Part shown: positions 1-64,000 of the stretch, piece by piece | Layout of the letters: each line of letters begins with the position of its first letter | Numbering within the stretch: position 1 is the first letter of the stretch | Sequence record: PZ386951.1 | Origin: a phage | Length of the DNA: 64,000 bases | Direction: 5' to 3' (one strand) | Position numbers and translations under genes: made by a program | The notes under the pieces: generated by a model | Told to the model about the DNA's origin: nothing | Database searches by the model: none | What the model saw: the letters and a program-made list of their open reading frames with translations, nothing else

Positions 1-1830
1 ACCATTAGTTCCACATACTTTATTCAGATACTCATTAATTTTACGAGCAATCCACTGAATACCAACTTGGCCGAAAATTGTGATAGCAGTAGCATTTCGC
101 AAATCATAGTAACGGAAATGAATATTACCAAGAGCACCGTAAAGACTGTTAATAAGAATTTTACGGTTTAGCTGATTTGTATTAGCAAGTGTAGCTGCTT
201 TTTCACATTCTTCAATCAAACTATTGAGAACAGATTCAGTATAATTCGATAGTTCATTTAAGAAATCATCACTGAACTTAACATATCGTTCAACTTCAGG
301 TTTAGTTGAACAAGACCCTGCGCCTTTCATAATAATCTTTTTAATAGCTTCGGCATTCATTTCTTCAGCGAACATTTTCTTTTTCCAATCTTTACGCTGG
401 AAAAATACTTTAGCGATTTCCTTTGGAATGATACCTTCTTGATGCTTATCATACATCCATCCATTCGGAGAACAAGAATATTCATCACTCGGTTTAGGAG
501 CTGTTCCTGCGATATATTCATGAATTGGATGAACTTTAAACTGCCCACGAATAGTCTCAGGACTAATGTTAACCTGACGAATAATGCTAGGATACAGAGA
601 CGTCAAGTCAAAACTCATAATATATCGACGAGCAATTGGTTTAGGTTCAAACACAAATGCACCCGGAAAACTTTGTTTAACGTGCGAACCTTGTTGAGGA
701 ATAACCTTATGTTCACCTTTCAATGAGTTAAAAATAATAGCATCCCAAGTTTTAATAGGACTCATTACACCAGAAAAAGGCATTTTAGCATAATAAGACA
801 TACTTAAAACTAGATCGATAAACCCGCGAATTTTATCAATTGCTTGAACTGATTCTACGTCAATGATGTTATAACTAATATATCGTTGATGATTAGTCTC
901 ACGAAGTTTATTAATAGGACCGTCGTATGGTAATTTACCTTTTTTGGTTTCATGTTGAGCAACTGATTCCAAAGAGAATGACGGCAAATTAGTAAAAGCG
1001 AATTTCTTGTACAAATCTAAATAATCAAGAATAGATACGCCATCAATAGAATAAATTTCTTTGCTACCGTACATATTTTGGATAAGTTTAGATTTTACTC
1101 GACCGATTGGAGAGAAGCGTTTCATACTACGTTCACCGAGAACCATTTTAACGCGATTCATGATATACGGAACGTCAAATCCCTCAATATTCCAACCGGT
1201 AAAAATAGCAGGTCGTTTCTGTTCCCAGAGATTAATATATTCCATGAGCATATCACGCTCATTATCAAATGGCATATAAATTACTCGGTCAAGAATTTCT
1301 TGAGGAACTTCATCACCACCTTCACAGTCAAGCTTAGCAGCTAACTTTGCATCCCATTTTGATACTGAACCGTACATTGAATTCAAAAGATCAAAAACAT
1401 AAAAACGATCATCAATTGAATCGTAATGAGTGATAGCATCAATTTCATATTCAGCTTTCATTGGGTCAGGAAATTTATCACCAGTAACCTCAATGTCACA
1501 GTTAGCTACACGAACAAATTTTCGGTCATAAACAATTTCTGAACCATATGTATCACTGATGTAAGCGAGTTTAAAATCGTTCATACCGAGAGCTTCGAGA
1601 CCGATGTCTTCCATTCGTTTCATCCAATCTCGAGCATCTTTCATTGATGGAAATTTTTGAGGAGCACAATTTTTACCATAAATGTCTTTGTACTTTGACT
1701 CTTCCTTACAATGCCTAAACATAGTCGGAAGATATTCTACTTCACGAGTACGTTCCTTTCCGTTTTCATCAATATAACGTTCAACAATGTTATTTCCGAC
1801 TGTTTCAATAGAGATATAAAATTCTTTCAT
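1..1830 (-). CDS. 43: DNA polymerase gp43, N-terminal ~610 aa; CDS continues beyond window start
   Basis: Minus-strand frame open from ATG at 1830 (MKEFYISIETVGNN...) to the window edge; translation at the edge reads ...FGQVGIQWIARKINEYL; absent from ORF track because it runs off the window; matches T4 gp43 as recalled. Confidence 0.93.
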   Translation of the reverse strand, partial: MKEFYISIETVGNNIVERYIDENGKERTREVEYLPTMFRHCKEESKYKDIYGKNCAPQKFPSMKDARDWMKRMEDIGLEALGMNDFKLAYISDTYGSEIVYDRKFVRVANCDIEVTGDKFPDPMKAEYEIDAITHYDSIDDRFYVFDLLNSMYGSVSKWDAKLAAKLDCEGGDEVPQEILDRVIYMPFDNERDMLMEYINLWEQKRPAIFTGWNIEGFDVPYIMNRVKMVLGERSMKRFSPIGRVKSKLIQNMYGSKEIYSIDGVSILDYLDLYKKFAFTNLPSFSLESVAQHETKKGKLPYDGPINKLRETNHQRYISYNIIDVESVQAIDKIRGFIDLVLSMSYYAKMPFSGVMSPIKTWDAIIFNSLKGEHKVIPQQGSHVKQSFPGAFVFEPKPIARRYIMSFDLTSLYPSIIRQVNISPETIRGQFKVHPIHEYIAGTAPKPSDEYSCSPNGWMYDKHQEGIIPKEIAKVFFQRKDWKKKMFAEEMNAEAIKKIIMKGAGSCSTKPEVERYVKFSDDFLNELSNYTESVLNSLIEECEKAATLANTNQLNRKILINSLYGALGNIHFRYYDLRNATAITIFGQVGIQWIARKINEYLNKVCGTNG

Positions 1831-1888
1831 AGATATTCCTTAGTTTATAGCCCGAGTTATTAGGCTCTTGATATATTATACTCCAAAT

Positions 1889-1906
1889 AAGGGGCCGAAG
1901 CCCCTT
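1889..1906 (-). promoter_or_regulatory. GC stem-loop (GGGGC-UUCG-GCCCC on the minus-strand transcript) between regA and gene 43
   Basis: Perfect inverted repeat aaggggc cgaa gcccctt; UUCG tetraloop on the transcribed strand. Confidence 0.5.
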
Positions 1907-1908
1907 GC

Positions 1909-2277
1909 TTAATTACCAATCGTATATTTAGGAACGAGTTTCCATTCATGTTTTTGTTTAAAAGAAATAACTCGGAAGTTATTAGTTAAATCTTTCATAA
2001 AAGTTCTTTGTCCAGGAACGATTTCAATCAGTCCCCAATCTTCTAACAGCCATGCAATCGAATCACGACGAACTTCATCTTCTTCTGTCATTTCAACTTG
2101 ACGGCCATCCATACGAAGCATTTCTTTAAAATGAACGATATAGTATAGTCCTTTTTTCTGAAGAATATGACAGGACTGATACAGAACTTTATCTTTATTA
2201 TTAGCAATTCCCATACGAGTCAAAGTTTCTTTTACTTTCAGAAAATCTTCAGGTTTTTTAAGAGTAATTTCAATCAT
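1909..2277 (-). CDS. regA: translational repressor RegA
   Basis: 122-aa ORF; sequence MIEITLKKPEDFLKVKETLTRMG... matches T4 RegA as recalled; conserved position between 62 and 43. Confidence 0.9.
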   Translation of the reverse strand: MIEITLKKPEDFLKVKETLTRMGIANNKDKVLYQSCHILQKKGLYYIVHFKEMLRMDGRQVEMTEEDEVRRDSIAWLLEDWGLIEIVPGQRTFMKDLTNNFRVISFKQKHEWKLVPKYTIGN

Positions 2278-2278
2278 T

Positions 2279-2842
2279 TTACCATTCCAATGCTAGTTTT
2301 TTGAGTTGTTTCTGTTCTTTTACGTTCTTAGTCACTTCTTTCAAAAAATCATCCGTGACTAAACCTTTTAGTTCTTTTAATACTAAAGGTAGTTTTCCAT
2401 TTTTAGTAAGAATTGATTTATAGTTAATTGCATCATTTGTGTTAACTTGATACCGTTTAGCAAGTAACTTAATAATCAATACTTCGGTGGAATCTTCAAC
2501 TAGTTTTGCCCATTTACCATATCTTTTACCACGAGGAACTGCAGCCATTAGATAATTAAAATGGGCTTCATCACTTAAGCCTGATCCAATTAAATTCATA
2601 GCATATACGGCTGGCATGCACTCCGGAAATTGTGATAATGCATTTTCAACCATGAATTTTGAATAATCTTTTTGAGCAATAGAGCATTTAGTTTTATTAT
2701 TAATAGCTCCAATTATTTCAAAAAATTCATTTTCAGCTTTTTCTTTAAAAGAATCAGCAGCGGATTGAACAGCTGTCCAATCTTTTGAATACCAAGCAAC
2801 TTGATGCTCGTTTAATTGAATATCATCTTCAAATAAGCTCAT
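2279..2842 (-). CDS. 62: clamp loader subunit gp62
   Basis: 187-aa ORF immediately downstream of gp44 with 1-nt spacing; T4 synteny and size. Confidence 0.85.
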
Positions 2843-2843
2843 A

Positions 2844-3803
2844 TCACTTCCACTGCATTTCGCATGCCAATTGAATGAAAAGATATGCTAAATGTAACTC
2901 AGTATTAGCCGCAATTCCATGATACTGGTTATTTTCACCAACAATTTCATACATACGAATAATACTTTGCGGAGTTACACGTGTATAGATTTCTTCGGCA
3001 AGTTTACCCACGAACCACGAATAATCGGCTGCATATTTTGGTGCTAAAGCTCTGAGTTGTTTAACATCTTTATTTTTGAGAGACTCAAGAACATCATCAA
3101 TAGCACCACGATCGTTAGTAACCAGTGATAAAATACCAGCATCCAAAACACCTTTAGATGAATAACTATCGAGCTCACCAATAGTTTTACGAAAATCAGG
3201 AAAATTCTTTTTAACCAAAGCTGCTACAACTTTCATATCAGCTATAGCAATACCTTCATGTTTACAGATTTCAGTCAATCGACGAATCATCTGCTTCATC
3301 ATTTCAATTTTATCTTCATCGGTCGGTTGACCGAACGTAATAACTCGGCAGCGTGACTGAAGTGGTTTAATAATACCATCAATATTGTTAGCAGTAATAA
3401 TAATACTACAGTTTGAACTATAAGCTTCCATAAAGGAACGAAGATGTCGCTGAGACTCTGCTAGCCCTGAGCGGTCAAATTCATCAATAACAATTACTTT
3501 TTGACGACCATCAAATGAAGCTGCACTAGCAAAATTAGTCAAAGGACCGCGAACAAAATCAATTTTACAATCTGATCCATTCACAAACATCATATCAGCA
3601 TTTACATCATGACACAATGCTTTTGCTACAGTTGTTTTACCTGTTCCTGGAGAAGGAGAATGAAGAATAATATGTGGAATCTTACCTTTACTTGTAATAG
3701 ATTTAAAGGTTTCTTTATCAAAGGCGGGAAGAATACATTCATCGATAGTAGATGGACGATATTTCTGTTCAAGAATGTGTTCTTTTTCATTTACGGTAAT
3801 CAT
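2844..3803 (-). CDS. 44: clamp loader AAA+ ATPase gp44
   Basis: Walker [11 protein letters not shown], Walker B VIVIDEFD; start taken at internal MITVNEK (319 aa) rather than the 324-aa track ORF. Confidence 0.9.
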
Positions 3804-3837
3804 AATTTCCTCATTCAAGTTTTAGTGTAAATTATAA

Positions 3838-3851
3838 AGGGCCGAAGCCCT
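3838..3851 (-). promoter_or_regulatory. GC stem-loop with UUCG loop between genes 45 and 44
   Basis: agggc cgaa gccct inverted repeat. Confidence 0.45.
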
Positions 3852-3854
3852 CTA

Positions 3855-4541
3855 TTAAAAATCGTGGGTAGAATCAGCTTCAAGAGCTACTACATAATTC
3901 GCGTGTTCACCTTCAAATTTAGCAGCACCTTGTTTACCTTTTGCCCAGAGCAGAAGTTTATAATTTCCTGGTTGCATTTTCATATTTGCCATATTGATAA
4001 TGAAATTAAATGTATTTTCACCATCATAATCACCAAGAGTCAAAGAATATTTAACACGGGTCAGAGCAGAATCTTCTACTTTATTAAAACCGTTAATTAC
4101 GATTTTACCTTCTTTTACCGTGATAGCAATTGTATCAATTTGCAGACCACGAGATACACGCAACAGTTGTTGAAGGTCTTCAGCTTTAATTTCAGTAACA
4201 ACAGATGCTACCGGGAATGGAATTGGTTTATTAGGAGCAACTACTGTACTCGGATCGGCTGCTGGCCAAAAAATTGTTGAGCGGGCATCAGCAATTTTAA
4301 TATTTCCATCTTCTGACTGAGAAATTTCTGCATCATCATTAACTAAAGACAGAATACCGAGAAAACCGTTCAAATCGTAAATTGCTACATCAAAATCAAT
4401 AACGTCAGAAATATTTGCTTCCGCATAAGTTGTACCATTAACTGCGCGAGTCATAATAAATTGACCGGATTTAAGCATAATACCAGAGTTAATAGTAGCG
4501 AAATTTTTCAAAATATTCAGTGTGTCTTTAGATAATTTCAT
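3855..4541 (-). CDS. 45: sliding clamp gp45
   Basis: 228-aa [23 protein letters not shown]...; matches T4 gp45 as recalled. Confidence 0.92.
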   Translation of the reverse strand: MKLSKDTLNILKNFATINSGIMLKSGQFIMTRAVNGTTYAEANISDVIDFDVAIYDLNGFLGILSLVNDDAEISQSEDGNIKIADARSTIFWPAADPSTVVAPNKPIPFPVASVVTEIKAEDLQQLLRVSRGLQIDTIAITVKEGKIVINGFNKVEDSALTRVKYSLTLGDYDGENTFNFIINMANMKMQPGNYKLLLWAKGKQGAAKFEGEHANYVVALEADSTHDF

Positions 4542-5425
4542 TTCAATTTCCTATTTACATAATAGTTAGACCAGGACCGTACAGCACCCTGATAAGATTC
4601 GTCGTTAAACCCATTAGCTACTGCAATTTTACGAAATTTATTATAACTTGGTTTTCCGTAAGCATGCCATAAAGATTTTAATTCATCTTCATGTTCAATC
4701 CAAGTTCCTCTAGCTTTAGATTTTCTAAATTTTGATTTGAATTCCGGTAAATTATTTCTAACAGTTGCTTGAATTGAAGCTCTCTGTCTTCTTTTAGCAT
4801 TATTCCATAATTCTTTTTGAGATTTAGAAATTTTTGATCTTACACTTTCTGAATTCATTATATCACTAAACTTTTTAGCATAACTACAATCAAGATATTT
4901 CAATTTCATCTTATTTGAGAGTTTAAGCTTTTTCTCATCGGTCCAGTGATTCTTCATTGAATTAGATATTTTGTATTTTACTTCAGAACTATGTTTGTAA
5001 CCTTTACGAATACCGACATACTCAGGCGTAATTTCAGATTGCGAAAGCTTTACAATTTTTCCAGTTAAAACATTTTTATATGTTCCATATCCTTTAGCAC
5101 CAATTAAAGTATTTTCATCTGCGTATGCTTTATTAAAATATTTTATATTACTTTTTGCTTTAACTTTTAATTGAAAAAATCTCTCCAATTTTCTTGGATC
5201 TAATATAGTTTCAGCTAAAATTTTGACGGTATATTTAGTGGTTTTAATAAGTTCAAAATATTCATCGCTATAACTCGATGACACGCTTCCAGTATAAATC
5301 TTTCCAGCTGAATCAATTATATTTGTTCCATCGAAAATTGCGTTAATTTTTGAACCTATATAATAACACGGAAAAATATTTTTAGCTTCCCGCTCTGGAA
5401 AGCTAATAAGATATACTAAATTCAT
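4538..5425 (-). CDS. putative Seg-like homing endonuclease (GIY-YIG-like N-terminus, NUMOD3-like repeats)
   Basis: 295 aa; N-terminal [23 protein letters not shown] resembles a GIY...YIG motif; C-terminal [15 protein letters not shown] and [16 protein letters not shown] resemble NUMOD3 repeats; 4-nt overlaps with rpbA stop and gene 45 start. Confidence 0.5.
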
Positions 5426-5811
5426 TTATTAAACTCGGCCACAATTGTTTCCGCAACAATTTGTGCAGCAACAATCAGACGTTCATCTGCATTACCACAA
5501 TAATCATCTTCAAGGCGTTCACCGCATGAAGTCATAATAAATTTAGCACCGGCGTTTAGGGATTCTGTAGTATGTTTGCGCATTAGTTCAATCCATTTAT
5601 TACTTACTTCACGATCGATAGCTTCATAATACGCATGACGAGCAGGTGCAGATTTAATTTTGTTCTGAATAACTTCCATTGCGTTATCAGAAAGAGACAA
5701 AACCCATGCTCGACGAATTTTATTTTGGTTTTGTGGATTTGATTCAGAACGCACGTGTTTTGGCTGAATATCTTTTACGTCAACAGTATAATTCACAGTA
5801 ATTTTAGTCAT
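5422..5811 (-). CDS. rpbA: RNA polymerase-binding protein RpbA
   Basis: 129-aa ORF in the T4 rpbA position; size and sequence consistent with recall. Confidence 0.75.
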
Positions 5812-5820
5812 AATACACCT

Positions 5821-6009
5821 TTAGTCATAATAATCAGTAACAGTCCAAGCTTCATTTCTATTGGACATTATTTTTGTATATTCTGCTTTAAATGCATTCC
5901 TAAGCATAGATTCAGTAACTATATGCTCTTCATTAGAAAAATTATTTCTCAGAATATATCGTTTTATTTCAGGAATAGTTAATAGATGCTGTCCAGTTGA
6001 ATATTCCAT
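5821..6009 (-). CDS. hypothetical small protein (T4 45.1/45.2 position)
   Basis: 62-aa ORF on the coding strand between rpbA and gene 46. Confidence 0.4.
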   Translation of the reverse strand: MEYSTGQHLLTIPEIKRYILRNNFSNEEHIVTESMLRNAFKAEYTKIMSNRNEAWTVTDYYD

Positions 6010-6064
6010 GTTTTTCCTCCATAGAGATTATACTCTAATAAATTAAAGCATAATCTCTTATAAA

Positions 6065-7747
6065 TTAAACCATTACAGTAAATCGACCGACTTTCTTCAT
6101 TTGAAGATGCTGACCATATTCTTGCGGGTCATGGTCTTTATGCGAAATTATAAAAACATTAGTGTTTTTCATTGAATTTATAATATTAGCTACACCTTTA
6201 ATACCTTCGGCATCAAATGACCCATCAAACACTTCATCAAGAATTAATGTACTAATACTAACACCAGATACGATAGAAGCAATATCACGCCAAGTAAATA
6301 AAAGAGCAATATCGATTCGTGCCTTTTCACCTTCACTAAATGAAGCATAACTAAAATCTTCACGACCACGGGATTTAATTGTCTCATTAAATTCTTCATC
6401 TAATGTAAACACATAATCCGCTTCCATTATTTTAAGATAATGGTTAATCTGCTTATTAAATAATGGAATGTACTTTTTAATAATAGCACCTTTAATACCA
6501 GAATCTTTGAGCATATCAGTCAAAATTCCTCGGTGATATTTTTCCATTACTAAATTAGTTTTTGTCTTAACAATTTTATCAAGTTCTTCTTGAAGCAGTG
6601 CTATTTCGTCAGCATGGTCAATAAACTCAGAAGATGCTTTTTCTATAGCTGCTTTAACTTTTTTGGCTTTATCTACCGTCGTGATTAGAGATTGCTTTTT
6701 ATTGCGAATATCATTTGCCAACGACTGCTGGGTTTTAATATTATCTCGGTATTCATCAACAAGAACTTTTAAATTATCACGATGTGTTGAAAGCTGTTCA
6801 AACGAATGCGTACATTCAGAAACTTTATCTTTAATTTTAGAAACAACTTTATCACCGGAACTCAATTGTGACAAACAGGTTGGACATAATCCACCTTCGT
6901 GATACATATTAATGACTTTATTATATGAGTCAATTTTTGATTTAATTAAAAATGCTTCTTGACCGATTTTATTAAATGCATCAGTCGGGTCTTCATCCAA
7001 AACAATATTAACTAATCTTTCATTAGCTTCTTCTATTTCCGATTTTAGCGTTCTAGCTTCTTTTGCCAAATCATCATACATATTTTGTAGACGAGTAAGG
7101 TTGTCACCCGTTAATTTTTTCTGGCGTTCAACGTTATCATTATATATTTTAATTTGTTGGATAATACTATCTTTTTTAACATCAAGCACTTGGTTTTGTG
7201 AATTTAATTCACGTATTAGTGCTTTATTAAGCTTATCCATTTCAGCTAATGTTCCTACCTCAAGCAGGTCTTCCACAAGCTTTCTTCGCGCAGGGGTCGA
7301 CAAACCCATGAAAGGGGTATACCCTGCTGTACCAAGGACAACAATCTGCTTGAAACTGGCATATGACATTCCGATAAGCTGTTCAAATTCTGCTTGGAAA
7401 TCTTTACTGCTGGCAGATTCATTAAGACGTGTACCGTTAACGGTGATTTCGAAAACGTTTGGTTTTTGTCCTCTTTTGATATAGTACTTTTTCTCATCAT
7501 ATTCCATCCACAGTTCAACTAAAAGTTCTTTCTTATTTGTGCTGTTTATTAATTGACCTTTCTTTACATCACGGAATGGCTTGCCAAAAAGCCCAAATGT
7601 GATGGCTTCTAACATAGTAGACTTACCACCGCCATTTCGTCCAGTAATAAGAGTTTTTTGAACCTTATCTAATTGAATGTCAATCCCATTTTGACCAACT
7701 GACATTATATTTTTATATTTTACTCTATTAAGTTTAAAATTCTTCAC
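6065..7747 (-). CDS. 46: recombination/repair nuclease ATPase subunit gp46 (Rad50/SbcC-like)
   Basis: 560 aa; Walker A GRNGGGKST near N-terminus, long coiled coil with CPTC zinc hook, C-terminal signature/Walker B LILDEVFD. Confidence 0.9.
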   Translation of the reverse strand: MKNFKLNRVKYKNIMSVGQNGIDIQLDKVQKTLITGRNGGGKSTMLEAITFGLFGKPFRDVKKGQLINSTNKKELLVELWMEYDEKKYYIKRGQKPNVFEITVNGTRLNESASSKDFQAEFEQLIGMSYASFKQIVVLGTAGYTPFMGLSTPARRKLVEDLLEVGTLAEMDKLNKALIRELNSQNQVLDVKKDSIIQQIKIYNDNVERQKKLTGDNLTRLQNMYDDLAKEARTLKSEIEEANERLVNIVLDEDPTDAFNKIGQEAFLIKSKIDSYNKVINMYHEGGLCPTCLSQLSSGDKVVSKIKDKVSECTHSFEQLSTHRDNLKVLVDEYRDNIKTQQSLANDIRNKKQSLITTVDKAKKVKAAIEKASSEFIDHADEIALLQEELDKIVKTKTNLVMEKYHRGILTDMLKDSGIKGAIIKKYIPLFNKQINHYLKIMEADYVFTLDEEFNETIKSRGREDFSYASFSEGEKARIDIALLFTWRDIASIVSGVSISTLILDEVFDGSFDAEGIKGVANIINSMKNTNVFIISHKDHDPQEYGQHLQMKKVGRFTVMV

Positions 7748-8007
7748 AAAAGATTCCTTTTAATGTATCTTTTAGACCATTCTATCATATCATCATAATC
7801 TAAAAAGTATTCATCAAATTCAGCCATGCAAACAACGCCTTGTGCTGTTTTTGATGTGATATAAATTATTCCAACATATCTAGAATCTTCTTCGGTATAA
7901 TCAATGTTTGCTATGAATTCATCATTAATGTCAAATGTCGAAAACTTCACAGTATGCATCCTTAATACAAGATACAGCCATATCTCGTAATGATTTAGGT
8001 GTGTCAT
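7744..8007 (-). CDS. hypothetical protein (46.1 position); true start may be internal
   Basis: 87-aa ORF; overlaps the next ORF by 77 nt unless started at internal Met. Confidence 0.35.
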   Translation of the reverse strand: MTHLNHYEIWLYLVLRMHTVKFSTFDINDEFIANIDYTEEDSRYVGIIYITSKTAQGVVCMAEFDEYFLDYDDMIEWSKRYIKRNLL

Positions 8008-8194
8008 TATCTAAAATGTTGAAGTTAAAAGATACAGCCCAGTCAGTGCAGACTGTAACCTTTTTAATACAATTATCTTCAACCTCTAACGGTTCAAACC
8101 AGTATTCAATAATTTCTTTATGCCCAATATCATCTTTTACTTCGCATTCAAAATGCTGACTCATCATAACATTTTTAAATTCATCAAAAGTCAT
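7931..8194 (-). CDS. hypothetical protein (46.2 position)
   Basis: 87-aa ORF; stop overlaps gene 47 region; acidic small protein. Confidence 0.4.
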   Translation of the reverse strand: MTFDEFKNVMMSQHFECEVKDDIGHKEIIEYWFEPLEVEDNCIKKVTVCTDWAVSFNFNILDNDTPKSLRDMAVSCIKDAYCEVFDI

Positions 8195-9210
8195 TGTGTT
8201 GCCTCTACATATAACTGATTTGCATATTGAATAAGTGCTTCACGGTCAGAATCAGTGATGTCTGGAATTGCATTAATATACTCTTCCATTAATGTCTGAA
8301 GCGATTGAACTTCAACTTCTTCACTGTCATCTGACTCGACAGAGTTATCAATCTTTGACACAACTCGTAATGAATGCACAACTTTTTCTAGTTCAGATTC
8401 GAACTTCGTCAGATTTTTGTCTACCTCAGTTACTATAACACGTACTGATAGATTTGTAAAATCTTTATAGTCAATTTTTCCTTTAAATGGATAATGAATT
8501 CTACGATGCCAGGTAGTGTTGTTTGGAATAAATTCCATTCGTTCTGTTTCTGTATCAAACATCCAGAACCCACGAGGGTCATTCTCGTCACCTGCAGTTA
8601 GTGTCCATGGTGTACCAATATATCTGACGTTAGCAGCCTCAGAGATAGTATGGAAGTGACCAGACCACACTTCTTTATAAGTCTTAAGGAAATCAGGTTC
8701 AAGACCGTGAGATTTCATTCCTTTATAAAAATAAAATCCATTCAGCTCCCAGTGACCAACACAAAAAGAAGCAGATGAAGTTTTGATGTGTTCAAGAATT
8801 TCACCAGTATTTTCTTCACACATCCAAGGAATTAAATCAATTAAACATCCGTCAAAATCTACTGTAGTAGGCTTATCATATACTTTAACATTAGGATATT
8901 TAGCCAAAAGCTCAGTAGAGGCATTTGGATGCATTACATTTTTGTAGTGGAGATCGTGATTTCCTACAATAGTATGTAATGTGATTCCAGCACCATCAAG
9001 CATTTGAACTATTTCACGGGCAAACTCCATAGTTTTATGCGTGATTGCTTTTCGCACATCAAAAATATCACCATATTGAATCCATACAGTAATTCCATTT
9101 TTCTTAGAATATTCTATCGCTTGCTTAATTCCATCAATTTGAATACCGCGAATCCACTCATCATCAGCTTTAACGCCTAAATGCCAATCACCTAAATTTA
9201 AAATTTTCAT
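8191..9210 (-). CDS. 47: recombination/repair nuclease subunit gp47 (Mre11/SbcD-like phosphoesterase)
   Basis: 339 aa; calcineurin-like motifs GDWHLG, GDIFD, GNHD, GHWE, GHFH. Confidence 0.9.
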   Translation of the reverse strand: MKILNLGDWHLGVKADDEWIRGIQIDGIKQAIEYSKKNGITVWIQYGDIFDVRKAITHKTMEFAREIVQMLDGAGITLHTIVGNHDLHYKNVMHPNASTELLAKYPNVKVYDKPTTVDFDGCLIDLIPWMCEENTGEILEHIKTSSASFCVGHWELNGFYFYKGMKSHGLEPDFLKTYKEVWSGHFHTISEAANVRYIGTPWTLTAGDENDPRGFWMFDTETERMEFIPNNTTWHRRIHYPFKGKIDYKDFTNLSVRVIVTEVDKNLTKFESELEKVVHSLRVVSKIDNSVESDDSEEVEVQSLQTLMEEYINAIPDITDSDREALIQYANQLYVEATQ

Positions 9211-9370
9211 ATATCAAGAACCGTCATTGAAATGCAAAATAAAATTATTGAAATAAACCCATCTGGGGTGCTAAAGAACCCAATCCAACATGCTCTAGTG
9301 AATAGATAAAATGCGAGAAAAAGTATCACATATCCAAGAAATATCATTATATCAAACTCCGTATAAAGCT

Positions 9371-9388
9371 AAAGGGCCGAAGCCCTTT
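9371..9388 (-). promoter_or_regulatory. GC stem-loop (UUCG loop) overlapping the a-gt stop codon
   Basis: aaagggc cgaa gcccttt inverted repeat. Confidence 0.45.
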
Positions 9389-10589
9389 ATTTTGTAATAA
9401 TGTCAAACTGCTCTTTAAAGCAGAAGCTTGAATCTTGATGCTGATACAAAAATTCATATGCTTTTTCTCGCTCACGGTCATAAAGAGCTCGGTCAGATGA
9501 CAGTTCTTTAATACGCTCGAATGTTGATTCCATGTCATTTTCATCAAACCAAATGATACCGCTATCATGAGAAATTAATGGAGTGTTATCAACACGGAAT
9601 TTTAAATTTTCGCCCGTAGATTTCCAAAATACCGGAATTGTTCCACATGCACCAAGCTCGAGATGAGTATATTCTAAAGAGCGCTGTAGATATTTTTTAT
9701 CCAACTTACTCAACTGATAACCAAAACCGGATTTACTCATACGTTCAAGCATTTCGCTATTTACATAACGGTCAAGAATTTGCGTTGGCAAATTAGGAGC
9801 AATTTTAATTTGGTCTACTTGATGAAGACGATAATACTCGTATGGAATTCCTTTTTCTTTAATAGGAATGAACGCTGGAGAACGTTCTAGACCTTCCATA
9901 ATAGTACTTAGTCCTGCAGGTTTAAGATATTTTTCATGAAAATCAAACATCTGATAAAAACCTTTCCATGTAGTCGTACGACCAATCCAACGATTGATAT
10001 TCATGTTAATTTCAGAAACATCTTTCCAGTATGTTGATCGAACCTTTGCAATATCCATCGGAGGCTGAAAGTTATATACGGTCGGTGCTTCTTCAATATC
10101 ATCAAACAGAGAAACAGTTTCTGGATACCACTCTTTCATCAGAACTTTATTAAAATCACCATTATCAGAATGGCTAAAAATAACATCAGCCCGACGAACA
10201 GTTTCTTCTAATCCCAAATTTCGACGCAAAGAAAGAGAAGAATGGTCATGCTGATAAACTACAACACGAACCGAAGGTTTAATGTTATCAATAATTTTTT
10301 TATAGTTATTAATTGTGTCTTCTTCAACTGAAGTAGCAGGAACTGAATTGATAATTAGAATATCACAATCATTTACCAGCTTAAGTGTTTTATCGTATTC
10401 TTTTGCCAATAAAACAGGAATTGAAAATGATTTATAATCATGTGCACAGTTACGAGTAAATGATTTATCTTTAGCATAAACCAAAGTTACTTCATGACCA
10501 TTTTTAATAAACCAATCACGTTGCTCAAGAGAAAATTTAGTTACACCACAACCTTCAAGACCTCGAGCCATAAAAATACATACTTTCAT
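9387..10589 (-). CDS. a-gt: DNA alpha-glucosyltransferase (hydroxymethylcytosine glucosylation)
   Basis: 400-aa ORF MKVCIFMARGLEGCGVTKFSLEQRDWFIKNGHEV...; matches T4 AGT as recalled. Confidence 0.85.
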   Translation of the reverse strand: MKVCIFMARGLEGCGVTKFSLEQRDWFIKNGHEVTLVYAKDKSFTRNCAHDYKSFSIPVLLAKEYDKTLKLVNDCDILIINSVPATSVEEDTINNYKKIIDNIKPSVRVVVYQHDHSSLSLRRNLGLEETVRRADVIFSHSDNGDFNKVLMKEWYPETVSLFDDIEEAPTVYNFQPPMDIAKVRSTYWKDVSEINMNINRWIGRTTTWKGFYQMFDFHEKYLKPAGLSTIMEGLERSPAFIPIKEKGIPYEYYRLHQVDQIKIAPNLPTQILDRYVNSEMLERMSKSGFGYQLSKLDKKYLQRSLEYTHLELGACGTIPVFWKSTGENLKFRVDNTPLISHDSGIIWFDENDMESTFERIKELSSDRALYDREREKAYEFLYQHQDSSFCFKEQFDIITK

Positions 10590-10640
10590 TTAATATCCTC
10601 TTTGTTTTGGTTTATTTTACCAAAAATTTATAAAGCAATA

Positions 10641-10658
10641 TAGGAGCCGAAGCTCCTA
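10641..10658 (-). promoter_or_regulatory. stem-loop taggagc cgaa gctccta at the 3' end of a small ORF
   Basis: Inverted repeat with CGAA/UUCG loop. Confidence 0.4.
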
Positions 10659-10829
10659 TCCACATAATACACCGTATAGAGGCTCATTAGAGCTTCTAAA
10701 TTTTCTGCGCTTATATGTTATAGTTCCTTCTGCTTTAGCTTTATCATGAGACTCTTTAAAGCGTCTCATCATTTCCTCTTTAGAGGAACGAATTTTATTA
10801 TAATCTATTTCAGAAGTCTGGGTGTTCAT
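10656..10829 (-). CDS. possible small protein (57 aa), below the ORF-track size cutoff
   Basis: Read by hand: MNTQTSEIDYNKIRSSKEEMMRRFKESHDKAKAEGTITYKRRKFRSSNEPLYGVLCG; stop sits in the hairpin. Confidence 0.25.
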   Translation of the reverse strand: MNTQTSEIDYNKIRSSKEEMMRRFKESHDKAKAEGTITYKRRKFRSSNEPLYGVLCG

Positions 10830-10832
10830 CTT

Positions 10833-11039
10833 TCATAACTGCCACCATTTTTTGACTTGATAAGAATCAACCCACACTTTCATATTAGGGTTTGCTCTTA
10901 CAATAGGAGGATTAACTTCTTTAATTGAACTATCGTGGTATTCTTTTTCAGAAATTTTCACACAAAGATGACCATTCAAAGATTCAGTAAATCCTGCATT
11001 AATTTTAAGACGCTTGAATTTTACGTGTGTAAGCATCAA
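10833..11039 (-). CDS. hypothetical protein
   Basis: 68-aa ORF on coding strand between gene 55 and a-gt. Confidence 0.4.
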   Translation of the reverse strand: MMLTHVKFKRLKINAGFTESLNGHLCVKISEKEYHDSSIKEVNPPIVRANPNMKVWVDSYQVKKWWQL

Positions 11040-11322
11040 TCATATCCTCAATCTGCGATCTAGTAGTCTTCCAAAGAATACTGATGAGTTCATCGTTATA
11101 TGGCTGTTTTAGAATATCCCGACTTTTCTTGATAGCATATTCGTATTGAGCAAAATTATTATTTTCAGCTGCAATCTGAGCGTGCTTATAAAGACGATTC
11201 AGTTCACGTTTGTTTTTAGACAATAACTTATTTGCTTTTCTTTCTGCTTCAAGACGGTTCTTTTCTTCAATAGAAGAAATAAGCTTTTCCACTTCATCAT
11301 TAATTTCGGGTTTATCAGTCAT
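11005..11322 (-). CDS. hypothetical coiled-coil protein
   Basis: 105-aa ORF, charged helical sequence. Confidence 0.45.
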   Translation of the reverse strand: MTDKPEINDEVEKLISSIEEKNRLEAERKANKLLSKNKRELNRLYKHAQIAAENNNFAQYEYAIKKSRDILKQPYNDELISILWKTTRSQIEDMIDAYTRKIQAS

Positions 11323-11323
11323 A

Positions 11324-11542
11324 TTATTTCTCTAATATAAAATAAAAATCATCATCTGTTAAATGATACCGATAGTTTAATTCTACACCATTAGATTTAA
11401 AAGCGGTATCATACGGATTTTCTGGATCAATATCAATGTCAAGAGCTAAAACTTCCCTGAGATACATTTTAAGTAAATAGGGAATAGCTTCAACTTCAGG
11501 TATTTCTTCCAAGAATCCGGAGAGGTTAATCGTTAGCCTCAT
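11324..11542 (-). CDS. hypothetical protein
   Basis: 72-aa ORF; start overlaps gene 55 stop by 17 nt. Confidence 0.45.
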
Positions 11543-12083
11543 ATAAAAAATCCAAACTAGGAGAATCGTCTACAACACTTTTCTTTTCAGCCCCCGGTGT
11601 TCTATAAGTTGATTCTTCGTAATGCGTCATTTTATCGTAGATGTCTTGAATAAAAGTTTCATCTACTAACGCAACCATATCGTCGTCACGACTGTCATAG
11701 ACATTGTGAACGAAGTAACTATATTTCTTTGCAACTTCCTTACGTTCTTTTTTAATACGTTGGACGAATGCATTAAAACAAGCTTGAGTTATATATGCAT
11801 GTGGGTTTTTATATTTCGTTTCATCAAAATTATGAAGCCCCTTAATAGAAGCTTCTATACCGTCTGCAATCATTTCTTGTTTCCAAGACTGGGTGTATCC
11901 TGAAAAGTTGAAACGTTTAGATAAGCCTTCTGCAATAAGCATAATGGCTAATCCGATAGTATCATTCTGACGAACTACTTTATTTGGGTCTTTATTATTT
12001 GCTAATTCTGTTTTCCAATCAATAATAGCTTGTAAAAGCTCTTTATTGTTTACGTAATTATATTTAGGCTTAGTTTCTGACAT
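11526..12083 (-). CDS. 55: late-transcription sigma factor gp55
   Basis: Start taken at [23 protein letters not shown] (185 aa); matches T4 gp55 as recalled. Confidence 0.9.
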
Positions 12084-12165
12084 TTTCACCTCTTAGCTCA
12101 ATTCATAGATCTATTATATCATAATATTTGAAGATCTATCTTAAAGCATAGAGGATGAATCAATT

Positions 12166-12381
12166 TCAAGAATTCATCAGCTTAGCCGCTCCAAGAGCTG
12201 CATCTAGTGAATCAAATTGGTCAACATATTCAATCAATTCGCCGTAATTAGCGTATAACCACCATTGGCTAAATTCATACTCAAGGATGAATCCATTTCC
12301 TTCAATTTGAGTTAAACCATTGCCGTTTGTATTTACTTCATATCCGGCAAGACGTAAATCGTTAATAAGAGCTTCGTTCAT
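12166..12381 (-). CDS. hypothetical protein
   Basis: 71-aa ORF, coding strand. Confidence 0.4.
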   Translation of the reverse strand: MNEALINDLRLAGYEVNTNGNGLTQIEGNGFILEYEFSQWWLYANYGELIEYVDQFDSLDAALGAAKLMNS

Positions 12382-12383
12382 AA

Positions 12384-12710
12384 TTATACCTTAGTAATTT
12401 TCAGGTCTGCAAATTTTTTCTTGCGTTGATTTTTCATGCGACGAATAGTTTTATCGGAAATTTCATGCTTTTGATAAGCTTTAGATTCTACACCAAAAGC
12501 TTTAACATCAAATTCTGACAAGATATATTGAACCAACAATTCACGGACAGTATTGCGTCCAATCTTCTGATCATTCTGTTTCATCGTCTGATGAAGCTCT
12601 TTTTCCCATTTATCCAAAATTTGAGGAGTTACAATATCGCCTTTTTCTAGCAAAGAAACTACTTTATCATATGCGTAAGAATTGATGGCGTTTTTAATTT
12701 GAATAGTCAT
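12384..12710 (-). CDS. hypothetical protein
   Basis: 108-aa ORF, 2-nt spacing to next gene. Confidence 0.45.
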   Translation of the reverse strand: MTIQIKNAINSYAYDKVVSLLEKGDIVTPQILDKWEKELHQTMKQNDQKIGRNTVRELLVQYILSEFDVKAFGVESKAYQKHEISDKTIRRMKNQRKKKFADLKITKV

Positions 12711-12747
12711 ACATTATCCTCAATTACGTTAAAATTTTATTATCCAA

Positions 12748-12764
12748 AAAGGGCCGAAGCCCTT
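12748..12764 (-). promoter_or_regulatory. GC stem-loop (UUCG loop) overlapping an ORF stop
   Basis: aaagggc cgaa gccctt inverted repeat. Confidence 0.45.
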
Positions 12765-12963
12765 AGCTAAACTTTTTGGCACCCTTCCAGCCTTCATACA
12801 TCATTGCGGCTGATATTAATATTGCTCCTGAGCAACTTGAATATTTGTGATTCCAAAACCAGTTTAGAAAAACTTCATCGTCAATACCTTGGGCTATCAT
12901 ATTTTCAAAGAACTGACGACGAGATTCGGCAATTCGTTGTGATAATTTAGATTCAGGATTCAT
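12763..12963 (-). CDS. hypothetical protein
   Basis: 66-aa ORF. Confidence 0.4.
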   Translation of the reverse strand: MNPESKLSQRIAESRRQFFENMIAQGIDDEVFLNWFWNHKYSSCSGAILISAAMMYEGWKGAKKFS

Positions 12964-13179
12964 TTAAATTTTCCAGTTACCGTTTTCATCAATAAATTTA
13001 ATCCAGTCATTTACTGACCACTTAGTTGTATCACCTTTTGGAGTAACATTTAAAGTGTATAACCCCTGCTTAAAAAGCATTCGTTTGATATTCATATTTT
13101 CCTCAGCTGTAACGATAACACTCGTTTGATTTACGTTTAGCAACTCGTTGAGAAGTATTATAATCAAAATCATCGTCAA
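12964..13179 (-). CDS. hypothetical protein; start uncertain (overlaps upstream ORF)
   Basis: 71-aa track ORF; an internal Met start would give about 43 aa. Confidence 0.3.
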   Translation of the reverse strand: MTMILIIILLNELLNVNQTSVIVTAEENMNIKRMLFKQGLYTLNVTPKGDTTKWSVNDWIKFIDENGNWKI

Positions 13180-13441
13180 TGTAAACTGATTTTTTCAACT
13201 TTCTTACTTCACCACGTAATTGGCGATTTAGCTCATCTTTAACTTCTGAATCAATGCCTTTCATTCTACGCCATTTATCCGAGCGAAAAATGTTTTCAAC
13301 CATATCTTTATGACTTACCCCATCAGGAGCTTTACGCTTTCCGAAATAGTCATAATCACGCACTTTTAAGTCTTTACGACGATACGTTTTACCCATGGAG
13401 TTTAATTTCCTTAGCAACTGAACTAAATACAGCACGATCAC
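13103..13441 (-). CDS. hypothetical basic protein
   Basis: 112-aa ORF rich in K/R. Confidence 0.4.
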   Translation of the reverse strand: MIVLYLVQLLRKLNSMGKTYRRKDLKVRDYDYFGKRKAPDGVSHKDMVENIFRSDKWRRMKGIDSEVKDELNRQLRGEVRKLKKSVYIDDDFDYNTSQRVAKRKSNECYRYS

Positions 13442-13571
13442 AAATCATGCGTTTATGTAACTTGAGTATAATATAGCAAACTTCAAAACTATTTACATGA
13501 ATAACACGAACAGCATTACCATTAATGAGATAATACTGTCCCTTTTTAATTTCTTTATCAACCACAACCAT
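13389..13571 (-). CDS. hypothetical small protein
   Basis: 60-aa ORF directly downstream of an early promoter. Confidence 0.3.
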   Translation of the reverse strand: MVVVDKEIKKGQYYLINGNAVRVIHVNSFEVCYIILKLHKRMICDRAVFSSVAKEIKLHG

Positions 13572-13601
13572 ATCAATTCCTCAAAGGTAATTCATATGTT
13601 A

Positions 13602-13631
13602 ATAATACCACGGTTTGAACTTGTTGTAAAC
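13602..13631 (-). promoter_or_regulatory. sigma70-type early promoter (minus strand)
   Basis: On minus strand GTTTAC, 18-nt spacer, TATTAT; follows the hairpin after nrdH. Confidence 0.5.
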
Positions 13632-13711
13632 AACTTTGTGAAAAATATTTTAGGGAATGACAAGAAGGGAACGATAGCTTAGAATGGTAATATACAGAAT
13701 GCGAGAAAGAA

Positions 13712-13727
13712 AGGCCCAGAGGGCCCG
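13712..13727 (-). terminator. GC stem-loop downstream of nrdH (possible early terminator)
   Basis: aggccc aga gggccc inverted repeat; U-rich after it on the minus transcript. Confidence 0.4.
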
Positions 13728-13729
13728 TC

Positions 13730-14038
13730 TTAATCTTCTATGATATCTCTATCATATCCAAGTGAAATGAGAGTTTCTTTGAAGTGTTTAATGTTCTTTT
13801 GTCTAGAATCATTAATGAAAATGACCGGATAACGAATGTTAAGAGATGTGAATCCAGCGCGTTTAGCAAGAGATACAATCAGCGGACGATCATACTCAAT
13901 CTTACCATTATTTGTAAGAACTTTATAGAAAGTAAAAGGAGCATTGAGCTCCTTTAGAAGTTTTGTAACTGATTGACATCCAGGACAACGACCTACTTCA
14001 TCTGGAATTCCATAGACTTCAATCTTATTTTGTTTCAC
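13730..14038 (-). CDS. nrdH: glutaredoxin-like protein (NrdH-like)
   Basis: 102 aa with N-terminal redox motif CPGC; conserved position near nrdG/nrdD. Confidence 0.6.
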   Translation of the reverse strand: MKQNKIEVYGIPDEVGRCPGCQSVTKLLKELNAPFTFYKVLTNNGKIEYDRPLIVSLAKRAGFTSLNIRYPVIFINDSRQKNIKHFKETLISLGYDRDIIED

Positions 14039-14040
14039 AA

Positions 14041-14253
14041 CTATTCCTTACTAAGAGCAGCATTCAGCTTGTTAGTAATTTTATCCAGACGCTTATTGAA
14101 CTCACTAGAAGATAAGCCCTTTTCTGGAGAAATTAAACTAATAACGAAAAATACAACAATAAAAGGAATAAGGAAAATAGCTCCAACTGCCATAAACAGA
14201 AAGAATGTTACAGTTGTAAGAAAATCAGCTAAACCTTTACGAAATTTATACAT
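14041..14253 (-). CDS. small membrane protein
   Basis: 70 aa with a long hydrophobic core TVTFFLFMAVGAIFLIPFIVVFFVISLI. Confidence 0.45.
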   Translation of the reverse strand: MYKFRKGLADFLTTVTFFLFMAVGAIFLIPFIVVFFVISLISPEKGLSSSEFNKRLDKITNKLNAALSKE

Positions 14254-14368
14254 ATTTTACCCTTAATTGATTAACCAAGCATTGATAAGCACTAAACTAT
14301 ATTGCGAATAAAATTCTGGACCAAAATGAAAAATCATATCATTTATAGTATCCATAATGTAATTCAAT

Positions 14369-14839
14369 TTAATCATGTGTCCACACCCCATCGGTATTTG
14401 ACCAAAGTCGCTGATTATCTGATCCTCGCCACAGCTTTTTAGTCGGAAGATTTTTCTCATACTTCCCATCAATAATAACATCAACATATTTAAGCATTTC
14501 TAGTTGTTTAATATCTTCAAACTTATATCCTGTCCACAACCAAATGCTTTTATTGGGATAAAGATTTTTAATAGTTTGAACCACAGAGTGAATCACGTCT
14601 CTGTTATCAGGATAAAGAGGGTCACCTCCGGTTATAGTTAATCCTTCTATATAATCATTATTCAAACATTCAATTAATTGTTCTAGTGTTTCACCAGTGA
14701 ATGGAATACCATTTCTAGCATTCCATGTTGATTTATTATAACACCCTTCACATTTATGCAAACAACCTGTAACGAAAAGAACGACCCTGCAACCAGGGCC
14801 ATTAACAAAATCGCAAGGATAAAATCTATCATAATTCAT
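14369..14839 (-). CDS. nrdG: anaerobic ribonucleotide reductase activating protein (radical SAM) NrdG
   Basis: 156 aa; cysteine cluster CLHKCEGC; overlaps nrdD stop by 4 nt. Confidence 0.9.
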   Translation of the reverse strand: MNYDRFYPCDFVNGPGCRVVLFVTGCLHKCEGCYNKSTWNARNGIPFTGETLEQLIECLNNDYIEGLTITGGDPLYPDNRDVIHSVVQTIKNLYPNKSIWLWTGYKFEDIKQLEMLKYVDVIIDGKYEKNLPTKKLWRGSDNQRLWSNTDGVWTHD

Positions 14840-16653
14840 TGGTGTTTAACCCTATGCATGATTTCTTTATTTTTGCCAAGATTAAATCCGCGTTCGTTCG
14901 GATTTCCCAAATAACCACATGTTCTTCTTATTGTGTTCATCTTTTTAGGATCAGTTTCTCCACAAATAGAACAAACAAATCCGTTTTCAGTAGGAGTCAT
15001 TTCATGGGTACTTCCGCATGTAAAACATTTATCTACTGGCATATTAACACCAAAATAATCTAAATGTTGTGCGGCATAATCCCATACAGCCTCAAGACCT
15101 TTTAAGTTATTTTTCATATCAGGAAGTTCAACATAAGAAATGTGACCACCTGTCGCAATGAAATGATATGGCGCTTCACGAGAAATCTTTTCAAACGGAG
15201 TAATATTTTCTTCTACTGAAACATGGAAACTGTTAGTGTACCAGCCTTTATCAGTAACATCCTTTACACTTCCATATTTTTCAGTATCAAGTTTACAGAA
15301 ACGATAACAAAGGTTTTCAGCAGGAGTCGAATATAAACTAAAAGCAAATCCAGTTCTTTCAGTCCACTGTTTAAGATGAGCATTCATTTTAGTTAAAATT
15401 TCTTGTCCAATATCACGACCGACAAGAATATTCAATTCGTGAATACCAATGTATCCTAGGGACACTGAACTTCTACCGTTTTTAAATAACTCAATTATAT
15501 CATCATCAGGTTTAAGACGAACCCCAAATGCACCTTCTTGGTAAAGAATAGGAGCAACAGTTGCTTTAACTCCTTTTAAGGAACTAATTCTACACATCAA
15601 AGCTTCAAAACATAAATCCATTCGTTCATTGAACAATTCAGTAAATTTCTGTTCATTGAACTGTGTTCCAATATAAGAATCTAATGCGATACGAGGAAGA
15701 TTCAGTGTTACAACACCAAGATTATTACGTCCATCAAGAATTTCATTACCAGTCGAATCTTTCCATACGCTCAAGAAACTACGGCAACCCATCGGAGAAA
15801 CAGGAACAGATGAACCAGTGATAGCTTTATTGTTCTTAGCTGAAATAATATCAGGATACATCCTTTTGCTTGCGCACTCTAGAGCAAGCTGTTTAATATC
15901 ATAGTTCGGATCGTCTTTGTAAAGATTAACACCTTCTTCAACGAACATAACAAGCTTAGGGAAAATAGGAGTTATCCCATCACGACCGAGACCTTTAATA
16001 CGATTTTTCAGAATTGCTTTCTGAATCATTCGTTCAGTCCAGTCAGTTCCCGTACCAAATGTAATTGTTACAAAAGGCGTTTGTCCGTTTGAACTAAAGA
16101 GAGTATTTACTTCATATTCATAAGCTTGGAATGCATCGTATACGTCTTTTTCTGTTTTAGATTGAGCATAATTCAACGCATCGGCGATTTGCCATTTTTC
16201 TGCATCCTCAATATGTTTTGCATAGGTGCGTTTAACATAAGGAGAAAGTACTTTATCTACATTCGCAAAAGTCGTTCCGCCGTATTGATGGGAAGCAACC
16301 TGTGCAGTAATTTGTGCCATAATTGCAGTAGCAACACCGATTGATTTAGGAGTTTCAATCTGTGCATTACCAAGCTTAAATCCGTTCTCAAGCATTCCTT
16401 TTAAATCTACTAAACAACAATTAGTAAATGGAAGAGCAGGGGAATAATCAATATCATGGAAATGAATAATTCCGCTTTCATGTGCTTTCATAATAAAAGA
16501 CGGGACCATATTTTTGGCAATGTGTTTAGACACAATACCAGCCATAAGGTCCCGTTGAGTTGGAAAAACACGAGAATCTTTATTAGCATTCTCGTTCAAA
16601 AGGTCTTTATTAGTTTTATGAATCAATCCTTCAATTTCTTTTTCAATTGTCAT
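14836..16653 (-). CDS. nrdD: anaerobic ribonucleoside-triphosphate reductase NrdD, uninterrupted
   Basis: 605-aa continuous ORF; C-terminal Zn-ribbon CFTCGSTHEM...CSICG and glycyl-radical motif RRTCGYLG. Confidence 0.92.
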   Translation of the reverse strand: MTIEKEIEGLIHKTNKDLLNENANKDSRVFPTQRDLMAGIVSKHIAKNMVPSFIMKAHESGIIHFHDIDYSPALPFTNCCLVDLKGMLENGFKLGNAQIETPKSIGVATAIMAQITAQVASHQYGGTTFANVDKVLSPYVKRTYAKHIEDAEKWQIADALNYAQSKTEKDVYDAFQAYEYEVNTLFSSNGQTPFVTITFGTGTDWTERMIQKAILKNRIKGLGRDGITPIFPKLVMFVEEGVNLYKDDPNYDIKQLALECASKRMYPDIISAKNNKAITGSSVPVSPMGCRSFLSVWKDSTGNEILDGRNNLGVVTLNLPRIALDSYIGTQFNEQKFTELFNERMDLCFEALMCRISSLKGVKATVAPILYQEGAFGVRLKPDDDIIELFKNGRSSVSLGYIGIHELNILVGRDIGQEILTKMNAHLKQWTERTGFAFSLYSTPAENLCYRFCKLDTEKYGSVKDVTDKGWYTNSFHVSVEENITPFEKISREAPYHFIATGGHISYVELPDMKNNLKGLEAVWDYAAQHLDYFGVNMPVDKCFTCGSTHEMTPTENGFVCSICGETDPKKMNTIRRTCGYLGNPNERGFNLGKNKEIMHRVKHQ

Positions 16654-17123
16654 TTTAAACTCTTTCTAAGCTGCTTCTTAAATGAAGCTATTAATTGTGT
16701 TTTGGTGTCAGATTCATTATATTCAAATCCTCTTTGAAGCATCTCGGCCATCATTTCCTCTTTTCCTAAACGAGAAAATTCCTTTGATTTATCTCCAACA
16801 AAGTTAGGGTGAATATTATTTTGGGTGTAATCGGATTTTAAATAAGTAAGTAAATTTTCTAACCATTCAAGATAATCAACACCTTGTCCCTTTAAGCCAG
16901 AACGATTAAATTTATGCTTCATTTGACCTTCTGCAGCATTGCATAGATTACAAAGCAATCCACGTACCTTTCCTGCTTTTGGTCCATTTAATTCATGGTC
17001 ATGGTCGAGGTGATTAGCTTGAACATCAGGATTTAGTTCTCGTTGGCAAATTAAGCATTTACCGTTTTGTGCATCATAAAATTTCTGTTTTTCTTCTTTA
17101 TATAATTTGCCAGTCAATAACAT
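16650..17123 (-). CDS. 49: endonuclease VII (Holliday junction resolvase) gp49
   Basis: 157 aa; zinc/His-Me finger region CLICQRELNPDVQANHLDHDHELNG...CNLCN. Confidence 0.9.
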   Translation of the reverse strand: MLLTGKLYKEEKQKFYDAQNGKCLICQRELNPDVQANHLDHDHELNGPKAGKVRGLLCNLCNAAEGQMKHKFNRSGLKGQGVDYLEWLENLLTYLKSDYTQNNIHPNFVGDKSKEFSRLGKEEMMAEMLQRGFEYNESDTKTQLIASFKKQLRKSLK

Positions 17124-17165
17124 AATAAAACCCTTACCTTAAATAGATAAGGGTATTTATTATTT

Positions 17166-17651
17166 TCAAGTATTGTAAAACATTTGATTCAATCGCTTAT
17201 ATTGCCGAATCTTTTGGTCAGAAAAAGAAATTTGAGTTTCAAGCCATTCAATATATTCTGCCGCAGCTTGCATCAAATTTCCTTCATAGCCATCGTTATT
17301 TTCTTGTGCAGCTAATTTAGCTAATGCATATGAAATACGTTCACCTTGAAAATCGGCTTTAGGCTTCTGAACAACTTGATTAGTTCGCTCTACAACTTCT
17401 TCAATTTCGCCATTTTCGACTGATTCAGTATTCCACAAGCACCAATACGTAATTGGCTTATCGTAGATGTTAATAATCTTTCCATCAGAAAGTTCAATTT
17501 CAATAATTCCAGTATCAGGCTCTATATCATCTTCGCATTCTTTTGCAAGTTCACGAACTTTAAAGACGGTGCCTGCACTAAGTTCCGGCCAGTAATTACA
17601 CAGCCCTGTATCAGCACGATTAATTCTAAACCACTTATCTACTGTAATCAT
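17166..17651 (-). CDS. pin: protease inhibitor Pin
   Basis: Start taken at MITVDKWFRINRADTG (161 aa); matches T4 Pin as recalled. Confidence 0.75.
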   Translation of the reverse strand: MITVDKWFRINRADTGLCNYWPELSAGTVFKVRELAKECEDDIEPDTGIIEIELSDGKIINIYDKPITYWCLWNTESVENGEIEEVVERTNQVVQKPKADFQGERISYALAKLAAQENNDGYEGNLMQAAAEYIEWLETQISFSDQKIRQYKRLNQMFYNT

Positions 17652-17774
17652 GTCCCATCTCCATATCAATTAAGTCATTTATCGTTGGTTCATTATATAC
17701 TGTTTCTTCATCAGTGTAAACCGGTTCTTCCGGCTCTGACTCTACAGTTTCCCATCTAGCCGCCCACCAAGGTT

Positions 17775-18095
17775 TTATAGCGTAATCCATTCTCGTACTG
17801 TCTGAGTTACTACACGTTCACGGGGCTCGACTAGTTCAACAGTCGGAACTGCATAATACCAGTCAGAATGATAAGAACCTGACCGAGATTCATTTACCGC
17901 TACATGTACATTATGTTTTGGACTAAAGTAAACACACTGACGATATTGGCATTTACCATCTTGCACCCAGTCTTCTATTTCAACAGGTTTAAGATAATCG
18001 GAAAAATCGAAATCATAGTTTTCCGAAAATGCATCATGGTCTTCAATGATTTCGCTCAGAACTGCATCAACATCTAATTTATTTTCAATAGTCAT
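17775..18095 (-). CDS. hypothetical protein
   Basis: 106-aa acidic ORF. Confidence 0.45.
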   Translation of the reverse strand: MTIENKLDVDAVLSEIIEDHDAFSENYDFDFSDYLKPVEIEDWVQDGKCQYRQCVYFSPKHNVHVAVNESRSGSYHSDWYYAVPTVELVEPRERVVTQTVREWITL

Positions 18096-18105
18096 TTTTC
18101 ACCAA

Positions 18106-18276
18106 TTAATTTCGCAATTTATTAAGTTCTTCATCATCAATCCAGGATTCTAGTCCTGATGGCAGGGCACATTCAATTTCCCAAAGAAGTTCTTCAATTT
18201 TATGAAGACGATCTAGTTCTTCAGCAGGAATAGTAACCATTGACGGAGCTCGTGATACATTAATATCGTAAATCAT
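18106..18276 (-). CDS. possible small acidic protein (56 aa), below ORF-track cutoff
   Basis: Read by hand: MIYDINVSRAPSMVTIPAEELDRLHKIEELLWEIECALPSGLESWIDDEELNKLRN. Confidence 0.25.
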   Translation of the reverse strand: MIYDINVSRAPSMVTIPAEELDRLHKIEELLWEIECALPSGLESWIDDEELNKLRN

Positions 18277-18278
18277 AT

Positions 18279-18494
18279 TTACCCCAATTTAACCATACAA
18301 TCGCCGTATTTCCACTTAGAAATAGACTTTTCACCATTAGAATAATAAACTTCGAGTTTAGCACGATTATTTTTAATTTGAATAACCTTTGCTGTCATCA
18401 AAGTTCCATACCCATAATAAACTGCAACTTCATCACCTACATATACCGCGCTTCCGCGGTAATCATGAATATAGTCATTTCCTTCGAGCATCAT
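18279..18494 (-). CDS. hypothetical protein
   Basis: 71-aa ORF; 4-nt overlap with nrdC stop. Confidence 0.45.
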   Translation of the reverse strand: MMLEGNDYIHDYRGSAVYVGDEVAVYYGYGTLMTAKVIQIKNNRAKLEVYYSNGEKSISKWKYGDCMVKLG

Positions 18495-18754
18495 TTAAAA
18501 TATTCTCGCAGTTGGTCAAATCCACCAATATGACTTCCATCAGGAGCAAATACTTGAGGCATCGTCAAGCCGATTTGAGTATCACGACCTAGTTTAGTCA
18601 GAAGCTCAGCAATTTTCTCATCATCAAAAACACCTTTTTCCGGCATAATGTTGATAAATTCAAACGGCTGTTTCTTCACGGTCAAAAGACGTTTTGCATT
18701 ATCACAATACACACATTTGTGGATGTTGCTATCATAACCATATACTTTAAACAT
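18491..18754 (-). CDS. nrdC: thioredoxin/glutaredoxin NrdC
   Basis: 87 aa; active site CVYC; matches T4 NrdC as recalled. Confidence 0.88.
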   Translation of the reverse strand: MFKVYGYDSNIHKCVYCDNAKRLLTVKKQPFEFINIMPEKGVFDDEKIAELLTKLGRDTQIGLTMPQVFAPDGSHIGGFDQLREYFK

Positions 18755-18755
18755 A

Positions 18756-18998
18756 TTATTCCTTAATTCCTAGTACTTGTTTAAAAGTCTCGTCGTAATC
18801 AAGACTTTGGCCCGTTTGTTCTTTATGTTTGTATATAATATCACTTACTTCTGATAGCATATTTTTATATGAACGAGTTAAAGCAGATTTAAGCACGCTG
18901 TATCTATCAGGAAATTTACCATGTTCATTATAATAAGCTATTACTAATTCACGGACTGCCTTTTCAGCAGTCTCCATATATTCTTTACGCTTGGTCAT
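18756..18998 (-). CDS. hypothetical protein; start taken at internal Met
   Basis: Track ORF is 133 aa but its first 53 codons overlap the upstream gene; start at [13 protein letters not shown] gives 80 aa. Confidence 0.4.
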
Positions 18999-19281
18999 TT
19001 TCTTCTCGGTCAAATCGGTGTTTACAATGGCGACATTTATAACGAAGATTATTAGTCTGCCAATGGACCAATTGCACCTGTTCAGTTCCACATTCAGGGC
19101 AATTAGGAACGTTTTTAGAAGCCCTTTCGCGACGCTTAACCATAGCCATAATGGCATCCCATGCTGGAGGTTTAAAATCTAAATCGTCAGTAACTAGCAG
19201 TCCTTTATCAAACCCAGCGCATGGAGTCCATTCAGGAAAATCTGAAGCTTCGGCAATATCTTCTAATAAACGCTTTTTCAT
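18985..19281 (-). CDS. hypothetical zinc-ribbon protein
   Basis: 98 aa with CPECG...CRHCKH four-Cys motif. Confidence 0.45.
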
Positions 19282-20204
19282 TTCAGTATCTCAATAGCAT
19301 CACGTAAACCATTTGCTTTGGCGGTTAAAGCCTTAAGAACTTTAGTATGCTCTTCAATCTGTTTTTCAACTTCAATCAAACGAGCATTGAGATATTCGCG
19401 TTCTTCTTTCATAGTATCATTCCCATGATTGGATTTTGGTGTAGGTTTAAATTCACTAGGGTCCTTTAATTTAATAACAAATTTAGTTTCAAACAGTGAA
19501 AGACCATAATTCGTATTATCATCAAAGGATTTGACTACATCCATATCAGATAATAACACGCGTAAATTATAAGCCAAAGAACTAATAGTTTCATTGTGTT
19601 TATTAGCTTCGCGTGGTTTCATATACGGAAGATTTTTATATATCTCGTGCGGAGCACAAACAATAATTGACAATTCAAATTGCCCATTCTGGGACGATGG
19701 AGTGAATTTAGCCGTAACCCAGTCTTTTACATTCACATTAATAGTACGGTTATCACCATGACAAAACAGTCTACGAGAATGCTTAAAAAGCATATTCACG
19801 TTATTATTGAATTCGTGTGAAAATTCACTAGCAAATTTTTCTTTACTATCTTTAGAAAACCATTCTTCTAAATAAGTTCTTTTCACGTCGTTAATAATAT
19901 TAAATGTAACAACACTAGCATTTGATACATTAGTCTCAATGTAGCTTGGATACATAAATTTTTTAACATTATTAACAGCTATCACAGAAGATAGTAATCG
20001 GGAACGTTTGAACCACTCTAGCAAAGAACCAAGAGAATGTGAATATGCATTTTGTGTATCTTTACAAATATGGTTTTCCCATCCAATATAGTCTAAAAAA
20101 TCACGAAGAATATTATTGATTACTGCTCTGTGTCCAATCTGATAATTACGGTGTTTAGTAATAAGACTGTCAAAATAATCAATATAATGTTTACGAGTTT
20201 TCAT
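19278..20204 (-). CDS. hypothetical protein with C-terminal coiled coil (tandem family member 1)
   Basis: 308 aa; N-terminus MKTRKHYIDYFDSLI similar to neighbour; C-terminal heptad-rich helix. Confidence 0.5.
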   Translation of the reverse strand: MKTRKHYIDYFDSLITKHRNYQIGHRAVINNILRDFLDYIGWENHICKDTQNAYSHSLGSLLEWFKRSRLLSSVIAVNNVKKFMYPSYIETNVSNASVVTFNIINDVKRTYLEEWFSKDSKEKFASEFSHEFNNNVNMLFKHSRRLFCHGDNRTINVNVKDWVTAKFTPSSQNGQFELSIIVCAPHEIYKNLPYMKPREANKHNETISSLAYNLRVLLSDMDVVKSFDDNTNYGLSLFETKFVIKLKDPSEFKPTPKSNHGNDTMKEEREYLNARLIEVEKQIEEHTKVLKALTAKANGLRDAIEILK

Positions 20205-20256
20205 GTTCTTCTCACTTGGTTAATGATTTATACTCCGAGCCATCCTTGGCTTTAAA

Positions 20257-21258
20257 TTACTTAATTAACTGTAAAGCTTGTTCAAGACGATCAAGACGAT
20301 TAACGGATTCTTCCCAAATCTTTTTAGCCTGCTCATATTCTTTCTGCGCTTTATTAGAAATTTCTAGAGCTTCTTTATAAGCTTTTTCTAGTGCAATAAC
20401 TTCTGGACGAATTTCTATCGGTTCAGGTGAATCGTCAAGACATTCCATTAGTTCCTCAAGGGTAGTTTCTTCTTTAGGAGTATTCACAATTTCATCACAT
20501 TTTTGTTGATAAATTTCTTTATCAGTAGGTGAGTACGCGCACTTTACTTCACGAAGACTAATTACAATTTTATATCCTTCCCAACCGCATATATTCTTAA
20601 AAGGATAAGTATGAATATTTTCTACTGTTTCCATACAAAGTAATGCGGTCTCTAATTGACGAGTTATAGTGCTAGCAATTGAGAAAAATTTATTAATATT
20701 CTTTTGGTTAGTTTCTGGTGTAAAAAATCCATAATTCACAAAAATAGATACTTTATTTTTATCAAGTTCATATTCTTTTATGATAATCATATCAGAAGCC
20801 AAAGGATGAATTTGACGATAATCGCCATAACATAATTTAGAAGCTGATTTTAGAATCTGTCCTTTGAAAAGTCTGAAATTACTAATCCAACGACGAGTAA
20901 AAATATTCTCAGGGTCTTCTTTATTATTAAGATGATAAGAATTAACATCACCGAACCAATTATATCCTACTACATCTTTGGTTCGTTTAATTTCTTTCCC
21001 AAAATTACCAAGAATATCCCGATTAACCAAATATGAAAGAAGACGAGACTCTTTAAAGGTTTTCTTGATAAGATCTTTATCTACACGGCTAGAAATTTTA
21101 CGAATTTCATGAATAAATTTAGTAGAAGAAACAATACTTGCATCAACACTATTGAGCCATTGATTGATAATAGAAAGAACGATATTTTGACCAAACATCG
21201 GTATAGCTTTATCATCAATAACGCTATTGAATGATTTGATATATTCGTTACGAGTCAT
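20257..21258 (-). CDS. hypothetical protein with C-terminal coiled coil (tandem family member 2)
   Basis: Start taken at MTRNEYIKSFNSVI so an early promoter lies upstream; N-terminal YIxxFxSxI and SRLLS motifs shared with member 1. Confidence 0.5.
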   Translation of the reverse strand: MTRNEYIKSFNSVIDDKAIPMFGQNIVLSIINQWLNSVDASIVSSTKFIHEIRKISSRVDKDLIKKTFKESRLLSYLVNRDILGNFGKEIKRTKDVVGYNWFGDVNSYHLNNKEDPENIFTRRWISNFRLFKGQILKSASKLCYGDYRQIHPLASDMIIIKEYELDKNKVSIFVNYGFFTPETNQKNINKFFSIASTITRQLETALLCMETVENIHTYPFKNICGWEGYKIVISLREVKCAYSPTDKEIYQQKCDEIVNTPKEETTLEELMECLDDSPEPIEIRPEVIALEKAYKEALEISNKAQKEYEQAKKIWEESVNRLDRLEQALQLIK

Positions 21259-21286
21259 ATTAATCTCCTCAGTAGAAAGTAAGAAC

Positions 21287-21316
21287 ATTATACCACATCC
21301 TTGTGGCAAAGTAAAC
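21287..21316 (-). promoter_or_regulatory. sigma70-type early promoter (minus strand)
   Basis: On minus strand GTTTAC, 18-nt spacer, TATAAT. Confidence 0.5.
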
Positions 21317-22344
21317 TAGTTCAGTGCATTTAGTGCATTGTTCAGTTTAGAACGTTGCTTTGTCAGATTTTGAACCCTTGACTGAGCTTGTTCTAACACC
21401 TTTTCAGCTTCTAGCACTTCATTAGTTGCTTTAACGAGTTCATCATCTACTGCCTTAAGAGACTTCTCAATCGCGTCAGCGTGCCATTTTTCTACAGGTT
21501 TAAAATTTGAATTTTCAGTAGGAAGAAAACTCACTTTATTAAGTTTACATGCATCTATATTGCTTGAGCTATACATCCAAAATTTAGGATCGTTTGATAA
21601 GTAATTGGATAAATTTAAATTTAAGTTATCTTGTACTTCCTGCTTTTTCTCTTGCGGGACTTCGTCCTTTCTCAAAAAATCGTATTTAAATGAAACGATC
21701 ATATCAAGTTCATATGATGTTGTATCTAATTTAAATCGTTCAAAACGAGGTAAAATCTTAGATTGAACAGCAGCAACAACATCCATATACTTAAATGCTT
21801 CTGTCAACTGTGATTTAAGGCATTCACAAATTGAAAGAGAATTTTTTGTATTAGGTTTAAAACTAATTCGCGCAGTTCTATTATTTTCTTTTAACGGTCT
21901 TACTTCCATCTGAAGAGTATAACCATCAAATTTCAGATTCTTTAAGTTAATATCAGAGCCTTTTAATCGACTAGAAGTAGACAAAATTTGCTTTAATTGT
22001 TTACGGAATAGAGCAATAAATCTCCATTCAATACGATAATGATTTGGATTGAAAAATCCAGATGATAAATCGACCTTACTCTGACCAACACCTTGAACAA
22101 ATAGAGGATTTTTATAATCAATAGTTTTACAGAAATCGGTGAGCTGCTCACGAGCAGTCATTTGCGTAATATACCCTGCTTTACTAAAATTACGCACCCA
22201 TTCACTGCTATTCGTATACTTAAAGTGATGAATAACACGATTAACTTTATCAGGGTCTAAATTATTTTCACACAAAAATGTCATAACATCACGAGTATAA
22301 CTGGCATTACGAACCATATCTTCAATTTGAGAACGAGTTTTCAT
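21316..22344 (-). CDS. hypothetical protein with C-terminal coiled coil (tandem family member 3)
   Basis: 342 aa; MKTR N-terminus; C-terminal coiled coil. Confidence 0.5.
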   Translation of the reverse strand: MKTRSQIEDMVRNASYTRDVMTFLCENNLDPDKVNRVIHHFKYTNSSEWVRNFSKAGYITQMTAREQLTDFCKTIDYKNPLFVQGVGQSKVDLSSGFFNPNHYRIEWRFIALFRKQLKQILSTSSRLKGSDINLKNLKFDGYTLQMEVRPLKENNRTARISFKPNTKNSLSICECLKSQLTEAFKYMDVVAAVQSKILPRFERFKLDTTSYELDMIVSFKYDFLRKDEVPQEKKQEVQDNLNLNLSNYLSNDPKFWMYSSSNIDACKLNKVSFLPTENSNFKPVEKWHADAIEKSLKAVDDELVKATNEVLEAEKVLEQAQSRVQNLTKQRSKLNNALNALN

Positions 22345-22352
22345 AGTGTTCC

Positions 22353-23261
22353 TTAAGATTTAAGTAAATCAACAATTTTAATTAACTTTTCACGCTCAGA
22401 TTTAGCTTTACTACTCAATCCAGATAGTCTGAAAATTTCATCGTCATACTGTTGAATAGAAATATTCAGCTCTTCAATTTGCTTATTAAAATAATCAATT
22501 TGTTCAGAATGTTTTTCGTTACTACGAACTGGTACATGTTTTGTAGGTAATTTAGATGAACTGGATTCATCCGGGCGATAAATTAAAATACAACTTGAAC
22601 CAATCGGGCATTTTGCACCAGACGAATATTCTAATGTTCCGGCTTCTTTTAAAACTTCAAAAGCTAAACAGAGATGATGTCCCATATTAACATAATCTGT
22701 AGAGCGAGCTCTGATATAATAATCATCGCCGCGAATACTAAATTTAAAGCATTTAAGGTCTTCTGTATTATTGGTCTTAAAAATCATTTGTTTATCTAGA
22801 CCTTTAGCTAATCGAGCGCCTAATGCTAATAATCGTCGTTGATTTTCCCACAAATCTGCGATCATTTGGTCAAATGATAATTTCGGCATTAGTCGACCGT
22901 AAAGATCATAGCCTTTATTATAATTGCGAAGGATTTCACTCGCATTAATACGAGACAACGCTCCAATTTTATTAAGGGCTTTCATAATGCGATTAGATAA
23001 ACCCATTCCAGACCCGTTTGTTCGTTGTAAATGTTTATCTAATCCAAACCCAATATCAACTTTAAATTTATCTAAAATTTCAGCATGAACATCTCTGTCA
23101 ATAACATTCAAATCCAAAGTTGGGTTAAATCTATGAAAAAATTTATCTGGCTCTCCACGACGAAGTACAGTCCATTCATTCAATTTTTTATTAACTAAAG
23201 ATTTAATTACTGCATTGACATTATTAATTACGACTGACATATTTTCCTCACTCAATTTCAA
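22353..23261 (-). CDS. hypothetical protein with C-terminal coiled coil (tandem family member 4)
   Basis: 302 aa; C-terminal coiled coil. Confidence 0.5.
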   Translation of the reverse strand: MKLSEENMSVVINNVNAVIKSLVNKKLNEWTVLRRGEPDKFFHRFNPTLDLNVIDRDVHAEILDKFKVDIGFGLDKHLQRTNGSGMGLSNRIMKALNKIGALSRINASEILRNYNKGYDLYGRLMPKLSFDQMIADLWENQRRLLALGARLAKGLDKQMIFKTNNTEDLKCFKFSIRGDDYYIRARSTDYVNMGHHLCLAFEVLKEAGTLEYSSGAKCPIGSSCILIYRPDESSSSKLPTKHVPVRSNEKHSEQIDYFNKQIEELNISIQQYDDEIFRLSGLSSKAKSEREKLIKIVDLLKS

Positions 23262-23655
23262 TTTTACTAAATATACAGAATAAGATGGAACAGACTATAT
23301 AAGCACCACACACAGATTGAACTAATACCATTCCAAAGAACCAAATAATATTATCAAACAATGTCTGTTTTACGTCGAAAGGACGTAAACTTACAGTAAT
23401 ATTATCACCTTTTTCTATTGAAGAATACATCTCTGGGGAAATATATTCACTAAATCTATAACCGTCTTTGAGTTCATATACAGCAATAAATGATAAACTA
23501 GACCCCTTTCCTTGAGTTCCTGTAATGGTATTAACTACAGTAACATCATAATCTTTATAATGCATATAATCATTAATTGCGTAATAACCATATGCAATTA
23601 CTATACATAAACAACATATCAATAAATTCAATCTTTTAATTATCAACCGTTTCAT
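23248..23655 (-). CDS. membrane protein
   Basis: 135 aa with N- and C-terminal hydrophobic helices. Confidence 0.45.
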   Translation of the reverse strand: MKRLIIKRLNLLICCLCIVIAYGYYAINDYMHYKDYDVTVVNTITGTQGKGSSLSFIAVYELKDGYRFSEYISPEMYSSIEKGDNITVSLRPFDVKQTLFDNIIWFFGMVLVQSVCGAYIVCSILFCIFSKIEIE

Positions 23656-23710
23656 AATAATCTCAATTAAAAGGGCTTAGAACCATTATACCATCCTTGG
23701 TATAAAGCGG

Positions 23711-24238
23711 TTATGCGAGTACCGTCTTTAACCGTTCTTCAAACTTCCGAAGAGTATTTTGGCGTTCAGCTCTTTGCTTTTTGTAAGTTTCAATACGCTC
23801 TGAAATGAGAGTGTATCGTTCATTTACTGATTCTTTCATAAAATCAGGAATTTCACGAGAAGTTTTAATCTCGTCAAATTTATCAATAACAGCTTGCTCT
23901 TCAGCAATTAAGTTATCATACATCAAAATATCTTTCTTGATGAACTCAATATCTTCTTGAGTTACACGAGATAATTTAGATGCTTTATCCTTTTTGTACT
24001 GTTCGTTAGTATCACGAGACCAGTGTAATGTACGATTTTTATTCGTATTCTTGTAAATTTCTACAATACCAATCTCATCGATAATAACGATCCAATTCCA
24101 ACGGGATTTGTAAATTTGTCCTCCATCAACAGTGATTTCACCTCCGATTGAGATGTCATTAAAGAACTTGCTTTGTGCTTCTGATTTAAATTTACCATCG
24201 TTGTAATTTACCAGGTTGAAAATATCTTTAGCGTTCAT
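23711..24238 (-). CDS. hypothetical protein
   Basis: 175-aa ORF downstream of an early promoter. Confidence 0.45.
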   Translation of the reverse strand: MNAKDIFNLVNYNDGKFKSEAQSKFFNDISIGGEITVDGGQIYKSRWNWIVIIDEIGIVEIYKNTNKNRTLHWSRDTNEQYKKDKASKLSRVTQEDIEFIKKDILMYDNLIAEEQAVIDKFDEIKTSREIPDFMKESVNERYTLISERIETYKKQRAERQNTLRKFEERLKTVLA

Positions 24239-24266
24239 TTTGTGTTCCTCCGTAGTTGATAGTTGT

Positions 24267-24296
24267 ATAGTACCACAGAGGAACAGTCTTGTAAAC
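24267..24296 (-). promoter_or_regulatory. sigma70-type early promoter within a repeated cassette
   Basis: On minus strand GTTTAC, 18-nt spacer, TACTAT; plus-strand motif gtagttgatagttgtatagtacc also at 25696 and 41073. Confidence 0.5.
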
Positions 24297-24298
24297 CA

Positions 24299-24613
24299 CT
24301 AAAAGAAACTTCTTTCACAATTTTTTCCACTGAACCATGCGCTCACTGCTTTCTTAGTCTCAGGAGCGGTGTTATCCATAAACCATTCAAAGGCAGCCTT
24401 TTTATGATTCTGGAGGGCTTCTCGGGCTTTAATCTGCTCACGGTCTATTAACACTAACATATGAGCCTTTCTTGTCACCAAGGGCTTCTTATGATTTTTT
24501 GAATACTCCCAATCATTTGTCCATCGCATCGTTGTTGCGAATTGAAATACAGCTTCTTTAATTTTAGTTTCGTAAATTTCACGAGCCTTTGAGTATAACA
24601 TCACTACCTCCAT
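24299..24613 (-). CDS. hypothetical protein
   Basis: 104-aa ORF. Confidence 0.4.
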   Translation of the reverse strand: MEVVMLYSKAREIYETKIKEAVFQFATTMRWTNDWEYSKNHKKPLVTRKAHMLVLIDREQIKAREALQNHKKAAFEWFMDNTAPETKKAVSAWFSGKNCERSFF

Positions 24614-24703
24614 TTACCAGTTTAATTCTAATCATCTTTTTGATGGCAGTCCATATAATCTATTTCTGAACTGCCTTTTTGTCATAGAAGTCCTCTTATG
24701 AAT

Positions 24704-25672
24704 TTATTTCAGAAGAGTAACCTCAGCAATTTCTTCCCAACCGTTTTTGTCGGTCATAATAAAGTCAGCAAGATAAAGTGCAGTACGCAGTGAAACATTG
24801 CGTAAACGATTAACATTGACTTTCATCCATGATAATGCTTTATAAGTTTCTTCATCAGAAAGACCGCGCTTTTGCATCATGTCAGTTGAAAGAATAACAT
24901 CTTCAACCCTGACCATAATTTCTTCATTAGTGTGAACACCCAAATCCAAATAAACTGAGCGGGACACTAATGCTTGTAAATGTGGAGCAAGTTTAGTACC
25001 ACGGTCTAATTCGCGGTCAATGTCAACGTTTGTGATAAAAACAATCGTTCCTTTAAATTCAAACTCACGCTCAATGCCTTTTTCTTCTAAGTAAGAAGAT
25101 GCAGTGCTCCAGCAGACTTTACGGGTCTCTCCGGTGTCCAGAGCAGCTTTCAGAAGATTAAGAATGTCCATATCAGAGAAAACATCCACATCATCAATCA
25201 AAAGGACAGAATTCTCTTCACGATTATTCCAGAGCTGTTCATAAAGACCGATACCAGAGATTTTACCGTTAATGCTTTTATACTCAATGTATCCAATATC
25301 ATTTGCTTTATTTAAAGCTTTATCTAAAGAATACGTTTTACCAATACCCGCCGCACCAGAGATAATTAATGAACGAATGTTTCCGTTAATAATACCATTC
25401 GTCATCATTCCCATAACATTAAATCTTTTATTAATGCGGGTTTTCATATCTTCATATGATTCTTTAACTTCTTCAACTTTTACACCATCATATGAAATGT
25501 CTGATTTGTAAACCCAAACACCACGACGTTTACCGTCAATTTCAACAAAAACTTTACCATCTCCTTGTGCATCTACCGGAGCATTATCTGGGAACCATTC
25601 GCCTAAGAGCTCAAAAGTTCCAGAGATTTCTTTACCGAAGTAGATACCCTTATTGATAGTTACAGTTTTCAT
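24704..25672 (-). CDS. putative AAA-type P-loop ATPase
   Basis: Start taken at MKTVTINKG (322 aa); Walker A GAAGIGKT, Walker B VLLIDDVD, sensor-like TIVFITN. Confidence 0.55.
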   Translation of the reverse strand: MKTVTINKGIYFGKEISGTFELLGEWFPDNAPVDAQGDGKVFVEIDGKRRGVWVYKSDISYDGVKVEEVKESYEDMKTRINKRFNVMGMMTNGIINGNIRSLIISGAAGIGKTYSLDKALNKANDIGYIEYKSINGKISGIGLYEQLWNNREENSVLLIDDVDVFSDMDILNLLKAALDTGETRKVCWSTASSYLEEKGIEREFEFKGTIVFITNVDIDRELDRGTKLAPHLQALVSRSVYLDLGVHTNEEIMVRVEDVILSTDMMQKRGLSDEETYKALSWMKVNVNRLRNVSLRTALYLADFIMTDKNGWEEIAEVTLLK

Positions 25673-25710
25673 TTTTATTCTCCAAATCTGTATCAGTAGT
25701 TGATAGTTGT

Positions 25711-25740
25711 ATAGTACCATAAAGCTTTATGCTTGTAAAC
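25711..25740 (-). promoter_or_regulatory. sigma70-type early promoter within a repeated cassette
   Basis: On minus strand GTTTAC, 18-nt spacer, TACTAT. Confidence 0.5.
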
Positions 25741-25770
25741 AACTTTGTGAAAAATTTTTGAAATAAAAAT

Positions 25771-25786
25771 GGAGCCCGAAGGCTCC
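25771..25786 (-). promoter_or_regulatory. GC stem-loop (UUCG loop) downstream of the nucleotidyltransferase ORF
   Basis: ggagcc cgaa ggctcc inverted repeat. Confidence 0.45.
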
Positions 25787-25789
25787 CTA

Positions 25790-26803
25790 TCATTTATAAT
25801 AACTTCGGTGGTTTTCAAGATAGACCTTCTCAAGGAAGTCATCCCAGAAACTCATGTCTACTTTTTGCTGCATACCGTTCTTAGAAGCTTCAGTAGATGC
25901 TGCTTCTACTTGATCGACCACATCTTCCAAAAACTCTTGAACCGTTTTAAATGGATGTTTACCCAACTTCACGTCGAGAATAAATGGAGCATCTTGGAGT
26001 GGATAAACTAAGTCGCCAGTTTTGTAAATTTCCAATAGTTGGAGTCCACCACGGCAAGCATGACTCAGAGCTTTCCAGTCAATACCTTCATTGGCTTCGG
26101 CCTTACGAGCACGTTCACCATATTCAGCATCTAATTTGTTCAGTGACTGCTTAAGCTCAATAAGAGAAAGCGTTGTCTGATATTTACGACCCAACACAGT
26201 GTAGAACGTTTGTGGGCCTGTTTTCTCATGATTATGGAACACCCATTCACAGAATTCGTTTTCTGGAAGACGATGCTTAATATCTTCAACTTTAGTGCGA
26301 CGCTGCTTAATGGAACCGTCTTCTTGGTAATCAACCCATTGCTCGGGGATTTGATTAACTACTTTCAATACATCACGTAATGCAGCCAAACGAGAACCCT
26401 TGACACCGTATTTAGAAGCTTGCTTGCGGACATATCCTAAATAGGATTTCATGTTAGTCGTATAAAAACGAGAACGGTTGTCTTGAATAAACTTCCACAC
26501 GTCAGGCAAATCAGATTTAACAACTAGTTCAGGTGGAGTGTGGAGCATATCCAATGCTACAGTTTCACCATCTGCTGCTAATTTAAAGAAATACTTAAGA
26601 CTATACAATTCGTGGTCAATATCATCTTTAGTGTTTTTAGATGATGTGTTGTTGGTATTTTTACTCATATGCTCTTTAACATTTCCGATAAGAATATCGC
26701 GAGCAGGAGGAATAAAGATTTCTTTAAAATCTACATCAGATTCTGGAGTAGAAGTTCCATAAAGATGACTACCAAAATAGCTTTTCATTACTGTTTTCAT
26801 CAT
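25790..26803 (-). CDS. putative Pol-beta-superfamily nucleotidyltransferase
   Basis: 337 aa; N-terminal GSHLYGTSTPESDVDF fits the GS-x(9-13)-D-x-D NTase signature, with a further acidic residue in DDIDHE. Confidence 0.55.
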   Translation of the reverse strand: MMKTVMKSYFGSHLYGTSTPESDVDFKEIFIPPARDILIGNVKEHMSKNTNNTSSKNTKDDIDHELYSLKYFFKLAADGETVALDMLHTPPELVVKSDLPDVWKFIQDNRSRFYTTNMKSYLGYVRKQASKYGVKGSRLAALRDVLKVVNQIPEQWVDYQEDGSIKQRRTKVEDIKHRLPENEFCEWVFHNHEKTGPQTFYTVLGRKYQTTLSLIELKQSLNKLDAEYGERARKAEANEGIDWKALSHACRGGLQLLEIYKTGDLVYPLQDAPFILDVKLGKHPFKTVQEFLEDVVDQVEAASTEASKNGMQQKVDMSFWDDFLEKVYLENHRSYYK

Positions 26804-27261
26804 TCAGCCTTATATTCAATAACAGGACATACTTTAGCTTTACGCGCTTTTAAAAATTCGACGATAACCGATTTCTTGGGTTGAATAGGAGGTAAACCCT
26901 TATACGCCCTATCAATATTTTCTACATGTAAAGCATAATCCTTTTTCCATTTATAATCTTTATATTTTTCATGCAGTTGTGCAGGAATAACAAATGAACC
27001 AATAATAAGTAAAACAAGCAAAATGGCAAGTATAAATGCTGATGGAATAAGAGTCCATAAACTACCAAAAATAAGCCATTTCTGTATGATTTCTGCGCAG
27101 ATAATAGTTAGACCTGCGAGTATAGTACATCCGAAAAAAGAAACGAAAAATGTAGGAATAACAATAGACCAAAAGTATGCACACAGTGTCTTAGGTCGTT
27201 TCCATTCGTCGTTAAACATTTTGAATAATTTATAATGCCAAGAGCTTTCATTAATAATCAT
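26800..27261 (-). CDS. membrane protein, translationally coupled to the nucleotidyltransferase
   Basis: 153 aa with 3-4 predicted TM helices; stop overlaps NTase start by 4 nt. Confidence 0.5.
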   Translation of the reverse strand: MIINESSWHYKLFKMFNDEWKRPKTLCAYFWSIVIPTFFVSFFGCTILAGLTIICAEIIQKWLIFGSLWTLIPSAFILAILLVLLIIGSFVIPAQLHEKYKDYKWKKDYALHVENIDRAYKGLPPIQPKKSVIVEFLKARKAKVCPVIEYKAE

Positions 27262-27263
27262 AA

Positions 27264-27785
27264 TTATCCTTTCATTGAAGGTGTAACAGTTGTTAAATAC
27301 TTAATCATAGCTTCAGCTTCTGATTTTGACAATGAAATTTCTCCATTGTTTTGACGAATAGAAATAAAATCCGGATGACGGTCACCACCAGCTTTTAAAA
27401 CACACATATAAGTATCAGTTTCATCTTCAATATCTGAAATGATTGAAGCAGTTCCGCATGAATGTGGTTTTTGATAAATCAATGCAGCTTTTCTTCCACC
27501 GTTTGACTGTTCATAAACTTTTAACACATCAAACAAATCACTTCTTTTATCAATAGCTAAGATGTTGTTTTCATCTTCAATGTTAAATCCTTCGGATACT
27601 TCATAAAGTGTCACCCATAAATCGCCAATATCAATGACAGCATTCACCTTTCCATGATTTTCAAGAGCATTACAAATTTTCTTAATTTCATCATAACTCA
27701 TTTTAATAATATCATCTCCTTGAATAAAGAAGATGTCATTTTTAAATTCAACGCGAATTAAACCACTTTCACTTGAAATAAACAT
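27264..27785 (-). CDS. hypothetical protein (tandem paralog pair, member B)
   Basis: 173 aa; C-terminus SEAEAMIKYLTTVTPSM resembles neighbour. Confidence 0.45.
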   Translation of the reverse strand: MFISSESGLIRVEFKNDIFFIQGDDIIKMSYDEIKKICNALENHGKVNAVIDIGDLWVTLYEVSEGFNIEDENNILAIDKRSDLFDVLKVYEQSNGGRKAALIYQKPHSCGTASIISDIEDETDTYMCVLKAGGDRHPDFISIRQNNGEISLSKSEAEAMIKYLTTVTPSMKG

Positions 27786-27791
27786 ATTTCC

Positions 27792-28349
27792 TCACTTTGA
27801 AATCATAGTTGGAATGACAGAATCAAGATAAGTCTTTAGCGCAATAGCTTCGTCTTTGGTAAATGTGACAATATGCGATCGAAAATCGTCAATTTGACGA
27901 ATAGTTAAGACATCTCCCTCTTCATAACATTTTGATACATTTAAAAGAGTTTCATCATTCTGATTGCAAGCGTTAGTAATAATAGCATTGCAATTTTTGA
28001 GCCATTTTAAACTATGTTTTCTTTCATTAGAATAATAAAAATATTTAATCTTAGCTATAAAACTATCCCAATGGATAACTGATAAACACATTGACTCACT
28101 TTTAATATTAAATCCTGGGCATGAAGAATAAAAATGAATTTTGTGCTCATCATTGATGCTTACTATTTTATCAGTATAAGGATATTCAATTTGGGTTAAA
28201 TGAATAATTTCACTAGGTGTAAAATACATCATATCGTCTTCTTGCGTCAAACGATACATATTATTTACTTTTTCTATAGCCAATTCACCAAAAAGTGGAC
28301 TAACTTCTAATACTAATCGTTTCATATTGATTCTCTTCGACTCGCTCAC
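27792..28349 (-). CDS. hypothetical protein (tandem paralog pair, member A)
   Basis: 185 aa; C-terminus DEAIALKTYLDSVIPTM resembles neighbour. Confidence 0.45.
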   Translation of the reverse strand: MSESKRINMKRLVLEVSPLFGELAIEKVNNMYRLTQEDDMMYFTPSEIIHLTQIEYPYTDKIVSINDEHKIHFYSSCPGFNIKSESMCLSVIHWDSFIAKIKYFYYSNERKHSLKWLKNCNAIITNACNQNDETLLNVSKCYEEGDVLTIRQIDDFRSHIVTFTKDEAIALKTYLDSVIPTMISK

Positions 28350-28679
28350 AATTACATACTCCTTTGAATCATATCAATAATATTGTTCACCAAATTATAA
28401 GTAAACATTGGGTAATTATATTGAATCATCACATACACAACAAACAAAATTTTCATTCTCTTCTCCTTGACAGTTGGCAAGATTACTATACCATAACCTT
28501 GCCAACTTGTAAACCATTAAATGACGTTTTCAATAAAATTCTGAAGCTTTGTATGAGCATCAACCATGATTTTCATTTCTTCCTTTGCGAAAGCTGTACC
28601 TCTTTCCCGAGCAGAATACTCATAGTCAGAAACTGCATTAGCATATTCTTCAATTAGTTTCATTAAAAACATCTGCTTT

Positions 28680-28874
28680 TCAGTTTTCATTATTCCACCT
28701 AATCATTTCAAGGTATTGAACTAACTTAGCTTTGGATTTATCCAAATCCTTTTTAGCTGCTTCTATACCGTCGTATGAATATCCTTCACAATGCTCAACT
28801 GCTAATTGATATGAATCTATTTCAATATCACGTGCTAATTTAATGATTTTTTCAAACTGTTCGCGTGTTAGCAT
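28680..28874 (-). CDS. hypothetical small protein
   Basis: 64-aa ORF. Confidence 0.35.
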   Translation of the reverse strand: MLTREQFEKIIKLARDIEIDSYQLAVEHCEGYSYDGIEAAKKDLDKSKAKLVQYLEMIRWNNEN

Positions 28875-28876
28875 AC

Positions 28877-29116
28877 TTAAACTCTCGTATTATGATCGAT
28901 AATTTCATCAAGAAACATATCTAACGCTTCTAAAGCATTATCAACTTTAGCTTCAAGTTCATCAATACCTTTATTTGCAATGCCTGACGAAAACCAAGCA
29001 AAGTCACTAAGTTCCTCATCTGCTTTACGAATTGAAGCCACTAATTCCTTGATTTTATCTGCTTGCTCTATACTAATCATTATTCCACCACATATGAAAG
29101 AGAGAATATTGCACAC
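28877..29116 (-). CDS. hypothetical small protein
   Basis: 79-aa ORF. Confidence 0.35.
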
Positions 29117-29268
29117 GCCATGTGAGTTGCAACTTCATCACACATATTATAACGTTTCTTAAGAAGTTCTACAAGTTCTTCACTAGTGACTTCATCCATG
29201 TCGACGAAAAAATCGCCATTAATGATGACATAGATATTTCCTTCTTGATTAAGTGCTTCAATTTTCAT
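29080..29268 (-). CDS. hypothetical small protein
   Basis: 62-aa ORF downstream of an early promoter. Confidence 0.35.
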
Positions 29269-29296
29269 GATGTTCTCCTCTTTATCCGATGGTTGT

Positions 29297-29326
29297 ATAG
29301 TACCGCGGCTCAGACGGAAAGTAAAC
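29297..29326 (-). promoter_or_regulatory. sigma70-type early promoter
   Basis: On minus strand GTTTAC, 18-nt spacer, TACTAT. Confidence 0.5.
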
Positions 29327-29341
29327 CGGTAAAATGAAAAA

Positions 29342-29359
29342 AGTCTCCCGAAGGAGACT
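29342..29359 (-). promoter_or_regulatory. GC stem-loop (UUCG loop)
   Basis: agtctcc cgaa ggagact inverted repeat just downstream of the preceding ORF. Confidence 0.45.
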
Positions 29360-29363
29360 AATG

Positions 29364-29750
29364 TTATTCGAGGGAAAGAAGATACTTACTCTGGTAAAAC
29401 ATTCCAGTAATATCATCTATCGTGCTTTGGATGGCTGGAGGCATTTCTTTATAAATGCTGTTAGATTGGTCTAGTATGCGATCAATCATTTTAATTGTGT
29501 CGGTAGGAAGTTTACTGGCATCTGGAATTGAAGGCGTGTATTTTCTACCAGAATACCCCAAATATTGCTCACCAAATTTATCAATCAAATCTGGCAACTC
29601 GGAGAAAATAAAATCGTATGCTTTGTGTCTAGCATAACTTTTAGTTTCAAAATGTGCAGAATGAAAATAAGCTTGTGCAGCCATTAATAAACCTAAGTAT
29701 TCATCTGCCTTTGAAGGTTTTCCACTTTGTGAAAAGTCGCTGAATTTCAT
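29364..29750 (-). CDS. hypothetical protein (rI.-1 position)
   Basis: 128-aa ORF; start overlaps rI stop by 4 nt. Confidence 0.5.
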
Positions 29751-30040
29751 TCAGTCTCCAATTTAATGTTCATAATTCTAGCGTATGATTGTGCCATCTC
29801 CGCGCCTCGTTCTATACATTCAAAATCAGAAGAGCACGGGTCATTTTTATAGGTCGTTCTCATAAAACTATAGAATTGTTCAGACGATTCTACGCTTTTA
29901 TTTTCAAAAAGCATATAAACGTGCCTAATACCAGATTCCATAAATTTATCAAAATGAGGATCGACATTCGCTTCAATCGATGGAGATAAAACAAATGACA
30001 ATCCTAGCATGGCAAATAGTGCCGTTGCTTTTAAGGCCAT
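29747..30040 (-). CDS. rI: lysis inhibition regulator RI
   Basis: 97 aa; N-terminal signal-anchor MALKATALFAMLGLSFVLSPSIEA; matches T4 RI as recalled. Confidence 0.85.
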   Translation of the reverse strand: MALKATALFAMLGLSFVLSPSIEANVDPHFDKFMESGIRHVYMLFENKSVESSEQFYSFMRTTYKNDPCSSDFECIERGAEMAQSYARIMNIKLETE

Positions 30041-30052
30041 AAAGGCCTCCTA

Positions 30053-30265
30053 TCATTTTTGCCCTGTATTTACTTTATGCCGATGCACGGCCTTAACTTT
30101 ATCAAGGTATTTTTCAAAATTTCGCAATCTAGTATAGTCTGCCGGAGATTGGTTGAGTGATACTTCTCGACGCAAAGCTGAAATGATATTTCCAACTTCC
30201 CTACGAATTTCATCTAATTGAAGAACAGTAAGATTGCGAAGTTGCTTTTCAGTTAATTGTAGCAT
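30053..30265 (-). CDS. hypothetical protein (rI.1 position)
   Basis: 70-aa ORF. Confidence 0.45.
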
Positions 30266-30307
30266 ATATACCCCTTTAGTTAGATAAACTTATTTATAAC
30301 TTTTGCA

Positions 30308-30889
30308 CTAACCGAGCTTTTTAGTTAATTCATTCCAATGTTTTCTACACAAAGAAACATAAATTTCATCACCAATACAGATTTGATTACCTTCTTTAAC
30401 GGGTGTTCCATCTTCCATTAATCGAGCTGTCATAATCGCTTTTTTTCCGCAATGACAAACTGCCTTCAGTTCAATAAGTTTATCTGCAATCGCTAAAAGT
30501 TCTTTAGAACCTTCAAATAATTTTCCGGCGAAATCAGTCCTTAATCCATAAGCCATAACAGGAACATTATATGTATCAACAATTCGGCTCAATTGATGCA
30601 CTTGTTCAGTTTTTAAAAACTGAGCTTCATCTACAAATACGCAATGAATATCTTTTTGTGCTTCAGCCCATTTATAGAACTCGAAAATATCCATATCATC
30701 TGTAATAATATTCGCTTCCTGTTTAATTCCAATGCGAGAAACAACTTCACAGACAGAATCGCGAGTATCAATAGCAGGCTTAAGAACTAATACACTCATT
30801 CCACGCTCTTTATAATTATGAGCAGCAGTCAAAAGAGAAGCAGATTTTCCAGCATTCATTGCTGCATAAGTAAAAATTAAACTCGCCAT
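30308..30889 (-). CDS. tk: thymidine kinase
   Basis: 193 aa; P-loop YAAMNAGKS and C-terminal zinc-ribbon cysteines; matches T4 Tk as recalled. Confidence 0.9.
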   Translation of the reverse strand: MASLIFTYAAMNAGKSASLLTAAHNYKERGMSVLVLKPAIDTRDSVCEVVSRIGIKQEANIITDDMDIFEFYKWAEAQKDIHCVFVDEAQFLKTEQVHQLSRIVDTYNVPVMAYGLRTDFAGKLFEGSKELLAIADKLIELKAVCHCGKKAIMTARLMEDGTPVKEGNQICIGDEIYVSLCRKHWNELTKKLG

Positions 30890-30898
30890 ATCACCTTC

Positions 30899-31105
30899 TT
30901 AAAGCGTATTCACATAAGCTATTAATTCATTTTCTTTCTTATCAAACCGATCAGCAAATTCTTCCTGCTGTTCGGGAGATAGCGGGCCGTATTCATCATA
31001 AAAGGTGTTTGCTTCTGTATGCTCATCTAGAAGTTCATGGATAAGCTCAAACAATTTATCTTTTTGTTCTTTACTCAGACTCATAACCATGTCACCTTTA
31101 AGCAA
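30899..31105 (-). CDS. hypothetical acidic protein
   Basis: 68-aa ORF. Confidence 0.4.
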   Translation of the reverse strand: MLKGDMVMSLSKEQKDKLFELIHELLDEHTEANTFYDEYGPLSPEQQEEFADRFDKKENELIAYVNTL

Positions 31106-31293
31106 TATTCTTCTACATGTTGTTTACGACCTTTCTTATCAATAAAGGTATATTCAACGAATGTTCCAATGTAGTCTTTATCTACATCATGTGGACTATT
31201 AATTGGACATTTAGTACGGCAAATGCGTTCCCATTGACGAATAATTACTGCTTTGTTTTTAGGATCAAACGGATGTGGGTAATGTACTTTCAT
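31081..31293 (-). CDS. hypothetical protein
   Basis: 70-aa ORF. Confidence 0.4.
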   Translation of the reverse strand: MKVHYPHPFDPKNKAVIIRQWERICRTKCPINSPHDVDKDYIGTFVEYTFIDKKGRKQHVEEYCLKVTWL

Positions 31294-31744
31294 AATCCAC
31301 CACTATTAAATCAATATCAGGAGTAAACATGTCGATTAATTTAGAAACCTTATCCCAATCACCGCCAGCAATACCACAACCTATGCGTGGAATGTAAATT
31401 ACCGGTTTAAACAAAAGGGTTTCTGCCTGTAGATTTAATTCTATCATGCAGTTTACTAAAGCACCATAATCAAGATTAGGACCTGGTTCGTATTGCGTAT
31501 ACAAGTTATAACATATGCCAAAACCATTAGGTTTATGTTTAAAAACAATAGACATATCGCCTAATTTATCACGAGAACCGTACTCAGTAGTGGTTTTATC
31601 TATTTCTAAAATTTTGGGATAGGCTCTTGCTAATTGACCCGCTACACCTGAACCCATAGTATGAAAACAATTGCACCCGTGCGCAATAATATTACCTTCA
31701 AGAAAGAGGGCGACAATATCGCCCTTGATATATTTTACAATCAT
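31265..31744 (-). CDS. putative macro-domain (ADP-ribose binding/processing) protein
   Basis: 159 aa; N-terminal IKGDIVALFLEGNIIAHGCNCFHTMGSGVAGQLA resembles macro-domain glycine-rich nucleotide-binding region. Confidence 0.5.
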   Translation of the reverse strand: MIVKYIKGDIVALFLEGNIIAHGCNCFHTMGSGVAGQLARAYPKILEIDKTTTEYGSRDKLGDMSIVFKHKPNGFGICYNLYTQYEPGPNLDYGALVNCMIELNLQAETLLFKPVIYIPRIGCGIAGGDWDKVSKLIDMFTPDIDLIVVDYESTLPTSV

Positions 31745-32088
31745 CTAGTACTCAATCCTCGATTATAAGAATCTACCAAACGGTCAACCATTGAATGACA
31801 AGCGGCTTTATCTTTCTCCTCCGCAACTGAACATTCTAAAGTATTCCACTTTTTAGCATATCGTTTTAATAATGTATCGTTTTTGTATCTGCTTGATTTA
31901 TCTCTTTCTCCGTCTTTATATGCATATATTAATTTCTGTGCAAATTCAGCTTGGCATGCTTTATTTTTCCCACAATAATCTGCCGCAGTGCGGTTTACAT
32001 ATTCTCTAATTTCAGTATATGATGTATCTGCTGACGCAGAAGCAGAAAATGAAATTAATCCTATACATAAAACCAAAATTTTAGTCAT
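31741..32088 (-). CDS. secreted cysteine-containing protein
   Basis: 115 aa; signal peptide MTKILVLCIGLISFSASASA; four Cys. Confidence 0.45.
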   Translation of the reverse strand: MTKILVLCIGLISFSASASADTSYTEIREYVNRTAADYCGKNKACQAEFAQKLIYAYKDGERDKSSRYKNDTLLKRYAKKWNTLECSVAEEKDKAACHSMVDRLVDSYNRGLSTR

Positions 32089-32626
32089 TTACTATTTCCA
32101 AAAGTTTATTATTTTTAAGGTAATTAGCCTTTTCTAGGACTTCAGAAGCATATTTAGAACCAGCTTTAACATTCCATCCCGAATTATAAGAGGATATTGC
32201 TTTTCTTATATCGCCCTTATGTATATTTAACCAATAAGAAAGTTCAATGTACGCCCAGGAAGCTGAATTGGATCGTTTATTCAACATTCTTTTTATTTCA
32301 GCATCGGTCATATTATAACCAAGTTCCTTAACTCTTGCTCGCATAGTAGGCAAATAATTTTGGAACATTCCATAAGCGTGATGCTTTGGTTTAGATTTTA
32401 AATTAACTCCGCCAGAGCTTTCTTGCCATAAAATAGCAGCCATTATATGACCTAATCCGCTCTTGTGGATATTTTTATGTGTTTTATATTTTCCATCCTT
32501 AGAAAACTGTTCCCCGAATTGATACGCGTAACGCATGTTATCGAGTTGGACATTACTGAAAGTATGCTCGGAGCTATGTGCCATCATTGAAATGGCCAAT
32601 AGACCAGCGAGTAGTGCTTTTCTCAT
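32081..32626 (-). CDS. putative periplasmic lytic transglycosylase (SLT domain)
   Basis: 181 aa; signal peptide; family-1 motifs WQESSG, YGMFQ, YNSGWN. Confidence 0.6.
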   Translation of the reverse strand: MRKALLAGLLAISMMAHSSEHTFSNVQLDNMRYAYQFGEQFSKDGKYKTHKNIHKSGLGHIMAAILWQESSGGVNLKSKPKHHAYGMFQNYLPTMRARVKELGYNMTDAEIKRMLNKRSNSASWAYIELSYWLNIHKGDIRKAISSYNSGWNVKAGSKYASEVLEKANYLKNNKLLEIVND

Positions 32627-32633
32627 GCTTACC

Positions 32634-33095
32634 TCATTGAGTTTTAATTACTGCTTTAGAAGCCTTTCCTGGTAAACGACGACTGTTGATAATTGCCATC
32701 CTACATTGAAGTGACGGGTTTTTGAACTTCTCATTAGGTTTACAAACCGTAAATCCAAGCCAAAGATTTCCATCTGTGATTTCTAAACGTCCAGGACGAT
32801 ATTCAACCCCATCAATAAAATCCTCGTCAATGTCAGGACGTGGAGGCATACTCAGGAATTCATTAACTTCTAAAACATGGTCTTTTATTTTATGGAATAA
32901 TTCAAAAACATATGTCTCATCAATCTCCCGTTGAATTGCACGATCAAGAAGATGCTGAGAATATTTTAGATGAAACGATGAGACCCCTGCTGCTTTTGAT
33001 GCCTCACGAATCTCATTGTTAATTTGACGAAACTCCGACTCAAAGTGACGACGGAGCTTATTTCGACGGATAAAAACTTCTGTGTTGATAGTCAT
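32634..33095 (-). CDS. regB: endoribonuclease RegB
   Basis: 153 aa MTINTEVFIRRNKLRRHFESEF...; matches T4 RegB as recalled. Confidence 0.88.
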   Translation of the reverse strand: MTINTEVFIRRNKLRRHFESEFRQINNEIREASKAAGVSSFHLKYSQHLLDRAIQREIDETYVFELFHKIKDHVLEVNEFLSMPPRPDIDEDFIDGVEYRPGRLEITDGNLWLGFTVCKPNEKFKNPSLQCRMAIINSRRLPGKASKAVIKTQ

Positions 33096-33112
33096 GTTAT
33101 TCTCCTCTTAAC

Positions 33113-33142
33113 TGATAGAAAAATTATACCACAGTCAAGAGG
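33113..33142 (-). promoter_or_regulatory. sigma70-type early promoter upstream of regB
   Basis: On minus strand GTTTAC, 18-nt spacer, TATAAT. Confidence 0.55.
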
Positions 33143-33154
33143 AAAAGTAAACAG

Positions 33155-33433
33155 TTATTCTTTAAATCTGATTAATTTATTCATAGACTTTGAAACTTCT
33201 GCACGAACCTCATGTAGATTTTTGAGCTGTTCAAGACGCTGCGCATAGTAAGCAATTTCATCTTCTTCGAGACAGTCCTGTGAATCTTCTTTAAGATAAC
33301 GTGCATAGTCCTGAAAAGCGTTACGAACTACTTCCTGGAAATCATCAAGACTTTGAATTTTCTTAGGAGTAACAGATATGCGGCGGTCTGCTGTAAAATA
33401 ATGAGTCCCAAAACCTGATAAAATTTGAGCCAT
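33155..33433 (-). CDS. hypothetical protein (vs.3 position)
   Basis: Start taken at MAQILSGFG (92 aa) so that it abuts the upstream stop (TAATG). Confidence 0.4.
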
Positions 33434-33699
33434 TAGTATTTTTCCTCTGGTTGAAACACTGCACGACAAGCCCACATACTTGCTTCTTTGAGTTTCGTTT
33501 TAGCAATAGTTAACTGATCGAGGCTTTCAGCATAATTCTTCGCGAATTCACAGTCTTCACAATTATCTAGTGCTTCCCAGAATTCATCATACAAAGCATC
33601 AAAGATAAGTCCTAAACGAACTTCAGCGTCTTTGATAGCATTCACTTTACCGATTTTCTCTTTAGTATGTGGTTTATAACCCTTAATATCTTCAATCAT
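33433..33699 (-). CDS. hypothetical protein (vs.4 position)
   Basis: Start taken at [11 protein letters not shown] (88 aa). Confidence 0.4.
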
Positions 33700-33913
33700 A
33701 TTTGACTTCCTCACCAGTACATAAATCATATTCAACTAAACGAATAGGTTCATGAATGCCATATCCCTGAACAGAAATTTCTGTCGTAGGATAAATTCCA
33801 CTAATATCACCCATGTTCCATGCTTCATTAAATTGCTGTTCGCCTGAATTACTAAACCATTCGGCGAAAGCATTTAGCACATCTTCAGAACCTTCAATAA
33901 TTATCTTTGCCAT
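33692..33913 (-). CDS. hypothetical protein
   Basis: 73-aa ORF. Confidence 0.4.
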   Translation of the reverse strand: MAKIIIEGSEDVLNAFAEWFSNSGEQQFNEAWNMGDISGIYPTTEISVQGYGIHEPIRLVEYDLCTGEEVKYD

Positions 33914-34275
33914 TACAAACTCTCGGTAAAGGTACGAGCGATAACGTCGCGCTGCTGTTCCGGAGTCAGAGAGTTAAAGCGAACTGCATAACCGGATACA
34001 CGGATGGTCAGTTGCGGATATTTTTCCGGATGCTTAACTGCATCTTCCAGAGTTTCACGACGCAGAACGTTAACGTTCAGGTGTTGACCACCTTCAATTT
34101 TAACTGTAGGCTGTTGCTCAATTTCAATTTCACGGGCATGCAAACCATAGAAAATTTCTGGGTCTACAAAAGAGTCCTCTTTAAAGGTTTTAGAGACAAT
34201 AATTCGTGCTTGAATACCATCTTCAAAATAAATAGTACCTTTATGTGTGCCTTCAAGAATTTGATATGCTTTCAT
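33913..34275 (-). CDS. autonomous glycyl-radical cofactor (GrcA/YfiD-like)
   Basis: 120 aa; C-terminal half [33 protein letters not shown] carries the glycyl-radical signature RVSGY. Confidence 0.8.
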
Positions 34276-34282
34276 ATAAACC

Positions 34283-34663
34283 TCAATTAGAAAATAAATT
34301 TATCCAAGATTGTTCTTTAATTAAAAATGGCTCAGAATCATATGCCATTAAACTTTGCGTAATTAGTCCTTTTAAAGGACCATCAATAAATTCCATGGTA
34401 AAATATGGAATTTTATTCATTAGCCGTGCATTAGGAGCAGTACACAAAACTCTGCATCCTTTGAATACGCCTTTTTGTAATTTGTATTGCTTAGGATAAA
34501 ATTCGCTCAAAATGTTGTTATTTGCCAAAATTTCAAAATGATTCACCAATTTATTTTTAATAGTTTTTGGCGAAAAATAAAGATATTCGAAAAGCTGAGT
34601 GTCTGTCATCATTGCATTCCGATTACGAAAAACTGTGGACGAGTAATACCACCAATACAACAT
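34283..34663 (-). CDS. hypothetical protein
   Basis: 126-aa ORF. Confidence 0.4.
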
Positions 34664-35148
34664 TTACTATTACAGCAGTACTGCACAGTGTCAATATGGG
34701 CACTATAAATCTTATCCATATCAGGAGATTTGACAGGCTCATCAATTATATACAAAATTCGCGAAAGCGATAAACCTCTGAACTTGCTTCCTTTATTACC
34801 GATAAAACTGCGCACAGAATCAGTAAATAAGCGGAATCGAATATCATCATTAGAATAACGCGAAAATTCCTTTTTAATGTTATTTGCAGAAATTTTAGCG
34901 TAAGCTGAAGTATTAGAAAGAACAATAACTGTTCCGCCGTCATACAACCAATTAGCGGCAAAATTAGTTACTGCAGTTGATTTACCGGATTGACGTCCAC
35001 CATCTAGTCGAAGTGTGCAATACTGCTTAAGTAAGTCTTCAAATGGTGGGATATAATCGTTTTTACAAATTTCTTCTACTCTAGCATCAGAATGGTGTGT
35101 AAAAGCATTCATCAGGGATAGATAAGGACCAGTTAAAAATGTTCTCAT
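34609..35148 (-). CDS. small P-loop NTPase-like protein
   Basis: Start taken at MRTFLTGPY; Walker A GGRQSGKST and Walker B-like ILYIIDEP. Confidence 0.45.
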   Translation of the reverse strand: MRTFLTGPYLSLMNAFTHHSDARVEEICKNDYIPPFEDLLKQYCTLRLDGGRQSGKSTAVTNFAANWLYDGGTVIVLSNTSAYAKISANNIKKEFSRYSNDDIRFRLFTDSVRSFIGNKGSKFRGLSLSRILYIIDEPVKSPDMDKIYSAHIDTVQYCCNSKCCIGGITRPQFFVIGMQ

Positions 35149-35301
35149 TTTATTCTCTCTAAATTTGGGCCATTCCGTGGCGCATGAATTGTCCATTTCT
35201 GTATTTACCCATTACCGCACTTGGGCTCGACCTTATTACAGGTTGGCGGGAATCCCTCATAGAATCATGAGGTCCAGGTTGTTCCCATATTTCTTATTTG
35301 C

Positions 35302-35775
35302 TTATTTGAACGATTTAACGTACTGAATAGAACCTTTACTATTCACGAAAGCGATTTTACCATTTTTATTATACATGGTAGCAGTACGCTGATAACCATA
35401 AGTTTGCTTACCAGATTGATAACCAACTAATGCAAAATTATCTTCACCCATTTTATTCTGTTTAGCACGAATGCGTTCATGACCATGTGCCATAAGAACC
35501 TTAGCATCACCAGTTGCAATGGATCGACGAGTTTTTTCATCTTCAACTGTATTAACAAAATCGTCAAATGAATCAAATTTAGCGTGAGATTTATTATACA
35601 GTTTTCCATCTACTGCATAATTATATCCCTGTACATCCATCTCAACTTCTGTACCATCATCCAGTACAGCAGTGATTTTTTGACCTTTTTTAAATTTCAA
35701 AAGATCAGTAAAAGATTCAGCAATAATTTGAGATTTAATAGCTGCTTCAGTGATAAATTCTTGATATGTTTTCAT
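35302..35775 (-). CDS. internal-protein-like protein with capsid targeting sequence
   Basis: 157 aa; N-terminus MKTYQEFITE followed by AA matches the T4 internal-protein targeting sequence and prohead-protease site. Confidence 0.55.
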   Translation of the reverse strand: MKTYQEFITEAAIKSQIIAESFTDLLKFKKGQKITAVLDDGTEVEMDVQGYNYAVDGKLYNKSHAKFDSFDDFVNTVEDEKTRRSIATGDAKVLMAHGHERIRAKQNKMGEDNFALVGYQSGKQTYGYQRTATMYNKNGKIAFVNSKGSIQYVKSFK

Positions 35776-35784
35776 ATGTTTCCT

Positions 35785-36201
35785 TTAAATGTAAATATTT
35801 TTGCCGTAATACTTATACCAGTGCGGCTTCATTAAAATTTTTTCATCGAGTCGTTGTTGACTCAACCTAATAGCTGATTTGCATGGATTATAATCATTTT
35901 TCCATTCTACTGGAATATCACTGATGTCAGGAACTTCAGTATCTTTTATACTAAACCTGCGTTTTAAGCATTCCGTTATAATGTCTGATTGACGCTTTCG
36001 CAAAAATTCTAACTTATCGTAAAAGAACGTAACATGACCAGAACCTAAAATAAACTCGGAAGATATTTTAAAATCTTTAACCCGTTTACCATTTGCCACG
36101 TGTTTACGAATTATACCAAAAACACGTGGCAATTCACGGTATTCCGCGATTAAATGTTGATCAGCAAGTTCAGATACTAAAGTCAAATTAATACGAGTCA
36201 T
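35785..36201 (-). CDS. denV: endonuclease V (pyrimidine-dimer DNA glycosylase)
   Basis: 138 aa [29 protein letters not shown]...; matches T4 DenV as recalled. Confidence 0.9.
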
Positions 36202-36226
36202 TTTACCCCTCCAAGTAATTATGAAT

Positions 36227-36256
36227 ATACTATCACAATTCTAGGAGAAAGTAAAC
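36227..36256 (-). promoter_or_regulatory. sigma70-type early promoter upstream of denV
   Basis: On minus strand GTTTAC, 18-nt spacer, TAGTAT. Confidence 0.5.
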
Positions 36257-36258
36257 TG

Positions 36259-36561
36259 TTATTTACCTTTAATTACTTTAGCTGCTTCGATAGCCGCTTG
36301 CTGAAGGTCATCCATAGACATACCGAATTTAGAAGCAAAGTTATCAATTTTCTTTTCGACAGCATTCAAAGGCTTGGCCTGTTTACCTTCATTAGCGCCA
36401 GGAAGAGCGAGAATACGCTCTTTGTCAATATAAAGGCTTACAAGTTTCTTACGGTCTTTATCGGACAAATCATGAAATGAATGGGCCTTTTTATTTATAG
36501 CGGCTTCTAATTTACCTGCACTCACTCGCGCTTCAGTAATAAATTCTTGATATGTTTTCAT
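36259..36561 (-). CDS. ipII: internal protein II
   Basis: 100 aa; MKTYQEFITE targeting sequence; T4 position and size. Confidence 0.85.
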   Translation of the reverse strand: MKTYQEFITEARVSAGKLEAAINKKAHSFHDLSDKDRKKLVSLYIDKERILALPGANEGKQAKPLNAVEKKIDNFASKFGMSMDDLQQAAIEAAKVIKGK

Positions 36562-36602
36562 ATGTTTCCTTTAAATGTAAATAGGTCTGAGTATTAGCTT
36601 TA

Positions 36603-37181
36603 TTAGGAATTACGGGCTGCATTAGCAACGGCATACGCGTACTGAACATTAGCGTCTTTAAACGTACCTTTAGAGGTATCTATTTCTGCCTTAAAGCCGC
36701 CTTTAGTCATAACATCGGCAAATTCTTTACGGAAAGCCATTGCATCAAGACCTTTCCATGATGATTTATGCTTGGCGAATTCAAGACCAGCGTAGTTGAC
36801 AGCCTTAGCTAATTTATTATCAATAACCCATTTACCAGCTTTAGGCACAAACTTCGGGCCTTTCTGTTTAGAGAACAGTTTTAAATTCCAGCGGCGAAGG
36901 TCACTGTCGGCTTTAACAAAAGCTGCGTCTAAGTTACTAGCAACAACATCTTCAATATGAGCAAATTTAAGTCCGTCAACTTCAATATTTAGATCGGTAC
37001 GCCAGCGAAGTCCTTCCCAAGCGAAGGCTTTAAAGTCGGAAGCCTTTGTAGCTAAGTACCGTTCAATAGGAGCTGTTTTAGGGTCAAAGCCGTTTCCTGA
37101 TCGGTAGGTCCACTCATCTTTGTTAATGCCTTTGGCCTTTACTACAGAAACTTCGGCAATAAATTCTTGATATGTTTTCAT
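36603..37181 (-). CDS. ipIII: internal protein III
   Basis: 192 aa; MKTYQEFIAE targeting sequence; T4 position. Confidence 0.85.
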   Translation of the reverse strand: MKTYQEFIAEVSVVKAKGINKDEWTYRSGNGFDPKTAPIERYLATKASDFKAFAWEGLRWRTDLNIEVDGLKFAHIEDVVASNLDAAFVKADSDLRRWNLKLFSKQKGPKFVPKAGKWVIDNKLAKAVNYAGLEFAKHKSSWKGLDAMAFRKEFADVMTKGGFKAEIDTSKGTFKDANVQYAYAVANAARNS

Positions 37182-37240
37182 ATGTTTCCTTTAAATGTAA
37201 ATATTTTAATTAGTAATTGTCTATTCAAGTAATTGTGAAT

Positions 37241-37270
37241 ATACTATCACAATTCCAAGAGAAAGTAAAC
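37241..37270 (-). promoter_or_regulatory. sigma70-type early promoter upstream of ipIII
   Basis: On minus strand GTTTAC, 18-nt spacer, TAGTAT; same cassette as 36227-36256. Confidence 0.5.
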
Positions 37271-37274
37271 AACT

Positions 37275-38243
<969 letters not shown>

Positions 38244-38262
<19 letters not shown>

Positions 38263-38732
38263 TCAGTGATAAAGTTATTTAAATTTTGAGTATATTTCTT
38301 TTCATCAAAAATCTTTTGTTGTCTGCGTAAACGCCATGGCATTTCAATGAACACGCACCATATCCCAGATAATATTGCTGCTGTAAAAATATTAACAAGT
38401 ATGGTTAAAAGAATCCAATCTCCTATTCTGTCCATTGGATTTTTTATAAAAAAGTAAAATACGAATGATGTCACAGGAAGACTAATAATATACCACAGAA
38501 TCATAATTTTATCTGTGAACCAATCAGCGTTCGTTAACTTAGCGCGACCATTATGAATACACACGAATTTATCATCTGTTATAATAGATGGCTTAGCTGC
38601 TTGATATCCCATTCTAAACTCCCTAATCAACAAATTTTTCATATCTTCGGAACAACCATTCCAGTCAACTCTATCAACTGGAATGCCATCATCCCCATCA
38701 TCTAAATCGTACCAGCGAGTTTTTAAAATCAT
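38244..38732 (-). CDS. membrane protein
   Basis: 162 aa with two hydrophobic helices in the C-terminal half. Confidence 0.45.
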
Positions 38733-39091
38733 TTAATTTTCCTACAATCACTCACAAACTCTTCCATTGATTCTTTTTCAATATAAGACATGTAGCTATT
38801 ATATTCTTTTAATTGTATTTTGTAATCTTTTTTTCTTTGCCAATTTATTTTAAAATTATCATAATGAAAATATAACATGGTACCAAAGAATGAAAATAAT
38901 GAAATAATTTTAGTATAGTGAAGTTCACTCCAAACTTCTATTATATTTACTGTGCCGTCAATGTTTAAAATAAGACAGTCAATTAACAATCCAAAAAGAC
39001 TACCCGCAAGAGCTGCAGCCAACGCCACAGCAAAAATTAAAAATGACTCAGGAAGCGAATATTTGACTTTATTTAGTTTTGGCTTTTGCAT
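38729..39091 (-). CDS. membrane protein
   Basis: 120 aa with two TM helices. Confidence 0.45.
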   Translation of the reverse strand: MQKPKLNKVKYSLPESFLIFAVALAAALAGSLFGLLIDCLILNIDGTVNIIEVWSELHYTKIISLFSFFGTMLYFHYDNFKINWQRKKDYKIQLKEYNSYMSYIEKESMEEFVSDCRKIK

Positions 39092-39486
39092 CGTGATTCC
39101 TTAACAAATTTCATAATTTCATCAAATTCATACGCAGCAAGTTTAAGCTGGTGTTCCTTTTTAATCTTTTCACACTGTGCTTTCCAATCACGTACGCGTT
39201 TACGATAATGTCTTCCTTGATACCAGTATCCTACCCAATTTACAGGTACTAACAAAAGTGGAACTATTAATGGAAGAATTAGCATTAATACCAGTATTTC
39301 GCCAGAATCAATATCAGTCATAACATCTAAAACACCTCCAATAATCAATAGAATTACAAATGATATGAGTATAACAGGACCTATTAATACATCAGTAGAA
39401 ATTATCTGACGCTTTAATTCATACTTTAAGGGTTTACTTGGAAGATACATTGATGGCTTTGACATATTCTCTACATTCCTTAACAA
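39073..39486 (-). CDS. membrane protein
   Basis: 137 aa with two TM helices. Confidence 0.45.
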   Translation of the reverse strand: MLRNVENMSKPSMYLPSKPLKYELKRQIISTDVLIGPVILISFVILLIIGGVLDVMTDIDSGEILVLMLILPLIVPLLLVPVNWVGYWYQGRHYRKRVRDWKAQCEKIKKEHQLKLAAYEFDEIMKFVKESRCKSQN

Positions 39487-40042
39487 ATTTTTCTAGTAAT
39501 AAATCACTTTCAAAATTAGGATTTTCCACTAATTTATCAAAAAGATCATCAACAATATTCAAGATATTTCTTTTACTAAGAATACGTTTATTTTCATGCT
39601 TCGTTTCAGAATCAACTATAAGAGTAAAGAAATATTTCTTTCCCTGAAATTTTACTGTAGTATCAATATAGAATAAATTTGACTTTTGTAAGTTACGTTT
39701 AAACCATGCGTCACTTAAACTATAAACACCGAGATAATCAAAATCGTCGTTTAAATAACATACTGTCCATTCAGGAGAAATGAAATCAGTAAATTCAACA
39801 TCAAAATCACACGTCAATGAATGAATTGATTCAATGCTGTTAATAAGTATTCCAGGACGTATTAAAGACTTTTTACCTCTAGAAAATCTTCCAGAAAGAC
39901 TTTCATCAGTTTCATATGAAGAACCCCAATAATAATTACGTCCTTCTGCCATACGTTTAAGAGCATTTAATAATTGGTCTGGAACATCAACATGTCTTTG
40001 GAACTCTTCAAACATTGAATTGAAATCACTTTGCATTTTCAC
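39434..40042 (-). CDS. hypothetical protein
   Basis: 202-aa ORF. Confidence 0.45.
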   Translation of the reverse strand: MKMQSDFNSMFEEFQRHVDVPDQLLNALKRMAEGRNYYWGSSYETDESLSGRFSRGKKSLIRPGILINSIESIHSLTCDFDVEFTDFISPEWTVCYLNDDFDYLGVYSLSDAWFKRNLQKSNLFYIDTTVKFQGKKYFFTLIVDSETKHENKRILSKRNILNIVDDLFDKLVENPNFESDLLLEKFVKECREYVKAINVSSK

Positions 40043-40062
40043 TCCTATTTACTCCAAGTAAT

Positions 40063-40078
40063 AGGGGCCGAAGCCCCT
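40063..40078 (-). promoter_or_regulatory. GC stem-loop (UUCG loop)
   Basis: aggggc cgaa gcccct inverted repeat. Confidence 0.45.
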
Positions 40079-40083
40079 TATCA

Positions 40084-40677
40084 TTATTTCAGAGAATTAA
40101 TATATTCCTGAACATCGGCAGAGGTAGTTTCAACCCCAGAAATATTACCATTAAAGGTTTCAACTCGAGCAAGTGTGTCTTCAATATCAACCTTAGTCAG
40201 TGCTGCAATTTCAACTACATCATCAGCAGTACTAATTCCAAGGGCATTTGCTGCACGAGTTTCACGGATATATTCCAATTTAACTGCAAGTTCTTGGCGA
40301 GCATCATCTAACTCAACTACTTTCTTGGCGATTTCAATTCGCATTTCAGCATAACCATCAGCTTTAGTAGTCAGCTGTTCAGCTGTTCGACGATATAGCA
40401 AACCGAGTTTAGCATGCATTGTTACATCTTGACCTTCGGAAAGAAGCTTGCGAATTTCACGCTCTTTTGATTCGGCCTGTCGATTCTTTTCGGCAATAAG
40501 TTCACGAATACGTTTTTCTTCATTAATAGATTTAACAGAAGCAGTTTTTAGATCTTTAATTTTATCAAGTAGCTTTGCTGCTGCAGCAGTATACTGTTCT
40601 TCAACAGATAGATTTTTAGCCATAGCAGAACCAAGTTTAGTGCGAATAAACTCAACAATTTTCTTCAGTGTGTTCAT
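40084..40677 (-). CDS. coiled-coil protein, possibly PspA/IM30-like
   Basis: 197 aa, almost entirely helical with N-terminal amphipathic helix [15 protein letters not shown]; PspA similarity is an impression only. Confidence 0.4.
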
Positions 40678-40779
40678 AGTATTTCCTTAGGTTGATTAAG
40701 ATTTAAAATCTGTAAAAATTATTATATTCTATCATCAAATTATAGGCTCATAATATCTCAATCATGAGCCTATGCAAAC

Positions 40780-41055
40780 TTATTTCATATTATTGAAATA
40801 TTCTTCTGCGATTTCGTCGTTATCATGGTAAACTTTAGAAGACAGTTTAACATAACCTTCAGCAGTGAACATGTTAATCACAACCTTTACAGTATACCAC
40901 TGACCATCTTCATTACCCATTACTGCGTAAGTTTCAAACATTGGATGATCAGGACCGATAACTTTAATATCATTCACTGTACGACCGAAATCTTCTGAAA
41001 CGCATTTCATAAAGAAGTTGAACAGTTCGCCGTAATTATCCATTTCATTCTCCAA
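40780..41055 (-). CDS. hypothetical protein
   Basis: 91-aa ORF directly downstream of an early promoter. Confidence 0.45.
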   Translation of the reverse strand: MENEMDNYGELFNFFMKCVSEDFGRTVNDIKVIGPDHPMFETYAVMGNEDGQWYTVKVVINMFTAEGYVKLSSKVYHDNDEIAEEYFNNMK

Positions 41056-41086
41056 GTTGTTTTCTGTATCAGTAGTTGATAGTTGT

Positions 41087-41116
41087 ATAGTACCATGGAA
41101 GAACAGAGATGTAAAC
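41087..41116 (-). promoter_or_regulatory. sigma70-type early promoter within a repeated cassette
   Basis: On minus strand GTTTAC, 18-nt spacer, TACTAT. Confidence 0.5.
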
Positions 41117-41250
41117 CGTTTTGTGAAAAAATTTTAAAAATTTTTAGGGAATTCTAGGGTCAGGAGGGGCAATTAAAAGGTAGGATAATATATTATAAAG
41201 GGTATAAACTAAATGATGCCTAGAGAGGCCAAGAAAGGCCTAGATACAAA

Positions 41251-41277
41251 AAATCCCTATCATTTAGATAGGGATTT
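41251..41277 (-). terminator. intrinsic terminator-like hairpin after the 187-aa ORF
   Basis: 11-bp perfect inverted repeat aaatccctatc/gatagggattt followed by a U tract on the minus transcript. Confidence 0.5.
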
Positions 41278-41281
41278 AAAA

Positions 41282-41845
41282 TTATTTACCCAGTTTAGTT
41301 ATTATAGCTTCGGCAGCAGCTTTTAGCTTAGATGCAGTGTTAATACGATTTTTAATTTCAGTATACGCATCGCCAAGAACATCAAGGCTATCTGAATAAA
41401 CACTTACACTATTGCGTTCACTATTTGAAATAGAACCTTTAGTTTTACGATCAAAATCGGTGTACACGTCTTGAAGATCGCGGGCTGCCTTCTTTGCATC
41501 ATCCAATGCATCAAGAGCTTTATTTAAAGCATTAACATATTTTTTAGTGTCAAACATATTCTTAGAAATTTTGACGGGTGCGCGTTCAGGAGTAGCTAAG
41601 GCAGATTTAGGAACCTGAGCGCCTGATGCCAGTTTCTTAGAAATTTTGAAAAATGCTTTATTGAATTTATTTTCTTGACTCATCGTAAAAGAACTATTAT
41701 CGATGTTATACATTTCAATAGCTTTAGCTTTCCACTTAAGAAAATCGCCCCGGTCTTTTGGGTCCAAGTGGAAGAATACTTTAGTAAGATCTGCTTCAGA
41801 TGGTAATTTTGCTGCTTCGGTTAAAAATTCGGCATAGGTTTTCAT
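41282..41845 (-). CDS. internal-protein-like protein with capsid targeting sequence
   Basis: 187 aa; N-terminus MKTYAEFLTE followed by AAK. Confidence 0.5.
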   Translation of the reverse strand: MKTYAEFLTEAAKLPSEADLTKVFFHLDPKDRGDFLKWKAKAIEMYNIDNSSFTMSQENKFNKAFFKISKKLASGAQVPKSALATPERAPVKISKNMFDTKKYVNALNKALDALDDAKKAARDLQDVYTDFDRKTKGSISNSERNSVSVYSDSLDVLGDAYTEIKNRINTASKLKAAAEAIITKLGK

Positions 41846-41934
41846 TTAAAATCCTTGAAATAATTTATCGGTTGGTTATTAATTATTTATTACTTTGTTA
41901 TTATCCGTAACAGCATTCTCTATGCGATTCAAAC

Positions 41935-42270
41935 TAAAAAGCCCCAACCTTTCGGTCGGGGCTAAGCCTTGCGGCAACCTTGTCGGGGTTCCACCTGCTA
42001 AGGCAAGTGTTTGTACGAAACGCCGGGATTCGAACCCGGTTATTAAGTAGTTGACGCTACTCAATATTTTTAAAAGGCCATATCTCGACCATATCCGAAC
42101 GTTCCGTCAAAAACGCTACTCGGCTTACGGCAAAGATATTTCCTCGAATCGATAATTCGGTGCGCCGTTTCTGCTGTGATGTAAGGGGGCATTAACCGAT
42201 CGTAAAGATTTGTTAATGCCAGTCCTTACCCAGGGAACATCAGTCCGACGACTTACCGGTAGCGACCCGG
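41935..42270 (-). ncRNA. structured non-coding region downstream of tRNA-Arg; candidate small stable RNAs (T4 species 1/2 analogs)
   Basis: No credible ORF; tRNA-like T-arm CCGGGTTCGAATCCCGG around 42022-42040; long perfect hairpins near 42143-42157 and 42187-42219. Confidence 0.3.
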
Positions 42271-42279
42271 TTTCTTGTT

Positions 42280-42355
42280 TGGTCGAGGCAGTAGGGATCG
42301 AACCTACGACCTAGGACTTAGAAGGTCCTTGCTCTTCCTTCTGAGCTATGCCTCG
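42280..42355 (-). tRNA. tRNA-Arg (anticodon UCU)
   Basis: Hand-folded cloverleaf: acceptor CGAGGCA/TGCCTCG, anticodon loop CTTCTAA, T-loop TTCGATC, encoded CCA. Confidence 0.8.
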
Positions 42356-42359
42356 GATT

Positions 42360-42434
42360 TGGCGGACGTGATAGGATTCGAACCTATAACCAATCGCTTA
42401 ACAGGCGATCGCTCTGCCATTGAGCTACACATCC
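42360..42434 (-). tRNA. tRNA-Asn (anticodon GUU)
   Basis: Hand-folded: anticodon stem ATCGC/GCGAT, loop CTGTTAA, T-loop TTCGAAT, encoded CCA. Confidence 0.7.
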
Positions 42435-42438
42435 AAAT

Positions 42439-42525
42439 TGGTGGGGAGTGATGGAGTCGAACCACCCGAGTCGCAATGACAATGGATTTACAGTCCACAC
42501 CGCTACCTCTACGGGATAACTCCCC
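42439..42525 (-). tRNA. tRNA-Tyr (anticodon GUA), class II with long variable arm
   Basis: Hand-folded: acceptor GGGGAGT/ACTCCCC, anticodon loop CTGTAAA, long variable arm, T-loop TTCGACT, encoded CCA. Confidence 0.65.
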
Positions 42526-42537
42526 TAATTCATAATT

Positions 42538-42612
42538 TGGTGGCCCTGGGTGGAATTGAACCACCATCTGGCGATTATGAGTCGCTTGCTTGAACCTTCC
42601 AGCTACAGGGCC
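42538..42612 (-). tRNA. tRNA with CAU anticodon (Ile2 lysidine-type, as in T4, or Met)
   Basis: Hand-folded: acceptor GGCCCTG/CAGGGCC, anticodon loop CTCATAA, T-loop TTCAATT, encoded CCA. Confidence 0.7.
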
Positions 42613-42621
42613 AAATTTTTC

Positions 42622-43107
42622 TTATTTTATGTAATATTTATTTAAAAACTTTCTAGCTTGAGTGTGGCTAACATTTATAGCATTTGCATAATTTTTAATA
42701 AAACCTCGTTCATCCATATTAAAATTTTCTAATATTTTTAATCGTCTAGTTATCTCATCTTGACTTAAAGTACTTGCATTATTTTTAGAAATTTTTTCTA
42801 AGGACTGAACTGAGTGTTTTCGACCACTAAAATTAAAATTTTTAGATTTTGGAGGAAATCTATCATTTAGTCTGGCATCTTTTGTATTTTGATTATTGGT
42901 TGCGCAATATATGTTATTTAATGAATACGGTCCTTTATCACCAAAACGACACATGCAGTATTCATGACCCTTTCTTCCACGCTTATCATAATTTCCCGTT
43001 GATTTCCACCAATGCAACCACTCATCAAAAGTTAAATTCCATTCAATGTTTCTACGTATAGCAGAATTCCGCTGAGAAATATATTTTGCATAATCTTCTT
43101 TCATCAC
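42622..43107 (-). CDS. putative HNH-like homing endonuclease embedded in the tRNA cluster
   Basis: 161 aa; HEYCMCRFGDKGPYSLNNIYCATNNQN resembles a degenerate HNH/His-Me finger; C-terminal helix-turn-helix-like segment; sits between the two tRNA subclusters. Confidence 0.45.
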   Translation of the reverse strand: MMKEDYAKYISQRNSAIRRNIEWNLTFDEWLHWWKSTGNYDKRGRKGHEYCMCRFGDKGPYSLNNIYCATNNQNTKDARLNDRFPPKSKNFNFSGRKHSVQSLEKISKNNASTLSQDEITRRLKILENFNMDERGFIKNYANAINVSHTQARKFLNKYYIK

Positions 43108-43151
43108 AAATTTCTCTACTTATTACATACACTAAGCTAAATCAGCAAAAC

Positions 43152-43241
43152 TGGCGGAGGCGATAGGATTTGAACCTATGAGTCGCCGGAGCGACTGCCG
43201 GTTTTCAAGACCGGTGCATTAAACCACTCTGCCACGCCTCC
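43152..43241 (-). tRNA. tRNA-Ser (anticodon UGA), class II
   Basis: Hand-folded: acceptor GGAGGCG/CGCCTCC, anticodon loop CTTGAAA, long variable arm, T-loop TTCAAAT, encoded CCA. Confidence 0.8.
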
Positions 43242-43243
43242 AG

Positions 43244-43317
43244 TCTCCACGGCAGGATTTGAACCTGCGACATTCTGCTCCCAAAGCAGACGCTCTACCA
43301 AACTGAGCTACACGGAG
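43244..43317 (-). tRNA. tRNA-Pro (anticodon UGG), CCA not encoded
   Basis: Hand-folded: anticodon stem TCTGC/GCAGA, loop TTTGGGA, T-loop TTCAAAT; 3' end abuts tRNA-Ser without CCA. Confidence 0.7.
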
Positions 43318-43327
43318 TAAATTAAAT

Positions 43328-43401
<74 letters not shown>

Positions 43402-43406
43402 AAATT

Positions 43407-43493
43407 TGGTGCGAGAAGTGGGACTCGAACCCACAAGGAAATCATTCCGCAGCATTTTAAGTGCTGTGCCTTTACCAATTTGACCATTCTCGC
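43407..43493 (-). tRNA. tRNA-Leu (anticodon UAA), class II
   Basis: Hand-folded: acceptor GCGAGAA/TTCTCGC, anticodon loop CTTAAAA, long variable arm, T-loop TTCGAGT, encoded CCA. Confidence 0.8.
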
Positions 43494-43494
43494 G

Positions 43495-43567
43495 CTGGGA
43501 ATAAAGGACTCGAACCTTTGCATCTAGCAGTCAAAGTGCTATGCCTTACCAACTTGGCTAATTCCCA
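43495..43567 (-). tRNA. tRNA-Gln (anticodon UUG), CCA not encoded; 1 nt from tRNA-Leu
   Basis: Hand-folded: acceptor TGGGAAT/ATTCCCA, anticodon loop CTTTGAC, T-loop TTCGAGT. Confidence 0.75.
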
Positions 43568-43664
43568 ATTATTAACAAAGGCTCTTAAGCAAGAACCCTT
43601 GATGATAGAGGGTATTAATCAGTGCGATATGAGTTAATAATAACAAATAATTCTTAAAGCATAT

Positions 43665-43952
43665 TTACCATTTATGATAATACATATTTACGATGCATTC
43701 AAGACCCAAAGGATTCTTGAAAATATCATATTCAAGAGGACCTTTTTCCGTTTCAATAAAGAAATCAAAGTTAACTGTATTAAATTTACGGTCTTCCTTC
43801 ACTAATTTAACTTGAGAAGATGAACGGTCAATGTAAACCTTTTCAACTTCAAAACATGTTAAAACGCCATAATCATCAATCAAGGCTTTAGCCGCGTCTT
43901 GATCATATTTATATCCATTTTCAATGGACGATACTTTAGCATAAAGAATCAT
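43665..43952 (-). CDS. hypothetical protein
   Basis: 95-aa ORF between tRNA cluster and the ipI-position gene. Confidence 0.4.
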   Translation of the reverse strand: MILYAKVSSIENGYKYDQDAAKALIDDYGVLTCFEVEKVYIDRSSSQVKLVKEDRKFNTVNFDFFIETEKGPLEYDIFKNPLGLECIVNMYYHKW

Positions 43953-43955
43953 TAT

Positions 43956-44336
43956 TTACCCTTCATCAACAATAGTATGAGTGTGGGCATTTACAATTTG
44001 CCACCAATCAAAGCGATTAGAACCATACATTGGTTTGTTCTCATTTTCTTTGATAATGTCACGGAGTTCATCTTCGGTAGCGGCTTTCGCGATTAAATCA
44101 GCATATCCACCGCGAGGATAATAATTATCACCTGCAAAAAGTAAAAAGTTCGGTTTAATATTATTGAACTCTTCAAGAGTAATAACTTTTCCTGTCGGTT
44201 GAACAATCTCTACATATTTATATCCTAATTTTTGAGCAGCATCTACTGCTTCAAGCAAAGTATCATGAGCCCATCCAATTTGACAACCTGGCTTTTCAGA
44301 TGGATTAGCCTGATAATCCGCGTACACTTTATACAT
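43956..44336 (-). CDS. hypothetical protein; start taken at internal Met
   Basis: Track ORF 139 aa; start at MYKVYADYQ avoids overlap with the upstream ORF. Confidence 0.4.
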   Translation of the reverse strand: MYKVYADYQANPSEKPGCQIGWAHDTLLEAVDAAQKLGYKYVEIVQPTGKVITLEEFNNIKPNFLLFAGDNYYPRGGYADLIAKAATEDELRDIIKENENKPMYGSNRFDWWQIVNAHTHTIVDEG

Positions 44337-44337
44337 T

Positions 44338-44523
44338 CTATTCACCTTTAGAAATTTTATCCATAACGATAGCAATTAAACCAATTAAAAATGCTACTAC
44401 AAGTGAAAAAACATTTTCTGCTGTAGTCAATAATCCGCATATAAATCCAACAAACATTGAAAAACTAAAAGCAGAAGCAGAAATTGCAATAGCAACATTT
44501 CGAATTAATTCACAACGTTTCAT
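44338..44523 (-). CDS. small membrane protein
   Basis: 61 aa, two hydrophobic helices. Confidence 0.4.
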   Translation of the reverse strand: MKRCELIRNVAIAISASAFSFSMFVGFICGLLTTAENVFSLVVAFLIGLIAIVMDKISKGE

Positions 44524-44551
44524 TTTATTCTCCTCAGTAGTTGATAGGGTA

Positions 44552-44581
44552 ATAGTATCACTACCCTATCTAAAAGTAAAC
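44552..44581 (-). promoter_or_regulatory. sigma70-type early promoter with palindromic spacer
   Basis: On minus strand GTTTAC, 18-nt spacer, TACTAT; spacer contains inverted repeat gatagggta/taccctatc. Confidence 0.5.
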
Positions 44582-44815
44582 TCATTTTTTACGAAAAATT
44601 GATTTATTTTCTGCTGCCCATTTTTCAATAACTGCAGCCGGACCAGTAACAACAATTTTATCACCGTAATCTTCTGCGGCGAGTTGACCGAAATTATCTA
44701 ATGCATCACGAAGAACTCCATGAGGCATTTCACCCATTTTATCTTTCTTGCCAGTGTAAATAAACTCAACTTTTACATCAGAAGATTCAGCGATAAATTC
44801 TTTAAACGTTTTCAT
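44582..44815 (-). CDS. internal-protein-like protein with capsid targeting sequence at the ipI locus
   Basis: 77 aa; N-terminus MKTFKEFIAE followed by SS; directly upstream of 57B as for T4 ipI; shorter than T4 IPI as recalled. Confidence 0.5.
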   Translation of the reverse strand: MKTFKEFIAESSDVKVEFIYTGKKDKMGEMPHGVLRDALDNFGQLAAEDYGDKIVVTGPAAVIEKWAAENKSIFRKK

Positions 44816-44845
44816 TTTATTTTCCTAATTAATTTTGATGAGATA

Positions 44846-44875
44846 ATAGTATCACTACCTCATCAGCATGTAAAC
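44846..44875 (-). promoter_or_regulatory. sigma70-type early promoter with palindromic spacer
   Basis: On minus strand GTTTAC, 18-nt spacer, TACTAT. Confidence 0.5.
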
Positions 44876-44887
44876 AACTTTGTGAAA

Positions 44888-45584
<697 letters not shown>

Positions 45585-45585
<1 letters not shown>

Positions 45586-46310
45586 TATAGTACCTTTAGT
45601 GTATTTTTAATTTTAGAAAAAAGTTCTTCAAGAGAACCATCGTTTGTAATTACTAAATCGCCATCACGAATTGGCAATCCAGCTTCTGTAATATGTTTAT
45701 CATTGGATTTTTGACCAGGACGAACTACATGAATTACTGTAGCACCCATCGCCCTAGCCGCATCCATTTCATGATCTTGACGAGTATCAGGAACGATATA
45801 ATAATCATAACCTGAGTTAAATTTATCAAGATAATCTAAAGCAAATAATTTTACCCAGTACATGCGATCGAAGTTATTAACAATCAAATCCGTACCTAGG
45901 GCTTGCATCAGACGACGGACTGACCATTGATCTTCAATATTATTTATAACGTCAGTAATCTTGTTAAATGCTACGAAATTAACTGATTCTTTTCCTTCGT
46001 CATTAAAAACAAACACACCTTTAATTGGGCTTTTACCATTAAGATAGCAAAATGCTTGTTCCATAATCGTGATTACTTCTAATTTAGTCAGATTTAAATT
46101 AGTCTCACGATCATAGTCAATTCCTTCAAACTCTTTACGAGTTAAGCAAGGATAGTCAGTGTTTGCTGCAAATACTCCCCATGCATAAGCCAATGCATCC
46201 TTAATAGGACCAGCAAGTTGGTATTTAACTGCAGAATAATTGCTCATGATAAAATCAGCAGTAGTATCTTTTCCACTACGCTTTACACCGCTTAAAAAGA
46301 TTAGTTTCAT
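45585..46310 (-). CDS. 1: deoxynucleoside monophosphate kinase gp1
   Basis: Start taken at MKLIFLSGVKRSGKDT (241 aa); P-loop; matches T4 gp1 as recalled. Confidence 0.9.
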
Positions 46311-46359
46311 GTGTTTCTCCTCAAATTTAATTAAGATTATAACACACAAAACTGAAGCA

Positions 46360-46890
46360 TTAAACTTCCGCTATAATTTTTCCGTCTTTTTCTACTTGAA
46401 AATAGGTGTAAGGAATCGTTGCAGTACATACTAAAGCCGGGTCTGAATCTTCTGTGTAGCTAAATTCTACTTCAGATAGGTCAGAAACCCAAGGCTTATA
46501 AAAATTTATTGACATCACGATTTCAGTTTTACTATTATCTAAAATGTAAAGCGTAATGTACTCAGGACCTGTTTTTTGGGCAGTATTTTCACCTGTAAGA
46601 TAGTTGCTAGTTCCTAGCATCCATTCATACATTCCTATCCACGACTTAAGTTCTTCATCAACTATAAATCTCACGATGAGTGGATCATACTCAAATGTAA
46701 CACCTGGACGTTGCGCTCGGCCCAGTCCAAACGGCCCAGTCACGGTATCAGTAACAGGTATTCTAATTCCTGGAATAGGAACTGACTGAGCATTTAAAGT
46801 AAAAGCAGATGTAGTATTACTATGTGGTATTGATACTACAAAGTTAGTTGTATTTGCTTGGTTAAAAATTTGTTGCAGAGCTTGCGACAT
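46360..46890 (-). CDS. 3: tail tube terminator (tail completion) gp3
   Basis: Start taken at internal MSQALQQIFNQ giving 176 aa; T4 position between genes 1 and 2. Confidence 0.8.
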   Translation of the reverse strand: MSQALQQIFNQANTTNFVVSIPHSNTTSAFTLNAQSVPIPGIRIPVTDTVTGPFGLGRAQRPGVTFEYDPLIVRFIVDEELKSWIGMYEWMLGTSNYLTGENTAQKTGPEYITLYILDNSKTEIVMSINFYKPWVSDLSEVEFSYTEDSDPALVCTATIPYTYFQVEKDGKIIAEV

Positions 46891-46996
46891 ATATTCCTCA
46901 TAATGCTTTATAACTGTTGGTGGTATAATGGGTCTAAGTCCCTTCCATTCAATTCCATTTAGAACAAACAACAGAAAAGAATGGAAGATAATAGAA

Positions 46997-47821
46997 TTAG
47001 ATATTTGACCAGACTTTGTTTGCAGAGAAACGTTTTCCTTTTGAAACGAACTGCTGAAGTGGCATCAACACAACGTTCGCCCAGTCTTTCGGGGCGATTT
47101 CAACAAGGCTACCCATAATATTACCAGGTATATATGCCTTAATCATTTGGTCTGCACCCCTAAATCCTTTCACTTGACTCCAATCAATTTTTAATTTCGT
47201 TTTATTAGTAATAGTAGGTGTATTTGAATATTGCTTTAAAAGCTCTTCTAGAAATTGCTGACGAGCTTTAGGTGGAATATAGTGCAAGTTTAATCCGTAC
47301 ATTAAATTATGCTTACCTAAACCAAGGTAAATTATCAAAGGAAATTTATCCCAGTAAGGAAGAGTTTCCTTGTGTTTAGCATCATAAGCAAAAGCATATA
47401 TTCGTCCCGGCTGCGGGCGAACAACTTTGTGTCCTTTTACTTGCTTAATAGTTTCAGCAAACCATTTTCTGGTTTTATTATTAATTGCTGCGCCTTCATT
47501 ACGAATTTTATCACGCAATGTTTGTCTGAATGAATTTATCATAAGCAGTTGTCTTTCTTGCTTATTGAGCTTATTCATTGGTTTTGATTCAAGCTTTTGA
47601 ATCTTTTCAGCTGTTTTAATTCCTGAAGCATATTTTGACATTGCTGAAGTAAACGTAGAGTATTTGATTCCTCTTTCTTCAGCAAATTGCTTTCCTGTCA
47701 TTCCTTTTGCTTTGGCCTTTTTATATTCAAGACCTATCTGAATCCATTTCTTTTCGTTTAATGATTGCTTAACCTTTGGAACTTGGGGAGTGCTTTCATT
47801 AATTATTTGAAAAATAGCCAT
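46997..47821 (-). CDS. 2: DNA end-protecting protein gp2
   Basis: 274-aa ORF; T4 position and size. Confidence 0.88.
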
Positions 47822-48273
47822 TATGCCCCCTTAAAGCCAAGAGCTCGTAATCCATCTTCTGTTAGAATTCTAAATTTTATTCCACGCTTTTCAGCTAAAG
47901 ATTGTGCTGCTTTCCATTTGTCAGTGTTCACAGACCAGGTATAAATTTCATTCATAAATCTTTTCTTCGCTGCGGTTGTTAGATGTGCCGGTTTAACTGG
48001 TGGTTGTGTTTCTTTTTTAGGTTTTATTTCAATAAAAAATTCTTGTCCAGAAGAATCTTTCATCCAAATATCCATGAAGTATCTACGTTTTTTCCCTTCT
48101 GCATTGCAAAAATACGGAATTACTGCTGTTTCACTACCCCATGCAATAATTTCTGGATTTTTATCTAACCATTCAAAAAAGAATTTTTCCCAATTTGATC
48201 TATACGTAATTTTTTTAGGGTCACCTCTATACTTTGATATATTTTTAGGAACCCATTTTCCAGAATATGCCAT
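47821..48273 (-). CDS. 4: head completion protein gp4
   Basis: 150-aa ORF; start overlaps gene 2 region; T4 position and size. Confidence 0.88.
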
Positions 48274-48284
48274 TGGATTCTCCT

Positions 48285-48292
48285 TATAAATA
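48285..48292 (+). promoter_or_regulatory. late promoter TATAAATA for gene 53
   Basis: Exact TATAAATA about 30 nt upstream of gene 53 ATG. Confidence 0.6.
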
Positions 48293-48299
48293 GATAATA

Positions 48300-48307
48300 T
48301 ATTTATA
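48300..48307 (-). promoter_or_regulatory. late promoter TATAAATA (minus strand) for genes 4-2-3, divergent from the gene 53 promoter
   Basis: Plus-strand tatttata is the reverse complement of TATAAATA, upstream of gene 4 start at 48273. Confidence 0.55.
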
Positions 48308-48320
48308 AACAGGAGGGCCC

Positions 48321-48911
48321 ATGCTCTTTACATTTTTTGATCCGATTGAATATGCGGCCAAAACGGTGAATAAAAACGCGCCGACTATTCCTATGACAGA
48401 TATTTTTAGAAACTATAAAGACTATTTTAAACGCGCTCTTGCGGGATACCGCTTACGTACTTATTATATTAAAGGTTCACCCCGCCCAGAAGAATTAGCA
48501 AATGCTATATATGGAAATCCGCAGTTGTATTGGGTTTTATTGATGTGTAATGATAATTACGATCCGTATTATGGATGGATTACTTCACAGGAAGCTGCTT
48601 ATCAAGCATCTATACAAAAATACAAAAATGTAGGTGGAGACCAAATAGTATATCATGTAAATGAAAACGGTGAAAAATTTTATAATTTAATATCATACGA
48701 TGATGATCCATATGTTTGGTATGATAAAGGCGATAAAGCTAGAAAATATCCTCAATATGAAGGAGCACTTGCTGCGGTCGATACGTATGAAGCGGCTGTT
48801 CTTGAAAATGAAAAACTTCGTCAAATAAAAATAATAGCAAAATCAGACATCAATTCATTTATGAACGACCTTATACGTATAATGGAGAAATCTTATGGAA
48901 ATGATAAGTAA
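48321..48911 (+). CDS. 53: baseplate wedge protein gp53
   Basis: 196-aa ORF; T4 position and size. Confidence 0.9.
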   Translation: MLFTFFDPIEYAAKTVNKNAPTIPMTDIFRNYKDYFKRALAGYRLRTYYIKGSPRPEELANAIYGNPQLYWVLLMCNDNYDPYYGWITSQEAAYQASIQKYKNVGGDQIVYHVNENGEKFYNLISYDDDPYVWYDKGDKARKYPQYEGALAAVDTYEAAVLENEKLRQIKIIAKSDINSFMNDLIRIMEKSYGNDK

Positions 48912-50622
48912 TAACCTTAATTGGTTTGTTGGTGTTGTTGAAGATAGAATGGACCCATTAAAATTAGGTCGTGTTCGCGTTCGTGTGGTTGGTCTGCATC
49001 CACCACAAAGAGCACAAGGTGATGTAATGGGTATTCCAACTGAAAAATTACCATGGATGTCAGTTATTCAACCTATAACTTCTGCAGCGATGTCAGGAAT
49101 TGGAGGTTCTGTTACAGGGCCAGTAGAAGGAACTAGAGTTTATGGTCATTTTTTAGACAAATGGAAAACTAACGGAATTGTCCTTGGCACGTATGGTGGA
49201 ATAGTTCGCGAAAAACCGAATAGACTTGAAGGATTTTCTGACCCAACTGGGCAGTATCCTAGACGTTTAGGAAATGATACTAACGTACTAAACCAAGGCG
49301 GAGAAGTAGGATATGATTCCTCTTCTAACGTTATTCAAGATAGTAACTTAGACACTGCAATAAATCCCGATGATAGACCGCTATCAGAGATTCCAACCGA
49401 TGATAATCCAAATATGTCAATGGCTGAAATGCTTCGCCGTGATGAAGGATTAAGACTAAAAGTTTATTGGGATACCGAAGGATATCCGACAATTGGTATT
49501 GGTCATCTTATCATGAAGCAGCCAGTTCGTGATATGGCTCAAATTAATAAAGTTTTATCGAAACAAGTTGGTCGTGAAATTACTGGAAACCCAGGTTCTA
49601 TTACAATGGAAGAAGCGACGACTTTATTTGAACGTGATTTGGCTGATATGCAACGCGACATTAAATCACATTCTAAAGTAGGACCAGTCTGGCAAGCTGT
49701 CAACCGTTCTCGCCAAATGGCATTAGAAAATATGGCATTTCAGATGGGTGTTGGCGGTGTAGCTAAATTTAACACAATGTTAACTGCTATGTTAGCAGGA
49801 GATTGGGAAAAAGCATATAAAGCCGGTCGTGATTCATTGTGGTATCAACAAACAAAAGGCCGTGCATCCCGTGTTACTATGATTATTCTTACGGGAAATT
49901 TAGAATCATATGGTGTTGAAGTAAAAACCCCAGCTAGGTCTCTATCAGCAATGGCTGCTACTGTAGCTAAATCTTCTGACCCTGCTGACCCTCCTATTCC
50001 AAATGACTCGAGAATTTTATTCAAAGAACCAGTTTCTTCATATAAAGGTGAATATCCTTATGTGCATACAATGGAAACTGAAAGCGGACATATTCAGGAA
50101 TTTGATGATACCCCTGGGCAAGAACGATACAGATTAGTTCATCCAACTGGAACTTATGAAGAAGTATCACCGTCAGGAAGAAGAACAAGAAAAACTGTTG
50201 ATAATTTGTATGATATAACCAACGCTGATGGTAATTTTTTGGTAGCCGGCGATAAAAAGACTAACGTCGGTGGATCAGAAATTTATTACAACATGGATAA
50301 TCGTCTTCACCAAATAGATGGAAGCAATACAATATTTGTACGTGGCGATGAAACTAAGACGGTTGAAGGTAATGGAACTATCCTAGTTAAAGGTAATGTT
50401 ACTATTGTAGTTGAAGGTAATGCTGACATTACAGTTAAAGGAGATGCTACCACTTTAGTTGAAGGAAATCAAACTAATACAGTAAATGGAAATCTTTCTT
50501 GGAAAGTTGCTGGGACAGTTGATTGGGACGTTGGTGGTGATTGGACAGAAAAAATGGCATCTATGAGTTCTATTTCATCTGGTCAATACACAATTGATGG
50601 ATCGAGGATTGACATTGGCTAA
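48895..50622 (+). CDS. 5: baseplate hub/cell-puncturing protein with lysozyme domain gp5
   Basis: 575 aa; internal T4-lysozyme-like domain MLRRDEGLRLKVYWDTEGYPTIGIGHLI; C-terminal VxGxxxxx beta-helix repeats. Confidence 0.93.
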   Translation: MEMISNNLNWFVGVVEDRMDPLKLGRVRVRVVGLHPPQRAQGDVMGIPTEKLPWMSVIQPITSAAMSGIGGSVTGPVEGTRVYGHFLDKWKTNGIVLGTYGGIVREKPNRLEGFSDPTGQYPRRLGNDTNVLNQGGEVGYDSSSNVIQDSNLDTAINPDDRPLSEIPTDDNPNMSMAEMLRRDEGLRLKVYWDTEGYPTIGIGHLIMKQPVRDMAQINKVLSKQVGREITGNPGSITMEEATTLFERDLADMQRDIKSHSKVGPVWQAVNRSRQMALENMAFQMGVGGVAKFNTMLTAMLAGDWEKAYKAGRDSLWYQQTKGRASRVTMIILTGNLESYGVEVKTPARSLSAMAATVAKSSDPADPPIPNDSRILFKEPVSSYKGEYPYVHTMETESGHIQEFDDTPGQERYRLVHPTGTYEEVSPSGRRTRKTVDNLYDITNADGNFLVAGDKKTNVGGSEIYYNMDNRLHQIDGSNTIFVRGDETKTVEGNGTILVKGNVTIVVEGNADITVKGDATTLVEGNQTNTVNGNLSWKVAGTVDWDVGGDWTEKMASMSSISSGQYTIDGSRIDIG

Positions 50623-50632
50623 TATACTTCCA

Positions 50633-51151
50633 ATGAGCGCTGATTTAGGAGAATCCATGGAAGGTTCTTCTATCGACGTCACCTTTACCGCTCAATTAGA
50701 AACAGGTGAAACGTTAGTATCTATAAATATAACTAGTTACGAAGAAACTCCTGGAGTTTTAGTAGAAGAAAATCGCTTATATGGAACATATGAATCTGTA
50801 TTTGGTTTCGGAAATGACGCATTGAAATATCGTTTAGGCGATGAATTTAAAACTGCTGCTTCATGGGAAGAACTTCCTACTGATTCTGATACTCAGTTGT
50901 ATTTGTGGAAAGCTCCTCAAAATCTCCAGAAGACATTCACTTACGAAGTAACATTAATATATGACTACCAAGAACAAAGTGAATCTGGAGGTTCTGGCAG
51001 TAATTCTAGGTCATCTTCTGATACTACTGAACCGACGGTTCCTCCTGCTCCAATAAGAAAAACTCTCGTTAAAAATTATACTAAAACTATAGTTGGAAAT
51101 TGGAGTCGTTGGGCTAATAAATTGAGAAGCTACGTGTATGAGAGGCCATAA
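50633..51151 (+). CDS. 5.1: hypothetical protein gp5.1
   Basis: Start taken at [11 protein letters not shown] just after gene 5 stop (track ORF starts inside gene 5). Confidence 0.55.
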
Positions 51152-51445
51152 ATGTCAGGATTAAGTTATGATAAGTGTGTTACTGCTGGCCATGAAGCGT
51201 GGCCTCCAACAGTTGTGAATGCTACACAAAGTAAAGTATTCACTGGAGGAATTGCTGTTCTTGTAGCAGGCGATCCAATTACAGAACATACAGAAATCAA
51301 AAAGCCATATGAAACACATGGCGGAGTGACACAACCTAGAACATCTAAGGTATATGTCACTGGAAAGAAAGCTGTTCAAATGGCTGATCCAATATCATGC
51401 GGTGATACTGTGGCTCAGGCATCATCTAAAGTATTCATTAAATAG
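51152..51445 (+). CDS. 5.4: PAAR-repeat spike tip protein gp5.4
   Basis: 97-aa ORF in the T4 5.4 position; PAAR assignment from recall. Confidence 0.8.
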
Positions 51446-51453
51446 GATTTAAA

Positions 51454-53436
51454 ATGGCAAATACCCCTGTAAATTATCAATTAACAAGAACAGCAAATGC
51501 TATTCCCGAGATATTCGTCGGGGGTACGTTTGCTGAAATAAAACAAAACCTCATTGAATGGCTTAATGGCCAAAATGAATTTTTGGATTATGATTTTGAA
51601 GGCTCAAGATTAAACGTTCTTTGTGACCTTTTGGCTTATAATACGCTGTACATTCAGCAGTTTGGTAATGCTGCTGTGTATGAAAGCTTTATGCGTACTG
51701 CTAACTTACGAAGTTCAGTTGTTCAAGCTGCACAAGATAACGGATATTTACCTACTTCAAAATCCGCTGCGCAGACCGAAATTATGTTAACATGCACCGA
51801 CGCATTGAATAGGAATTACATTACTATTCCTCGCGGAACTCGCTTTTTAGCATATGCAAAAGATACTTCTGTTAATCCATATAACTTCGTTTCTACCGAA
51901 GACGTTATTGCTATTCGTGATAAAAATAACCAATATTTTCCACGTTTAAAATTAGCTCAGGGACGTATAGTAAGAACTGAAATCATTTATGATAAATTAA
52001 CACCTATTATCATTTATGATAAAAATATTGATAGAAACCAGGTTAAATTATATGTTGATGGAGCGGAATGGATTAACTGGACGAGAAAGTCAATGGTTCA
52101 TGCTGGTTCAACATCAACGATTTACTATATGCGTGAAACTATTGATGGAAACACTGAATTCTATTTTGGCGAAGGTGAAATTTCTGTTAATGCTTCTGAA
52201 GGAGCTTTGACCGCTAATTACATCGGAGGTCTTAAACCTACCCAGAACTCTACTATTGTTATTGAGTACATCAGTACTAACGGTGCAGATGCGAATGGCG
52301 CAGTTGGATTTTCATATGCAGATACATTAACAAATATAACTGTCATCAATATTAATGAAAATCCAAACGACGACCCAGATTTTGTCGGAGCAGATGGCGG
52401 TGGTGATCCAGAAGATATTGAACGTATTCGCGAATTGGGTACTATTAAGCGTGAAACTCAGCAGCGATGTGTAACTGCGACAGATTATGATACATTTGTC
52501 TCAGAAAGATTTGGTTCTATTATTCAAGCCGTTCAGACTTTCACTGATTCTACTAAACCTGGTTATGCATTTATTGCTGCTAAACCTAAATCAGGATTGT
52601 ATTTAACTACTGTGCAGCGTGAAGATATTAAAAATTATCTCAAAGATTATAATTTAGCACCTATTACACCATCAATTATTTCTCCTAATTATCTTTTCAT
52701 TAAGACTAATTTAAAAGTCACATATGCTTTAAATAAGCTGCAAGAATCTGAACAGTGGCTTGAAGGTCAAATAATTGATAAAATTGACCGCTATTATACT
52801 GAAGATGTAGAAATTTTTAACTCATCTTTCGCTAAGTCTAAGATGTTAACTTATGTAGATGATGCAGATCATTCTATCATTGGTTCATCAGCGACTATTC
52901 AAATGGTTCGTGAAGTACAAAACTTCTATAAAACGCCTGAAGCTGGTATTAAATACAATAATCAAATAAAAGACCGTTCTATGGAATCTAATACGTTTTC
53001 ATTTAATTCTGGACGAAAAGTTGTAAATCCTGATACTGGTTTAGAAGAAGATGTATTATATGACGTTCGTATAGTATCAACAGACCGAGATTCTAAAGGA
53101 ATTGGTAAAGTTATTATTGGTCCATTTGCTTCTGGCGATGTTACAGAAAATGAAAACATTCAGCCGTATACAGGCAACGATTTTAACAAATTAGCAAATT
53201 CTGATGGACGCGACAAATACTATGTTATCGGTGAAATAAATTATCCAGCTGACATGATTTATTGGAATATCGCTAAAATTAATTTAACATCTGAAAAATT
53301 TGAAGTTCAGACTATTGAATTATATTCTGACCCAACCGATGATGTTATCTTTACTCGCGATGGTTCACTGATTGTATTTGAAAATGACTTACGTCCACAA
53401 TACTTAACTATCGATTTGGAGCCTATATCACAATGA
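51454..53436 (+). CDS. 6: baseplate wedge protein gp6
   Basis: 660-aa ORF; T4 position and size. Confidence 0.92.
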   Translation: MANTPVNYQLTRTANAIPEIFVGGTFAEIKQNLIEWLNGQNEFLDYDFEGSRLNVLCDLLAYNTLYIQQFGNAAVYESFMRTANLRSSVVQAAQDNGYLPTSKSAAQTEIMLTCTDALNRNYITIPRGTRFLAYAKDTSVNPYNFVSTEDVIAIRDKNNQYFPRLKLAQGRIVRTEIIYDKLTPIIIYDKNIDRNQVKLYVDGAEWINWTRKSMVHAGSTSTIYYMRETIDGNTEFYFGEGEISVNASEGALTANYIGGLKPTQNSTIVIEYISTNGADANGAVGFSYADTLTNITVININENPNDDPDFVGADGGGDPEDIERIRELGTIKRETQQRCVTATDYDTFVSERFGSIIQAVQTFTDSTKPGYAFIAAKPKSGLYLTTVQREDIKNYLKDYNLAPITPSIISPNYLFIKTNLKVTYALNKLQESEQWLEGQIIDKIDRYYTEDVEIFNSSFAKSKMLTYVDDADHSIIGSSATIQMVREVQNFYKTPEAGIKYNNQIKDRSMESNTFSFNSGRKVVNPDTGLEEDVLYDVRIVSTDRDSKGIGKVIIGPFASGDVTENENIQPYTGNDFNKLANSDGRDKYYVIGEINYPADMIYWNIAKINLTSEKFEVQTIELYSDPTDDVIFTRDGSLIVFENDLRPQYLTIDLEPISQ

Positions 53437-56400
53437 CAGTAAAAGCACCTTCAGTCACTAGTCTCAGAATTTCCAAGTTATCCGCAAATCAGGTGCAAGT
53501 ACGCTGGGATGACGTTGGTGCTAATTTCTACTATTTTGTAGAAATCGCTGAGACAAAAACAGACTCGGGGGAAAATCTCCCGAGTGATCAATATCGTTGG
53601 ATTAATTTAGGATATACAGCAAATAATAGTTTCTTTTTTGATGATGCTGATCCATTGACATCATATGTTATTAGAGTAGCTACGGCGGCTCAAGATTTTG
53701 AGCAGTCTGACTGGATTTATACCGAAGAGTTTGAAACTTTTGCTACGAATGCTTACACATTTCAAAATATGATTGAAATGCAATTAGCTAATAAATTCAT
53801 TCAGGAAAAGTTCACTCTTAATAATTCTGATTATGTTAATTTTAATAATGATACTATAATGGCTGCATTGATGAATGAATCGTTTCAATTCAGCCCATCA
53901 TATGTTGATGTTTCATCAATCAGTAATTTTATTATTGGTGAAAATGAGTATCATGAAATACAAGGTTCTATTCAGCAAGTATGTAAGGATATTAACCGAG
54001 TTTATTTGATGGAATCAGAAGGGATTCTATATCTTTTTGAGCGCTATCAACCCGTAGTTAAAGTATCCAATGATAAAGGACAAACTTGGAAAGCTGTAAA
54101 GCTCTTCAATGACCGCGTAGGATATCCTTTATCTAAGACTGTATATTACCAATCTGCGAACACTACATACGTTCTAGGATACGACAAGATTTTCTATGGC
54201 CGTAAATCTACTGATGTTAGATGGTCAGCCGATGATGTCAGATTCAGTTCACAGGATATAACATTCGCTAAACTTGGCGACCAATTACATCTAGGATTTG
54301 ATGTAGAAATTTTTGCCACTTACGCAACTTTACCAGCGAATGTATACCGTATAGCTGAGGCTATTACTTGCACGGATGATTATATCTATGTTGTTGCCAG
54401 AGATAAAGTTAGATACATAAAAACGAGTAATGCACCTATAGATTCTGATCCATTATCTCCAACATATTCGGAAAGACTTTTTGAACCTGATACCATGACT
54501 ATAACCGGAAATCCTAAAGCAGTATGCTATAAAATGGATTCTATCGGTGGCAAAGTTTTTGCTCTTATTATTGGTGAAGTTGAAACATTAAATGCTAATC
54601 CTAGAACATCAAAAATAATTGATTCTGCTGATAAAGGAATATATGTTTTAAATCATGACACAAAAACATGGAAAAGAGTTTTTGGCAACACTGAAGAAGA
54701 AAGAAGACGTATTCAACCGGGGTACGCTAATATGTCAACTGATGGTAAATTAGTTTCTCTGTCTTCGAGTAATTTTAAATTTTTAAGTGATAATGTTGTT
54801 AATGACCCTGAAACTGCAGCAAAATATCAGTTAATTGGTGCTGTTAAATATGAATTTCCTCGCGAATGGTTAGCTGATAAACATTATCATATGATGGCGT
54901 TTATAGCGGATGAAAAATCTGACTGGGAGACTTTTACTCCTCAACCGATGAAATACTACGCAGAACCGTTCTTTAACTGGTCTAAAAAATCTAACACACG
55001 TTGTTGGATAAACAACTCCGATAGGGTTGTAGTAGTTTATGCTGATTTAAAATATACTAAAGTTATTGAAAATTTTCCGGAAACATCACCAGATAGATTA
55101 GTTCATGAATACTGGGATGACGGCGATTGCACTATAGTAATGCCAAATGTTAAATTCACTGGATTTAAAAAATACGCATCTGGGATGCTTTTCTATAAAG
55201 CCTCCGGTGAAATAATTTCTTACTATGATTTTAACTATCGTGTTAGAGATACAGTAGAAATTATTTGGAAGCCAACTGAAGTATTTTTAAAAGCATTTTT
55301 ACAAAACCAAGAACATGAAACCCCTTGGTCACCCGAAGAAGAGCGTGGATTAGCTGACCCTGATTTAAGACCACTGATTGGCACAATGATGCCTGATTCT
55401 TATTTGCTACAGGATTCGAATTTTGAGGCATTTTGCGAAGCATATATTCAGTATCTTTCTGATGGATATGGAACTCAGTATAACAATTTACGAAATTTAA
55501 TTCGTAACAAATATCCACGAGAAGAGCATGCGTGGGAATATTTGTGGTCAGAGATATATAAAAGAAACATTTATTTAAACGCTGACAAACGTGATGCTGT
55601 TGCAAGATTTTTCGAATCACGTAGCTATGATTTTTATTCTACTAAAGGAATTGAAGCATCATACAAATTTCTTTTTAAAGTTCTTTATAATGAAGAGGTT
55701 GAAATTGAAATTGAATCTGGGGCTGGTACTGAATATGATATAATCGTTCAATCTGATTCTTTGACTGAAGACTTAGTAGGACAAACGATTTATACAGCTA
55801 CAGGAAGATGTAATGTTACTTATATAGAAAGAAGCTATTCTAACGGTAAATTGCAATGGACCGTAACTATTCATAATCTTTTGGGACGATTAATTGCTGG
55901 TCAAGAAGTTAAAGCAGAAAGACTTCCTAGTTTTGAAGGCGAAATTATTCGTGGGGTTAAAGGAAAGGATTTGCTTCAAAATAATATAGACTATATTAAT
56001 AGAAGTCGATCATATTATGTAATGAAAATTAAATCCAATTTACCTTCTTCTCGTTGGAAATCTGACGTTATTCGTTTTGTTCATCCAGTAGGATTTGGAT
56101 TTATAGCAATTACCCTTTTAACGATGTTTATTAATGTTGGTTTAACTCTTAAACATACAGAGACTATAATTAATAAATACAAAAACTATAAATGGGATTC
56201 TGGATTACCTACTGAATATGCTGATAGAGTAGCTAAATTGACTCCGACTGGTGAAATCGAGCATGATTCAGTAACAGGCGAAGCAATTTATGAACCCGGT
56301 CCAAAGGCTGGTGTAAAATATCCTCTTCCTGATGACTATAATGCTGAAAATAACAATTCAATATTTCAAGGTCAATTGCCGTCTGAACGACGTAAATTAC

Positions 56401-56531
56401 TGAGTCCTCTATTTGACGCATCTGGAACAACATTTGCACAATTTAGGGATTTAGTTAATAAACGTCTAAAAGACAATATAGGAAATCCAAGAGACCCTGA
56501 AAATCCAACACAGGTTAAAATAGATGAATGA
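53433..56531 (+). CDS. 7: baseplate wedge protein gp7
   Basis: 1032-aa ORF; 4-nt overlap with gene 6. Confidence 0.92.
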   Translation: MTVKAPSVTSLRISKLSANQVQVRWDDVGANFYYFVEIAETKTDSGENLPSDQYRWINLGYTANNSFFFDDADPLTSYVIRVATAAQDFEQSDWIYTEEFETFATNAYTFQNMIEMQLANKFIQEKFTLNNSDYVNFNNDTIMAALMNESFQFSPSYVDVSSISNFIIGENEYHEIQGSIQQVCKDINRVYLMESEGILYLFERYQPVVKVSNDKGQTWKAVKLFNDRVGYPLSKTVYYQSANTTYVLGYDKIFYGRKSTDVRWSADDVRFSSQDITFAKLGDQLHLGFDVEIFATYATLPANVYRIAEAITCTDDYIYVVARDKVRYIKTSNAPIDSDPLSPTYSERLFEPDTMTITGNPKAVCYKMDSIGGKVFALIIGEVETLNANPRTSKIIDSADKGIYVLNHDTKTWKRVFGNTEEERRRIQPGYANMSTDGKLVSLSSSNFKFLSDNVVNDPETAAKYQLIGAVKYEFPREWLADKHYHMMAFIADEKSDWETFTPQPMKYYAEPFFNWSKKSNTRCWINNSDRVVVVYADLKYTKVIENFPETSPDRLVHEYWDDGDCTIVMPNVKFTGFKKYASGMLFYKASGEIISYYDFNYRVRDTVEIIWKPTEVFLKAFLQNQEHETPWSPEEERGLADPDLRPLIGTMMPDSYLLQDSNFEAFCEAYIQYLSDGYGTQYNNLRNLIRNKYPREEHAWEYLWSEIYKRNIYLNADKRDAVARFFESRSYDFYSTKGIEASYKFLFKVLYNEEVEIEIESGAGTEYDIIVQSDSLTEDLVGQTIYTATGRCNVTYIERSYSNGKLQWTVTIHNLLGRLIAGQEVKAERLPSFEGEIIRGVKGKDLLQNNIDYINRSRSYYVMKIKSNLPSSRWKSDVIRFVHPVGFGFIAITLLTMFINVGLTLKHTETIINKYKNYKWDSGLPTEYADRVAKLTPTGEIEHDSVTGEAIYEPGPKAGVKYPLPDDYNAENNNSIFQGQLPSERRKLLSPLFDASGTTFAQFRDLVNKRLKDNIGNPRDPENPTQVKIDE

Positions 56532-57528
56532 TTCAAGTGTTATCTATCGTGCGATAGTTACTTCAAAATTTAGAACAGAAAAAATGTTGAATTTTTATAA
56601 TTCAATTGGAAGTGGTCCGGATAAAAACACTATCTTTATCACATTTGGAAGATCAGAACCGTGGTCATCAAATGAAAATGAGGTGGGCTTTGCCCCACCT
56701 TATCCTACCGATTCTGTATTAGGTGTAACTGACATGTGGACTCATATGATGGGAACAGTAAAGGTTCTTCCATCAATGCTTGATGCTGTTATTCCTCGCA
56801 GAGATTGGGGAGATACTAGATATCCGGATCCATACACATTTAGAATTAATGATATTGTAGTGTGTAACTCAGCTCCTTACAACGCTACTGAATCAGGCGC
56901 AGGCTGGTTAGTATATCGTTGTTTAGATGTTCCTGATACCGGAATGTGTTCAATCGCATCTTTAACTGATAAGGATGAATGCCTTAAGTTAGGTGGAAAA
57001 TGGACTCCTTCTGCTAGGTCAATGACTCCTCCTGAAGGTCGAGGAGATGCTGAAGGAACAATTGAGCCCGGAGACGGGTATGTGTGGGAATATCTATTTG
57101 AGATTCCGCCTGATGTATCTATAAATAGATGCACGAATGAATATATCGTGGTTCCTTGGCCTGAGGAATTAAAAGAAGACCCGACTAGATGGGGATATGA
57201 AGATAATCTCACTTGGCAACAAGATGATTTTGGATTAATTTACCGTGTTAAGGCAAATACTATCCGTTTTAAAGCATATTTAGATTCAGTTTATTTTCCT
57301 GAAGCTGCATTGCCAGGAAATAAAGGATTTAGACAAATATCAATAATCACGAATCCTCTTGAAGCTAAAGCTCATCCAAATGACCCAAATGTTAAAGCTG
57401 AAAAGGATTATTATGATCCGGAAGATTTAATGAGGCATTCGGGCGAAATGATTTATATGGAAAATAGGCCACCTATTATTATGGCAATGGATCAGACAGA
57501 AGAAATCAATATTCTGTTTACATTTTAA
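56524..57528 (+). CDS. 8: baseplate wedge protein gp8
   Basis: 334-aa ORF. Confidence 0.92.
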   Translation: MNDSSVIYRAIVTSKFRTEKMLNFYNSIGSGPDKNTIFITFGRSEPWSSNENEVGFAPPYPTDSVLGVTDMWTHMMGTVKVLPSMLDAVIPRRDWGDTRYPDPYTFRINDIVVCNSAPYNATESGAGWLVYRCLDVPDTGMCSIASLTDKDECLKLGGKWTPSARSMTPPEGRGDAEGTIEPGDGYVWEYLFEIPPDVSINRCTNEYIVVPWPEELKEDPTRWGYEDNLTWQQDDFGLIYRVKANTIRFKAYLDSVYFPEAALPGNKGFRQISIITNPLEAKAHPNDPNVKAEKDYYDPEDLMRHSGEMIYMENRPPIIMAMDQTEEINILFTF

Positions 57529-57532
57529 ATTA

Positions 57533-57552
57533 AGGGAGCCCATGGGCTCCCT
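57533..57552 (+). terminator. intrinsic terminator after gene 8
   Basis: agggagcc catg ggctccct stem-loop followed by TTTTCTTT. Confidence 0.6.
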
Positions 57553-57559
57553 TTTTCTT

Positions 57560-57567
57560 TATAAATA
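57560..57567 (+). promoter_or_regulatory. late promoter TATAAATA for gene 9
   Basis: Exact TATAAATA about 25 nt upstream of gene 9 ATG. Confidence 0.6.
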
Positions 57568-57591
57568 CTATAAACTCATAAGGAAACCGCT

Positions 57592-58458
57592 ATGTTCATT
57601 CAAGAACCAAAGAAATTGATTGATACCGGCGAAATTGGTAACGCTTCTACTGGTGATATCTTATTCGACGGTGGTAATAAAATTAATAGTGATTTTAACG
57701 CAATTTATAATGCGTTTGGCGATCAACGTAAAATGGCAGTAGCAAATGGCACCGGAGCAGATGGTCAAATTATCCATGCTACTGGATATTATCAAAAACA
57801 CTCTATTGCAGAGTATGCAACTCCAGTGAAAGTTGGCACTAGACATGATATTGATACATCTACTGTAGGTGTTAAAGTTATCATTGAAAGAGGCGAACTT
57901 GGTGACTGCGTTGAATTTATTAACTCTAATGGTTCAATATCAGTTACTAATCCTCTAACAATTCAAGCTATTGATTCAATTAAAGGTGTTTCAGGTAATT
58001 TAGTAGTAACTAGCCCATATAGTAAAGTTACTTTACGCTGTATTTCATCTGATAATTCTACATCGGTTTGGAATTATTCTATTGAAAGCATGTTTGGACA
58101 AAAGGAATCACCAGCTGAAGGTACATGGAATATTTCTACATCTGGATCAGTTGATATTTCACTATTTCATCGTACTGAATACAATATGGCTAAATTGCTA
58201 GTTACGTGCCAATCGGTAGATGGAAGAAAAATTAAAACAGCAGAAATAAATATTCTTGTGGATACTGTTAATTCAGAGGTAATTTCTTCTGAATATGCTG
58301 TCATGCGAGTTGGGAATGAAACCGAAGAAGACGAAATCGCTAATATTGCATTTAGTATTAAAGAAAATTACGTAACGGCGACTATAAGTTCTTCAACTGT
58401 CGGTATGAGAGCAGCAGTTAAAGTTATCGCTACGCAGAAAATCGGGGTGGCTCAATAA
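57592..58458 (+). CDS. 9: baseplate wedge protein gp9 (long tail fiber socket)
   Basis: 288-aa ORF. Confidence 0.92.
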   Translation: MFIQEPKKLIDTGEIGNASTGDILFDGGNKINSDFNAIYNAFGDQRKMAVANGTGADGQIIHATGYYQKHSIAEYATPVKVGTRHDIDTSTVGVKVIIERGELGDCVEFINSNGSISVTNPLTIQAIDSIKGVSGNLVVTSPYSKVTLRCISSDNSTSVWNYSIESMFGQKESPAEGTWNISTSGSVDISLFHRTEYNMAKLLVTCQSVDGRKIKTAEINILVDTVNSEVISSEYAVMRVGNETEEDEIANIAFSIKENYVTATISSSTVGMRAAVKVIATQKIGVAQ

Positions 58459-60266
58459 TGAAACAAAATATTAATATCGGTAATGTTGTAGATGATGGTA
58501 CCGGTGACTACCTGCGTAAAGGTGGTATAAAAATAAATGAAAACTTTGATGAGCTTTATTACGAGCTCGGTGATGGAGACGTTCCATATTCAGCCGGTGC
58601 CTGGAAAACTTATGATGCTTCATCTGGGCAAACATTAAAAGCTGAATGGGGAAAATCATACGCTATTAATACATCTTCTGGAAGAGTGACTATAAATCTT
58701 CCAAAGGGCACAGTTAATGATTACAACAAGGTAATTAGAGCCAGAGACGTATTTGCTACATGGAACGTTAATCCAGTTACACTGGTAGCTGCTTCTGGTG
58801 ATACGATTAAAGGGTCTGCAGTACCAGTTGAAATTAATGTTCAATTCAGCGATTTAGAATTAGTGTATTGTGCCCCAGGACGTTGGGAATATGTCAAAAA
58901 TAAACAAATTGACAAAATTACTAGTTCAGACATTAGTAATGTAGCTCGTAAAGAATTTTTAGTCGAAGTCCAAGGACAAACAGACTTTTTAGATGTTTTC
59001 CGTGGAACCAGTTATAATGTAAATAACATCAGAGTAAAACATCGTGGTAACGAATTGTATTACGGTGATGTGTTTAGCGAAAACAGTGATTTTGGCTCTC
59101 CGGGCGAAAATGAAGGAGAACTAGTTCCTCTTGATGGATTTAATATTCGATTAAGACAGCCTTGTAATATTGGTGACACTGTTCAAATTGAAACATTTAT
59201 GGATGGTGTATCGCAGTGGAGAAGTTCATATACAAGACGTCAAATTAGATTGTTAGATTCAAAATTAACGTCAAAAACTTCTTTAGAAGGAAGTATTTAC
59301 GTTACTGATTTATCAACAATGAAATCAATTCCGTTTTCTGCTTTTGGATTAATTCCAGGAGAACCTATTAATCCTAACTCTCTTGAGGTTCGTTTTAACG
59401 GGATTTTACAGGAATTGGCTGGCACAGTTGGAATGCCATTATTTCATTGTGTTGGTGCAGATTCAGACGATGAAGTAGAATGCTCTGTTTTAGGTGGAAC
59501 TTGGGAACAATCACATACTGATTATTCAGTTGAAACTAATGAAAACGGCATACCAGAAACTTTACATTTTGATAGAGTATTTGAGCATGGTGACATTATC
59601 AATATCACCTGGTTTAATAATGATTTGGGTACATTATTAACGAAAGATGAGATTATTGATGAAACTGATAATCTCTATGTATCGCAAGGACCGGGAGTAG
59701 ATATTTCTGGTGATGTAAATTTAACAGACTTTGATAAAATTGGTTGGCCAAATGTAGAAGCAGTTCAATCTTATCAACGCGAATTTACTGCTGTTTCAAA
59801 TATCTTTGATACGATTTATCCTATTGGAACTATATATGAAAACGCTGTTAATCCAAATAACCCTGTTACATATATGGGATTCGGCTCATGGAAATTATTT
59901 GGGCAAGGAAAAGTTTTAGTTGGGTGGAATGAAGATATTTCGGATCCGAATTTTGCTCTAAATAACAACGATTTAGATTCTGGTGGAAATCCTTCGCATA
60001 CTGCAGGCGGAACAGGTGGTTCTACTTCTGTTACATTGGAAAATGCTAATCTTCCTGCAACCGAGACAGATGAAGAAGTTCTAATAGTTGATGAAAATGG
60101 ATCAGTCATTGTTGGTGGATGTCAATACGATCCAGATGAATCCGGTCCAATTTATACTAAATACCGTGAAGCTAAAGCATCTACTAACTCTACTCACACT
60201 CCGCCAACATCAATAACTAACATTCAACCATATATTACAGTTTATCGTTGGATAAGGATTGCATAA
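58458..60266 (+). CDS. 10: baseplate wedge protein gp10
   Basis: 602-aa ORF; TAATG overlap with gene 11. Confidence 0.92.
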
Positions 60267-60921
60267 TGAGTTTACTTAATAATAAAGCGGGAGTTATTTC
60301 CCGCTTAGCCGATTTTCTTGGTTTTAGACCTAAAGCTGGTAATATAGATGTAATGAATCATCAATCAGTTGGGTCAGTGACAATTTCTCAATTAGCGAAA
60401 GGATTTTATGAACCAAACGTAGAATCAGCTATTAATGACGTTCATAATTTTTCTATAAAAGACGTTGGTACAATTATTACTAATAAAACTGGTGTTTCTC
60501 CTGAGGGTGTTTCTCAAACTGATTATTGGGCATTTTCTGGAACTGTAACAGACGATTCTCTTCCTCCGGGTTCTCCTGTTACGGTATTAGTATTTGGTCT
60601 TCCAGTTTCAGCAACAACTGGAATGACGGCAATTGAGTTTGTTGCAAAAGTTCGTGTTGCCCTTCAAGAAGCTATTGCGTCATTTACTGCTATCAACTCA
60701 TATAAAGACCATCCAACAGATGGTAGTAAATTAGAAGTTACTTATTTAGATAATCAAAAACATGTATTAAGCACATATTCTACATATGGAATAACTATTT
60801 CGCAGGAAATTATTTCTGAGTCTAAACCCGGCTATGGTACATGGAATTTATTAGGCGCACAAACTGTAACTTTGGATAATCAGCAGACTCCTACAGTATT
60901 TTATCATTTTGAGAGAACAGC

Positions 60922-60925
<4 letters not shown>
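60266..60925 (+). CDS. 11: baseplate wedge protein gp11
   Basis: Start taken at [17 protein letters not shown] (219 aa), 6 codons inside the track ORF. Confidence 0.9.
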
Positions 60926-63965
<3,040 letters not shown>

Positions 63966-63968
63966 CAT

Positions 63969-63984
63969 GGGGCCGCAAGGCCCC
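63969..63984 (+). terminator. stem-loop with GNRA (GCAA) loop after wac
   Basis: ggggcc gcaa ggcccc immediately after the wac stop codon. Confidence 0.55.
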
Positions 63985-64000
63985 AAAGGATTTTAAATGT

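Follow-up and report, generated by a model that had tools for sequence, protein, structure and literature searches.

A family of very probable internal head proteins at a third ip locus of T-even-type phages

For decades the internal proteins of phage T4 had no explanation; work published in 2025 then showed that all three, Ip1, Ip2, and Ip3, are injected and that each inhibits a different type IV restriction enzyme of the GmrSD type (PMC12373910). Since 1994, a leader that acts as a signal sequence has been used to recognize internal proteins of T-even phages (cited in PMC12373910). In IPIII, residues 1–10 are enough for encapsidation, targeting depending mainly on residues 4 and 7 and processing on residues 8 and 10; gp21 cleaves after L/I-x-E, a specificity first seen at a Glu-Ala bond, and Asp at position 10 prevents processing (PMC9026906). 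T4 Alt and other packaged ADP-ribosyltransferases also have an N-terminal propeptide that is cut by gp21 and are packaged and injected (PMC9026906). In T4, ipII and ipIII are beside gene e, and ipI is beside 57B; the proteins of the ipI locus (Ip1, and IpV/Ip5 and IpVI/Ip6 as annotated in T6 and PST) are encoded by small, leader-recognized accessory genes that are swapped as cassettes among T-even phages at a site delimited by 57B and tRNA.4, on the upstream side of the tRNA cluster. Further Ips were reportedly described by Repoila et al. (EMBO J, 1994), in a study that is said to have examined only the ipI locus. Cassettes are also known from the promoter-early stem-loop (PeSL) elements, in which a variable ORF is bounded by terminator stem-loops joined to promoters, and whose presence or absence reflects recombination between repeated terminator-promoter modules that inserts or deletes genes (Arbiol 2010; Comeau 2014, PMC4122927).

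The gene described here lies in a stretch of DNA of 64,000 nucleotides from a T4-like phage (record PZ386951.1), referred to below as the window, and its product belongs to PHROG 2280 (E 1.4e-53), a family whose function label is "unknown." A preliminary description of this DNA had placed a 187-residue ORF at 41282..41845, and this is confirmed: the ORF, 187 codons plus stop on the minus strand, opens MKTYAEFLTEAAK with an ATG start, is preceded by a Shine-Dalgarno element, AAGGA, read off the sequence at 41852..41856 (minus strand), and encodes a putative internal protein precursor. Relative to the copy in phage vB_Eco_T-01 there are 14 synonymous and 0 non-synonymous differences, and relative to that in phage CT01 there are 9 and 1, respectively; the RB69 copy was left out of the calculation because it is frameshifted. 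The ORF is therefore a real gene under strong purifying selection (dN/dS ∼0–0.03). In tblastn searches the protein matches 165 phage records, in which it is identical or almost identical, every one of them labeled "hypothetical."

The first 10 codons (41816..41845, minus strand) encode MKTYAEFLTE, a putative capsid-targeting sequence (CTS) with a predicted gp21 site at LTE|A, in which positions 4, 7, 8, and 10 are as in IPIII. Tyr4 and Phe7, the targeting residues, are identical to those of IPIII, the family as a whole keeping Tyr or Phe at position 4 and Phe or Ile at position 7, whereas the processing residues Leu8 and Glu10 form with Thr9 an L/I-x-E motif that ends in Glu, not Asp, and is followed by Ala11; all of the features that define the IPIII leader (PMC9026906) are present. 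The capsid-targeting and cleavage pattern seen earlier in MKTYAEFLTE followed by Ala-Ala-Lys is upheld both by this agreement at the four critical positions and by a scan of the window, in which all ATG-initiated ORFs of at least 30 residues in six frames were searched for the pattern MK[TS][YF]x[ED][FYW][ILVM]x[ED]. Exactly five ORFs match, all on the minus strand: those for IpIII (36603–37181, 192 residues), IpII (36259–36561, 100 residues), IpIV (35302–35775, 157 residues, Pfam DUF7412), and IpVI (44582–44815, 77 residues), and the present ORF (41282–41845, 187 residues). The other four belong to PHROGs named "internal virion protein" (5341, 7857, 3155, and 8111, respectively) and correspond to annotations in T4 and Yersinia phage PST; only the present protein is in a PHROG family of unknown function. 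By our own estimate from residue frequencies, the motif has a probability of about 2e-7 per ORF, so the five matches are not due to chance.

The resemblance to IPIII (PHROG 5341, window 36603–37181) is close in some respects and absent in others. The IPIII leader, MKTYQEFIAE, is identical to that of the present protein in 7 of 10 residues and agrees with it at all four critical positions; Tyr4 and Phe7 are the same, and both leaders have an L/I-x-E motif followed by a small residue. The mature proteins are similar in mass and charge (20.3 kDa and pI 9.65 for IPIII, 19.6 kDa and pI 9.5 for the predicted product here), and both genes are non-essential accessory genes. However, the two differ in locus and have no detectable homology in their mature parts. 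In an hhalign comparison of the IPIII of the window with the profile of the present family, the probability was 0.9% and the leader alone aligned, so homology to IPIII was rejected. The earlier view that the body is unlike IPII and IPIII therefore stands, and the alignment with internal-protein families proposed at that time finds no homology of the body to IPIII beyond the leader. Mature-part homology is also absent with respect to the IPIII, IPII, IpIV, and IpVI families (PHROGs 5341, 7857, 3155, and 8111), and the only PHROG labeled "internal virion protein" that the protein matches is 8765, with a weak E value of 0.016 and a match confined to residues 1–60. In addition, ipIII has an early-type promoter and a 5' leader common to ipII and ipIV, whereas the present gene has neither. 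The known target of IPIII is the GmrSD of ECOR17 (PMC12373910), and in fold and profile searches of the PDB the present protein shows no significant likeness to a known GmrSD inhibitor such as Ip1, Ip2, or Ip3. Like T4 Alt, the present protein has an N-terminal segment that gp21 is predicted to remove, but it is without an enzyme domain in Pfam and NCBIfam searches.

The leader codons are also distinct. The present gene has ACC TAT GCC GAA TTT TTA ACC GAA, as compared with ACA TAT CAA GAA TTT ATT ... in ipII, ipIII, and ipIV, and the likeness is therefore one kept at the protein level rather than copied as DNA. The L/I-x-E site at residues 8–10 is the only one in the protein. Across the family, internal L/I-x-E sites are not depleted relative to shuffled sequences, and depletion was rejected as an uninformative mark of coexistence with gp21. 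Co-variation of the leader with the Ip leaders of the same phage was also considered, and dropped: it is seen in the metagenomic contig L002, in which both genes begin MITF, but not in Karamvirus KMB19, in which the family member begins MLNF and the other two CTS genes begin MKTY.

The breadth of the family is not apparent from the present protein alone, which as a query finds only matches of at least 90% identity; it became visible only through a distant relative, P0013 (31% identity, E 4e-6), the single one found in an exhaustive search of 1.8 billion representatives, and through a profile. With P0013 as the tblastn query 351 phage records were matched, and the profile search gave 46 protein clusters. 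About 50 homologues were gathered, with bodies that are 17–30% identical to that of the present protein; the genera represented include Dhakavirus (JS98 orf135), Karamvirus, Kanagawavirus, Marfavirus, and Jiaodavirus, and all of the homologues are annotated as "hypothetical." The leaders of all full-length members fit the pattern M-x-x-[FY]-x-[EDQ]-[FI]-[LI]-x-E, although a few are one residue short or align less cleanly; examples are MKTYNEFLNE|S in JS98, MLNFKEFIAE|S in Karamvirus, MLKFKDILTE|S in Marfa, MLNFNEFITE|S in Kosakonia phage 305, MITFNEFLNE|S in P0013, and MKFKDFLTE|E in Kpn6N. Glu10 is invariant in an alignment (A5) of 21 sequences whose bodies are 19–28% identical to that of the present protein, and nearly so in another (A4), and many homologues have a second site, [LIV]-x-E-[AS]-G, a few residues after the leader. 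A paralogue of 157 residues has the leader MKSY[AT]QFLNE|AVLNE|A and a different N-terminal part but has the linker and C-terminal domain in common with the family (hhalign probability 95.5%, E 1.6e-8), indicating that the family is modular.

These comparisons bear on the view that the protein is not packaged at all but is a cytoplasmic accessory protein, its likeness to a CTS being coincidental or serving another use, such as an efficient start of translation. The end of homology to known internal proteins at the leader fits such a view, as does the lack of any named annotation among the phage records matched with the present protein (165) or with P0013 (351). However, the leader is kept in homologues whose bodies have fallen to 17–30% identity, the cleavage Glu is invariant among them, and the difference between the leader DNA and that of the other ip genes points to selection on the peptide. 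These observations, and others described below for the locus, the promoter, and virions, make a non-packaged protein very unlikely.

On the minus strand of the window the order of genes is 57B, IpVI, ORFs of the tRNA.4,.3, and.2 types, two tRNA blocks (43567–43152 and 42612–42280), the rnaD/rnaC region with a strong terminator at its end, the present gene, and e.8. The earlier placement of the gene beside the tRNA cluster needs one correction: the gene lies downstream of the cluster and of the rnaC and rnaD RNAs and does not adjoin the tRNAs as does the ipI locus, which flanks the cluster on its other side. The proteins of the ipI locus resemble the present one in being small, leader-recognized products of accessory genes, but their genes lie upstream of the tRNA cluster, whereas the present gene is downstream of the cluster and rnaC, before e.8, and its family spans many genera. 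In at least seven T4-like genera the homologues are likewise found at this site behind the tRNA cluster; at every homologue locus examined, the gene is 170–1400 nt downstream of the cluster on the same strand, and where e.8 is annotated the family gene is just upstream of it.

Alignment of the window with the e.8–rnaC region of T4 delimits a single-gene accessory cassette at 41248..41935 (minus strand), consisting of a late-promoter-like box, leader, ORF, and terminator. The two sequences run collinearly as far as GGGGCTTTTT in the rnaC terminator; about 690 extra bases then follow in the window, directly after the T-run of this terminator, and collinearity resumes at GTATCTAGGCC, past the terminator of the cassette itself. 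Beyond the cassette the window and T4 are again nearly identical, including the early-type promoter of e.8, TTTACA-17-TACTAT, at 41087..41115 (minus strand). The upstream boundary is an intrinsic terminator hairpin of the rnaC type at 41940..41963 (minus strand), with a 10-bp stem containing 7 GC pairs and a T-run, which is the same as the 3' end of rnaC in T4. The hairpin that the preliminary description had assigned to the gene as its own terminator is found as stated at 41251..41277 (minus strand); it is a regular, G+C-poor structure in which an 11-bp stem encloses a 5-nt loop, and the T-run TTTTGT comes after it. In T4 there is a 284-bp gap without a gene between rnaC and e.8, and the cassette is also absent from T6 and PST, in which the site is empty as in T4; the position is therefore not that of any T4 ip locus, as had been surmised. 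The PST record, which was annotated in the laboratory behind the Ip series, names IpIII–IpVI.

The distribution of the gene is patchy. The 901-bp region around it with its flanks matches 590 phage records at 90–97% identity, mostly tequatroviruses of Escherichia, Shigella, and Yersinia, as compared with the 165 phage records that contain the protein. The cassette is also present in RB69, which belongs to another genus, at ∼96% nucleotide identity, but there a 1-nt deletion splits the gene into ORF149c and ORF148c; in CT01 the linker of the protein has been removed by an in-frame deletion between two KISK repeats. The gene, or portions of it, can therefore be lost, which counts against the explanation favored below. 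A small (19.6 kDa), basic (pI 9.54), and non-essential product with this distribution (165 records, frameshifted in RB69) resembles the known internal proteins. [quoted passage not shown]

The locus exists in four states: empty, with the present gene, with the paralogue, or with both. The paralogue is immediately upstream of the homologue of the present gene in vB_Eco_T-01 and is alone at the site in fD1; in both phages its cassette lies between two copies of the rnaC-type terminator, TTAGCCCCGACC[G/A]AAAGGTTGGGGCTTTTT, of which T4 has one. In contig L002, the gene next to the family member encodes an ADP-ribosyltransferase of the ART-PolyVal type with the leader MITFKQFLNE|S. As judged from these sequences, the locus gathers genes with predicted CTS leaders, and the presence of the same leader type in neighboring cassettes is a further argument against a protein that stays in the cytoplasm. 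The arrangement between two rnaC-type terminators is like that of the PeSL elements, as is the presence of a variable ORF with a stem-loop and a promoter-like box at the site of an insertion or deletion between close relatives. However, PeSL elements have been described mainly for early regions, and an early promoter of the σ70-like type was not found in the present element, which has a late-type NATAAATA box instead.

This box, AATAAATA, was found in a search for WATAAATA and lies 46 nt upstream of the ATG at 41884..41891 (minus strand). No early-type promoter was found upstream of the gene, in contrast to the ipIII and IpVI genes of the window, which do have them. The T4 late promoter is TATAAATA, and its first T is poorly conserved in T4-like phages, being either A or T (PMC1524935); the box of the present gene begins with A, not T. 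WATAAATA is rare, with 18 occurrences when the two strands of the 64-kb window (128 kb of strand) are counted together, no more than in shuffled sequences, and we estimate from this count that a single occurrence on the correct strand of the 95-nt spacer has a chance probability of ∼1–2%. Across at least seven genera, each of the ∼20 loci inspected has a NATAAATA box 33–46 nt upstream of the ATG, usually straight behind a terminator hairpin; at −33 to −46 the homologues have TATAAATA, CATAAATA, or GATAAATA. The recurrence of the box at the same distance in every homologue examined indicates that it is not there by chance. The promoter-like signal suggests that the gene is transcribed late, which fits what a component of the prohead core needs. 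It also stands against the cytoplasmic alternative, since the new accessory ORFs of such phages are as a rule expressed together with early genes (PMC1524935).

The preliminary description of the body as lysine-rich and helical agrees with the present analysis. The predicted mature body has 177 residues, a mass of 19.6 kDa, a pI of 9.54, and 32 Lys and Arg residues, and an AlphaFold model (m77c34dec1304) generated from a 21-sequence alignment is all-helical, with a mean pLDDT of 80.7; an earlier model from 4 sequences was poor (pLDDT 65). Residues 1–12, containing the leader, are predicted to be disordered (pLDDT <50). They are followed by an N-terminal helical domain (residues 17–73; 41627..41797, minus strand; pLDDT ∼72–89), a flexible linker rich in Pro, Ala, and Lys (residues 74–100; 41546..41626, minus strand; low pLDDT), and a C-terminal three-helix domain (residues 101–186; 41288..41545, minus strand; pLDDT ∼86–95), the last being the domain that is common to the paralogue of vB_Eco_T-01 and fD1. 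Conservation within the family is highest in the N-terminal domain, which contains the motif RMTK, a Trp, Arg32, Asp34, Lys37, and the sequence Tyr46-Gly-Ile, whereas members of the Jiaodavirus type retain this domain but have a different C-terminal domain. The length of the linker differs by tens of residues among homologues, and it is much longer in other genera.

Profile searches of Pfam, NCBIfam, and the PDB with the body gave no match; a sub-threshold match to cytochrome b562 was rejected because it reflects only the helical bundle. Foldseek comparison of the model with the PDB gave nothing significant (best E 0.65), and comparison with BFVD returned only the family itself and a protein of Yersinia phage fHe-Yen9-01, which is thereby added to the homologues. 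The PDB includes a solved structure of IPI*, which should therefore have fallen within the scope of the search. No similarity of the body to a known anti-defense protein was found in the Pfam and NCBIfam searches or in the fold and profile searches of the PDB.

These features raise the question of whether the protein, if packaged and processed by gp21, might have a structural role, as a basic protein associated with DNA or the core that aids head assembly, DNA condensation, or ejection, as opposed to being a dedicated inhibitor of host defenses. The pI of 9.5 of the mature protein and the Pro/Ala/Lys-rich linker, with its greater length in other genera, are in keeping with such a role, and the occurrence at the same locus in at least seven genera, together with near-invariance in Tequatrovirus, fits a general function better than a strain-specific one; mutants in IPIII, moreover, are slower in head assembly (PMC9026906). 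However, T4, T6, PST, and the majority of the 590 related records lack the gene, and its frameshift in RB69 indicates that it is dispensable for making virions. IPIII itself was once held to be structural and is now known to be a GmrSD blocker (PMC12373910), and the swaps of N- and C-terminal domains among family members resemble the evolution of effectors. An exclusively structural role is thus unlikely, but the broad conservation, the near-invariance in Tequatrovirus, and the DNA-binding appearance of the linker lead us to keep a general role, whether DNA-associated or in assembly or ejection, in consideration.

The proteomic data that bear directly on packaging concern relatives of the present protein. 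In fD1, the paralogue g140 is listed as particle-associated by LC-MS/MS of purified particles (Table S3 of PMC8309999), whereas its neighbors g138 and g139 (e.8) are not in that list (PMC8309999). It should be recognized that the list comprises 113–137 of 277 phage proteins and includes clearly non-structural enzymes, DenV, NudE, and thymidine kinase, so the support that it lends is weak; and the restriction of virion detection to this paralogue is in keeping with a present protein that is not packaged, although the detection of g140 in virions itself argues against that view. No peptides of the Jiaodavirus homologue are among the entries listed in the virion data for ValerieMcCarty03/04, but this is a weak test because the homologue is cut to 58 residues in the one genome examined (01). 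The paper on fPS-65/90 reports no proteomics.

Taken together, the observations are best explained if this gene of a T-even-type phage encodes an internal head protein that had so far escaped annotation and that is injected and may act in counter-defense, a reading to which we assign a probability of roughly 0.68; very probably, the protein represents a new family of internal head proteins at a third ip locus. The preliminary suggestion of a further CTS protein, distinct from IPII and IPIII and possibly a separate injected cargo, is supported by all of the sequence-level tests. In the mechanism proposed, the gene would be transcribed late from the AATAAATA box behind the rnaC terminator, and the leader MKTYAEFLTE would draw the precursor into the assembling prohead core. 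Cleavage by gp21 between Glu10 and Ala11 would then give a basic, helical product of 177 residues and 19.6 kDa with the new N terminus AAKLPSEADLTK, which would remain with the packaged DNA, be ejected into the host alongside it, and may serve as a counter-defense factor when infection has only just begun, by analogy with Ip1–3. Entry into the core, cleavage by gp21, and residence and ejection with the DNA are probable steps, to judge from the leader and the comparative data.

A CTS is evidence only of entry into the core, and many of the core proteins do not stay once they have been cleaved (PMC9026906), so the protein could in principle be targeted and cleaved and then lost or degraded, as are the fragments of gp22, gp67, and gp68, and never be injected. 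However, expelled core proteins are cleaved at many points into small pieces, whereas the single L/I-x-E site here is the pattern of a retained protein, and loss after cleavage is accordingly a most improbable outcome. For the retained internal protein that we favor, the lack of a further L/I-x-E site means that the 19.6-kDa product should survive gp21.

The function of the mature protein is considered by analogy. Because Ip1–3 each block an enzyme of the GmrSD type, counter-defense is the best guess, but taken by itself an anti-defense role of any kind is a tentative proposal, for which we would give somewhat less than even odds, and a target specifically of the GmrSD type would be unlikely. 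A broader proposal, which we regard as doubtful, is that among the CTS-tagged, injected proteins of the Tevenvirinae no family is conserved more widely than PHROG 2280 with its paralogues. Their genes would mark a third, hitherto unrecognized ip locus, bounded by the tRNA cluster and e.8, at which cassettes of late promoter and terminator with swappable N- and C-terminal domains are shuffled, and the protein would either neutralize a widespread host defense other than the GmrSD enzymes countered by Ip1–3 or act directly on the incoming DNA.

Leader-tagged internal proteins are already well known as a class, but this family, its paralogues, and the locus are unnamed in the databases searched: no name for any of them is present in PHROGs, Pfam, NCBIfam, or the GenBank records retrieved, and the literature searched contains no mention of the leader string or of the RB69 and Shfl2 locus names. 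The present protein is a concrete and directly testable candidate for a new injected effector, although one that is unsurprising in principle. After the results with the three T4 proteins, every further leader-tagged protein is a ready candidate for a new anti-defense function, the host target of which could be found by the same plaque assays and transposon screens. The family is present in hundreds of genomes of therapeutic-type coliphages and of phages of Shigella, Yersinia, Klebsiella, and Enterobacter, and is more widely conserved than Ip1–3. If it is packaged, it would add to the proteins that reach the host cell before any phage genes are expressed, and its locus would be a third genomic site of cargo exchange, with a bearing on the prediction of host range and on CTS-based protein delivery.

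Besides the gene for the 187-aa protein, four genes in the window encode proteins with a capsid-targeting leader, all on the minus strand: those for IpIV (35302-35775; 157 aa, Pfam DUF7412), IpII (36259-36561), IpIII (36603-37181), and IpVI (44582-44815; 77 aa). The 23-nt 5' leader that precedes the ATG, atatttacatttaaaggaaacat, is identical in ipII, ipIII, and ipIV, and IpIV has a second site, IAE|S, at residues 18-20 (here and below, | denotes a predicted cut by the prohead protease gp21).

In phages vB_Eco_T-01 (L011, 2368-2841) and fD1 (g140; L014, 7943-8416), there is a tandem paralogue of 157 aa, which shares the linker and C-domain with the target family and has its own leader, MKSY[AT]QFLNE|AVLNE|A. 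A perfect TATAAATA box is present at the paralogue, which is flanked by two copies of an rnaC-type terminator, and g140 is particle-associated according to the fD1 virion proteome list, which also includes non-structural enzymes. The same list contains g136 and g137 of fD1, the homologues of e.5 and e.6; the e.5 (39434-40042, minus strand) and e.6 (40084-40677, minus strand) homologues of the window both lack a CTS-like leader.

The tRNA cluster of the window is divided into two blocks by an ORF of 161 aa (42622-43107, minus strand), which had no match in a Pfam search and occupies the site of the homing endonuclease gene segB in T4. In T4, the stable RNAs rnaD and rnaC are encoded in a stretch to which the window is collinear at 41940-42275 (minus strand); an Rfam search of this region matched no family.

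Several homologues of the target gene are altered. The RB69 copy (L001, 5185-5747) is about 96% identical to it in DNA sequence, despite the assignment of RB69 to a different genus, and recent lateral transfer of this copy is suggested. A 1-nt deletion, which splits it into two annotated ORFs, ORF148c/149c, marks it as a pseudogene unless the deletion is an error of sequencing. In Shigella phage CT01 (L015, 1201-1689), an in-frame deletion of 25 residues between two KISK repeats has removed the whole linker, the protein being otherwise intact. The family member in Klebsiella phage ValerieMcCarty01 (Jiaodavirus), gp137 (L009, 3501-3677), is truncated to 58 aa; the related Kpn6N has a full gene of 194 aa with a different C-terminal domain.

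In the metagenomic contig SRR28624380_555336 (L002), a family member is adjoined directly downstream by a gene (2092-2526) whose product matches the ART-PolyVal/DUF3990 ADP-ribosyltransferases with 45 bits, above the Pfam cut-off. This gene has a terminator and a CATAAATA box, and its product carries a leader of the same kind, MITFKQFLNE|S. The ADP-ribosyltransferase is probably an injected enzyme, unrelated in size to T4 Alt.

Follow-up and report, generated by a model that had tools for sequence, protein, structure and literature searches.

The open reading frame that interrupts the tRNA cluster of the analysed phage DNA (sequence record PZ386951.1; the whole stretch of 64,000 nucleotides is called here the window) is best read as a homing-endonuclease-type gene, in which a histidine-less and zinc-less head of the PacI type is joined to a SegB-type tail, a variant that is barely characterised so far. 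According to our analysis it is probably a free-standing selfish gene of the T-even tRNA cluster encoding a putative nuclease, and it is an ortholog of the T2L gene trna.1 (AJ880101), with 96% identity over residues 32-161. The window comes from a Tequatrovirus and carries the tRNA cluster of a T2-like phage. The ORF and its parts are placed as follows.

42622..43107, minus strand: the ORF, 161 aa, with a GTG start at 43107; intact ortholog of T2L trna.1
42868..43095, minus strand: N-terminal PacI-type His-Me finger domain, residues 5-80, two helices and then beta-beta-alpha
42868..42960, minus strand: beta-beta-alpha core, residues 50-80, YCMCRFGDKGPYSLNNIYCATNNQNTKDARL
42946-42948, minus strand: R54
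42925-42927, minus strand: Y61
42913-42915, minus strand: N65
42886-42888, minus strand: N74
42784..42831, minus strand: NUMOD3-like motif, residues 93-108, FSGRKHSVQSLEKISK
42634..42762, minus strand: C-terminal three-helix HTH-like module, residues 116-158, predicted to bind DNA and homologous to the RB18-type SegB tail

Judging by its sequence, the ORF is a real gene under purifying selection and no chance reading frame, because pN/pS is as low as 0.05 against the Ec_MI-02 copy (15 synonymous and 3 nonsynonymous differences) and 0.11 against the in-frame part of the T2 copy, the ORF matches a PHROGs group of unknown function (phrog_16521, E=1e-54), and the family of its head domain counts 7,263 cluster representatives at E<=1e-3 in a profile search (5,253 at E<=1e-10, clusters being defined at 50% identity). 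An ORF 100% identical to it is present in phage REP1. The true start is more likely the ATG at 43104, which gives 160 aa, than the GTG at 43107: the ATG directly follows the GTG, and an ATG start is also found in the homolog P0001 and in the Ec_MI-02 annotation (160 aa). One GenBank record labels the ORF "putative site-specific homing DNA endonuclease". Scans of the ORF with Pfam, NCBIfam and PADLOC gave nothing meaningful, and a DotZ match at E=0.02 was treated as noise.

An earlier, sequence-only reading of this DNA had placed the 161-aa ORF between two tRNA subclusters, and this is confirmed by ARAGORN and Rfam, which agree on nine tRNAs, all on the minus strand and split 5+4 by the ORF. 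The surroundings are the following.

43567-43152, minus strand: upstream tRNAs Gln, Leu, Gly, Pro and Ser (ARAGORN, Rfam)
42612-42280, minus strand: downstream tRNAs Met(CAU), Tyr, Asn and Arg (ARAGORN, Rfam)
43152..43241, minus strand: tRNA-Ser(UGA), upstream flank of the insertion
42538..42612, minus strand: tRNA-Met(CAU), downstream flank; tRNA-Ile in the T4 annotation
43131..43146, minus strand: 16-nt 5' stub of tRNA-Thr, GCTGATTTAGCTTAGT, 15/16 identical to the intact tRNA-Thr of ESh28
43674..43702, minus strand: sigma-70-like promoter upstream of tRNA-Gln, a consensus match only
41940..41963, minus strand: strong terminator-like hairpin downstream of the tRNA cluster

The ORF occupies the 539-nt gap between tRNA-Ser and tRNA-Met, and its stop codon lies 9 nt ahead of the latter. 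When the gap is compared across relatives, as had been proposed from the sequence, the phages without the ORF prove to carry tRNA-Thr in this slot. The clearest case is ESh28, whose flanks are 99.6% identical to the window and where tRNA-Thr stands between tRNA-Ser and tRNA-Met; in the window the remaining ~60 nt of tRNA-Thr, beyond the stub, are replaced by the ORF. MAFFT had also suggested an anticodon-arm similarity, and hence a further piece of tRNA-Thr, under the ORF start; it was no better than shuffles (p=0.21) and was dismissed. The T4 annotation gives the order Gln-Leu-Gly-Pro-Ser-Thr-Ile-[segB]-Arg, with Thr after Ser and segB after Ile; therefore the slot of the ORF is that of T4 tRNA-Thr, and the earlier suggestion that it shares the site of T4 segB, which lies between Ile and Arg, has to be given up. 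With its nine tRNAs the window phage is missing tRNA-Thr(UGU), unlike T4 and ESh28-type relatives, and therefore carriage of the ORF costs the phage one tRNA species.

The ORF is predicted to be a part of the tRNA precursor transcript and to have no promoter of its own, since no internal promoter was found within the cluster, the promoter-like site before tRNA-Gln is the sole candidate upstream of the ORF, the terminator-like hairpin follows the cluster, and no RBS-occluding hairpin of the kind proposed for segB is significant at the ORF (z=+1.06). The hairpin at 41940..41963 is the probable end of this transcription unit. The T4 gene segB has likewise been described as embedded in the tRNA transcript (PMC2330249). 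As a separate observation, T2L trna.2 (AJ880101; 351 nt, just after tRNA-Arg, present also in RB18 and OE5505) is apparently absent from the window, where ~316 nt (41964-42279) lie between tRNA-Arg and the hairpin with no trna.2-sized ORF listed; Rfam gave no match in this interval for the species I/II RNAs, which are expected there by analogy with T4 and T2L.

The head of the ORF is a beta-beta-alpha His-Me finger of the PacI type, histidine-less and zinc-less. In the alignment of homologs the head (residues ~5-85) is the conserved part and the tails are variable, and the motif R-x2-D-x-G-x-Y-x3-N-x8-N is present in 163/163 collected proteins; W30, W34, R54, D57, G59, Y61, N65 and N74 are invariant among 168 sampled domains. 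At the end of strand 1, the usual position of the catalytic His, all 168 of these domains have Arg54, and the preceding position 53 is Cys in 49%, Ala in 39% and Ser in 8% of them. The AF2 model (pLDDT 87.3 for the full length; 92.9 and pTM 0.80 for the domain alone) arranges the head as helix-helix-strand(50-54)-strand(66-70)-helix(71-80), that is, with the beta-hairpin and subsequent alpha-helix of a His-Me core. Invariant Tyr61 sits in the loop between the strands, at +7 from the Arg, as Y100 does in PacI, and invariant Asn74, aligned with PacI N113, is placed by the model on the core helix as a predicted metal ligand. None of the Pfam and NCBIfam models describes this head: HNH PF01844, HNH_3 PF13392 and Endonuclease_7 do not match the ORF at E<=10, nor the head in 16 + 7 + 10 relatives, and no His-Me model of NCBIfam matches the ORF. 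The head family, with its >7,000 clusters, is yet without a Pfam or NCBIfam model.

The similarity to PacI is distant when taken directly. Against the single PacI sequence the ORF family aligns in the expected register at E=0.27, and against a 10-sequence PacI profile hhalign gives E=4.8e-4 (prob 32%) over 67 collinear columns; when the significance of the direct score was estimated by column shuffling, the observed 26.5 was reached in 0/300 shuffles, with a null of 12.0 +/- 2.7. A search with the broadened PacI profile added one bacterial homolog and none in viral contigs, and HMMER profile searches against PDB sequences found no relative of the ORF. A weak PHROG match of the ORF, together with Foldseek matches to 'anti-sigma factor/Srd' proteins, pointed to T4 Srd. 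The ORF family aligns with the N-domain profile of Srd at E=3.3e-9 (hhalign, 96%) and Srd aligns with PacI at E=5.6e-6 (86%), and at the level of sequence profiles the link between the ORF and PacI becomes firm through this bridge. R54, Y61, N65 and N74 of the ORF correspond to R93, Y100, N104 and N113 of PacI and to R65, Y72, N76 and N85 of Srd. In the literature searched, neither trna.1 nor Srd is connected with PacI or HNH.

PacI, the top structural match (PDB 3ldy/3m7k), has the same beta-beta-alpha core after two helices, collinear over ~67-74 residues, and the Arg at the catalytic-His position, the Tyr at +7, the Asn at +11 and the helix Asn at +20 are invariant in both families. It has no catalytic His; the Tyr of the omega loop takes over this role, and the metal is held by one Asp and one Asn (PMC5714182, PMC4081073, PMC3384342); the roles of its residues are taken here from reviews and from our alignment. 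PacI forms group 20 of the His-Me fingers in the classification of Jablonska et al. (2017) and has no Pfam model (PMC5714182); the ORF family likewise lacks a Pfam model. The differences are considerable: sequence identity is ~15%, and the two Cys4 zinc sites of PacI with its 18-residue CxxC insertion are absent from the ORF family, in which the residues at C109/C112 are not Cys. D92 of PacI, the presumed metal ligand directly before the Arg, is likewise missing; the ORF family has an invariant Asp at +3 instead, and this Asp57 might compensate for the absent one. Finally, PacI is a stand-alone homodimeric restriction enzyme with an 8 bp site, whereas the ORF is a phage mobile-element gene with a NUMOD3+HTH tail.

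The same comparison brings out that the N-terminal ~85 residues of T4 Srd are themselves a PacI-like His-Me finger (NC_000866 11039-11785, minus strand; L011:3040-3786). R65, G71, Y72, N76 and N85 are invariant in the Srd family, and Srd (NP_049634, 'anti-sigma factor / decoy of sigma70') thus shares with the ORF a homologous head, the R-G-Y-N-N signature and the standing of a T-even accessory protein. Unlike the ORF, it has retained an acidic residue ahead of the Arg as well as C-x-Y-S-G, a vestige of the PacI zinc knuckle, and its C-terminal ~160 residues are unrelated to the NUMOD3/HTH tail. The ORF is sporadic; Srd is encoded by a conserved early gene whose locus does not change (1,328 records). 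Srd stimulates RNase E, and its reported role is in RNA decay, not in DNA cleavage.

The tail of the ORF looks borrowed from SegB-like endonucleases. Its C-terminal three-helix module bears out the HTH-like segment seen in the sequence-only reading, and the tail is 33% identical to the RB18-type SegB tail (E=9e-16), with no detectable similarity to the SegB of T4 itself (E=1.2); more generally, it is homologous to the DNA-binding regions of SegB and I-TevI type. Pfam, proposed earlier as a way of identifying the protein, has no match for the ORF itself; PF07460 matches the aligned NUMOD3 motif in the orthologs P0002 and P0003 and in RB18 SegB, reaching the Pfam threshold in P0002. The whole therefore has the modular architecture of homing endonucleases, a nuclease-type head followed by NUMOD/HTH modules. 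That the putative endonuclease belongs to a family other than the GIY-YIG of segB, as was proposed before, agrees with the His-Me head and with the lack of a PF01541 match in the ORF, whereas RB18 SegB matches this model at E=6e-6; the tail alone is common to both. RB18-type SegB resembles the ORF in its residence in the same cluster, flanking tRNA-Ser as the ORF does, in its embedding in the tRNA transcript, in its sporadic distribution and in the NUMOD3+HTH tail. It differs by the GIY-YIG head, by the slot (Gly|Ser for RB18 segB and Ile|Arg for T4 segB, against Ser|Met, in place of Thr, for the ORF) and by the fact that its cleavage and homing have been shown experimentally, those of the ORF being putative. 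Taken as a whole, the earlier call of an HNH-like and HTH protein was broadly right, except that its motif relied on a His48 and cysteines which are unconserved and that segB lies in a different slot.

The distribution of the ORF is that of a mobile element. Among the 948 phage records that match the tRNA region of the window it is present in 26, as a defined insertion occurring sporadically among otherwise near-identical genomes. Full-length orthologs (38-61% identity) in Jiaodavirus, Gelderlandvirus and Biquartavirus always reside in tRNA clusters, with different tRNA neighbours. An independent polymorphism is seen in Aeromonas phages, with three allelic states between flanks 96-99% identical: L9-6 has Asn-Tyr-Lys and is empty, phage 31 has Asn-[homolog]-Tyr, and 44RR2.8t (L027:929-1483) has a T5orf172/MUG113-domain gene one slot further on. 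The last gene was rejected as a homolog of the ORF in view of its T5orf172 domain; in Aeromonas phages, selfish nucleases of different families are rivals for one and the same tRNA cluster. Outside the tRNA clusters, distant relatives are small free-standing genes beside those for RecA, for the clamp loader, DNA polymerase and dUTPase, and for the major capsid protein. Some of the metagenomic relatives (P0016, P0017, P0022, P0061) have 2-4 tandem copies of the head with intact signatures, a hint that two heads may act together on DNA as a dimer, and in P0061 the head is fused to a canonical Endonuclease VII domain (PF02945, E=1e-13).

Two further observations concern other carriers. OE5505 (NC_054926, L018:1200-1808), which also has the ORF, possesses a 202-aa annotated HNH gene at the place where tRNA-Gln normally starts the cluster; this gene has a weak match to PF01844 (E=0.005, below the Pfam cut-off) and weak HTH matches, and it provides a second instance in which an endonuclease gene has taken the place of a tRNA gene. 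In Salmonella phage vB_SenM-AKM_NP4 the Gelderlandvirus ortholog (L008:1995-2559), as annotated, extends at its 3' end ~10 nt into the following tRNA-Arg. Processing of the 5' end of this tRNA would then sever the message inside the coding region or right at its end, much as in the control of expression that has been suggested for T4 segB.

The T2 copy deserves separate attention. Brok-Volchanskaya et al. (2008) described trna.1 as an ORF of unknown function excluded by T4 SegB in crosses (PMC2330249). When the T2 copy (LC348380, L005:1500-1982) is aligned with 42622-43107 of the window, two 2-bp deletions are seen in its first 31 codons, after codon ~8 and after codon ~31, and the annotated 133-aa T2 protein is therefore a remnant of a frameshifted gene. 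The deletions are shared by 9/9 T2, T2L and SV76 records, which are 4 nt shorter here. By its sequence, then, T2/T2L trna.1 is a pseudogene with a disrupted head domain, and the window holds the intact form. Since all T2, T2L and SV76 copies are frameshifted, an intact copy has never been put to the test in the published crosses (T4 x T2L).

From the information discussed above the following mechanism can be proposed. Low-level translation of the ORF from the precursor of the tRNAs would yield a protein whose tail docks on DNA in or near the tRNA genes of a co-infecting relative without the ORF, most likely at the tRNA-Thr region, which is absent from the genome of the ORF itself. The head may then cut the DNA with one Mg2+ held by Asn74, possibly together with Asp57; Tyr61 would serve as the base or nucleophile, the role suggested for Tyr100 of PacI, and Arg54 would stabilise the phosphate. 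In the recombinational repair that follows, with the ORF-bearing genome as the template, the ORF and the neighbouring tRNA genes would be copied into the recipient and tRNA-Thr displaced.

It would be logical to ask whether the finger is still catalytic. As a dead His-Me finger, comparable to the Smad MH1 domain, the product would be only a sequence-specific DNA-binding protein, which would regulate the tRNA region or be a former endonuclease, domesticated or in decay, and we consider this rather unlikely. It would fit a head without the catalytic His, without an Asp at the position of PacI D92 and without zinc sites, as well as the lack of any reported activity of trna.1, and His-Me fingers that lost catalysis and kept DNA binding are documented (PMC5714182). 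Set against it is the complete invariance of R54, D57, G59, Y61, N65 and N74 in 168 domains, an active-site-like pattern that coincides with the catalytic Tyr and helix Asn of PacI; the groups classed as inactive have neither His nor Tyr (PMC5714182), whereas this head has the Tyr by which catalysis is rescued in PacI. The sporadic, site-hopping distribution and the frameshift decay in T2 are, moreover, hallmarks of selfish nuclease genes, not of regulators. Less probable still is that the ORF encodes a host-takeover or RNA-directed factor akin to Srd, whose head contacts a protein such as RNase E, or RNA, and which perhaps acts in processing of the tRNA precursor or in countering tRNA-targeting defences. 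The homology of the head to the Srd N-domain and the action of Srd on RNase E speak for it, as does the location within a tRNA operon; SegB, encoded in the same cluster, has recently been tied to anti-defence tRNA amplification. The long C-terminal region of Srd has, however, no counterpart in the ORF, whose tail comes from a DNA homing endonuclease; the fusion partners in the family are DNA-binding HTHs and Endonuclease VII, most relatives are found away from tRNAs, and PADLOC gave no match for the ORF.

A classical HNH homing endonuclease like I-HmuI or Mob, His-dependent and stabilised by zinc through His48 and Cys, we regard as highly improbable. The peptide quoted in the sequence-only reading, HEYCMCRFGDKGPYSLNNIYCATNNQN, is indeed present at residues 48-74 and has H, C-x-C, N and N in a roughly HNH-like order, and there is a weak match to phrog_3118 'HNH endonuclease' (E=0.02), limited to residues 7-37. 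This reading is contradicted by the conservation within the family, as His48 is unconserved and precedes strand 1, conservation of the Cys residues reaches no more than 49-60%, with Val or Ala often in their place, and every member has Arg at the catalytic-His position; PF01844, HNH_3 and other His-Me models of Pfam and NCBIfam give no match. The degenerate HNH-like motif has turned out, by the profile chain and AF2, to mark a true His-Me finger, of the PacI type, with His48 and the cysteines not among its conserved residues. I-HmuI with HNH_3-type and Mob-type HNH proteins does share with the ORF an N-terminal beta-beta-alpha head followed by NUMOD/HTH modules, and a similar H/R...N...N spacing in which the last motif residue is Asn and not His, but these proteins have a catalytic Asp-His pair and match Pfam HNH/HNH_3, while the ORF family has Cys/Ala-Arg there and no model.

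Two other groups should be compared with the homing-endonuclease-type gene proposed here. The free-standing 'PacI-like' HNH genes of Skunavirus also have PacI as the best remote match, are variably present and are presumed homing endonucleases (PMC12724721). They are likened to PacI by the HHpred label only, which applies to 2/268 genes, and belong to the morphogenesis module of phages of a lactococcal host with no tRNA association, unlike the ORF; for the single gene tested, no exclusion of phage was reported (PMC12724721). Hef of phage U5 is, similarly, a T-even free-standing endonuclease originally outside any family and has NUMOD/HTH modules. Its catalytic domain is C-terminal, Vsr-like and PD-(D/E)xK-related, with an EDxHD motif (PMC3239194), whereas the beta-beta-alpha head of the ORF is N-terminal and has no such motif; for this reason a Hef/EDxHD identity of the ORF was rejected.

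We may suggest, more tentatively, as a view that we hold for plausible rather than probable, that the head family as a whole (>7,000 clusters) is a very large class of phage nucleases, histidine-less, zinc-less and tyrosine-based within the beta-beta-alpha fold, and in effect a distinct class of homing endonucleases. The ORF would then be a member specialised for tRNA clusters by a head swap on a SegB-type tail, and T4 Srd a domesticated member, which may retain the nuclease chemistry.

The gene T2 trna.1, listed as of "unknown function" since 2008, now has an assigned fold and a testable function, and its laboratory copy in T2 is shown to be a pseudogene while intact copies circulate. The T-even tRNA cluster emerges as a hotspot at which at least four types of endonuclease head (GIY-YIG SegB, classical HNH, T5orf172 and the PacI type) displace single tRNA genes and exchange DNA-binding tails, which is relevant to the recent work tying SegB to tRNA-based anti-defence. 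Our analysis also flags a very large unmodelled phage family that is linked to T4 Srd and in which the invariant residues agree with those of the unusual, Tyr-dependent active site of PacI. Should this family prove active, the range of catalysis known among homing endonucleases would be widened, and compact new scaffolds for site-specific nucleases would become available.

Follow-up and report, generated by a model that had tools for sequence, protein, structure and literature searches.

The ipI-locus gene of a T-even phage encodes the internal protein Ip6, a probable inhibitor of McrBC restriction

Which internal protein is encoded at the ipI locus of the phage studied here, and which host nuclease might it counteract? 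Internal protein (IP) loci are hypervariable among T-even phages (PMC12373910; PMC2839356; PMC3012670; PMC9026906). In the stretch of 64,000 nucleotides that was analysed (sequence record PZ386951.1, hereafter the window), an open reading frame starting with MKTFKEFIAE had been predicted to occupy the T4 ipI position, between the tRNA region and 57B, and comparison with the T4 map agrees with this placement. The coding sequence (44582..44815, minus strand) comprises 77 codons and a TGA stop, and its 77-aa translation is MKTFKEFIAESSDVKVEFIYTGKKDKMGEMPHGVLRDALDNFGQLAAEDYGDKIVVTGPAAVIEKWAAENKSIFRKK. Direct reading of the sequence revealed a Shine-Dalgarno-like AGGA (44823..44826, minus strand) 7 nt 5' of the ATG. 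The synteny is that of T4, with gene 1 (dNMP kinase; 45585-46349), 57A (45343-45585) and 57B (44888-45343, minus strand), the last directly upstream of the gene, and with trna.4 (44338-44523), trna.3 (43956-44375), trna.2 (43665-43952) and a cluster of nine tRNA genes (42280-43567) downstream. Within the 57B-trna.4 interval, a promoter/stem-loop cassette stands on either side of the gene, as at an IP locus.

The ip6 gene and its family

The gene at 44582-44815 is the known T-even internal protein allele Ip6 (IpVI), real and already catalogued. The original prediction of a protein with a capsid targeting sequence (CTS) at this locus is borne out by phrog_8111, tblastn and the CTS motif. Indeed, the profile match to phrog_8111 (PHROG 8111, 'internal virion protein') extends over 77/77 positions with an E-value of 3.3e-51, and the Pfam scan returned no family for Ip6. 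In tblastn, the proteins annotated as ipVI in GiZh (NC_054903) and Yersinia phage PST (KF208315) matched at 100% identity, Ip6 of T6 at 93.5% and the RB18/VR20 subtype at 73-78%; length, locus and flanking cassettes are the same in these phages. VR20 is annotated with ip6, and a note in the RB18 record reads 'similar to T6 Ip6'. The numbering and names of the ip series reportedly go back to Repoila et al. 1994 (EMBO J 13:4181), and the Repoila GenBank deposit for RB15 holds ip5, ip9, ip7 and ip8 in the 57B-trna.4 interval.

In total, 249 phage records with Ip6 were retrieved by tblastn, about 180 sequenced phages having it at 90% identity or higher, and in Gaprivervirus and Karamvirus phages the ipI locus encodes distant members (30-42% identity). 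The substitutions that separate the two main subtypes are concentrated in residues 46-70. When 1.84 billion cluster representatives were searched exhaustively with the profile HMM, 7 matches at E<=0.001 were obtained, of which 5 were Ip6 family members or fragments, and no bacterial or distant homolog that might hint at the origin of the fold came to light; as far as sequence comparison reaches, the family appears small and phage-restricted. Pairwise dN/dS values of 0.10-0.64 against diverged alleles (0.15-0.40 for the more diverged ones), being below 1, indicate that Ip6 is under purifying selection. A chance open reading frame was rejected in view of these values, the full-length phrog_8111 match and the 249 phage records. 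Two further open reading frames, one on the plus strand that overlaps ip6 (44720-44896; rejected as a true gene) and a small one on the minus strand (44566-44664), were without support. Rfam models matched nothing within 44300-45000, and no intrinsic terminator was found within 44300-45400.

Two records labelled 'Pseudomonas phage', OR584013.1 and PV654520.1 (PsgM02F and vB_PSGBLB0006), contain Ip6 at 94.8% identity, and PsgM02F also has ba-gt (99.3% identity). As these genes look typical of Tequatrovirus, the Pseudomonas host labels seem doubtful.

The gene product had also been predicted to be shorter than T4 IPI and different from it. Both points held, with 77 aa against 95 aa and an alignment confined to the N-terminus: BLASTP of Ip6 against T4 IPI aligned nothing beyond residues 1-14; of the 8 identities there, 7 make up the shared start MKTFKEF. 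A truncated IPI was rejected as an explanation, since similarity stops at residue 7, and BLASTP found none over the mature 76-residue IPI domain (residues 20-95 in PDB 2JUB). The Ip6 profile had no match to 2JUB among PDB sequences, and 2JUB was likewise absent from the fold matches of the Ip6 model. IPI* consists of two beta-sheets with terminal helices on either side (PMC3012670), whereas the Ip6 model is ferredoxin-like. The two proteins nevertheless share the genomic slot, a similar mature size (76 aa for IPI* and 67 aa predicted for Ip6*) and, as predicted for Ip6, the delivery logic of CTS, gp21 cleavage and injection. They differ in the length of the CTS, which is 19 residues in T4 IPI (cut after ITE19) and 10 in Ip6, and in charge, IPI* being basic (pI 9.0) and Ip6* neutral (pI 6.5). 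The locus is occupied by different proteins in different phages, with tblastn finding IPI in 291 records and Ip6 in 249.

Several observations concern the neighbouring genes. The product of 57B strongly matches Pfam Acb1, an anti-CBASS nuclease (E 2.6e-60), so that two anti-defence genes would adjoin each other; many records label 57B 'RNA ligase' or 'hypothetical protein'. In the tRNA cluster, T4 and GiZh have a tRNA-Thr between tRNA-Ile(CAU) and tRNA-Ser, whereas the window has a 161-aa open reading frame there instead (42622-43107, minus strand; phrog_16521, no Pfam family), and ARAGORN found no tRNA-Thr in the window. The stretch 42538-43241 is covered to at least 80% in only 26 of 636 matching phage records, and in one record a 'putative site-specific homing DNA endonuclease' is annotated under the match.

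Capsid targeting, the predicted mature protein and the flanking cassettes

The first 10 residues of Ip6, MKTFKEFIAE (44786..44815, minus strand), form a CTS that ends in the I-x-E motif of the gp21 prohead protease. In T4 IPIII, the first 10 residues are enough for packaging, positions 4 and 7 being determinants of targeting and positions 8 and 10 of processing (PMC9026906). The corresponding residues of Ip6 are F4, F7, I8 and E10, with aromatic residues at both targeting positions, and these determinants are kept in all Ip6 family members, even the 30-42% identical ones. According to the motif scan, IAE at residues 8-10, followed by Ser, is the sole N-terminal (L/I)-x-E site; the one further near-match, V-I-E at residues 62-64, starts with Val rather than L/I and lies inside a predicted helix (H60-69). 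From the CTS, Ip6 is predicted to be packaged in the head and cleaved after IAE10; a search for virion proteomics of Ip6 found none in the searchable literature. Cleavage would leave a mature Ip6* of residues 11-77 (44585..44785, minus strand; 67 aa, 7.4 kDa, pI about 6.5).

With 11 basic and 11 acidic residues, Ip6* has a net charge of zero, which does not suggest a DNA mimic. An AlphaFold2 model of Ip6 reached a mean pLDDT of 80.8, with residues 1-9 disordered, and the mature part is predicted to be a small ferredoxin-like domain of the order beta-alpha-beta-beta-alpha-beta. Searches of PDB and BFVD with this model matched generic ferredoxin-like folds and the protein's own family only, and such predicted likenesses give no clue to mechanism or function.

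A six-frame scan of the window for the motif MKT(F/Y)(K/Q)EF returned only the Ip6 open reading frame and three others at a second IP locus (35302-37181, minus strand), which encodes three more CTS proteins. These are an IPIII-like protein of 192 aa starting with MKTYQEFIAE (36603-37181, minus strand; phrog_5341), an IPII-like protein of 100 aa starting with MKTYQEFITE (36259-36561, minus strand; phrog_7857) and a DUF7412 protein of 157 aa starting with MKTYQEFITEAAIK (35302-35775, minus strand; phrog_3155, Pfam DUF7412). Together with Ip6, the phage hence has at least four candidates for injected proteins.

The cassettes on both sides of ip6 were delineated by promoter scan and RNA folding. 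The upstream one (44836..44874, minus strand) contains an early-promoter-like TTTACA-17-TACTAT with a TG extension (44846-44874), which overlaps a 13-bp stem-loop at 44836-44865 (-14.8 kcal/mol, z -2.6). The downstream copy (44543..44581, minus strand), in the ip6-trna.4 interval, contains GTTTAC at 44576-44581 and a 14-bp stem-loop at 44543-44570 (-16.4 kcal/mol, z -2.8). Within the 64 kb of the window, exact copies of the cassette core GTGATACTATTA are confined to the two ip6 flanks; a pattern of fixed spacing gave no match, since the spacing varies, and it was the search for the core motif that succeeded. Across 12 cassette elements from 8 phages, 97.9% of cells were paired and 2 pairs covaried AU/GC, in a lenient test, as the elements had been picked for having this arm type. 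Such elements, reportedly also those of Repoila 1994, have been described as 'IP-associated, PeSL-like' (Arbiol 2010) and proposed to mediate the shuffling of ip genes (PMC2839356).

The content of the locus varies among relatives: ip5 and ip6 occur together in T6, PST, GiZh and Bas37, whereas ip6 stands alone in the window, RB18 and FL08. FL08, the closest annotated relative, shares the locus architecture of the window and its ip6 differs only at the stop codon, which is TGA in the window and TAA in relatives; RB18, also with ip6 alone, has another upstream spacer. No ip5 is present in the window (44816-44887), while Bas37 has one (bas37_0261, at 967-1224 of the Bas37 locus sequence). When 44795-44890 was compared across relatives, ip6 of the window was found to combine the 57B-proximal 'slot 1' 5'UTR with a first 21 nt resembling T4 ipI and T2 ip7. 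This combination, without ip5, points to a crossover in or beside the CTS codons. In GiZh, the first 21 nt of ip6 are identical to those of its ip5; T6 and Bas37 have the MKTYQEF version of the CTS start in ip6; and the last codons of 57B with their 3' flank (GATTTAAAATAATTTCACAAAGTTGTTTACA) recur after ip5. The mosaic CTS-coding 5' ends and the GATTTAAAATAATTTCACAAAGTTGTTTACA repeat are plausible recombination substrates for the gain and loss of cassettes.

McrBC as the probable target

The closest experimental evidence concerns the ortholog bas37_0260 of phage Bas37 (KarlGJung), located at 145553-145786 on the minus strand of MZ501089.1; these coordinates coincide exactly with those of the tblastn match, and the locus tag was confirmed. 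It is identical to the window protein at 73/77 residues (95%), the differences falling at residues 4, 5, 11 and 12, so that 65/67 residues of the predicted mature region and all of residues 13-77 are the same. The N-terminus reads MKTYQEFIAE-TA in Bas37 against MKTFKEFIAE-SS in the window, and the locus is alike except that Bas37 has ip5 upstream.

A preprint of November 2025 describes transposon libraries made from T4 and the BASEL phage Bas37 and places bas37_0260 at the ipI locus with an internal-protein signal sequence (bioRxiv 10.1101/2025.11.20.689424). In that work, insertions in bas37_0260 were strongly depleted on E. coli K-12 BW25113 relative to clinical isolates (normalised counts of 8.4 against 309, log2FC 5.0, q reported as 0) and were not depleted on K-12 without mcrA, mcrBC and mrr, and a clean deletion of the gene made Bas37 specifically sensitive to McrBC (bioRxiv 10.1101/2025.11.20.689424). 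Insertions in the downstream bas37_0259 were neutral, which argues against polarity as the source of the phenotype, and those in the Arn gene (bas37_0090) were neutral in the comparisons retrieved (bioRxiv 10.1101/2025.11.20.689424). The McrBC evidence consists of one non-peer-reviewed preprint on one ortholog in one phage; complementation in trans, binding assays and virion proteomics of Ip6 do not feature in its available text. Given 95% identity and an unchanged sequence from residue 13 onward, the McrBC function can be transferred to the window protein with good confidence, and on this sequence identity we infer that the latter would also inhibit McrBC. The original prediction had proposed a nuclease other than that of IPI as the target; this holds, McrBC being most likely, via the requirement for the 95%-identical bas37_0260 on McrBC-positive K-12.

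Ip6 resembles IPI* in having a type IV restriction enzyme as target, GmrSD-CT596 for IPI* and McrBC, from the ortholog, for Ip6. McrBC cuts 5hmC DNA unless it is glucosylated, and T4 Arn is a known expressed inhibitor of it (PMC12707154). Arn shares this host target with Ip6, as known from the ortholog, but it is made after infection and is a proposed DNA mimic that binds McrB (PMC12707154), whereas Ip6, with its CTS, would be pre-made and injected. Their genes occupy separate loci and are both present in Bas37.

Another conceivable target, as for T4 IPI*, IPII and IPIII, would be a type IV enzyme of the GmrSD family, which cleaves glucosylated hmC DNA. Ip6 occupies the ipI slot, and T4 Ip1, Ip2 and Ip3 each inhibit one distinct GmrSD (PMC12373910). 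In the same study, ip4-10 gave no reproducible inhibition of the active systems in a GmrSD panel, and T6, an Ip6 carrier, was restricted by GmrSD-ECOR17 and GmrSD-ECOR21; the panel covered representatives of 15 groups only, and GmrSD is very diverse (PMC12373910). From the negative outcome for ip4-10, plating on GmrSD hosts would probably be uninformative for Ip6. The target of Ip6 appears to be McrBC and not GmrSD, and we regard a GmrSD target as improbable.

Alternatively, Ip6 could act mainly as an early-expressed cytoplasmic inhibitor like Arn, with the CTS a relic and packaging and injection irrelevant to function. The early-promoter-like signal lies directly 5' of ip6, and the 72-nt spacer between 57B and ip6 contains no late promoter TATAAATA, the nearest on the minus strand being at 45941-45948. 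However, late read-through from that site, upstream of 57A, is possible, and the CTS determinants are conserved across the whole family. Moreover, McrBC would cut incoming DNA ahead of the build-up of an early protein, and Bas37 has Arn, yet this does not make up for the loss of bas37_0260. An early cytoplasmic role as the main one is thus hard to credit; still, the early-promoter-like signal and the lack of an adjacent late promoter suggest that some of the Ip6 acting in the cell may be newly synthesised and not injected. Least probable is an Ip6 with no specific target, a dispensable head-filling or DNA-associated protein whose variability is neutral drift. In its favour, laboratory growth does not require internal proteins, as with bas37_0260, which is classed as non-essential on the reference host, and T4 DNA has some 1000 IP molecules embedded in it (PMC3012670). 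On the other hand, comparison with the more diverged alleles shows the mature part of Ip6 to be under purifying selection, and alleles with differing synonymous sites have the same residues 13-77. Moreover, Ip6* is neutral, unlike a basic DNA counter-ion, it is predicted as a compact domain, and the phenotype of the ortholog depends on host genotype.

The reading that we consider probable is that ip6 is a T-even ipI-locus cassette whose product is packaged, cut by gp21, injected and blocks McrBC before phage gene expression. The 10-residue N-terminal CTS would take Ip6 into the scaffolding core of the prohead, where gp21 would cut it after IAE10. The 67-residue Ip6* would remain in the head and be injected with the DNA, and in the new host it would block the modification-dependent type IV enzyme McrBC ahead of any phage gene expression. 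In doing so, Ip6* may bind McrB or McrC directly.

Partial glucosylation and host range

The usefulness of such a protein may be related to the DNA modification of its carriers. The window contains a gene for DNA alpha-glucosyltransferase (9387-10589, minus strand; Pfam AGT, E 4e-237), indicating that the phage has glucosyl-hmC DNA. The partner transferase gene (ba-gt or b-gt) would lie, by synteny with FL08, some 3.5-4.4 kb ahead of position 1 of the window; the ba-gt of FL08 is 100% identical to that of Bas37, and by sequence the closest relatives carry the T2/T6-type beta-alpha-glucosyltransferase. T2 and T6 make gentiobiosyl-hmC by means of ba-gt. In these two phages about a quarter of hmC is unglucosylated, whereas in T4 all hmC is glucosylated. 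As McrBC attacks unglucosylated hmC and ba-gt DNA would be partly bare, Ip6*, arriving with the DNA, may cover the exposed hmC until Arn can be made. Bare hmC in T2/T6-type DNA would explain the usefulness of an injected McrBC inhibitor.

The Ip6 carriers among the ba-gt matches listed, T6, RB18, KarlGJung, FriedrichMiescher and BCH953P4 included, all have ba-gt. From this correlation, drawn from sampled lists, we infer a link between Ip6 and partial glucosylation. Ba-gt was found in 688 records, against 249 for Ip6, and T2, with DNA of the ba-gt type, has Ip5 and Ip7 and no Ip6. Since T2 lacks Ip6 and ba-gt is commoner than Ip6, the latter is not the sole solution for ba-gt phages. A more far-reaching version, which we hold to be possible but rather doubtful, is that Ip6* arose independently as a third kind of type IV inhibitor, unrelated to Arn and IPI*: a 67-residue, ferredoxin-like, pre-made protein that directly jams McrB or McrC and is kept specifically by phages whose ba-gt leaves bare hmC. 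The Ser11-Ser12 allele with its IPI-type CTS could be packaged with a different efficiency, or act on further McrBC-family enzymes besides EcoKMcrBC.

In the HIDEN-SEQ tables for Bas37, one comparison shows a significant depletion of insertions in ip5 (bas37_0261; log2FC -2.09, q reported as 0), and those in 57B were likewise depleted (log2FC -1.56). There are hints here that Ip5 counters another defence, to which the phage of the window would be open.

For the window itself, these results carry little weight, as ip6 is catalogued and a report on a near-identical ortholog already names the likely target. Their meaning lies rather in the ip cassettes as a compact, swappable anti-restriction toolkit that sets the host range of T-even phages, so that the type IV restriction systems passable to a phage, be it therapeutic or environmental, can be predicted from its cassette content. 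The set of the phage in the window comprises Ip6 at the ipI locus, without Ip5, and, at the second locus, an IPII-like, an IPIII-like and a DUF7412 CTS protein.
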